Source: Candidatus Borrarchaeum weybense
Lineage (GTDB): Archaea > Asgardarchaeota > Sifarchaeia > Borrarchaeales > Borrarchaeaceae
NCBI GenBank assembly: GCA_019057385.1
Contig: JAHQJS010000004.1
Coordinates: 662,508 to 681,546, forward strand
Length of the DNA stretch: 19,039 nucleotides
Reading direction: 5' to 3'
The notes beneath the pieces were generated by a model. It made no database searches. It had not been told where the DNA came from and was given only the letters and a program-made list of their open reading frames with translations. This document shows, in pieces, positions 1-19,039 of the stretch; position 1 is the first letter of the stretch; each line of letters begins with the position of its first letter. The position numbers were made by a program, and so were the translations under genes.

Positions 1-143
1 CAAATGTAGTTCACCGAAGTTAGTCTTTTTTTGAGTTGTAGAGTTAGGTAAATTAGGTAAATTTTTAAAGTACTTGGCAATAAATCAGTTAGAATCGTAC
101 ACCAAAGAGAACTATTTATAGGGATCTGGGGGTAGTTTATCAC

Positions 144-797
144 TTGACATACAATCCAAACGCAGATTATTCTACTAGCGAAAGAAAAGCATTAGATATA
201 ATAAATGATCAAATGAGAGAAGTAGTTCTAGCAGTAAAAGAACTACGCGGACTTATAGAAGCTTGGGCAGTGGGTAATACATCAGAAATGGATGAAACTT
301 ACAAGAACTTAAATCAACTAGAGACGTCTGCTGACGAAATTAGGATTTCGTTACTTAGTGAAGTTTCCAGAGCAGGACCAGGCCTTTTATTGAAGGAAGA
401 CATACTTCGTTTTTTAGTCATAGATAAAATAGTGGATACCGCAGTTGGTGGGGCATTCTATATATCCACCTTAAAGGATTGGCAGATTCCATCAGAGCTT
501 TCAGAAAAAATCCTAGATTTAGTAGATATTTGCATTGCAGCGGTAACACATTTGAAATCCGCCATTTATAATGTCATTTCGAACCCAGAAAACGCACTAA
601 ACTTCGCCAGAGAAATTGATATCCTAGAGAAACAAATTGATAAACTCTATAGACCCTTAATAGTTCAGATTACTGAACTAAATGATGATTTATGTATAAT
701 TATGGCTCTAAGAGAGCTCGTTCTTAGAATTGATGAAATCGCAGATATTGGATTAGAAATAGCGGATGCTGTAAGAATGCTAGCCCTCACACGTTAA
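144..797 (+). CDS. PhoU-like / DUF47 (Pit accessory) family protein
   Basis: 217-aa ORF, all-helical. It has the DUF47-like pattern of repeated helical segments (REVVLAVKELRGLIEAW..., ADEIRISLLSEV, LLLKEDILRFLVIDKIVDTA, ALNFAREIDILEKQIDKLYRPLI, LRELVLRIDEIADIGLEIADAVRMLA). TTG start at 144 follows a G-rich stretch. Confidence 0.75.
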   Translation: MTYNPNADYSTSERKALDIINDQMREVVLAVKELRGLIEAWAVGNTSEMDETYKNLNQLETSADEIRISLLSEVSRAGPGLLLKEDILRFLVIDKIVDTAVGGAFYISTLKDWQIPSELSEKILDLVDICIAAVTHLKSAIYNVISNPENALNFAREIDILEKQIDKLYRPLIVQITELNDDLCIIMALRELVLRIDEIADIGLEIADAVRMLALTR

Positions 798-921
798 AAA
801 ATGAGTGTATCTTTGCAGAATTATAAAGAATTTCGCTTTATGTCTAGCATTTCTTGTATTTTGTTAAGCGAACTATTTTAAACTAGATAAGAACAAAATC
901 ACATTTTTAGAGGCGTTTAAA

Positions 922-1548
922 ATGAATGAATCCGAGAATCAAATTGACATTCAAAAAGAAGAAGAAGGAGAAGAAGAAGAAGAAGAAGTTATAACAGAAG
1001 AGGATCTTGAAGCTGAATTACTTGAAGATAGAATAATTGTTTGGAATCCAAAAGTTGGTTCTTGGTTGTACAAGCATGGATATTATGGAAAGCCGGTTGG
1101 AATACGAAAGCCGAAGCATTTCAATTTTACACGACCTCTTGAGTTGTCCTTGCTCGAATCTACTTATCTTTTGTCAATAAATAAATTAAGAATCAAGAGG
1201 GCAATTTCCAACAAACCAATATCATATGAAGAGTTAAAAAGAATTGGTGAACTGCATTACGATCGATTTACTGAGAAATTTCTAGTTTATACTGATCTCA
1301 GGAAGAAAGGTTATGTTGTGCGACCCGGGCTTAAATTCGGTGCAGATTTTGCAATTTACGAACATGGCCCAGGCATTGACCATTCTCCACTTATTGTCCA
1401 TGTTTTGTCAAGAGGTGTTGAACTTTCTCCCATTGAACTTGTTCGAGCAGGTCGTCTTGCCACAACAGTTAGGAAAAAATTTACCATTGCAACAGTCCCG
1501 CCCGACGGTACGCCTAGATACTTTATGTTTTCATGGTTCAAGCCTTGA
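922..1548 (+). CDS. endA: tRNA-intron endonuclease (tRNA splicing endonuclease, EndA family)
   Basis: Motif YEELKRIG...KFLVYTDLRKKGYVVRPGLKFGADFAIYEHGPGIDHSPLIVHV...ELVRAGRLATTVRKKFTIATV matches the catalytic domain, with the Tyr, His and Lys triad (DFAIY / DHSP / VRKKF). N-terminal acidic tail is rich in Glu. Confidence 0.93.
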   Translation: MNESENQIDIQKEEEGEEEEEEVITEEDLEAELLEDRIIVWNPKVGSWLYKHGYYGKPVGIRKPKHFNFTRPLELSLLESTYLLSINKLRIKRAISNKPISYEELKRIGELHYDRFTEKFLVYTDLRKKGYVVRPGLKFGADFAIYEHGPGIDHSPLIVHVLSRGVELSPIELVRAGRLATTVRKKFTIATVPPDGTPRYFMFSWFKP

Positions 1549-1850
1549 TGTCAATGTTAATTGTTTTTGAGAAATGATCTAATCGTGAGTGCAATATTTT
1601 ATTTACATGCGGTGAAAAATACCATAAGTGTATTAATTTGCAAATCATATTGGTTCCTGACTGATCCACACACATATAAGATATGTTTACTGTGGTGAAA
1701 AACATCACAAAAGAAATATAATTTGGTAATGATAATTTCTCTTTAGCAAATTCCATTAATTAATAAACGAGTTTATTAGGTTTATATTGCCACTTGGAAT
1801 TGCATATGAAACTAATGCGTGTTTAATTATATTCGGCGAGGTTTGAAAAA

Positions 1851-2312
1851 ATGGGTGAATACATAGACGATTTATTTAGTGAGATTCAGACTAGCCCCTC
1901 AAAGATGGAAGAGGTGGTTCAGGCAATTAATACCATTCTTGAGAATTTCATTAACGTTGTGTTCAAGGCTGTTGAGAGTCTTAGTAATGAAGTTGCAGGA
2001 ATTAAATCAGAATTTAGACAATCGCTCAATAATCTGAACACTAAAATGCAATCAATAGAAGGCAGGATGTCGTTAATGAGAACAGCAGGTCCAGCAGCAC
2101 CAATGGGACCAACATCAACTGGTTTACCACCACCTACGACACCAGGTCCTTCAGAGCCTTTTCTCACTCCCCCTCCTACGGCAGCAGGTCCTGGAGGACC
2201 TGGAGGACCAGAATCCCCACCACCGGTAACTGGAGCTACACTACGCATGCAACTCAACTCAGAGTTAAAAAAAGCCTTTTCAAGAATAAAAGGCGGCGGC
2301 GCAGAGGAATAG
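1851..2312 (+). CDS. small coiled-coil protein with proline-rich linker and conserved-looking C-terminal amphipathic segment; function unknown
   Basis: 153-aa ORF. N-terminal heptad-like region (MEEVVQAINTILENFINVVFKAVESLSNEVAGIKSEFRQSLNNLNTKMQSIEGRM), Pro/Gly-rich middle (GLPPPTTPGPSEPFLTPPPTAAGPGGPGGPESPPPVTG), C-terminal TLRMQLNSELKKAFSRIKGG. Confidence 0.75.
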   Translation: MGEYIDDLFSEIQTSPSKMEEVVQAINTILENFINVVFKAVESLSNEVAGIKSEFRQSLNNLNTKMQSIEGRMSLMRTAGPAAPMGPTSTGLPPPTTPGPSEPFLTPPPTAAGPGGPGGPESPPPVTGATLRMQLNSELKKAFSRIKGGGAEE

Positions 2313-2327
2313 AATTCCTTTATGAGA

Positions 2328-2957
2328 TCAATTTTCTTTTTTCAATTTCTTAAGTGCAATTTCTACATATGTTGTATCGATACGATCTTTTTCCGAAAAT
2401 CCAAGCCGTTTTGCATAATTCATCAGATCCTTTTCGAGTTCAATAACACTAATATCTTCAGGTAGTTCACTTTCTAAACTAACCTGTAAGAATGATCCCA
2501 TAGGGATTTCTTTGTCTTCATGTAATAATGTTACTTTCTCATCGAACTCAATTTCAATTTCACTTTCAGCAATTCTATATCGTGTTCGCACTTTACGAAA
2601 TGCTACCAGAACTTCATATCCTAATTTTTCTAAAATGGTACGTAAATCTTCTGCTTGATCTACAGGAATATCTATCGAATGATCCTCGCGTAAGTCAGTT
2701 TCTCTAGTTGGTCTAGATCCTTTCCAAGTCCATTGGCAGTAACTTAATTCCTGTAATGGTGTATATTCTAATCTAATTCTTAGCCGTTCATCGTTTGTGT
2801 ACAGTTTTCTTTGTCCGACAACATCGTAGTAATAATCAAATTGTATTACATCTTTTGTTTGCTCAAAACCAAATTTATGAAGTTGTCCCTTTATTTCCTT
2901 AATTTTTCCGTTAGCAGCAAGCTTAATCTCGAATTCTTTGAAAGTCATTTTAATCAC
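2328..2957 (-). CDS. CYTH domain protein (class IV adenylate cyclase / CyaB-like, triphosphate tunnel family)
   Basis: 209-aa ORF with N-terminal ExExK signature (KEFEIKLA), RLRIRLEY, WTWKGSR, and acidic/basic alternating beta strands (RKVRTRYRIAESEIEIEFDEKV). Confidence 0.85.
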   Translation of the reverse strand: MIKMTFKEFEIKLAANGKIKEIKGQLHKFGFEQTKDVIQFDYYYDVVGQRKLYTNDERLRIRLEYTPLQELSYCQWTWKGSRPTRETDLREDHSIDIPVDQAEDLRTILEKLGYEVLVAFRKVRTRYRIAESEIEIEFDEKVTLLHEDKEIPMGSFLQVSLESELPEDISVIELEKDLMNYAKRLGFSEKDRIDTTYVEIALKKLKKEN

Positions 2958-3127
2958 TTTGTCAAATAATATTGCAGTTTTTCAACTGATTTTTCTAGTA
3001 TCAAGGTTCTGAAATCAGGATTTCTTTTTTAATGGAGAACGATGACGATATATCTAATAAATATGTATTAAGCACAAGTCTGTATTTGTTTTAAGATGCT
3101 AACCAAAGGATTATTTGGAGGTTTTAT

Positions 3128-4033
3128 ATGTCTAAAAGAAAGGTTCATCGAGTTTCCATAAATGATGTAGTATTTGCTACGGATAAAAATAATCCACCTG
3201 TGCTACATATTTCATCGGGAGACACAGTCATCTTTGAGTGCAAGGACGCATTTAATCAAGGAATACAAAGTTCCACCGATTTACCGACAGATTTGGACTT
3301 CGAAAGGGTAAATCCTGCAACGGGTCCCGTTTATATTGAAGGAGCAGAACCTGGTGACACGTTAGAGGTGCATATAGAGAAAATCGAGATGGCGGCTCAA
3401 GGAGCCTGTTGCATAGTTCCTGGCTTTGGTTTTCTTGCTCCAGAATTTCCTGATGCATGGACAAAGATAATTCCTATTAAAAACGGTTATGCTGAGTTTG
3501 GCAAAGGAATACGAATCCCGATTGATCCCTTTCCAGGAACCTTAGTAGTAGCCCCTCCTGGTGAAGGCGAAGGTACGTTGGTTCCTAAAGATCATGGAGG
3601 AAACATGGATACGAAAGCGATTAAAGAAGGAACTGTGCTTTACTTACCTGTTTTCGTTCCTGGGGCGCTATTCGGAGTTGGGGATGTACATGCCGTACAA
3701 GGAGACGGTGAGATATGTGGTACTGCAGTGGAGGTCGATGCCGAAGTCACGATTAGACTTCTAGTGAACAAACAAAAGAAGATCACACGACCACAAATTG
3801 AGACACCTGACTTCTTTATGACTACTGCTTATGCTGAAACGACAGATGAAGCAGTGAAGATAGCTCTGCGTGATATGATAGACTGGCTTGAAGCAGAAAA
3901 AGGACTTACACGGCAGGAGGCTTATGCACTCTGTAGCTGTGCCGTTGATATGCGGATATCGCAATTGGTAGATATAACCCCTGGAGTTCGTGTAGTTCTT
4001 CCAAAAGTCATATTCATCGAATCAGAATCTTAG
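3128..4033 (+). CDS. acetamidase/formamidase family protein
   Basis: 301-aa ORF with SSGDTVIFECKDAFNQGIQ, NPATGPVYIEGAEPGDTLEVHIEKIE, GDVHAVQGDGEICGTAVEVDAEVTIRL. RBS-like GGAGG about 8 nt upstream of the ATG. Confidence 0.92.
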   Translation: MSKRKVHRVSINDVVFATDKNNPPVLHISSGDTVIFECKDAFNQGIQSSTDLPTDLDFERVNPATGPVYIEGAEPGDTLEVHIEKIEMAAQGACCIVPGFGFLAPEFPDAWTKIIPIKNGYAEFGKGIRIPIDPFPGTLVVAPPGEGEGTLVPKDHGGNMDTKAIKEGTVLYLPVFVPGALFGVGDVHAVQGDGEICGTAVEVDAEVTIRLLVNKQKKITRPQIETPDFFMTTAYAETTDEAVKIALRDMIDWLEAEKGLTRQEAYALCSCAVDMRISQLVDITPGVRVVLPKVIFIESES

Positions 4034-4135
4034 TCGAAAATCCTCGGAGTTAATGAAAAACGACTACAAGAGTAAAGTGCTAGAAATACTAGATTCATTA
4101 TGTAAGAAGACCATTTTCATGAGAGGAGATTTTGC

Positions 4136-5161
4136 ATGGTGAATGTACAAAACCTACGTACATTGAGCCGAGTCGCATTAATTTTGCTGATGGCTGTACA
4201 TGTGGCTACATGGTATCTTTGGGGTATCCATGCTGTGGGTAGCATCGGAATCGAGGCGCTCTTTTCCGGTCTCTCTCGGGGAGTATTCAATGCAGGGTTT
4301 GTTTTCTGGATATTGGTTCTCGTCTCAGCGGTAATCCTTGGGAGGACCTTTTGCGGATGGTTCTGCTGGTTTGGTGGCTATCTGGAATTGGTCGAGTGGG
4401 GGATAGGCAGTCTAAAGATTAAAATTCCGCGCCGGATGCTACTGTATCTAGGAGTTATACCATTTGTTAGCTTGGCGCTGAAAGTGTACAACTCATTGAT
4501 AGTAAACTGGATTCAGGGGTTCCCAACTACGTTCACATTCCAGCTAGCTGATGTTGAGCCTTGGGGTGGACAGCAGACCGGTATTTCTATCCTGATAACA
4601 TTGATCATGTTTGGACCGGTACTCTTCTTTGCTTTTGGTCGAAGGGCTTGGTGCCGCTACCTGTGCCCTATTGGCGCCCTGCTTAAGATTTTCGGCATCG
4701 TGGGCTTGTGTAAGGTACGGTTGGTAAACGATAATTGCAATGGTTGCGGAACCTGCAACCGCACTTGTGATATGCAGGTAGATGTTTTAGGCGAACTCAA
4801 AACTCACGGTGAGGTGCTCAGTTCAAACTGCATCCGCTGTCTCAAATGCACCAACGAATGCCCCACAGGAGCGATTGGCTTTAATTTTAACCGAAAAGAA
4901 ACATCCCTTTCGGATGACGCTTCATCCAAGGCCGAACGGATTTCTCTCAAGAGGAGGCGACTTTCTGCCTTTGATATAGCGATTACCTCGCTGTGGGCTA
5001 GCATAATGATGATCTTTTTCTTCCTTGGTTTTCAAAGCAGCTCACAGGAGATAAAGGTGCTCATGACACCAGGGCTGCTGTTAGTGACCTTTGGCTTAGT
5101 ATGGATAGTTCAAAAGGCTTGGAGTAGAAATAAGATAAGCGAGCCTACGCATTTCCAATAG
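4136..5161 (+). CDS. membrane 4Fe-4S binding protein (NapH/YccM-like polyferredoxin family)
   Basis: Multiple transmembrane segments, GRTFCGWFCWFGG and GRRAWCRYLCPIGALLKI motifs, plus two ferredoxin clusters CNGCGTCNRTCDM and CIRCLKCTNECPTGAI. Confidence 0.9.
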   Translation: MVNVQNLRTLSRVALILLMAVHVATWYLWGIHAVGSIGIEALFSGLSRGVFNAGFVFWILVLVSAVILGRTFCGWFCWFGGYLELVEWGIGSLKIKIPRRMLLYLGVIPFVSLALKVYNSLIVNWIQGFPTTFTFQLADVEPWGGQQTGISILITLIMFGPVLFFAFGRRAWCRYLCPIGALLKIFGIVGLCKVRLVNDNCNGCGTCNRTCDMQVDVLGELKTHGEVLSSNCIRCLKCTNECPTGAIGFNFNRKETSLSDDASSKAERISLKRRRLSAFDIAITSLWASIMMIFFFLGFQSSSQEIKVLMTPGLLLVTFGLVWIVQKAWSRNKISEPTHFQ

Positions 5162-5183
5162 TCAGAATGCTGAAGCCTTCCCT

Positions 5184-5906
5184 TTAGAGTGGGGTAATTG
5201 CAATAACCCGTGCTGGTGCTGCATCTCTTCCCTTTATTTTTAATGGAAGTGCTATTAGGAGAACCCTCTCTCCTGTAATTTTTTCGAGGTTTGAGGAGAG
5301 AGTTTCAATAAGCGGTATGTTATTACTTAGCAGTGTTTTATGTGTCTCGGGTGCATCTGCTTTGTATTTTTCTACACTTAGACAATCAATCCCTACAATT
5401 GAGACCTTTTTTTCGACTAACCATTGTGCAGCACGAGGATCAATATAAGTGAAATTTCTTAAAATTTTTTCGTTTCCCCAGTGTTTGCTAGTTCCAGTAT
5501 AGAGTAAAACTCCATTTCCTTCACTAATCTTGTCTGAGAATTTTTCAAGGTCATCAACTGTAATCGCAGAACCCATTTCTTTGTAGGAAAGATCTAGGAC
5601 TATTGCTTCTGTCACTAACTTCCTGAAGTCAAGCGCATCAATGGGTTCCCCTCCTTTGATAAAATGAAGTGGTGCATCCATATGTGTGCCTGTATGGGTT
5701 CCTAGCTGCATCTGAGTGACAAGAACGCCATGTTCCTCTAAAGTTCGAATTGCTTTAAAGTCAGGAGTAGGATCACCAGGATAAATTGGCATACCATTTT
5801 CAAGAGATACTGAAAGATCAATTATTTCTTTGATTTTCATGTGTAGTCTACCCCTAAGCACCCCAGAGCGGGGCGGGCTGTAAATGTTGATGTAACTTTC
5901 ACTCAA
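5184..5906 (-). CDS. cyclase family protein (kynurenine formamidase-like metal-dependent hydrolase)
   Basis: 240-aa ORF with IIDLSVSLENGMPIYPGDPTP and the hallmark GTHTGTHMDAPLHF; C-terminal LLIALPLKIKGRDAAPARVIAI. Confidence 0.9.
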   Translation of the reverse strand: MSESYINIYSPPRSGVLRGRLHMKIKEIIDLSVSLENGMPIYPGDPTPDFKAIRTLEEHGVLVTQMQLGTHTGTHMDAPLHFIKGGEPIDALDFRKLVTEAIVLDLSYKEMGSAITVDDLEKFSDKISEGNGVLLYTGTSKHWGNEKILRNFTYIDPRAAQWLVEKKVSIVGIDCLSVEKYKADAPETHKTLLSNNIPLIETLSSNLEKITGERVLLIALPLKIKGRDAAPARVIAITPL

Positions 5907-6777
5907 GCTGTAAATTTTTGATGAATTCAGAAATCTTTTGTCGTTGTTCTTCAGATAATGGGCTTAGAGGGGGTCTCGGATCTCCCATATCTATACCTAA
6001 CGCTTCCGTGACTAATTGCTTTAAGCCTGCAGGAAACACGCCAATGAAAACGTATCCAATGATTGCAGATAAAGCTACTTGAATTTCGTTAGCTATTTCA
6101 TATTTGCCTGCTCTAGCTAAAACATAAAGTTCAACAACCTTTTTTGGTATGACCATTGAGGTTCCCAAAACACCTCCAACTGCACCATGCATCATTGATG
6201 CTAAAAATATCGTATCAATACCCGGAAAAACAACAAAGTCGCGTGGTGTTTCTCTTATGTATATAATTACCTGATTTAAAACCCCAGATGAATCTTTAAT
6301 TCCAGCAAGTGTCCCCTCTTCCGCCAGTTTTGAAACTATATGGACTGGCATCGTGCTTCCAGTTGCAGACGGAATATTATAAGCTAATATTGGAATATCC
6401 GCCTTAGCAAGTTCTCGATAGTGCCACAATAATCCTTCTTCTGAAGGTTTGAGATACCAAGGGTTTGTTACCATAACACCATCTGCACCAATGTCTTTTG
6501 CGTGTTTAGTAAGCATCAATGTTTCGTTCGTGCTTGGTGCTGCTGTTCCAACAATTAGCTTAGTTCTTCCATTTATATGATCTGCGACGCCTTCTGCGAT
6601 TTTCATTCTTTCATCAGTTGTAAACATAGGAAATTCACCAGCTGTCCCCATCGGAACAACACCATGAAGTCCGCCTTCTATTAACTTGTCTAATAATGCA
6701 CGGAATGCTTCCCAGTTAACTTCATAGTTGGGTAACAATGGTGTAACTAGCGGTGCGAATACGCCCTCAAAGCTCAA
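5899..6777 (-). CDS. dihydrodipicolinate synthase / N-acetylneuraminate lyase / KDG aldolase family protein
   Basis: 292-aa ORF with GVFAPLVTPL, GVVPMGTAGEFPMFTTDER, VTNPWYLKPS..., YNIPSATGSTM, LAGIKDSSG (Schiff-base Lys context). 8-nt overlap with the downstream cyclase gene. Confidence 0.9.
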   Translation of the reverse strand: MSFEGVFAPLVTPLLPNYEVNWEAFRALLDKLIEGGLHGVVPMGTAGEFPMFTTDERMKIAEGVADHINGRTKLIVGTAAPSTNETLMLTKHAKDIGADGVMVTNPWYLKPSEEGLLWHYRELAKADIPILAYNIPSATGSTMPVHIVSKLAEEGTLAGIKDSSGVLNQVIIYIRETPRDFVVFPGIDTIFLASMMHGAVGGVLGTSMVIPKKVVELYVLARAGKYEIANEIQVALSAIIGYVFIGVFPAGLKQLVTEALGIDMGDPRPPLSPLSEEQRQKISEFIKNLQLE

Positions 6778-7010
6778 ATTTTATTTCCTCCTTTTGAAAA
6801 ACTCAATGGCTACAGTAAACATATCAATAATTTGTCTTGTTTATAGTACATATAGGGTAATGCGTTCATTCATCTGCAAACATTTCATGAATTTCTGATT
6901 TTAACTATAATTTCCTATTATTAAAAAGTTGAGAATCATTGATTCATTATCGATGTTTTACTTCAGTATTCATCAGTCTACAGTTGTATACAGCTCGTCT
7001 CAGAAGAGTT

Positions 7011-8744
7011 TTACAGCATCATACGCCCGCCTTTACTGGCTGAAGTTGCATGCTGTGTATAGAAAGCTAACATTCCCGTCATAAACTTTCTTGGTGGCGG
7101 TTTCCAAAACTGTTTTCTCTCAACTAATACTTTAGTGATTTCTTCTGATTTAAGAGTTTGATCTTTTACGCCTACCAACTCTAAACGTCTTTTAGGTATG
7201 TCGATTTCTATCAAGTCGCTATTTTCTAACAATGCGATTGTTCCTCCCTCTACAGCTTCGGGAGACACATGACCAACGACAGGTCCTCTTGAGGCTCCAC
7301 TAAAACGTCCGTCTGTAAGCAAAGCAACAGAGATGTTTAGTTTCGGATCAGAAGCGATAGCTTCTGTTGCATAAAATTGCTCTGGCATACCACTTCCCTT
7401 TGGCCCTTCATACCTGATGATTACTGCATCGCCACTTTCGATCTTTTCATCAAAAATTGCTTTTACAGCATCATCTTGTGAATCGAAAACCTTTGCTCTT
7501 CCAGTGAATTTATGCATAGAAGGATCAACTGCGGTAATTTTGACTACAGCACCATCTGGGGCAATATTCCCCTTTAATATCGCAATTGATCCAGTTTCTG
7601 AGAAAGGATTTGATTTAGTTCGAATTACTTCATCTCTTGAAACTTTGTAGTTCTCTAAATATGTCGCTATCTTCTCAAAGTAATTCTCTTTTTCGAGATT
7701 CTTTATGTTTTCTTCAACTGTTGAACCAGTAACAGTTAGTACATTAAGGTGAAGTTTATCGATTAATTGTTTCATGACGTATTGGGTGCCACCCGCGTAC
7801 CAAAAGAAACTACTTGGGTATCTTCCTGATGGTCGAATATTTGTTAGATATGGTATTCTTCTATTGATGAAATCAAAGTCATCATGAGTTATCTCGATAC
7901 CCCTTTCAGCAGCTAGCGCAATAATATGCAATAATGCATTAGTGGATCCAGCTATAGCAGCATGTACCATTATCGCATTTTCAAATGCTTCTTTAGTAAG
8001 TATTTTTCCTGCAGAAAGTCCTTGTTCAATCAGATACAAAACTTGTTTTCCAGCTTTACGTGCGAGCCTAGTTATCTCGAAACCGGTTGAAAGTGCCAAT
8101 GCACTTGTTGGGAGTGCCATCCCTAGTGCTTCACTCATTATCTGCATTGTACAGGCAGTTCCCATAAAGGCACATGCCCCAGGTGTAGGGCACCCGAATT
8201 TAGCCAAGAATTGATATTCTTCTGTACTTAACTTACCTCTTCGCCGCTGAGAGTCATATGTTGCTACCTGTTCCAATGTCATCCCGTGAGGGCCCCAATC
8301 TGCGGTACCACCAGGAACAAGAATGGTCGGTAAATCAAGTCGCGCTGCTGCCATCAAATGACCAGGGATTGATTTATCACAACTACTGATTAATGTCATT
8401 CCATCAAAATGCCCAGTCTTCGCATGCATCTCAACTGCAAATGAAATCAACTCGCGGCTGGGTAGACTGTAGCTCATGCCAGGAGTACCCTGTGAAATTC
8501 CATCGCAGGTATCCGTTATATAATACTTTGCAGGAGTGCCTCCAGCTGATACTATTCCATTGATTACTTCATCTCCGAGAAGTCCGAGCCGGACGCTTCC
8601 TGGATGACTTTGACCTTCAACGGAATCCACAAGAATCCACGGTTTTTTCAAATCATCTTCTGTCCATCCACAACCTAGACGAAGGCTGTCAATTTCTGAA
8701 GCCTTTCTGCGCATTTTTTGACTAGTTAAATTAGAAGTATTCAT
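7011..8744 (-). CDS. IlvD/Edd family dehydratase (dihydroxy-acid or sugar-acid dehydratase)
   Basis: 577-aa ORF with CDGISQGTPGMSYSLPSRELI, SSCDKSIPGHLMAAARLDLPTI, CPTPGACAFMGTACTMQIMSEALGMALPTSAL, LLTDGRFSGASRGPVVGHVSPEA. Confidence 0.93.
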   Translation of the reverse strand: MNTSNLTSQKMRRKASEIDSLRLGCGWTEDDLKKPWILVDSVEGQSHPGSVRLGLLGDEVINGIVSAGGTPAKYYITDTCDGISQGTPGMSYSLPSRELISFAVEMHAKTGHFDGMTLISSCDKSIPGHLMAAARLDLPTILVPGGTADWGPHGMTLEQVATYDSQRRRGKLSTEEYQFLAKFGCPTPGACAFMGTACTMQIMSEALGMALPTSALALSTGFEITRLARKAGKQVLYLIEQGLSAGKILTKEAFENAIMVHAAIAGSTNALLHIIALAAERGIEITHDDFDFINRRIPYLTNIRPSGRYPSSFFWYAGGTQYVMKQLIDKLHLNVLTVTGSTVEENIKNLEKENYFEKIATYLENYKVSRDEVIRTKSNPFSETGSIAILKGNIAPDGAVVKITAVDPSMHKFTGRAKVFDSQDDAVKAIFDEKIESGDAVIIRYEGPKGSGMPEQFYATEAIASDPKLNISVALLTDGRFSGASRGPVVGHVSPEAVEGGTIALLENSDLIEIDIPKRRLELVGVKDQTLKSEEITKVLVERKQFWKPPPRKFMTGMLAFYTQHATSASKGGRMML

Positions 8745-8979
8745 AAGATCACTTTACGTTATTGACTAGTATGAGAATTCTTAATAGTATGGTTTTCTTT
8801 ACATTAATTAACATTGTCCATTCTCCGTTGGTTTTGAAGAAAACAATTCCTTATTCACTTTTATGGCAAAGTTGGATGGATATTTTTAAACTGAAGGTGA
8901 GAATAAGCTAAGATGCAATCAATTAACCAATTGATACTCACTGCTAAAACCACGACATAACACATTTTTGGTGAACTTA

Positions 8980-9849
8980 ATGATTATGGTATTGAAGGGG
9001 CACACTGAGACTGTTTACGACATTGCTATCAAAAATGATGGTCTTATTGCATCAGCGTCTGGTGACAAGACGGTTAGACTCTGGGATTTAAAATCAGGTA
9101 AACAATTAAAGGTACTTAAAGGCGCACATTCAAAACCAGTGTATGGAGTGGCGTTTCACCCCTTTGATGATAATCTACTTGCAACGTGTTCGATGGATAA
9201 CGAGATCGCATTATGGGATATAGCTACAGAAACAAAATTAAAAACATTGAAGGGGCATACGAAATCGATTCGATCGATTAGTTTTTCTCTTGATGGAAAT
9301 GTATTGATATCAGGATCAAATGATAAAACTATAGGATTATGGGATATATATTCTGGCAATCTTCTAAGAACACTAAAAGGGCATCTCGATCAAGTGTGGA
9401 GTGTTGCGATTGGCTATGATATTACCCTTGCCTCCGCTTCTAAAGATAAAACAGCACGTTTGTGGAATCTAGAAACAGGAGAACTTCTGCAGGTTTTTTC
9501 ACATGCCAATTACGTTTCAGATGTAGCGTTCTCGCCACAAATTGACCTTTTAGCATCCGCATGTTTCGATAATAACATCTATTTCTGGCAAAGTGGCTCA
9601 AAATCTCCTGTCAGGCTTATAAAAGCCCATGAACAACCTGTGTTAGGCATAGCTTTTAGCCATAATGGTAAATTTGTTGCATCGAGTTCTGCAGATAATT
9701 CCATAGGTCTATGGGATGTTCGTACTGGTGAATCTATTTTACGATTAACTGGGCATTCCGAGCCAGTTAGAAAGATTTTATTCAATTTAGATGATTCATT
9801 TTTGATTTCTTGTTCAGAAGACAAAACAATTGGTATCTTTGAAATTTAG
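8980..9849 (+). CDS. WD40 repeat protein, seven-bladed propeller
   Basis: Seven GH/AH...WD-type repeats (VRLWD, IALWD, IGLWD, ARLWN, IYFWQ, IGLWD, IGIFE). The track begins at TTG 8968; ATG 8980 or 8986 is more likely. Confidence 0.93.
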   Translation: MIMVLKGHTETVYDIAIKNDGLIASASGDKTVRLWDLKSGKQLKVLKGAHSKPVYGVAFHPFDDNLLATCSMDNEIALWDIATETKLKTLKGHTKSIRSISFSLDGNVLISGSNDKTIGLWDIYSGNLLRTLKGHLDQVWSVAIGYDITLASASKDKTARLWNLETGELLQVFSHANYVSDVAFSPQIDLLASACFDNNIYFWQSGSKSPVRLIKAHEQPVLGIAFSHNGKFVASSSADNSIGLWDVRTGESILRLTGHSEPVRKILFNLDDSFLISCSEDKTIGIFEI

Positions 9850-9888
9850 ACTTTTCTTCTTTGAAAATGGAGGCAGAGTATAATTTTT

Positions 9889-9940
9889 TTGAATTCCCAT
9901 AGAAAGAGGCAGGGTATTTACCCGCTTTTCTATGGTTCAA
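9889..9940. terminator. long imperfect hairpin between convergent genes; possible bidirectional terminator or structured RNA
   Basis: TTGAA-ttc-CCATAGAAA-gag-GC-a-GGGT-attt-ACCC-GC-t-TTTCTATGG-TTCAA. The 9-bp arms CCATAGAAA/TTTCTATGG are perfect complements. Confidence 0.55.
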
Positions 9941-9980
9941 TAGGAAACTTAGAGGAAATAAAAAATGCCTGATTAGGATA

Positions 9981-10157
9981 TTAGAACTTATGTAATACTG
10001 GAACTGGCCCTGTGATTATAATCTTTGAACGACTGATAGTCTTATCACATTCTTCACAGAAGTATTCCTCATATATTTCTCGTCCATTGTCACCATGTAG
10101 TATTATGAAACGAGATGCACACTCTACCCCGCATTTAGGACACATTGTTCCATTCAA
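9981..10157 (-). CDS. small zinc-ribbon-like protein (58 aa), absent from the supplied ORF track
   Basis: Hand translation from TTG 10157: (M)NGTMCPKCGVECASRFIILHGDNGREIYEEYFCEECDKTISRSKIIITGPVPVLHKF*. Two CxxC knuckles (CPKC, CEEC). GAGGTGG ribosome-binding-like sequence 6 nt upstream of the TTG; alternative ATG at 10145. Confidence 0.7.
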   Translation of the reverse strand: MNGTMCPKCGVECASRFIILHGDNGREIYEEYFCEECDKTISRSKIIITGPVPVLHKF

Positions 10158-10311
10158 TAGTTACCACCTCTTCAATAGTTAACATAGACTTTGTAGATTG
10201 TTATATCGAGTTACCGTAATTTACGATATCCTTTTTTTTGGCTATTTGGGCAAAAAATCGATTCAATAGGAGATTTTTTCTTTTATTCCATAGGAAAATG
10301 GGTTTAATTAA

Positions 10312-10334
10312 GGGTTCATTTTAAAAAATGACCC
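10312..10334. repeat. inverted repeat / hairpin
   Basis: GGG-T-TCATTTT-AA-AAAATGA-CCC. A second small GAGG...CCTC hairpin follows at 10342-10357. Confidence 0.5.
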
Positions 10335-10667
10335 CCGTCTGGAGGAAAATTCGCCTCTTGACGAAAACCCCTTCTAATTCCAACATTCAATTTTTTGACA
10401 TTTCTTGTTTACTACTTTCATTTATCACCTCTTTATTGAATGTTCAATATTTTTCACAAATATTGTTCATTTGTCTTATTAATTACCTCTAGATCGTTCA
10501 TTTAATAGATCAAATTGAATACCAACATTAAATCGTTCATTTATAAATCTTTCGCTATAGAAGATGATCGAATTATATCAAAAAAGATATTTTTTTACAT
10601 TTCTATTTCAAAAAGAGTTGTATATTTCACTTACGTGTTACAAATAGGCTAAAAAGTTCTAGTAGGC

Positions 10668-10741
10668 GATTTGGTGAACTTTGGCTAAGTTATCAAGAAC
10701 AAGAAATCATCTTTTTTTTCTTTCTTATTCCCTACCAAATC
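10668..10741 (-). promoter_or_regulatory. candidate SECIS element of selenoprotein gene A (3'-UTR, overlapping the terminal TGA)
   Basis: Minus strand: GATTTGGTAGGGAATAAGAAAGAAAAAAAAGATGATTTCTTGTTCTTGATAACTTAGCCAAAGTTCACCAAATC. Closed by perfect 8-bp GATTTGGT/ACCAAATC; 69/74 positions identical to the element after gene B. Confidence 0.75.
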
Positions 10742-11216
10742 ACTTATTTAACTTTTCAAGCACTTCGAATAATGCTTTATTCTTCGGAATGTCGCTCATA
10801 GAATCACTGTAATAAGCATATTGAATGATTCCCTCTTTGTCGACTATAAGTAGCGCCGGCATGCGTCCTAATTTTCGAATTTTGAATTCCTGATGCAGTT
10901 TTTTGGCAACTTCCTTATTGTTATCGTAATATATCGGAAATTTTTCTTTCGCGTACTTTTGTTCCATCTTAATAGCATTTTCAAGCGTGTCTACCAAAAT
11001 TGGATAAATAATCGTGTCTAATTGCTCAAATTGCTCTTTATCTTTAGCAAAACTGCGAACTTGTGCTCTGCAATATGGTCAGTTGATGCTTCTAAGTAAA
11101 GCAACGATAACATTATTCTTTTCGATGAAGTCTTTGATGTTTACGTTTTCTTCCCTTGAATTAGGCAGAGAAAATTCTTCAATTTCCTTCCCTACCATTT
11201 CAAATTTATCCTTCAT
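10740..11216 (-). CDS. selenocysteine-containing peroxiredoxin-like / AhpC-TSA thioredoxin-fold protein A (UxxC)
   Basis: Reading TGA at 11079-11081 as Sec gives 158 aa: MKDKFEMVGKEIEEFSLPNSREENVNIKDFIEKNNVIVALLRSINUPYCRAQVRSFAKDKEQFEQLDTIIYPILVDTLENAIKMEQKYAKEKFPIYYDNNKEVAKKLHQEFKIRKLGRMPALLIVDKEGIIQYAYYSDSMSDIPKNKALFEVLEKLNK*. No other in-frame stop and no frameshift. The TGA falls at the expected N-terminal redox position of a CxxC-type peroxiredoxin-like motif. Confidence 0.88.
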
Positions 11217-11333
11217 TCGTCTCTCTCTCAAGTTCTCCGTCCTTTGAATTTACTTTGATTCTGTCATTACAGTGTTTTTAATCTTTATTGATGCGGTATA
11301 CGGCCCTTTTGACTTAAAAATAAGAATTCTGGC

Positions 11334-11406
11334 GATTTGGTCAACTTTGGCTAAGTTACGAGAACAAGAAATCATCCTTCTTTTCTTTCTTATTCCCTAC
11401 CAAATC
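11334..11406 (-). promoter_or_regulatory. candidate SECIS element of selenoprotein gene B (3'-UTR)
   Basis: Minus strand: GATTTGGTAGGGAATAAGAAAGAAAAGAAGGATGATTTCTTGTTCTCGTAACTTAGCCAAAGTTGACCAAATC. It starts 5 nt after the TAG stop of gene B and is nearly identical to the element after gene A. Confidence 0.75.
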
Positions 11407-11411
11407 AGTTA

Positions 11412-11891
11412 CTACTGTAGATTTCTAATTGCTTCTAACAATTCCTCAATTTTAGGATTGTCCTTTCCAGAATCACCATAGTAAGCATATTGTATGATTC
11501 CTTCTTTATCTACTATGAGGACGGCTGGCATTCGTCTATATTTGTCATCTACTAATTTAACTTCCTGGCCGAGTATTGTTAGTACTTCTTTCGATTCATC
11601 ATAGTACACAGGAAACTTACCTTTTGCATATTTTTGCTCCATTTCAATGGCATTTTTGAGTACATCCTCCGTAATTGCAATGATGATGGTATTTGACTGA
11701 TCAATCTCATCAAAATGATTAGCTAAGCTCTGGATGTGCTTTCTTCAATGTCCTCAGGCCAGTCCTTTTTTCAATGATATGACTATGTTTTTTCGTCCAA
11801 GAACTTCTTTAATATTTACCGTTTCGCCTCTCGAATTAGGCAGGGAAAACTCCTTGATGTGTTTTCCTATCATATTAAATTTATCTTTCAT
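11412..11891 (-). CDS. double-selenocysteine peroxiredoxin-like / AhpC-TSA thioredoxin-fold protein B (UxxU)
   Basis: Reading TGA at 11754-11756 and 11745-11747 as Sec gives 159 aa: MKDKFNMIGKHIKEFSLPNSRGETVNIKEVLGRKNIVISLKKGLAUGHURKHIQSLANHFDEIDQSNTIIIAITEDVLKNAIEMEQKYAKGKFPVYYDESKEVLTILGQEVKLVDDKYRRMPAVLIVDKEGIIQYAYYGDSGKDNPKIEELLEAIRNLQ*. Codon 46 aligns with Sec-46 of A and codon 49 with Cys-49 of A. Confidence 0.85.
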
Positions 11892-11937
11892 AATTCAACC
11901 CGTTCTGGATTTTAATTTTAAAGAAATTGATCAAGTT

Positions 11938-12645
11938 TTATTTATATTCTTCGCCGATCCCTTCTGGAGGATATTTCGCTTTAACGCGTGGAATTGCGAT
12001 AAATTCTCTTATTTCAAGTCCTTCTTCTGGGTCAAAAAATTTCAAACTGGTGGAGGGTTTAATGACAACTGCAGTATCTAGACCCATAGAAGTGCCGGCA
12101 GCAACAACGACTTCCTCTTGGGATTTAATTACATTCGCGTCTGCAGCCATTATTGCAACTTCTACGCACACAATTAACCCACCAGAGATTAACCTCAGCG
12201 CTTCTGTCATCATTTGTTCGAAAGTAACTCCTTTAAATGTTCCAGCGATAGCTGTACCGACTCCATAAAAAGGAATAGTACCCCTAACAACTTTAATCCC
12301 TAACTCTTCAAGCTTATCCTGTATTTCATCAGTCATGTCCATTCTTACCTTCTTTAAGCCTTTTTGTTGCCATTCTCTTAGCTGTGTTTTCAGTTCAGGA
12401 ATATCACTCCAAGGACCATGTAAAGATTCTTTGACCGTCCAATATGCTCCAGGAGGAATGGTAACTGCGATAATTTCCAATTCTTTCCCCATAATCTCAT
12501 GGGCTTTTAAGGCACTATTTCCACGAAGGGTGGCAACAATCACGGTCTTAATGCCGAGTTCATTACTCCTCTCTTTGATTAATTCAAGTGTTCTTAAAGT
12601 GTTACCTGGACCGGGTCTTTCAAAGTATTCTATCCACTTTCGCAT
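11938..12645 (-). CDS. pyruvate kinase alpha/beta domain-like protein (archaeal, uncharacterised)
   Basis: 235-aa ORF: IEYFERPGPGNTLRTLELIKERSNELGIKTVIVATLRGNSALKAHEI ... EALRLISGGLIVCVEVAIMAADANVI, resembling stand-alone PK C-terminal-like domains in archaea. Confidence 0.75.
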   Translation of the reverse strand: MRKWIEYFERPGPGNTLRTLELIKERSNELGIKTVIVATLRGNSALKAHEIMGKELEIIAVTIPPGAYWTVKESLHGPWSDIPELKTQLREWQQKGLKKVRMDMTDEIQDKLEELGIKVVRGTIPFYGVGTAIAGTFKGVTFEQMMTEALRLISGGLIVCVEVAIMAADANVIKSQEEVVVAAGTSMGLDTAVVIKPSTSLKFFDPEEGLEIREFIAIPRVKAKYPPEGIGEEYK

Positions 12646-12749
12646 TTGTCTCCCCTAATTTCCTATATTGCAGAGAAGGTAAACTAATTATATTCGTTCA
12701 CAAGATCTTACTTTTATAATTAATCGATATTAACTTGGAGGCTAAACTT

Positions 12750-13370
12750 GTGAAAATCGGAATATTGGGCACAGGTAATGTAGGACGTGCTTTGGCGAAA
12801 CCATGGGCAGAAAAAGGTCATGAAATAGTATTTGGTTCTCGTGATCCTAATAAAGCGCTAGAAATTGCGGAATCCATGGGAAAAAACGTATGTAGCTCAA
12901 CATATGAAGAAGCAGCGCAGTGGGCCGAAGTTGTCGTTCTTGCAGTCCCTTATACAGCGGCTCTGGATGTGCTTCGGGATGCAGGTGATTTAACTGGGAA
13001 GATCTTGGTAGATTGTACTAATCCTATTGCTCCAGGTTTGAGTGGTCTTTTGATAGGACTTACCACTTCAGCTGCAGAAGAAATTGCTAAAATGACATCT
13101 GCAAAAGTGGTAAAGGCATTCAATACTATGGGAGTTGGCGTCATGGCAAATGTGCAGTTTGGATCTGAAACAGCTAGTAATTTCATCTGTGGTGATGACG
13201 AGGCAAAATCTGTCGTTAGGAGCCTGGGAGAGGATATAGGCTTTGATGTTATTGATATCGGTCCGCTCTCAAATGCTCGACTGCTCGAACCATTAGCCAT
13301 GCTGTGGATTTACCTAGCGTTTAAGCATGGAATGGGGACGGACATTGCGTTCAAACTGCTTCGACGTTGA
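12750..13370 (+). CDS. NADPH-dependent F420 reductase-like / NADP oxidoreductase coenzyme F420-dependent family
   Basis: Rossmann motif MKIGILGTGNVGRALAKPWAEKGHEIVFGSRDP, plus VVVLAVPYTAALDVL, LVDCTNPI, KVVKAFNTMGVGVMANVQFG. Start revised from TTG 12735 to GTG 12750, 9 nt after GGAG. Confidence 0.88.
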   Translation: MKIGILGTGNVGRALAKPWAEKGHEIVFGSRDPNKALEIAESMGKNVCSSTYEEAAQWAEVVVLAVPYTAALDVLRDAGDLTGKILVDCTNPIAPGLSGLLIGLTTSAAEEIAKMTSAKVVKAFNTMGVGVMANVQFGSETASNFICGDDEAKSVVRSLGEDIGFDVIDIGPLSNARLLEPLAMLWIYLAFKHGMGTDIAFKLLRR

Positions 13371-13628
13371 ATAAAATCCAAAAGATGAAATCTCTTAATT
13401 AAATCCCATTTTTTTCATTTCCTATTTTTTATCACACATAGATTTTGTGGTATTACGCTTCTTCTTATTTAAGAAACTTTCATTTCTAGTTTTAAACACA
13501 TTACACTCATAATTTAAACTAAACTTAAAGTAAAACAATGGACAGCTACCCCAATAATATCATAACTTATATCTAAAAACACAAGAAAAGTAAAAAGGAT
13601 TAGAAGTTTTTTGTCGGATTGATTTTGA

Positions 13629-14045
13629 ATGAAAGTAGCATCAGTTGTTTTGCAAAGTAATCCAGTAATTTGTAATATTTGCGGAAAGCAATGCAAAAAT
13701 GAAAGAGGATTGAGCATTCATACTGGACACATGCATAATGGAAAAGGGAATGGCCATAATCATCATTTCAACGGTGCCGGTTTGATGAATAATGAAATTC
13801 TGGCAGAACTTTACTCACTTCGCCAAATGATCATCGACCTGTCATATAAAATAGACAATAACGGACACTCAATAAACTATGAACAACACCACGATACTTT
13901 ACCAAAAATACAGAGCTCTCCAAAGGGAGATTCAATTCTTGCTCAACAGCACCTTAAAAATTATCTGGGTTACGGAGGCGATCATTTGACTTTAATGGAC
14001 GAATTAAGATCAGCATTAAAAGAACGGACACTCATATCTGTCTAA
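13629..14045 (+). CDS. single C2H2 zinc-finger protein
   Basis: 138-aa ORF with CNICGKQCKNERGLSIHTGHMH (C-x2-C-x12-H-x4-H), His/Asn/Gly-rich linker, helical region, and C-terminal DHLTLMDELRSALKERTLISV. Confidence 0.75.
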   Translation: MKVASVVLQSNPVICNICGKQCKNERGLSIHTGHMHNGKGNGHNHHFNGAGLMNNEILAELYSLRQMIIDLSYKIDNNGHSINYEQHHDTLPKIQSSPKGDSILAQQHLKNYLGYGGDHLTLMDELRSALKERTLISV

Positions 14046-14219
14046 TAGTACAAAGGTAATTTGACCATCTTTCACAGTCTTGTTTTAAAGAAATGAACTT
14101 AAATTTAAAACCAGAAAGAGAGTATTTTTTCTATATTCAATTAAGAATGAAAATTTGATTATCAACTTAAAGGTAATAATTTTCGCGAGGTTTTGATTTT
14201 TAAGCTCTAAGGAGGACTG

Positions 14220-15824
14220 ATTGCTATTTCGTTTGAAAGCCCCATTGTAATCACTAATGGCACGCTAATTGATGGAACAGGTAAATCACCTATCGAGAAC
14301 AGCGTTGTTGTCACTTTTGGATCCAAAATCCTTGATGTTGGATCTGCCAATGAAATAAATGTTCCAAAGGATGCTAAAGTTATTGATGCCAATGGCAAGA
14401 CTGTAATACCTTGTTTTATTGATTCCCATTCGCATTTCTTTTTAATGGGACTAAAGGTGCTCACTGAACTTGATCTGTCAATGACTAAGTCTATCTCTGA
14501 GGTCATGGAGAAGGTCAAAACAAAGGTAAATGAGTTGCCTGATGGAACCTGGCTCAAAGGTCATGGTTGGGATGAAAGTAACTGGACCGAGAAAAGATAT
14601 CCCACAAAGAAGGATATGGATCCAGTATCTCCTAATCATCCAGTTGTTCTTACACCATATTACTGGCATATGGTTACAGTGAATAGCCGTGCTCTCGAAC
14701 TAGCTAAGATTAATAAACAAACTCCAGATCCTCCTGGAGGAAAGATTGAGAGAGATCTGACAGGTGAAGCCTCTGGAGTGTTGAAAGAGGAAGCAATGAA
14801 GTTAATCGATAAAGCACAACCGCCATTAACTGAAACACTAGCAATGAAGGCTATAGAGAAGGCATGTGAGATCGTGTTACAATGGGGCTGCGCGAGTATT
14901 CACGAGTTAGCCTCAACTTCAAGTGATTTAAACACCTATCAAAAAGCTTTTGAAAAAGACCTTCTAAAGGTACGCTCATATGTCTTACCGGCGACACGGT
15001 ATATTGAGAATCTGTTAGATGGACTGGATACTCTCGGTATCAGAACTGGCTTTGGTAATGAATTTGTCAAACTAGGCTCTGTGAAAATCTGGTTTGACGG
15101 CGCAATGGGATCACATACAGCTGTATTTTCTGAACCCTATGCCGATGATCCGACAACAAGTGGATTATATACGATTTCTCCTGAGCAACTCAACTTAACT
15201 GTAGCAAGGGCACATAAAATAGGAATGCAAGTTGCTATTCATGCCATTGGCGATAAGGCAATCGAGGAGGCTCTTGATGCTATAGAAATAGCGGTTAAGG
15301 ATGAACCAAGAAAAGATCATCGTCACAGGATCGAACACTGTGAAGTCATCAACGAAGATCAAATACGAAGGATGAAGCGGCTAGGAGTCATTGCTGCAGT
15401 ACAGCCCAATTTCGTTGGAGAGTGGGAACATCCTGGAGGAATGTATGAGCAACGATTAGGTTTAGAACGCCTGAAACTCTGCAATCCGTTTAGGAATCTA
15501 ATCGATGAGGGGATTACTGTTACATTTGGAACTGACTGTGGCTATTGTCCACCCTTTCCCTTTAATCCTTTGTATGGTCTATGGTCCGCTATATGCCATC
15601 CTATAGAGGCGCATCGCATCACATTAGAGGAAGCTGTGAAATGTTATACGCTTAATGGTGCATACGCTTCCTTTGAGGAAAAAATAAAGGGATCAATTGA
15701 ACCAGGAAAACTTGCCGATATAGCGATTCTATCGGAGGACTTGACCGCAATAGATGCAGAAAGAATCAAAGATGTAAAGGCAGATCTGACGATGGTAGGT
15801 GGAAAGATTCAATGGCAAGCGTAA
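14220..15824 (+). CDS. amidohydrolase family 3 (YtcJ-like / N-substituted formamide deformylase-like) protein
   Basis: The track starts at ATG 14445, but the same frame continues upstream to a TAA at 14208 and encodes IAISFESPIVITNGTLIDGTGKSPIENSVVVTFGSKILDVGSANEINVPKDAKVIDANGKTVIPCFIDSHSHFFL, including the essential HxH metal motif. AAGGAGG at 14209-14215. Exact start is uncertain (ATT/CTG). Confidence 0.85.
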   Translation: MAISFESPIVITNGTLIDGTGKSPIENSVVVTFGSKILDVGSANEINVPKDAKVIDANGKTVIPCFIDSHSHFFLMGLKVLTELDLSMTKSISEVMEKVKTKVNELPDGTWLKGHGWDESNWTEKRYPTKKDMDPVSPNHPVVLTPYYWHMVTVNSRALELAKINKQTPDPPGGKIERDLTGEASGVLKEEAMKLIDKAQPPLTETLAMKAIEKACEIVLQWGCASIHELASTSSDLNTYQKAFEKDLLKVRSYVLPATRYIENLLDGLDTLGIRTGFGNEFVKLGSVKIWFDGAMGSHTAVFSEPYADDPTTSGLYTISPEQLNLTVARAHKIGMQVAIHAIGDKAIEEALDAIEIAVKDEPRKDHRHRIEHCEVINEDQIRRMKRLGVIAAVQPNFVGEWEHPGGMYEQRLGLERLKLCNPFRNLIDEGITVTFGTDCGYCPPFPFNPLYGLWSAICHPIEAHRITLEEAVKCYTLNGAYASFEEKIKGSIEPGKLADIAILSEDLTAIDAERIKDVKADLTMVGGKIQWQA

Positions 15825-16265
15825 ATTAATCGGTCTAGTGTAGATAAAAACTGTGTTCACAATGTGACTAGTTCTGTTAAAATTTTGCGCGTGAATTTCA
15901 ATAACGCTCTTCATCGCTGGTCATCTTGCTCGCTAACGATGCGGACGGGCTTGATTGATAATATTTGGACTGTTAAACGGTTACAGATCGCGATTATTGC
16001 TTCTATCATCATCAAATCAAAAGGACTACCCAAAAGTTTACAGACACGAATAGATATATTTCCGGATATATTTGTATGTTTCTGAGTGATAATATATTTT
16101 TCAAAATCATCGAACTATAAGAGGGGTCTGGGAAATTGCAAATATTTCAGAAAGAAGTGAGCTTATTTATCTTAGCTTTCCTTCCCTTCCCCCCTTCTTT
16201 CTTTGAAAATTGTAATTAGTTCGCTTAATTGGAATAATTGGAATGCATTTAAAGGAGTGAAGGAA

Positions 16266-16721
16266 ATGTCTGAAAGACCAAAGGGTTTACGTCTTGTTAG
16301 TACCATACAATTCATTGGAGGAATCGCTGTTGCTGCTAGTTCTTCATTAGCCTTCTTCCTCGCAATATATTTGACACGCCGAATGATGTCAGATGTTTAT
16401 TGGTCCGATTATGACCTTATAGTAACGCCTAGATTTATACGATTTGCAACGATGTTCGGAATTACGCTACTTATTGTAGGCATTCTAGGGTGTATTACGG
16501 CATATGGACTTTGGAAACTCAAGCCTTGGGGCTTTTTTGGGTCAATAACTGCAAACGGTCTTATAATACCTGTATTTCTTTGGATAGGAGACCATTTGTT
16601 TGTAGAGTGGTTTGTTGGTTCGCCACTCCGGCCTTTTATTTGGATTATGATAGCTTCTTTACTCTGGATTCCGATAGTCTTTTTGGTATATCTATTCTTC
16701 ATCAGAGAACATTTCAAGTAA
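16266..16721 (+). CDS. multi-pass membrane protein, unknown function
   Basis: Track ORF begins at 16203. An internal ATG at 16266 (MSERPKGLRLVSTIQF...) follows the purine-rich stretch AAAGGAGTGAAGGAA. Four hydrophobic segments. Confidence 0.65.
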   Translation: MSERPKGLRLVSTIQFIGGIAVAASSSLAFFLAIYLTRRMMSDVYWSDYDLIVTPRFIRFATMFGITLLIVGILGCITAYGLWKLKPWGFFGSITANGLIIPVFLWIGDHLFVEWFVGSPLRPFIWIMIASLLWIPIVFLVYLFFIREHFK

Positions 16722-16779
16722 TAACATAACTTTACCAACTGTTCTGGAGTTTATCTAAACAGACTAGGAGGGAAAATAG

Positions 16780-17448
16780 ATGGTGAGAAAAAAAGCAAAA
16801 GTTCTCATAAGTTTCATTAGTGCACTCATAGTTTTTCTCTTAGCTAGTACCGCAACAACAACAGTTGCGGCTGGAGACTGGGGGAATTTAAAGGTTCGCG
16901 ACGAAATAGAATGGAAAATAGTGCCAGATCCAGTAGACTTCCCTGACTTAGCAGTATATGTGGAATTAAAGATTACGGGTTTTAGGGAGGCAGACATGGC
17001 GTATAGATATAGTATGACTGCAGTTAATGATTCGTCCACCGATGTTATTCATACTGATGCTCAAGGCACGGCCGACGAGGAAGCATGGTATGTATTTTCA
17101 CAGAGTTACCTGCAAAAAATGAAAGCGTATGCAGAAGATGATCCGAATATGACATGGACAGAGACCGATTTTAATTGGAAGGGAACTAATTACAAGGCAT
17201 ACTACTTGAAACGAATTGATGATGGGGGTATCTTTGAAGGTTGGATGGATCAGGGCACGGGAATCTCCTTTGAAATATGGTGGACTATTGGCGGAACAAC
17301 TTATACATATGTTGAACTGGAGAGGACAACCGCCAATCTAACTGAAACTGAGGGATTGTGTCTAGGTACAATCCTTATTGCTTTCGTTTCTGTTTCAACA
17401 CTTGTCTCTTATAGCATTGCACGATATAAGAAAAAGAAAAGGACCTAA
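16780..17448 (+). CDS. secreted/membrane-anchored protein with N-terminal signal and C-terminal TM plus KKKKR tail
   Basis: 222-aa ORF: MVRKKAKVLISFISALIVFLLASTATTTVAAGD ... LCLGTILIAFVSVSTLVSYSIARYKKKKRT. Confidence 0.7.
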   Translation: MVRKKAKVLISFISALIVFLLASTATTTVAAGDWGNLKVRDEIEWKIVPDPVDFPDLAVYVELKITGFREADMAYRYSMTAVNDSSTDVIHTDAQGTADEEAWYVFSQSYLQKMKAYAEDDPNMTWTETDFNWKGTNYKAYYLKRIDDGGIFEGWMDQGTGISFEIWWTIGGTTYTYVELERTTANLTETEGLCLGTILIAFVSVSTLVSYSIARYKKKKRT

Positions 17449-17632
17449 GTCCACATTTCTTTTTTTCATCCATTTTAGTTACTCTAGGTATGGATACTGT
17501 CCTTGTTTAATCCAATTCTTCTATTCTAATAATCTCACTGTTGAGGTTGTTGTTGAGGTTTGGTCTAAATGAAGCTGTTTCCAAAGACGGTACAAAAAGA
17601 GAGGAAGTCATTAAAATAACGGAGGTGATCAG

Positions 17633-18466
17633 TTGAGGAAAATAGTTCAAACAATGTTATTAGTAATGTTACTTGCCACAGGCTTTTATTTAATTCCTCC
17701 TGTAAGTGCGTCCACAAGTGAAATAGGATTCAATTATACGTGGGAGGAAGAAACTGGCACTGAAATACACTTTAACTTTGTGTTTGATGTAACAACGACA
17801 AGCCCATCACTGCTGTTTGGTGGGACTGAACGCTTCCACATTGACCTTCAACCATCTCGTACAGAACTTAGTCTTGAGTTGGTAATGAATGGATACGGAT
17901 TCTGGGACGTAACCTTTGAGAGCGAAGCACCAATAGGAGAAGAGACATTTAGAATTGAAACACCAAGTTTGAGAGATCAATACGGAATAGAAGCGTTTTT
18001 GATTGGTGTTGATGGTACTCCTTATGTAAGTTATTCAGATGATGGGAGGCTTAGTGCAAGTGGAACATTAAGTTGGAATGATGCTGGTAGCAAATCATTC
18101 AGTGTAACCGCTCCATCAGGTATTGGTGATGGAGATATAAGAGCAACATGGCAATATGAATGGAAGGTTCGCTTTGGTTTGGATCTTGTAGGAATTGGAG
18201 ACCTTTTCAACGAGTGGAATGAAATGGGTGATTTAAAAAGTCCACGAATGCAAAACTATCATCTATATTACGGATTTGGCTGGCTTGTTGTTGTTCTTGT
18301 AATTATTGTGGCTATTCCAGTAGCACTGGTTATTAGAAGAAAGAGAAAACTCAAGCCAGAACTTGAAGCAGAACCAGAACCTTCAGAAATGTATTGCAGG
18401 TCTTGTGGAAAGCCTATTTCAACGACAAGTGAATATTGTAACTTCTGTGGGACAAAGGTTGAATAA
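17633..18466 (+). CDS. membrane-anchored protein: signal peptide, extracytoplasmic domain, TM helix, C-terminal double-CxxC zinc ribbon
   Basis: 277-aa ORF: MRKIVQTMLLVMLLATGFYLIPPVSA ... YYGFGWLVVVLVIIVAIPVALVIRRKRK ... YCRSCGKPISTTSEYCNFCGTKVE. TTG start preceded by GGAGGTGA. Confidence 0.8.
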   Translation: MRKIVQTMLLVMLLATGFYLIPPVSASTSEIGFNYTWEEETGTEIHFNFVFDVTTTSPSLLFGGTERFHIDLQPSRTELSLELVMNGYGFWDVTFESEAPIGEETFRIETPSLRDQYGIEAFLIGVDGTPYVSYSDDGRLSASGTLSWNDAGSKSFSVTAPSGIGDGDIRATWQYEWKVRFGLDLVGIGDLFNEWNEMGDLKSPRMQNYHLYYGFGWLVVVLVIIVAIPVALVIRRKRKLKPELEAEPEPSEMYCRSCGKPISTTSEYCNFCGTKVE

Positions 18467-18542
18467 AAGGAGCAGAATTATGAACTGCTGAAGTTTAAGC
18501 CGACTCTTAGGCTCTAAAAATAGAAAAAGGACGGAAAATGAG

Positions 18543-18586
18543 AATCCTAATAGTGGACTCCCTAGAAGTTATGAGGGATTAGGATT
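18543..18586. repeat. inverted repeat / hairpin
   Basis: AATCCTAA-tagtggac-TCCCT-agaagttatg-AGGGA-TTAGGATT. The 8-bp outer and 5-bp inner arms are perfect. Confidence 0.5.
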
Positions 18587-18809
18587 TAAAAATGAATCAA
18601 AGCTCTATGGCTCGTTAGATGGATCCCGGCCTGTATGTAAGTTTCACTTTCGTGTTAATACTTATTTCTGTCATTTTGTATACTTCAACACGCATCTAAG
18701 TTGATATTACTCTTTTATCATTCATTTCTTTTCAAATGAAGTTATCTAGTTTTTTAAATTAAATTAGATAAAAAATAAATTCTATATTGGCAAGCACAAA
18801 ACTGATTCT

Positions 18810-19039
18810 CTATCCAAGCATGTACAAGCCTGCAAATGGTCGATGAGATACTGGTTTCACCACAATGAATTCCCCGTCTAATAGTTTTTCCAATGGTATA
18901 CCAAACAAAGTTGAAAACTTCTGTAGAGTAGATTCTACTTTTTTCATATCTTGTTCTTTTGCCACATGCATTTTTGTTCCAACACCGAGTTGGTCTTCAG
19001 TTACTTTTCCTCGAATGAAGATTTTTCCGCCATGCATTC
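18810..19039 (-). CDS. glutamate-synthase GXGXG-domain-like protein, C-terminal part (5' end outside window)
   Basis: MHGGKIFIRGKV...LGVGTKMHVAKEQ...FSTLFGIPLEKLLDGEFIVVKPVSHRPFAGLY resembles the C-terminus of archaeal GltB domain-3-like proteins. The ORF reaches the window edge. Confidence 0.65.
   Translation of the reverse strand, partial: MHGGKIFIRGKVTEDQLGVGTKMHVAKEQDMKKVESTLQKFSTLFGIPLEKLLDGEFIVVKPVSHRPFAGLYMLG

Follow-up and report, generated by a model that had tools for sequence, protein, structure and literature searches.

In bacteria, decoding of UGA as selenocysteine (Sec) depends on a hairpin located immediately 3' of the codon, and the SECIS of euryarchaea is composed of two stems separated by a GAA_A bulge, with a run of three G-C pairs in the upper one. 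To our knowledge, an AUGA_GA quartet is the defining feature of all SECIS elements described for Asgard archaea and eukaryotes. Restriction of a 3' RNA to the Sec forms of a gene represents the classical SECIS signature. In the published lokiSECIS, AUGA precedes a 9-bp stem capped by an 11-nt loop (AAAAA....AG); the return strand is followed by GA, and the element often overlaps the stop codon. Regarding the proteins, PrxL.2 and PrxL.1 of Lokiarchaeum, containing one and two Sec residues, respectively, were reported by Mariotti et al. 2016 (PMC4989117), and a diselenide was already proposed for PrxL.1 in that study. For Sifarchaeia, tRNA-Sec, SelB and a Prx selenoprotein were reported by Sun et al. 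2021 (PMC9723677). Furthermore, Huang, Xiao & Zhang 2024 (PMC11227280) compiled a Prx-like selenoprotein set of Asgard archaea, found eSECIS-like structures in 85.1% of genes and considered that other patterns may still await identification. A 2026 review (PMC13188914) contains the entry 'Prx-like thiol:disulfide oxidoreductase, UxxC, UxxU' and refers to Kryukov & Gladyshev 2004 and Zhang & Gladyshev 2008 for the bacterial Prx-like thiol:disulfide oxidoreductase selenoproteins.

The window, i.e., the whole stretch of 19,039 nucleotides analyzed here, harbors two adjacent genes of this type on the minus strand, referred to as gene A and gene B. Gene A (10740..11216) starts with ATG at 11216-11214 and ends with the stop codon TGA at 10742-10740. 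Translation of this interval on the minus strand yielded 158 codons followed by the stop, with codon 46 as the sole internal stop; this is a TGA at 11079..11081 (context ...VALLRSIN-U-PYCRAQVRSF...), and Cys49 is encoded by TGC at 11070-11072. The first-pass annotation had described the frame as open except for one TGA occupying the first position of a redox box, and both observations were confirmed by the translation. Based on translation, Pfam matches and a published entry, gene A is predicted to encode a Prx-like selenoprotein of 158 aa with the redox box U46-P-Y-C49. In the mechanically derived list of open reading frames, the frame is split into 11079..11231 (50 aa, up to the TGA) and 10740..10997 (85 aa, TTG start), the latter corresponding to the truncated 85-aa reading frame noted previously. 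Breakage by standard gene callers had also been anticipated and did occur, since public gene calls on identical DNA report gene A as fragments of 85 aa and 45 aa only. After replacement of U by C, the gene A product matched the Pfam families AhpC-TSA (PF00578, 9.7e-21) and Redoxin (PF08534, 1.7e-15), in agreement with the AhpC/TSA context suggested for it earlier.

Gene B (11412..11891, minus strand) adjoins gene A upstream on the same strand and encodes a tandem paralogue of 159 aa, the two proteins being 55% identical. Its TGAs occupy both redox-box positions (...KKGLA-U-GH-U-RKH...), the first at codon 46 (11754..11756) and the second at codon 49 (11745..11747), which would result in the redox box U46-G-H-U49 with two Sec residues; the stop codon is TAG at 11412-11414. 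Matches to PF00578 (1.4e-16) and PF08534 (1.7e-14) were obtained for this protein, again with C in place of U. Orthologues of gene B carrying both TGAs were observed in L006, L021 and the upstream gene of L011.

Gene A had been presented as a hidden selenoprotein gene, an assessment that does not hold with respect to the literature. With X at the TGA, its product is an exact match to 'Sifarchaeia_GCA_019057385_U_2' in supplementary file 79 of PMC11227280. Because this very sequence is included in the 2024 set and Asgard PrxL proteins had been reported before, the gene A selenoprotein has to be regarded as a known one, including its exact sequence. In the same set, gene B is cut at the second UGA ('Sifarchaeia_GCA_019057385_U', MKDKF...GLAXGH; PMC11227280), and the first 48 residues of gene B were found as an exact string match in supplementary file 79. 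Relative to the literature compared, the analysis adds the reading of gene B through both UGAs as a two-Sec protein in the Sifarchaeia lineage and the recurrent arrangement of tandem paralogues with different redox boxes. According to the supplementary material of PMC11227280, GCA_019057385 is also entered in the files for FrhA, FrhD (2), HdrA (2), the AhpF-N-homologue and SelD, under names of the type used for its other Sec forms, and a Sec residue (X) was confirmed there for the HdrA and FrhD entries. Moreover, a locus of Candidatus Borrarchaeum yapensis shows 96% identity to gene A, and a 577-aa protein of the ILVD_EDD family encoded nearby recurs in identical form in GCA_019058535.1 and a Logan assembly. 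The gene A/B sequence has been assembled independently several times.

Solved structures closest to gene A by sequence are PDB 2ywn (E 5.5e-8) and 2cx3 (5.4e-7), both peroxiredoxins of the BCP/PrxQ type. As judged by this homology, the fold of the gene A product is settled, and the conserved Arg is shared as well: R118, invariant in the family, aligns with the conserved active-site Arg of 2ywn (...AKRAVFVIDKEG). The active site differs. In alignments with 2ywn (AAFTQVC) and 2cx3 (AAFSPVC), U46 falls on the Thr/Ser of T/S-x-x-C and Cys49 on the peroxidatic Cys, and the canonical Prx motif P-x-x-x-T/S-x-x-C is replaced by R-S-I-N-U-P-Y-C in gene A, with Arg instead of Pro at position -4. The earlier statement that the catalytic residue at the TGA is normally Cys therefore applies to the CxxC 'Prx-like' subfamily and fails for AhpC/Prx proper, where Sec is placed on Thr/Ser. 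By alignment, the active site of gene A is of the 'Prx-like' CxxC arrangement and not a canonical Prx site, and whether the gene A and gene B products act as peroxidases is uncertain, given the loss of the canonical Prx motif.

Compared with the PrxL selenoproteins of Asgard archaea, genes A and B share the AhpC/TSA fold, the U-x-x-C/U-x-x-U box, the lack of a canonical T-x-x-C and a putative Sec signal located in the 3'UTR directly after the stop codon. However, the subfamily represented by genes A and B (MKDKF...IN-U-PxC) is only 23% identical to PrxL.1 of Lokiarchaeum GC14_75 (...GAW-U-YY-U...). The bacterial Prx-like thiol:disulfide oxidoreductase selenoproteins possess the same domain and the same U-x-x-C box, and relatives from Anaerolineae and Desulfuromonas (34-35% identity) carry a TGA at the same codon as gene A.

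Within the MKDKF subfamily, a TGA at the first redox position was observed in 21 distinct archaeal gene copies (19 in the fetched loci and 2 in the window), a count in which L038 was not read across that codon and L001-L003 repeat the locus of the window. Three bacterial relatives also feature a TGA at this codon. The orthologous loci obtained from genome and metagenome collections, 17 in addition to that of the window, all carry it at the first redox position. Redox-box variants among the orthologues comprise U-x-x-C, U-x-x-U and U-x-x-A, the last found in L017-L020 and in the upstream gene of L005. Alignment of Cys-containing homologues had been recommended as a check, and it placed Cys in the Sec column within a C-P-x-C box (P0137 ...GLMCPFCRAH..., P0187 ...GLMCPVCRQH...); Asp occupies the column in P0158, P0160 and P0164. 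In addition, database proteins annotated as full-length with W at the Sec column were noticed, which represent gene calls made with code 4. Close orthologues differ from each other by synonymous and non-synonymous substitutions on both sides of the TGA, and their frame is intact. Given their placement in the redox box and their conservation among orthologues, the TGAs within 10740-11891 are not chance occurrences. The comparative data support the interpretation of gene A as a putative Sec-containing Prx-like gene, and from the same data we infer that Sec is inserted at the UGAs of genes A and B.

Directly at the stop codon of gene A, a three-way-junction RNA is predicted in the 3'UTR (10668..10741, minus strand) on the basis of its MFE fold, a covariance model and covariation, and is regarded as a putative SECIS. 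Its helix P1 is formed by 10734-10741 with 10668-10675 (GAUUUGGU/ACCAAAUC), P2 by 10721-10732 with 10695-10706, enclosing the loop GAAAAAAAAGAUGA at 10707-10720, and P3 by 10687-10691 with 10677-10681, enclosing the loop AGCCA at 10682-10686, all on the minus strand. P1 begins inside the stop codon of gene A, with the G and A of this UGA as its first two bases. A second putative SECIS of the same three-way-junction type follows gene B (11334..11406, minus strand), and the two RNA copies are 94-96% identical, compared with 55% for the proteins. As read from the sequence, a T5 tract is located about 12 nt past the junction RNA of gene A (10651..10655, minus strand) and another past that of gene B (11316..11320, minus strand). 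Both tracts are likely archaeal transcription termination signals, and since one follows each junction RNA, genes A and B appear to be equipped with one element each.

The MFE fold of the gene A element has a z of -3.2, and independent MFE folds of single sequences gave the same three-way junction in most copies. A covariance model built from ten copies of non-Sifarchaeia origin, all of them without the quartet, matched the window exactly twice, namely at 10664-10745 (61 bits, E 3e-12) and 11330-11410 (60.2 bits); no further element copies were detected in the window by this model. Among the copies, P2 comprises 11-12 bp and carries an A-rich loop of 11-15 nt mostly ending with (A/G)UGA(G), the P3 sequence is AACUU-AGCCA-AAGUU, and in Sec forms the distance from the first base of the stop codon to the start of the element is 1-11 nt. 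L015 has wholly different stem sequences, yet its architecture and its P3 loop are those of the other copies. Furthermore, P1 and P2 were recovered by RNAalifold on a plain MAFFT alignment. In the alignment fitted to the model, 95.6% of cells are paired compared with 34-58% for slid partners, ten pairs change on both sides, and none of 500 shuffles reached the observed values. Compensatory changes were found in 8 of the 11 modelled pairs of P2. P1 is near-invariant (GAUUUGG/CCAAAUC), and so is the P3 loop (AGCCA). Support for P1 comes mainly from a single U-A pair swapped to A-U and from some pairs that change from G-C to G-U. Such invariance of P1 and the P3 loop points to a function, but does not indicate which one. 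Searches against Rfam yielded no family at the gathering score for the window and only noise for the element at E values up to 10; canonical lokiSECIS loci likewise matched no Rfam family.

By means of the covariance model, the element was detected after 20 Sec-form genes, and L015 was added based on its fold. In L005 and L011, the tandem paralogues are followed by second copies, and one copy was observed in L038. In the three Cys/Asp loci with sufficient sequence downstream, the element is absent after Cys forms (L027 and, in L028, the downstream gene) and after an Asp form (L029). In L028, a Sec gene with its element directly precedes a Cys gene that has none. In L030, the element follows a fragment of a Sec form, and only 66 nt were available behind the Asp-form gene. 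A hairpin of the bacterial type just past the UGA, the position used in bacterial SECIS, was not found in genes A and B, folding of 70-80 nt starting from the UGA resulting in z = -0.69 for gene A and z = +1.52 for gene B. Moreover, neither the 400 nt downstream nor the stretch just past the UGA contained any other conserved or canonical structure. Since the AUGA_GA quartet is absent and no canonical hairpin lies within 400 nt, it is from the association with Sec forms only that we infer a role of the junction RNA as the SECIS of genes A and B.

Comparison with the known SECIS types revealed shared and missing parts. Neither the GAA_A bulge nor the run of G-C pairs typical of euryarchaeal SECIS is present, P1 and P2 being A+U-rich. 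The AUGA (rarely GUGA) located 5' of the upper stem in lokiSECIS is missing, the strand joining P1 and P2 having a length of 0-1 nt in all copies. The GA (or AA) 3' of the upper stem is not conserved among the copies either: the bases 3' of P2 are GA in gene A and L011, AA in some others and GU, UA or UU elsewhere. Overall, the joining strands of quartet-less copies comprise 0-1 nt and 1-3 nt and contain no conserved GA. A pattern scan for the canonical hairpin across 400 nt past gene A, gene B and most orthologues retrieved nothing conserved. The same scan did recover a control from a Borrarchaeales relative, its FrhD (VhuD) element (AUGA-C-UCUUGAAAC-GUAAACAUUGUG-GUUUCAAGA-A-GA), and a stricter pattern found the Loki-type PrxL controls. 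Controls from the lineage of genes A and B itself (FrhD, L024) possess AUGA...GA. All four Loki-type PrxL loci fetched (L031, L034, L036 and L037) feature the canonical AUGA...GA, e.g., AUGA-UUCGAAUAU-AAAAAAAUGAG-AUAUUCGAG-GA, followed in each case by the conserved small hairpin GACCU-CGCAA-AGGUU.

Alternative placements of a core were considered and rejected. A fit to the lokiSECIS arrangement (AUGA, 9 bp, 11 nt, 9 bp, GA) did not pair in any register. With the (N)UGA before P1 taken as the core, its G and A turn out to be paired to UC or UU on the 3' side (G-C changing to G-U), and the preceding base is variable. A 'K-loop' or circularly permuted core, with GA...AUGA atop P2, fits the Sifarchaeia copies and is not conserved in the U-x-x-A group used for this comparison (L017-L020, L012 and L038); the loop is also shared by the canonical elements.

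Apart from the quartet, the parts of the junction RNA correspond to those of lokiSECIS. Common features are the place at the stop codon, a lower helix, an upper stem of 9-12 bp and, at its apex, a loop of 11-15 nt with an A-rich 5' side and (A/G)UGA(G) at its end; the upper stem, A-rich loop and stop position expected of a lokiSECIS are thus all present. The apical loops GAAAAAAAAGAUGA and AAAAAAAAAUGAG of the junction RNA are comparable with AAAAAAAUGAG of canonical lokiSECIS, and the small third hairpin 3' of the upper stem is shared with the PrxL lokiSECIS. For L034 (Loki-type PrxL.1), the canonical element also adopts a three-way junction in its MFE structure, and its joining strands contain UGA and GAC. 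The quartet-less model aligned this element end to end (25.7 bits, E 2e-4) and scored 16.1 bits on L037 and 15 bits on L031, E-values being rough. Because of the end-to-end alignment and the common parts, the element behind genes A and B is, as judged by comparison, a homologue of the PrxL lokiSECIS, from which it differs in that the AUGA 5' and the GA 3' of the upper stem are both missing. A full-text literature search for three-way-junction SECIS in archaea returned nothing relevant, and no description of a quartet-less lokiSECIS variant was found in the literature compared, the per-gene SECIS table of 2024 (Table S4) lying outside this comparison. The quartet-less junction is considered a lead and not a result, the evidence for it being only comparative.

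The interpretation outlined above has to be weighed against decay of the genes, a different genetic code and a function of the RNA apart from Sec decoding. That genes A and B are pseudogenes or were truncated by nonsense mutation could be suspected from the fragments delivered by standard gene callers, but the TGAs are placed exactly at redox-box positions and are kept in about 20 loci of different lineages including bacteria, the frame is open with 53-96% protein identity across the TGA among orthologues, and the same sequence was obtained from several independent assemblies; the likelihood of decay is accordingly negligible. Genome-wide reassignment of TGA, e.g., to Trp or Gly, or read-through by a near-cognate tRNA (Cys/Trp) without Sec would account for the many database proteins with W at the Sec column, such as P0121 (...SINWPYC...). 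However, these W forms are code-4 calls on short contigs, and P0121 reads even the terminal TGA as W (...LNKWFGRE). In the window, TGA terminates 5 of the 19 genes and does not occur internally in any of the 17 genes other than A and B; no further selenoprotein gene and no tRNA were found within the 19,039 nt. Moreover, in-frame TGA is confined to redox-box positions where homologues have Cys, and the lineage is documented as Sec-using, so that a deviating code or read-through is very improbable. The domain, the conservation of the TGA, the Cys and Asp homologues, the intact frame and the ordinary use of TGA as stop therefore exclude pseudogenes, sequencing error and code reassignment.

More weight is due to the possibility that the junction RNA is a subfamily-specific 3'UTR element serving stability, termination or regulation, with the true SECIS located elsewhere or having an unmodelled form. 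The missing AUGA_GA core, present in every Asgard SECIS described, would be explained in this way, as would the conservation of P1 and the P3 loop in sequence, beyond what structure alone would demand, and the T tracts that come after the element. Nevertheless, every Sec form is followed by the RNA and the Cys and Asp forms lack it, even inside one locus, and the RNA sits right at the stop codon, where lokiSECIS does. Its homology to canonical lokiSECIS extends over the full length and includes the common apical loop AAAAAAAUGAG, and the regions searched, 400 nt downstream and the stretch just past the UGA, offered no other conserved or canonical structure as a substitute. An element unrelated to Sec decoding is thus regarded as unlikely.

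As a whole, we consider it highly probable that genes A and B are tandem selenoprotein genes, each equipped with its own junction RNA directing recoding. They would encode thioredoxin-fold 'Prx-like' thiol:disulfide oxidoreductases of an Asgard archaeon of the Sifarchaeia/Borrarchaeales. In gene A, UGA46 would be recoded to Sec, giving a U-P-Y-C box with selenenylsulfide chemistry, and in gene B recoding of both UGA46 and UGA49 would give U-G-H-U with a possible diselenide; this chemistry is deduced from the redox boxes and would apply to both enzymes. Recoding would be directed by the junction RNA of about 75 nt, a presumed derivative of the Asgard lokiSECIS that retains P1, P2 with its A-rich apical loop ending with UGA(G), and P3, the AUGA_GA kink-turn quartet being absent from the junction. 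Archaeal EFSec would bring Sec-tRNA(Sec) to the UGAs located approximately 340-350 nt upstream of the element, and the terminal UGA of gene A, lying inside P1, would be read as stop.

With regard to the selenoprotein gene A itself, these results add nothing new and confirm a published annotation. They also illustrate how such genes are mishandled in public data, in which callers split the genes, code-4 calls insert Trp and the curated set truncates the two-Sec paralogue. Tentatively, and with real room for doubt, we propose that the element of the MKDKF...U-P-x-C PrxL subfamily in Sifarchaeia and Lokiarchaeia may be a functional SECIS that lost or never had the AUGA_GA quartet. If true, the quartet linking Asgard and eukaryotic SECIS would not be strictly needed for Sec decoding in Asgard archaea, and recognition would depend on the apical loop, on P1 with its near-invariant sequence and on the P3 loop. 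Furthermore, in gene B a single element would be responsible for both UGAs, at codons 46 and 49. The locus shows that one lineage uses the canonical AUGA...GA hairpin for HdrA and FrhD, with a homologous quartet-less element behind its PrxL genes. Such a natural quartet-less variant beside canonical ones would allow a direct comparison to define the requirements of archaeal SECIS and its binding partner in the absence of SBP2.

The tandem paralogue of the PrxL selenoprotein gene A, designated gene B (window 11412-11891, minus strand), contains two in-frame TGAs that specify a U-G-H-U redox box, and both are also present in the orthologues of loci L006 and L021 and in the upstream gene of L011. 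In the curated selenoprotein FASTA of Huang et al. 2024 (PMC11227280), the gene B entry ends at the second UGA, comprising 48 residues, and the two-Sec form of this subfamily therefore seems to be under-annotated. Trp was observed in the Sec column of dozens of apparently full-length database homologues (P0121-P0136 and others), a consequence of applying genetic code 4 when genes were called on short contigs; the terminal TGA of P0121 was likewise rendered as Trp (...LNKWFGRE). Such entries could be mistaken for true Trp homologues.

The putative SECIS downstream of gene A, termed the 3' element, overlaps the stop codon of the gene: the terminal UGA (window 10740-10742) extends into the P1 strand at 10734-10741, and the first two paired P1 bases are the G and A of this stop codon. 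The 3' element of gene B begins 8 nt past the first base of its TAG stop.

In accessible published descriptions, the canonical Asgard element lokiSECIS is presented as a stem-loop only. Among Loki-type PrxL loci (L034, 1547-1621; L031, 1476-1551; L036; L037), a conserved third hairpin, GACCU-CGCAA-AGGUU, was found just 3' of the GA. The entire L034 element is predicted to fold as a three-way junction, which would place the quartet at the junction, in a k-junction-like arrangement. A Borrarchaeales relative carries a canonical FrhD (VhuD) hairpin, AUGA-C-UCUUGAAAC-GUAAACAUUGUG-GUUUCAAGA-A-GA (L024, 4326-4372), which overlaps the UGA stop of the FrhD gene and serves the upstream split HdrA-FrhD pair.

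Within the window, a loose AUGA-stem-loop-GA match is located at ~13377-13418 (minus strand), within the intergenic interval 13370-13629, and has a 10-bp stem with one mismatch and a 15-nt loop that is not A-rich. No UGA-containing ORF was found upstream of it, and it is probably a chance match, as the two strands of the window together contain six patterns of this kind. Separately, a 34-nt imperfect direct repeat (2083-2215; copies 74% identical, 99 nt apart) lies within the Pro/Gly-rich part of a 153-aa ORF (1851-2312).

PrxL paralogues with differing redox boxes recur as tandem pairs, namely UxxU+UxxC (window and L011), UxxA+UxxC (L005) and UxxC+CxxC (L028), and every Sec gene of these pairs is followed by its own 3' element. 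The second redox residue is absent from the U-P-Y-A box of L017-L020 and of the L005 upstream paralogue (1800-2270), all belonging to the subfamily of gene A, and the Helarchaeales-type homologues P0158, P0160 and P0164 feature D-P-F-C. Judged from these sequences, the PrxL redox box is thus unusually plastic, encompassing UxxC, UxxU, UxxA, CxxC and DxxC.

Follow-up and report, generated by a model that had tools for sequence, protein, structure and literature searches.

Candidate 3'-UTR SECIS elements behind tandem PrxL selenoprotein genes of Candidatus Borrarchaeum weybense belong to a family of three-armed RNAs

The question

Two neighbouring selenoprotein genes of Candidatus Borrarchaeum weybense, an Asgard archaeon (Sifarchaeia, Borrarchaeales), are each followed by a short non-coding segment, and these two segments resemble each other more closely than the genes do. 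What maintains such a likeness, and do the segments serve the in-frame UGA codons of the genes in front of them? We analysed the 19,039-nucleotide stretch that holds both genes (contig JAHQJS010000004.1, positions 662,508 to 681,546), which we call the window. A sequence-only reading had suggested that the segments are SECIS elements, possibly non-canonical ones. Indeed, they are associated with selenocysteine (Sec) genes, they vary by compensatory changes, they lack the canonical layout and they match no SECIS family of Rfam, so that the suggestion stands. In our opinion it is highly probable that the two segments are 3'-UTR SECIS candidates of the tandem peroxiredoxin-like (PrxL) genes and belong to a PrxL-specific family of three-way-junction RNAs, with Sec insertion as the function we infer.

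Two PrxL genes in tandem

Genes A and B form a tandem PrxL pair on the minus strand, each with an in-frame UGA at the redox box:

10740..11216, minus strand: gene A, PrxL selenoprotein of 158 aa (from translation), UxxC box, Sec at codon 46 (SIN-U-PYC)
11081-11079, minus strand: Sec UGA of gene A, its single Sec codon, 340 nt 5' of element A
10742-10740, minus strand: terminal UGA stop of gene A, sharing bases with the first two of element A
11412..11891, minus strand: gene B, PrxL (AhpC-TSA/Redoxin) selenoprotein of 159 aa (from translation), UxxU box
11756-11754 and 11747-11745, minus strand: Sec UGAs of gene B, codons 46 and 49 (GLA-U-GH-U)

The two Sec codons of gene B lie 350 and 341 nt 5' of element B, and its stop is UAG, followed by UAA. 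Both proteins show what is expected of the PrxL family, namely a thioredoxin-fold domain matching AhpC-TSA/Redoxin of Pfam (1.4e-16 and 1.7e-14, respectively, for gene B), a U/CxxC/U box and no further Cys. A tRNA scan of the window returned neither tRNA(Sec) nor any other tRNA.

The genes themselves are not new. Both are already catalogued as Asgard selenoproteins (Huang 2024): in the supplement of that study gene A is an exact match to 'Sifarchaeia_GCA_019057385_U_2', and the N-terminal 48 aa of gene B are an exact match to 'Sifarchaeia_GCA_019057385_U'. The gene B reported here is a full-length protein with two Sec residues, whereas the published set holds a 48-aa fragment. It is the RNA behind the already published genes that is different, since its three-armed form departs from the published Asgard hairpin.

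Gene A has an orthologue in Ca. Borrarchaeum yapensis (locus L001) that is 96% identical. Between genes A and B, the proteins share 55% identity and the coding DNA agrees in 322 of 493 aligned columns (65%).

Two near-identical elements with one fold

Against this background the two segments are nearly identical. The sequence-only reading counted 69 matches in 74 positions, and our alignment returns the same 69/74; its further point, that the spacer is more conserved than the coding part, follows from comparing this value with the 65% of the coding DNA and the 55% of the proteins. The similarity ends abruptly at the element boundaries, and the 60 nt beyond them are about 50% identical, which is background. 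Element A is identical to its counterpart in Ca. Borrarchaeum yapensis. Read on the minus strand, the parts of the two elements (from the fold; R1 is the covariance model described below) are:

10668..10741, minus strand: element A, candidate SECIS of gene A, 74 nt (R1 78.0 bits, E 1.5e-14)
10741-10734, minus strand: element A, P1 5' strand, GAUUUGGU
10733, minus strand: element A, J12, A
10732-10721, minus strand: element A, P2 5' strand, GGGAAUAAGAAA
10707..10720, minus strand: element A, loop L2, GAAAAAAAAGAUGA
10706-10695, minus strand: element A, P2 3' strand, UUUCUUGUUCUU
10694-10692, minus strand: element A, J23, GAU
10691-10677, minus strand: element A, P3, AACU-UAGCCAA-AGUU
10676, minus strand: element A, J31, C
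10675-10668, minus strand: element A, P1 3' strand, ACCAAAUC
10648..10667, minus strand: short, non-conserved tail 3' of element A with a U5 tract (from sequence)
11334..11406, minus strand: element B, candidate SECIS of gene B, 73 nt (R1 77.5 bits, E 1.9e-14)
11406-11399, minus strand: element B, P1 5' strand
11398, minus strand: element B, J12, A
11397-11386, minus strand: element B, P2 5' strand
11372-11385, minus strand: element B, loop L2, GAAAAGAAGGAUGA
11371-11360, minus strand: element B, P2 3' strand
11359-11358, minus strand: element B, J23
11357-11343, minus strand: element B, P3 hairpin, loop AGCCA
11342, minus strand: element B, J31
11341-11334, minus strand: element B, P1 3' strand
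11315-11333, minus strand: U5 tract 3' of element B, at the equivalent position (from sequence)

In the mRNA sense both copies fold into one Y shape (-22.2 and -22.9 kcal/mol, z = -3.7), and none of 200 shuffled sequences folds as well; the opposite strand folds more poorly (z about -1.8 to -2.0). The pattern that describes the family occurs twice in the window, against 0.00 occurrences expected from 200 shuffles. All complementarities that had been named beforehand are present, that is GAUUUGGU with ACCAAAUC, AAGAAA with UUUCUU (part of a 12-bp helix) and AACUU-AGCCA-AAGUU, and so is the AUGA string. The U5 tracts after both elements may be putative oligo-U signals for the end of transcription.

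Two other folds had been considered. An alternative pairing of UUUGG with CCAAA and of UAAG with CUUA around a GAA does occur in the window but is not conserved across relatives; we reject it because the CCAAA of the P3 loop reads CCACA or CCAUA there. The euryarchaeal type of fold with a GAA internal loop, which this pairing would have produced, is likewise not conserved, the window pairing being lost in relatives.

The element follows Sec genes

A scan of metagenomes with a DNA pattern, blind to genes, returned 28 loci, from which the covariance model R1 was built. The model gives 41 strong matches of 60-89 bits (the window and loci L001-L035); with three further strong copies (L038, L039 and L047) the family has 44 members in Asgard genomes and metagenomes. 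It comprises more than 30 distinct sequence versions, spread over Borrarchaeales and Lokiarchaeia-type MAGs. Among the clusters checked by accession there were no PrxL loci of Lokiarchaeum GC14_75, and the sole match to the PrxL subfamily with the GAW-U-HG-U box was a partial gene at a contig end.

For 37 copies the contig includes the redox motif upstream of the element, and in every one of them this motif belongs to a PrxL ORF whose first redox residue is encoded by UGA, in a UxxC, UxxU or UxxA/S/T box. Between the end of the ORF and the UUUGG core of P1 there are 0-31 nt, and 0-29 nt separate the stop codon from the P1 helix. Where the stop is of the UGA type, P1 opens with the GA of that codon, and in many members the stop overlaps P1. 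The element is absent (best score about 9 bits) behind four non-Sec homologues, P0017 and P0067 with CxxC and P0038 and P0040 with DxxC, one of these four controls having just 66 nt of 3' flank. Locus L038 has both kinds in tandem: the Sec paralogue carries the element (80 bits), and the Cys paralogue directly after it does not. An RNA of the SECIS class is expected on selenoprotein mRNAs and not on those of Cys homologues, and the distribution found here is 37/37 against 0/4. It had been stated in advance that the same element behind non-selenoprotein genes would speak against a SECIS; every informative copy, 37 of 37, stands behind a Sec PrxL gene.

This distribution bears on the idea that the element is a conserved part of PrxL 3' UTRs with another role, such as 3'-end formation, stability, or redox or selenium regulation, and is not a Sec signal. 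A 3'-end element could well lie right after the stop with U tracts behind it, as in the window; the invariance of P1 and of the GCCA loop hints at a specific binding partner; and the canonical SECIS core is missing. But the element is confined to Sec paralogues and lost in Cys and Asp paralogues, even inside one tandem array. Moreover, the stretch between -60 and +150 nt of the element holds no alternative conserved SECIS-like structure, and apart from the elements the 3' flanks of the two window genes show no relationship. We consider another role very unlikely.

The same linkage concerns the view that an independent small RNA gene, for instance a C/D-box-like sRNA, happens to lie behind PrxL. 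The GAUGA and GA of L2 do resemble C'/D' boxes, and there is a weak, non-significant match to a C/D snoRNA family of Rfam (22.7 bits, E 6.3), which is far below the gathering score of 51. However, neither terminal C/D boxes nor guide regions are present, P1 and the stop codon overlap in a large number of members, and the linkage to Sec genes is strict. We attach next to no probability to this view.

A three-way junction supported by covariation

Comparison of the copies indicates that the PrxL element is a three-way junction of P1, P2 and P3, and this is supported by covariation. P1 is an invariant closing helix, GAUUUGG/CCAAAUC, an invariance that leans mainly on the 13 pattern-independent copies (two in the window and 11 found through their proteins), because in 30 of the 34 sequences aligned the search pattern itself had dictated P1 and some of P3. 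The copies L032b, L010b, L019b and L038, found by the covariance model only, do not count as pattern-independent, since the model was built from pattern-selected sequences. P2 is a hairpin of 9-12 bp with an A-rich apical loop of 10-19 nt, which begins with (N)GAAAA or AAAAA. P3 is a 4-bp hairpin, and GCCA always lies inside its 7-nt loop.

RNAalifold, applied to a MAFFT alignment, recovers P2 and P3 and finds compensatory changes in 7 of 14 predicted pairs. In the alignment made with the covariance model 96.3% of the cells are paired, against 33-56% when the partners are slid. Eight pairs (42 cells) in this alignment change on both sides, a level reached by none of 500 shuffles. In 19 sequences the third pair of P3 is G-C, and in 14 it is C-G. 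G.U pairs are frequent and are compatible with the mRNA strand only. A secondary structure with compensatory changes is what is expected of a SECIS class, and it is found here. The sequence-only reading had named a lack of stem-preserving substitutions in relatives as evidence against function; the eight pairs that change on both sides are such substitutions.

These data also allow a judgement on gene conversion. It had been pointed out that recent conversion of the spacer could produce identity without function, and one may extend this to a by-product of recent tandem duplication, free of selection. Element B of the window indeed shares 93% identity with element A but 89-90% with the orthologous elements of L001 and L010, while A and B are 85-86% identical within L001 and within L010, which suggests some local conversion in the window. 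Yet the unconverted pairs are still 85-86% identical, compared with the 65% of the coding DNA; the likeness breaks off at the element ends; and more than 30 distinct versions with compensatory changes exist across lineages. Hence some local conversion is likely, but given the family-wide conservation it is not the sole cause of the identity, and we regard an origin without selection as extremely improbable.

The canonical layout is missing

Is the element then an ordinary Asgard hairpin that has already been described, of the eSECIS-like type I or lokiSECIS kind, with P2 as its upper stem? The expected stem (about 9 bp, range 7-15, with a loop of 8-20 nt and initial adenines) is present as P2 with L2, and the PrxL elements lie in the 3' UTR near the stop codon, as type I elements do. 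P2 and L2 (the latter often ending in ...GAG) resemble the published stem of 9 bp with its 11-nt loop AAAAA...AG; type I is the major prxL form according to Huang 2024 (PMC11227280), and the UGG_CCA pairs in the lower stem of frhA given there resemble P1. The loose criteria of that source (GA_[G/A]A, up to two mismatches) also give several matches inside P2 of the window. These lie out of register, disagree between the two elements and lack conservation, and we judge them to be due to chance.

In our opinion the layout of the junction speaks against this identification. Neither AUGA nor GUGA stands directly 5' of the main stem, the junction before P2 being GG(U/A)A in all members; thus there is no NUGA before P2, and J12 is (U/A)A. 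Nor is there a conserved GA or AA directly 3' of the stem, where J23 has 2-4 variable nucleotides (UAA, UUA, GAU, GU, AA and others). A strict lokiSECIS scan (NUGA, 0-1 nt, a perfect stem of at least 8 bp, a loop of 8-20 nt, 0-1 nt and [G/A]A) found the frhD SECIS in all three sister loci that served as positive controls, and it found an AUGA-stem-GA arrangement in none of 33 PrxL regions, scanned from 60 nt before to 150 nt after the element. An earlier, stricter scan of the collected loci for the canonical hairpin gave no relevant match. P3 and the invariant P1 lie outside the published model, as far as the accessible text presents it. Neither a SECIS family nor any other credible family of Rfam matched at its gathering score, nor did one match at E up to 10 on the 851-nt region. 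We therefore consider an ordinary type I hairpin unlikely. According to Mariotti 2016 (PMC4989117), however, the PrxL lokiSECIS has a 9-bp stem that AUGA precedes and GA follows, so the same region may already be drawn differently in print.

Loop L2 and a possible k-loop

The AUGA string of the PrxL element is found elsewhere. In L2 of element A, a 5' GA and a 3' (A)UGA bracket the A-rich run directly atop P2. From their sequence, these could form tandem sheared G.A/A.G pairs in a putative k-loop-like arrangement. UGA stands at the 3' end of L2 in 26 of 34 distinct family members, and a [G/A]A...GA tandem is possible in 24 of 33, both window copies included. The GA...AUGA motif is absent from L002, L005, L009, L011 and L047, all of which stand behind intact Sec genes; consequently it is not an absolute requirement. 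For the base of P2 we also considered a k-turn or a k-junction and rejected both, the G11-C pair being an invariant Watson-Crick pair and J23 having no conserved GA.

The k-loop is the C'/D' motif of archaeal box C/D sRNAs and is bound by L7Ae. Terminal loops that form a k-loop are among the targets of this protein, and one such target is found in the apical loop of a human SECIS (PMC1874613); an L7Ae-bound k-turn tolerates A at position 2n (PMC3985660). The PrxL element has the order helix, GA, loop, (A)UGA, helix, in which the tandem G.A/A.G pairs could stack on the helix. Unlike the k-loop, its L2 is longer (10-16 nt) and A-rich, and about one quarter of the members lack the motif; in contrast to the k-loop of a C/D sRNA, it sits in the 3' UTR of an mRNA and not in a guide RNA.

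How the element may act

If the two segments are SECIS elements of the PrxL family, the folded RNA would recruit the Sec-specific elongation factor with Sec-tRNA(Sec), either directly or via a SECIS-binding protein, and the UGAs about 340-350 nt 5' of it would then be decoded as Sec. In gene B, the single element would serve the two UGAs of the UxxU box. The terminal UGA of gene A, at P1, would be too near for recoding and would act as a stop. Both arrangements have precedents: one SECIS for a UxxU pair and UGA stops beside a SECIS are described for PrxL.1 and VhuU of Loki in PMC4989117. In the predicted fold the base of the long hairpin has no AUGA/GA quartet, unlike the hdrA-frhD SECIS of close relatives. 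Both window copies and roughly three quarters of the family carry an apical GA...AUGA, which could adopt a k-loop such as archaeal L7Ae binds, and its topology would be that of a circularly permuted SECIS core.

Asgard SECIS elements serve as a bridge between the archaeal and the eukaryotic systems. A PrxL element that retains the overall three-helix layout without the AUGA/GA quartet at the stem base would make the published 'eukaryote-like core' non-obligatory in these organisms. It is conceivable, and we offer it only tentatively, that Asgard cells run two classes of SECIS, one with an AUGA/GA core at a junction (hdrA-frhD) and a Y-shaped PrxL class with a permuted apical core, the latter of which would be recognized via the apical GA...AUGA k-loop, the invariant UUUGG/CCAAA helix and the GCCA loop. 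In that case a protein of the L7Ae type that reads both k-junctions and k-loops would be the SECIS-binding factor, or there would be a separate adaptor for PrxL, and nature would provide a set of core-less or core-permuted SECIS elements for dissecting the origin of the eukaryote-type SECIS. Binding and mutagenesis work would have concrete nucleotides to aim at in the UUUGG/CCAAA helix, in the GCCA loop and in the apical GA...AUGA that many members carry. In addition, the covariance model finds PrxL selenoprotein genes which gene callers truncate or mistranslate as Trp.

Comparison with known systems

As far as the accessible texts describe lokiSECIS and type I elements (PMC4989117, PMC11227280), the PrxL element lies, as they do, in the 3' UTR of an Asgard selenoprotein gene, a few nucleotides past the stop; like them it contains an AUGA string and a hairpin of some 9-12 bp, whose apical loop is rich in A and often ends in G; in both, several UGAs may depend on one element and a UGA stop may overlap it. 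Unlike the lokiSECIS of those texts, the PrxL element has AUGA and GA facing each other within the apical loop, is closed by an extra helix of invariant sequence, has a further hairpin whose GCCA loop does not vary, and forms a Y-shaped family specific to PrxL genes.

The euryarchaeal SECIS of Methanococcales and Methanopyrus has a GAA_A bulge and three consecutive G-C pairs in its upper stem. The PrxL element shares its archaeal 3'-UTR position but has neither a conserved GAA_A internal loop nor a run of three S-S pairs.

With the eukaryotic SECIS (RF00031 and relatives) it shares the location in the 3' UTR, the AUGA and GA dinucleotides, the A-rich loop and, by inference, action on UGA at a distance. 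It differs in being a three-way junction and in not having its core where helix II begins. We know of no SBP2 in the Asgard hosts of these elements, nor of any archaeal homologue.

The hdrA-frhD SECIS elements of Borrarchaeales and other Asgard lineages (L040-L046), whose loci give no match to model R1, differ in having a canonical core, AUGA(N)-9 bp-12 nt-9 bp-(N)GA, at the junction (a k-junction topology), and in having the strands of the lower helix swapped, the 5' strand being coding. Nevertheless, both kinds of element have a lower helix around two hairpins, of which the 5' one is long and the 3' one short, and in L040-L044 this helix is the same ACCAAAU/AUUUGGU duplex.

Genes and elements

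Both genes of the tandem Prx-like (PrxL) pair are already catalogued as selenoprotein genes. The features concerned are the following.

11216..10740, minus: gene A, 158 aa, AhpC-TSA/Redoxin fold, UGA at codon 46, redox motif SIN-U-PYC
11891..11412, minus: gene B, 159 aa, paralogue of gene A, UGA at codons 46 and 49, redox motif GLA-U-GH-U
10741..10668, minus: element A, 74 nt, directly 3' of gene A
11406..11334, minus: element B, 73 nt, directly 3' of gene B

The supplementary PrxL sequences of Huang et al. 2024 (PMC11227280) contain the gene A protein verbatim as Sifarchaeia_GCA_019057385_U_2, and the gene B protein, up to its second UGA, as Sifarchaeia_GCA_019057385_U. The latter entry is only a 48-aa fragment ('...GLAXGH') of what at full length (11412-11891, minus) is a two-Sec UxxU PrxL; the GCA_016840515 entry of that set is truncated in the same way. 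The first PrxL selenoproteins, carrying one or two Sec, were described from Lokiarchaeota by Mariotti et al. 2016 (PMC4989117), and Sun et al. 2021 also list a Sifarchaeia Prx selenoprotein. Since the genes are known, the question shifts to the nature of the RNA.

Neither protein has a cysteine outside its redox motif, and the closest genome match at the protein level is Candidatus Borrarchaeum yapensis (locus L001, 96% identity). The first two bases of element A belong to the UGA stop of gene A, while gene B ends in UAG-UAA-CU, after which element B starts. A seven-bladed WD40 beta-propeller protein (293 aa, 8968-9849, plus) adjoins the pair. The other genes of the window are ordinary metabolic ones (dihydroxy-acid dehydratase, a DHDPS-family protein, a cyclase, F420-dependent NADP oxidoreductase, an amidohydrolase), and the window contains neither Sec machinery nor a tRNA.

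Likeness of the two elements

The sequence-only reading held that the two 3' elements are nearly identical and more conserved than the coding sequence. Indeed, they agree at 69/74 positions, compared with 65% of aligned nucleotides in the coding sequences and 55% identity of the proteins, and in the 60 nt past the elements identity falls to a background of about 50%. Chance is not the cause, as the family pattern occurs twice in the window where zero matches are expected. Read as mRNA, A and B adopt a common Y-shaped fold at -22.2 and -22.9 kcal/mol (z about -3.7), a stability that none of the shuffles equals; folding of the complementary strand is weaker.

Gene conversion of the spacer, raised in the same reading, probably accounts for part of this likeness. 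Element B is 93% identical to element A and 89-90% to its own orthologues in L001 and L010, within which A and B share 85-86%; being nearer to its neighbour than to its orthologues, it has likely undergone some local conversion. As the full cause we reject it, because the conservation spans dozens of diverged lineages.

Distribution of the element

Protein searches of species-representative genomes yielded seven Asgard loci, and a homologous element is present at every one that has a 3' flank. Another 28 loci came from JGI metagenomes, scanned for the DNA pattern without regard to genes, and three further copies lay in loci fetched for other purposes. The sequence-only reading had proposed a covariance model; the one built here (R1) has 41 matches of 60-89 bits in the retrieved sequences, among them second copies in tandem that had escaped the exact pattern. 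For all 37 copies whose contig extends as far as the redox motif, the ORF upstream is a PrxL in which UGA occupies the first redox position (UxxC, UxxU or UxxA/S/T), and it ends 0-31 nt before the element.

One could object that this is a general 3'-end element of PrxL genes. Against this, it follows none of the four true non-Sec homologues (P0017 and P0067 with CxxC, P0038 and P0040 with DxxC), in two of which a convergent gene abuts the stop. Locus L038 holds both kinds of gene: its Sec paralogue (137-609) is followed by an element at 610-681 (80 bits), whereas the Cys (CPVC) paralogue (775-1272), 94 nt beyond that element, has none of its own. R1 also has no match in seven hdrA-frhD loci. 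The finding that was to count against a SECIS, an element behind non-selenoprotein genes, was thus not made among these four homologues, and the Sec-linked distribution is what is expected of a SECIS.

Several features of these loci deserve mention. A convergent DUF362/4Fe-4S ferredoxin gene abuts or overlaps the stop of the Cys/Asp homologues at L036, L037 and L038; behind Sec paralogues no such conserved neighbourhood is seen. L038:1-1272 is a tandem PrxL array that opens, at 1-16, with the last bases of the previous gene's element, and two Sec paralogues stand in tandem at L004, L010, L019 and L032 as in the window. A degenerate orphan copy at L035:1397-1468 (minus, 34 bits), about 400 nt downstream of an intact one, has lost its closing helix, and tblastn detects no trace of a PrxL upstream of it; a vanished paralogue has probably left it behind as a decaying relic. 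In most full-length PrxL-clade entries (P0001-P0073) gene callers read the Sec UGA as Trp (e.g. INWPYC), and in some the terminal UGA is read through too, so that part of the SECIS is itself translated into a spurious WFGRE tail.

A conserved three-way junction

Stem-preserving substitutions in relatives, whose absence the sequence-only reading had named as refuting, are present. Given 30 distinct sequences aligned with plain MAFFT, RNAalifold recovers the long hairpin P2 and the short hairpin P3, with compensatory changes in 7/14 pairs. When 34 copies are aligned to the model, standard pairs fill 96.3% of cells; sliding the 3' partners lowers this to 33-56%. Both sides have changed in eight pairs (42 cells), a level that none of 500 shuffles reaches. 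Double changes affect 6/10 pairs of P2, and at the third pair of P3, 19 sequences have G-C where 14 have C-G. G.U pairs are frequent, and the mRNA strand alone is compatible with them. The closing helix P1 and parts of P3 were set by the search pattern in most aligned sequences, and their invariance also holds in 13 pattern-independent copies (two from the window, 11 found through proteins). Four copies found by the covariance model only agree, and these are not independent, since the model was trained on pattern-selected sequences.

Table. Consensus of the element family (J12 and J23, junction strands)
P1: GAUUUGG(U)...(A)CCAAAUC; essentially invariant
J12: A; invariant
P2: 9-12 bp; basal half GAAUAA/UUAUUC conserved, apical half covarying
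J23: 2-4 nt; variable linker
P3: 4 bp with a 7-nt loop U(A/C)GCCAN; GCCA without variation

The P3 loop (in the window 10681-10687 and 11348-11354, minus) contains GCCA in every family member, as UUAGCCA or, in three copies, UUCGCCA. Its GCCA equals the 3' end of a tRNA with a G discriminator; the same four bases match the UGGU of P1 as its complement and might therefore compete with the 3' strand of that helix.

Proposed function

In our opinion, the PrxL element is very probably a real, functional SECIS. By analogy with published systems (PMC4989117, PMC11227280), it would bring EFSec and Sec-tRNA(Sec) to ribosomes at a UGA 340-350 nt upstream. Element B alone would serve both UGAs of gene B; one SECIS for several UGAs has been proposed for Loki PrxL.1 and is known for SelL (PMC4989117, PMC11227280). 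The UGA of gene A that overlaps P1 would act as a translation stop, because it is too close to the element for recoding, as Mariotti et al. argued for VhuU (PMC4989117).

Comparison with known SECIS elements

The lokiSECIS consists of AUGA, a 9-bp stem, an 11-nt loop with adenines first and G last, and then GA (Mariotti et al. 2016, PMC4989117). Huang et al. 2024 (PMC11227280) generalised it to 'eSECIS-like' types I and II, type I being the major prxL form. A textbook match is the frhD 3' region of a sister Borrarchaeales hdrA-frhD locus, found via an FrhD 95% identical to that of the window's genome: AUGA-C-UCUUGAAAC-GUAAACAUUGUG-GUUUCAAGA-A-GA, with the loop G[U/G]AAA given for the clade by Huang et al. 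(PMC11227280). A scan for this architecture detects three of three independent frhD controls and none of 33 PrxL regions (-60 to +150 nt of the element), and Rfam SECIS families do not match the window elements at any threshold (gathering score; E up to 10). The suspicion of a non-canonical SECIS was hence well placed. P2 is preceded by GG(U/A)A, and the bases that follow it are unconserved; two defining features of the published lokiSECIS/eSECIS-like model are lacking, and the PrxL element is a PrxL-specific three-way-junction variant.

Huang's deliberately loose criteria match in the window only out-of-register versions of P2, different in A and B. The euryarchaeal GAA_A model fails, because the GAA-flanking alternative pairing of the sequence-only reading is not kept in relatives.

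The AUGA string noticed earlier does occur in both elements, but in the apical loop of P2. There the loop reads GA-(A-rich)-AUGA, and both GAs sit right on the last P2 pair, so that tandem sheared G.A/A.G pairs of a k-turn are possible, the loop replacing the C helix. Archaeal L7Ae binds terminal-loop k-loops, one of them at the apex of the human SelN SECIS, and the relevant valine is common to SBP2 and L7Ae (PMC1874613); an L7Ae complex tolerates A at position 2n (PMC3985660). Judging from the loop sequence, a k-loop in the window's elements is a reasonable hypothesis, though we would sooner bet against it than for it. The motif is clearly not universal: the loop ends with UGA in 26/34 distinct members, a [G/A]A...GA tandem is possible in 24/33 examined, and the motif is absent in L002, L005, L009, L011 and L047, all behind intact Sec genes. 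What all members share is P1, along with an A-rich loop and the GCCA loop.

A three-way junction is also the fold of the hdrA-frhD SECIS in three Asgard lineages (L040:3303-3405; L045:1000-1095; L046:1048-1140): the lower helix encloses AUGA-hairpin-GA together with another hairpin, which interrupts the GA (non-bulged) strand. K-junctions have this topology (PMC5061560), a point on which the papers examined are silent. In Borrarchaeales the frhD lower helix ACCAAAU/AUUUGGU (L040:3306-3314 and 3393-3401; also L041-L044) is the duplex of P1 with strands swapped, its 5' strand encoding the conserved GPNP motif; Huang et al. (PMC11227280) give UGG_CCA pairs in the frhA lower stem. The likeness may be fortuitous, or the two elements may have a recognition helix in common. 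A k-loop in P2 would, topologically, be a circular permutation of the SECIS core. Both genes were known before, and it is the variant RNA shape that differs from the published model's description.

Follow-up and report, generated by a model that had tools for sequence, protein, structure and literature searches.

Does the minus-strand frame at positions 11412..11891 of this DNA, which conventional annotation reduces to a fragment of 76 amino acids, encode an intact protein with two selenocysteines (Sec, U), and what would direct their insertion? The window, by which we mean the whole stretch of 19,039 nucleotides from Candidatus Borrarchaeum weybense that was analysed, carries at this site a frame, hereafter gene B, that runs from an ATG at 11891 to a TAG at 11412-11414 (159 codons plus stop). 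As an earlier note made from the DNA letters alone had claimed, translation confirms that this frame is open except for two TGA codons, one at codon 46 (11754..11756, minus strand) and the other at codon 49 (11745..11747, minus strand), separated by GGA CAT in the surroundings …ISLKKGLA-U-GH-U-RKHIQSL…; the product has two Sec and no Cys. The fragmentation described in the same note is equally real, as conventional ORF calling recovers only the C-terminal 76-aa piece (11412..11642) and public gene calls on an identical Logan contig likewise reduce the gene to it. Searched with Cys substituted at both U positions, the complete frame matches the Pfam AhpC-TSA profile over positions 1-123 of 124 (E = 1.4e-16; residues 8-135 of the protein), and also matches Redoxin. 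The full-length AhpC-TSA match implies one intact domain interrupted by the two TGAs alone. On the combined evidence of translation, Pfam, orthologs, dN/dS, AlphaFold and Foldseek, we read gene B as a cytoplasmic peroxiredoxin-like (PrxL) thiol:disulfide oxidoreductase in which both cysteines of the C-x-x-C box have probably been replaced by Sec (U46-G-H-U49), a reading to which we give a probability of about 0.85.

The position of the two TGAs within the fold supports the claim of the earlier note that a UxxU motif occupies the redox positions of a thioredoxin-type protein. phmmer alignments against the PDB place the box on the T-x-x-C motif of BCP/PrxQ proteins (2ywn, 2cx3): the Thr of that motif corresponds to U46, its peroxidatic Cys to U49. 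ResA-type CxxC oxidoreductases are also matched, with U-G-H-U on the ResA box, U46 at the N-terminal and U49 at the C-terminal Cys position. In the AlphaFold model of an 89%-identical ortholog (mean pLDDT 92), position 46 immediately precedes a helix (47-58) and position 49 lies within the first turn of that helix; Foldseek ranks Sulfolobus Bcp4 and Bcp1 at the top (TM 0.84), followed by ResA. Gene B departs from the canonical peroxiredoxin motif P-x-x-x-T-x-x-C, with K42 in place of Pro, U46 in place of Thr and Sec at the peroxidatic Cys, and it retains the conserved peroxiredoxin Arg (R120). To judge from these residues, its predicted fold is Prx-like but the protein is not a canonical peroxiredoxin (PrxQ/BCP). 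The missing Pro and Thr, the retained Arg and the absence of Cys are hallmarks of the PrxL family, and gene B shows the PrxL combination of an AhpC/TSA (PF00578) fold, a redox box that begins with Sec and a Cys-free remainder. Its residues 1-48 are identical to the entry Sifarchaeia_GCA_019057385_U of the published PrxL set, and it shares 42-57% identity with the other listed PrxL members of the MKDKF subfamily. The search for UxxU and CxxC homologs that the earlier note had proposed returned haloarchaeal proteins with C-P-K-C and C-T-N-C as well as U-x-x-C, UGHU, UAHU and USHU forms. The same note had held that non-Cys residues at the two positions would speak against its reading. That objection fails: position 46 is Cys or Sec in the homologs, almost every archaeal member of the subfamily having a TGA there, and position 49 is mostly Cys, with Ala, Ser or Thr in one subclade. 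Since this subclade does without Cys or Sec at position 49, the second redox residue appears not to be obligatory in the family.

Gene B has a tandem paralog, gene A (10740..11216, minus strand), which follows it on the same strand after 195 nt and runs from an ATG at 11216 to a TGA stop at 10740-10742 (158 codons). Gene A, recognized by translation, Pfam and its identity to the entry Sifarchaeia_GCA_019057385_U_2 of the published PrxL set, is 54% identical to gene B at the protein level and has a single in-frame TGA (11079-11081, minus strand), also at codon 46 (…SIN-U-PYC-RAQ…), so that its predicted box is U46-P-Y-C49, in which C49 is its sole Cys. In more divergent relatives, gene A is missing from the syntenic site and only gene B is found there. 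The window has a GC content of 38%, and its other genes include a tRNA-intron endonuclease, a WD40 protein, ilvD, DHDPS and an amidohydrolase. Among species representatives, Candidatus Borrarchaeum yapensis comes nearest, with 90% protein identity; the lineage is Sifarchaeia/Borrarchaeales in GTDB-style naming. A tRNA scan of the window did not find tRNASec. The earlier note had named absence of the Sec machinery as a threat to its reading, and such an absence is unsupported: in the 2024 dataset, the MAG that contains the identical proteins (GCA_019057385) carries Sec forms of FrhA, FrhD (two), HdrA (two) and an AhpF-N-terminal homolog, and it is also entered in the SelD set. These other selenoproteins, together with the SelD entry, imply that the Sec trait is present.

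Both genes are followed by an RNA element of three helices that is likely the SECIS of the family. The gene B copy (11331..11409, minus strand) begins 3 nt past the TAG and has GAUUUGG/CCAAAUC as its outer helix, 12 bp in its main stem, which is closed by an A-rich loop of 14 nt (GAAAAGAAGGAUGA), and UAGCCAA as the loop of its small hairpin. The gene A copy (10665..10744, minus strand), supported by a covariance model score of 74.6 bits and by pairwise alignment, overlaps the TGA stop of its gene. The two elements (~80 nt) are ~95% identical, compared with 54% for the proteins, and are thus more conserved than the coding sequences; the z-scores of their minimum folding energies are -3.4 (B) and -2.7 (A). 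An alignment of 68 distinct copies found behind Sec-containing members of the MKDKF subfamily gives a consensus with the outer helix, an A-rich loop on a main stem of 9-12 bp, and a hairpin whose loop UAGCCA is near-invariant. In this consensus structure 95.4% of the cells are paired, versus 35-54% when the partners are slid, and double-sided changes occur in 16 of the 21 pairs (at one of them, G-C has become C-G in 11 sequences). None of 500 shuffles matched the observed pairing and covariation, and RNAalifold, run independently, returned the identical three helices. The covariance model built from these 68 copies scores the gene B element at 72 bits (E = 4e-13). Searched over 437 kb, made up of the window and 88 loci, it matched only directly behind Sec-containing PrxL genes and, in one case, behind a C-terminal PrxL remnant, with no match at the two Sec-less D-L-F-C paralogs or at bacterial U-P-x-C homologs, a restriction that supports a SECIS role. 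At five loci (L085-L087, L089 and L090) a convergent gene starts ~100 nt past the gene B stop and the element nearly fills the gap, so that there is no space for another 3' SECIS.

We therefore treat the element as a candidate SECIS on the strength of its association, position and architecture. Another explanation would accept Sec at both UGAs and regard the three-helix RNA as a regulatory, stability or terminator element, some other signal directing Sec insertion. This seems to us rather improbable, although two observations favour it: Rfam gave no match over the whole window at gathering thresholds, and its SECIS models none over 9800-12000 even at E<=10; and the element occurs with one gene family only among the PrxL loci examined. 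Within that family, however, its association with the Sec codon is strict, as its absence from the D-L-F-C paralogs attests, and no alternative structure fits into the short 3' space of the five loci mentioned above. It is also placed like the published lokiSECIS, which sits in the 3' UTR right behind the stop codon and often overlaps it (PMC4989117, PMC11227280): the copies of our family start 0-10 nt past the stop or overlap it. A bacterial-type SECIS within the coding sequence was set aside, given the archaeal character of the window (tRNA-intron endonuclease, WD40 protein and Borrarchaeum match) and the conserved 3' element.

A further point in favour of a non-SECIS role is the lack of the canonical core. 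A pattern search of the window element found no AUGA on the 5' side of the main stem with GA (or AA) on its 3' side; the junction at the base of the stem is 1-3 nt long (UA, AA, UG and others) and its 3' side reads UAA or UUA. Whereas the main stem of lokiSECIS has ~9 bp and an 11-nt loop, A-rich on its 5' side and ending in AG, the window copies have 12 bp and the 14-nt GAAAAGAAGGAUGA. In Loki-type members of this RNA family the stem measures 9-10 bp and the loop 11-12 nt (AAUAAAAAUGAG); the 3' part of this loop is identical to some canonical lokiSECIS loops (AAAAAAAUGAG). For comparison, we fetched a control set of 64 metagenomic loci of the DFFRG-type subfamily, among which nearly all those with a locatable redox motif have AUGA, a 9-bp stem, an 11-nt loop and GA. 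Several of these canonical elements (L121, L136 and L112) also fold as three-way junctions, in which an outer helix is joined by a small hairpin on the 3' side that has a GCC-containing loop, and the loop AAAAAAAUGAG is common to some canonical DFFRG-type and MKDKF-type elements. The window element resembles canonical lokiSECIS in its three-way architecture and may correspond to it in main-stem length and A-rich …UGAG loop, a likeness that would argue against an unrelated function; it differs in having no AUGA/GA internal loop at the stem base.

Two ways of recovering a conventional core did not survive scrutiny. Fitting the published model to the gene B copy (AUGA + 29 nt + GA, close to 9+11+9) leaves the arms unpaired, and other copies have CA, UA or UU in place of the GA. 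In 20 of the 68 copies an AUGA, sometimes overlapping the stop, directly precedes the outer helix; it was rejected as the quartet because its GA forms Watson-Crick pairs with UC and covaries with it (G4-C90, A5-U89). A different arrangement, stem-(N)GA-AAA…A-AUGA(N)-stem, is found within the main loop of 22 of the 68 copies, comprising every Borrarchaeum copy and about a dozen others; shuffling the loops alone yields it in 3.0±1.7 copies (maximum 9). It is missing in the other two-thirds of the family, where many copies have no recognisable quartet. On this basis we hypothesize that the upper end of the main stem may hold a kink-loop core, where the arrangement would permit tandem G·A/A·G pairs. 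Across the quartet-less copies of the RNA family, the sole common feature is the invariant UAGCCA hairpin loop.

Returning to the coding sequence, the retention of both TGAs can be followed across strains and orthologs. The locus occurs at 100% identity in the Logan assembly of SRR14802572 and at 99.8% identity in the NCBI MAG GCA_019058535.1, an independently assembled strain variant whose two-gene stretch (1.35 kb) is 99.7% identical to that of the window, with 4 SNPs, 3 of them non-synonymous; all three TGAs of genes A and B are retained there. Divergent B-type orthologs were obtained by fetching the DNA behind C-terminal fragment proteins. In all, there are ~9 distinct B-type sequences (74-100% identity), with both TGAs present at 91, 78 and 74-75% identity and in orthologs from at least 7 other samples, and every one has TGA-NNN-CAT-TGA, the middle residue varying between Gly, Ala and Ser (U-G-H-U, U-A-H-U and U-S-H-U). 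Apart from the two TGAs, none of them has a frame disruption. By the Nei-Gojobori method, dN/dS is 0.05-0.16 for the 45 codons before the first TGA (divergent pairs) and 0.05-0.22 for the 110 codons past the second, so purifying selection is as strong downstream of the second TGA as upstream of the first. Because the domain is intact and conserved and these 110 codons are under selection, the ribosome must, on this comparative evidence, pass both UGAs of gene B; as far as sequence comparison can tell, TGA retention and dN/dS exclude assembly error, pseudogenisation and termination at the second TGA.

Termination at the second UGA, with Sec inserted at the first, would give a peptide of 48 residues, and gene B is indeed listed in this form in the 2024 supplementary FASTA (Sifarchaeia_GCA_019057385_U, 48 aa, MKDKF...GLAXGH, with Sec written as X), where it is cut at the second TGA. 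We consider such a product very unlikely. It would lack most of the AhpC/TSA fold, it leaves the selection on the downstream codons and the intact frame of the orthologs without a cause, and the second TGA is itself conserved although any stop or sense codon could replace it. The database record looks like an artefact of a pipeline in which one Sec was allowed per hit. There is just as little in favour of UGA being decoded as a standard amino acid (Trp or Gly, under codes 4 or 25, or by near-cognate read-through), which would give, for example, W-G-H-W. Our protein search did return seemingly full-length homologs with W at exactly the TGA sites (GLAWGHWRKH, GIDWAHWKKH, INWPYCR), but inspection of the DNA revealed that these W residues are TGA codons of short contigs translated with code 4, and one such protein even runs through the TGA stop of gene A (…NKWFGRE). 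Stop codon usage among the 20 genes of the window is 9 TAA, 6 TGA and 5 TAG, and in-frame TGAs occur only in genes A and B. The use of TGA as an ordinary stop excludes codes 4 and 25. Moreover, Sec-less archaeal homologs have Cys at the equivalent positions, and the dedicated 3' RNA accompanies TGA-containing genes only. Finally, the idea that gene B is a decaying pseudogene or that its TGAs are sequencing or assembly errors, which the metagenomic origin of the data and the broken gene calls could suggest and of which assembly error was a concern of the earlier note, has practically nothing left to it, as both TGAs recur in orthologs and in two independently assembled, near-identical strains, stand exactly at the two redox positions and interrupt a frame free of other disruptions with dN/dS well below 1.

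If gene B is indeed a double-Sec PrxL, the two UGAs, six nucleotides apart, would be decoded as Sec by archaeal/eukaryote-type machinery (tRNASec, EFSec), and a single 3'-UTR element would direct both insertions, as in Loki PrxL.1 and animal SelL. The two selenols may then cycle between a reduced state and an intramolecular diselenide, and such a diselenide box could provide a very low-potential, over-oxidation-resistant centre for the reduction of peroxides or disulfides. The U-P-Y-C box of paralog A would undergo an equivalent cycle through a selenenylsulfide. U49 might also act by itself as the peroxidatic selenol, unpaired with U46.

The distribution of box motifs suggests how the second Sec may have arisen. 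Among the 80 reference-genome loci of our MKDKF subfamily survey, most have U-P-Y/F/H-C, one clade has U-P-Y-A/S/T, two loci have the Sec-less D-L-F-C and a single gene (L074) has U-M-H-U; U-x-H-U is confined, within this subfamily, to Borrarchaeum-like sequences. The published Loki UxxU proteins share only 21-24% identity with gene B, belong to a subfamily with the signature …DFFRG[AN]W-U-x-x-U… and are split from the MKDKF type with 100% bootstrap. By parsimony, the second Sec of the Borrarchaeum clade was probably gained separately from that of the Loki clade. The sister of gene B may be the Borrarchaeum UxxC paralog (37% bootstrap) or L074 (40%), and at this low support we dropped the hint of a neighbour-joining tree that gene B is a tandem duplicate of gene A. 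We only tentatively entertain the broader possibility, which we regard as doubtful, that this second Sec is independent of Loki PrxL.1 and that the SECIS is at the same time a rearranged lokiSECIS, with a kink-loop-like circularly permuted core and no quartet at the stem base.

These results have several consequences. The value of gene B is mainly one of annotation, as every gene caller splits it and databases hold copies mistranslated with Trp; owing to the 48-residue single-Sec record of the 2024 survey, Sec counts for Sifarchaeia/Borrarchaeales are slightly underestimated. With gene B, there would be two PrxL subfamilies that carry Sec at both residues of the redox box, which suggests that Asgard archaea have repeatedly exchanged Cys for Sec at the resolving position. 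Together, genes A and B form a natural UxxC/UxxU tandem pair in which a selenenylsulfide box can be compared with a diselenide box. The 3' RNA is the more interesting by-product: it is family-wide, well supported and lokiSECIS-like without the canonical core, and it could serve as a test case for what the archaeal Sec machinery recognises. If this RNA drives Sec insertion, an AUGA/GA kink-turn at the stem base would be non-obligatory in Asgard archaea, which would bear on the evolution of eukaryotic SECIS elements and of SECIS recognition.

The UxxU form of PrxL as such is known, so the novelty implied by the earlier note is unsupported and gene B amounts to an annotation correction. Mariotti et al. 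(2016) defined PrxL in Lokiarchaeota, including PrxL.1, in which both redox-box cysteines are replaced by Sec, proposed a diselenide for it and noted SelL as the sole other case (PMC4989117). Sun et al. (2021) reported a Prx selenoprotein in Sifarchaeia (PMC9723677), and according to the 2024 survey of the Asgard selenoproteome (ISME J), 43% of the Asgard archaea that use Sec have PrxL (PMC11227280); the supplementary FASTA of that survey contains gene A in full as Sifarchaeia_GCA_019057385_U_2. The table of a 2026 review lists a 'Prx-like thiol:disulfide oxidoreductase, UxxC/UxxU, 1~2 Sec' (PMC13188914). What appears to be new is the Borrarchaeum UxxU clade, in a PrxL subfamily other than the published ones, and a SECIS-like element without the AUGA/GA core at the stem base.

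Among known systems, the BCP/PrxQ proteins (Bcp4 3hjp, Bcp1 3drn, S. tokodaii 2ywn/4g2e) provide the best matches of gene B in structure (TM ~0.84) and in PDB sequence, with their peroxidatic Cys on U49 and a conserved Arg corresponding to R120. They differ from it in the Pro and Thr of P-x-x-x-T-x-x-C, replaced in gene B by K42 and U46, and their identity is 15-18%. The likeness to SelL is an analogy only, since SelL is eukaryotic and belongs to another Prx-like family; against PF13911 (AhpC-TSA_2), gene B scores 16.8 bits (E = 0.0091), below the cut-off of 27 and thus outside the SelL family. SelL uses a eukaryotic SECIS with SBP2. As far as the 2016 account of it goes, SelL (Shchedrina et al. 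2007) is an animal Prx-like protein of thioredoxin fold with a UxxU motif for which a diselenide was proposed (PMC4989117). Loki PrxL.1 is closer. Like gene B, it comes from an Asgard host and combines an AhpC/TSA fold with Sec at both box residues, two codons apart, and no other Cys, the absence of Cys outside the redox box being common to all members of Loki PrxL; in Loki PrxL.1, as in SelL, a single SECIS serves two UGAs two codons apart (PMC4989117). Gene B likewise has one three-way-junction RNA in the 3' UTR behind its stop, which would serve both UGAs. Unlike gene B, Loki PrxL.1 belongs to the 'DFFRG-W-U' subfamily, at the low identity given above, and has a canonical AUGA/GA SECIS. The closest relatives are the single-Sec 'MKDKF...' PrxL proteins (U-P-Y/F-C) of Lokiarchaeia, Jordarchaeia, Sifarchaeia and others, gene A included (PMC11227280), which share with gene B 42-57% identity, length, the MKDKF...FSLPNSRGE start, Sec at codon 46 and the 3' three-helix element with its UAGCCA loop. 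In contrast with gene B, they have Cys at position 49 (Ala, Ser or Thr in one clade) and Pro after the Sec, where B-type proteins have Gly, Ala or Ser, and only the gene B clade carries an insertion of 2-4 residues ahead of RRMP.

Downstream of gene B, the PrxL (Prx-like, AhpC/TSA-fold) selenoprotein gene with a UxxU motif, lies its tandem paralog gene A (window 10740-11216, reverse strand), whose 158-aa PrxL product carries one Sec, in the motif U-P-Y-C (TGA at 11079-11081), but which appears as an 85-aa fragment in the gene-caller output. Its stop codon is also TGA, and is overlapped by the start of its own copy of the 3' RNA element, a candidate SECIS. The two copies of this covarying structure in the window (11331-11409 and 10665-10744, both on the reverse strand) are accompanied by 68 more beyond it (loci L003-L090). 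The element folds as a covarying three-way junction with an invariant hairpin loop, UAGCCA, and, across Asgard lineages, follows each gene of the 'MKDKF' subfamily (the PrxL branch of genes A and B) that contains Sec. Between gene A's element and a WD40 gene lies an unusually long, AT-rich stretch of ~800 nt (9850-10664), where we detected no Rfam match and no convincing gene except one zinc-ribbon-like ORF of 58 aa (9981-10157, reverse strand; CPKC…CEEC).

Two Sec-less PrxL paralogs (L011:3143-3619 and L012:885-1358), with the motif D-L-F-C and thus Asp in the Sec position, both lack the 3' RNA element, providing a natural negative control for the link between Sec codon and RNA. At L054:3250-3442, what is left of a degraded PrxL C terminus (…KLGRMPALLIINKQGIIKYAYYSDSMDDIP…) retains an intact element (74 bits), located ~390 nt past the copy belonging to an intact PrxL gene. 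More distant homologs from Chloroflexota and Clostridia (L078-L084, 30-34% identity) represent the bacterial Prx-like selenoprotein family, also with TGA in the first redox position (U-P-H/F/Y-C), and the archaeal element is absent from their genes.

The redox box varies within the 'MKDKF' subfamily. A further double-TGA member, from an uncultured archaeon (L074:2501-2992, CAZZIC010000130.1), has the motif T-U-M-H-U-Q (codons TGA ATG CAT TGA), ~44% identity with gene B and the same element as its relatives (53 bits); a grouping with the Borrarchaeum UxxU clade is tentative, at 40% bootstrap support. Members of another clade, U-P-Y-A/S/T (L016, L018, L022, L026, L027, L029, L035, L036, L040, L043, L045 (1295), L051, L057, L060, L062, and L075), have retained Sec and lost the second redox residue, which implies a mechanism that would rely on one selenol with no intramolecular partner.

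Many "full-length" PrxL entries in public protein databases (clusters P0001, P0002, and P0005-P0033; loci L003 and L004) show Trp for Sec because genetic code 4 was applied when genes were predicted on short contigs, a systematic selenoprotein mistranslation; P0010 was additionally translated past its genuine TGA stop. In the published Asgard selenoproteome set (PMC11227280), the Borrarchaeum UxxU genes (supplementary FASTA entries Sifarchaeia_GCA_019057385_U and GCA_016840515_U) are cut off at the second TGA, leaving fragments of 48 residues that miss the second Sec and 110 residues.

The 3' RNA element matches no Rfam family. Although it is devoid of the AUGA/GA core found at the main-stem base of lokiSECIS, the published Asgard SECIS type, the two are alike in architecture.
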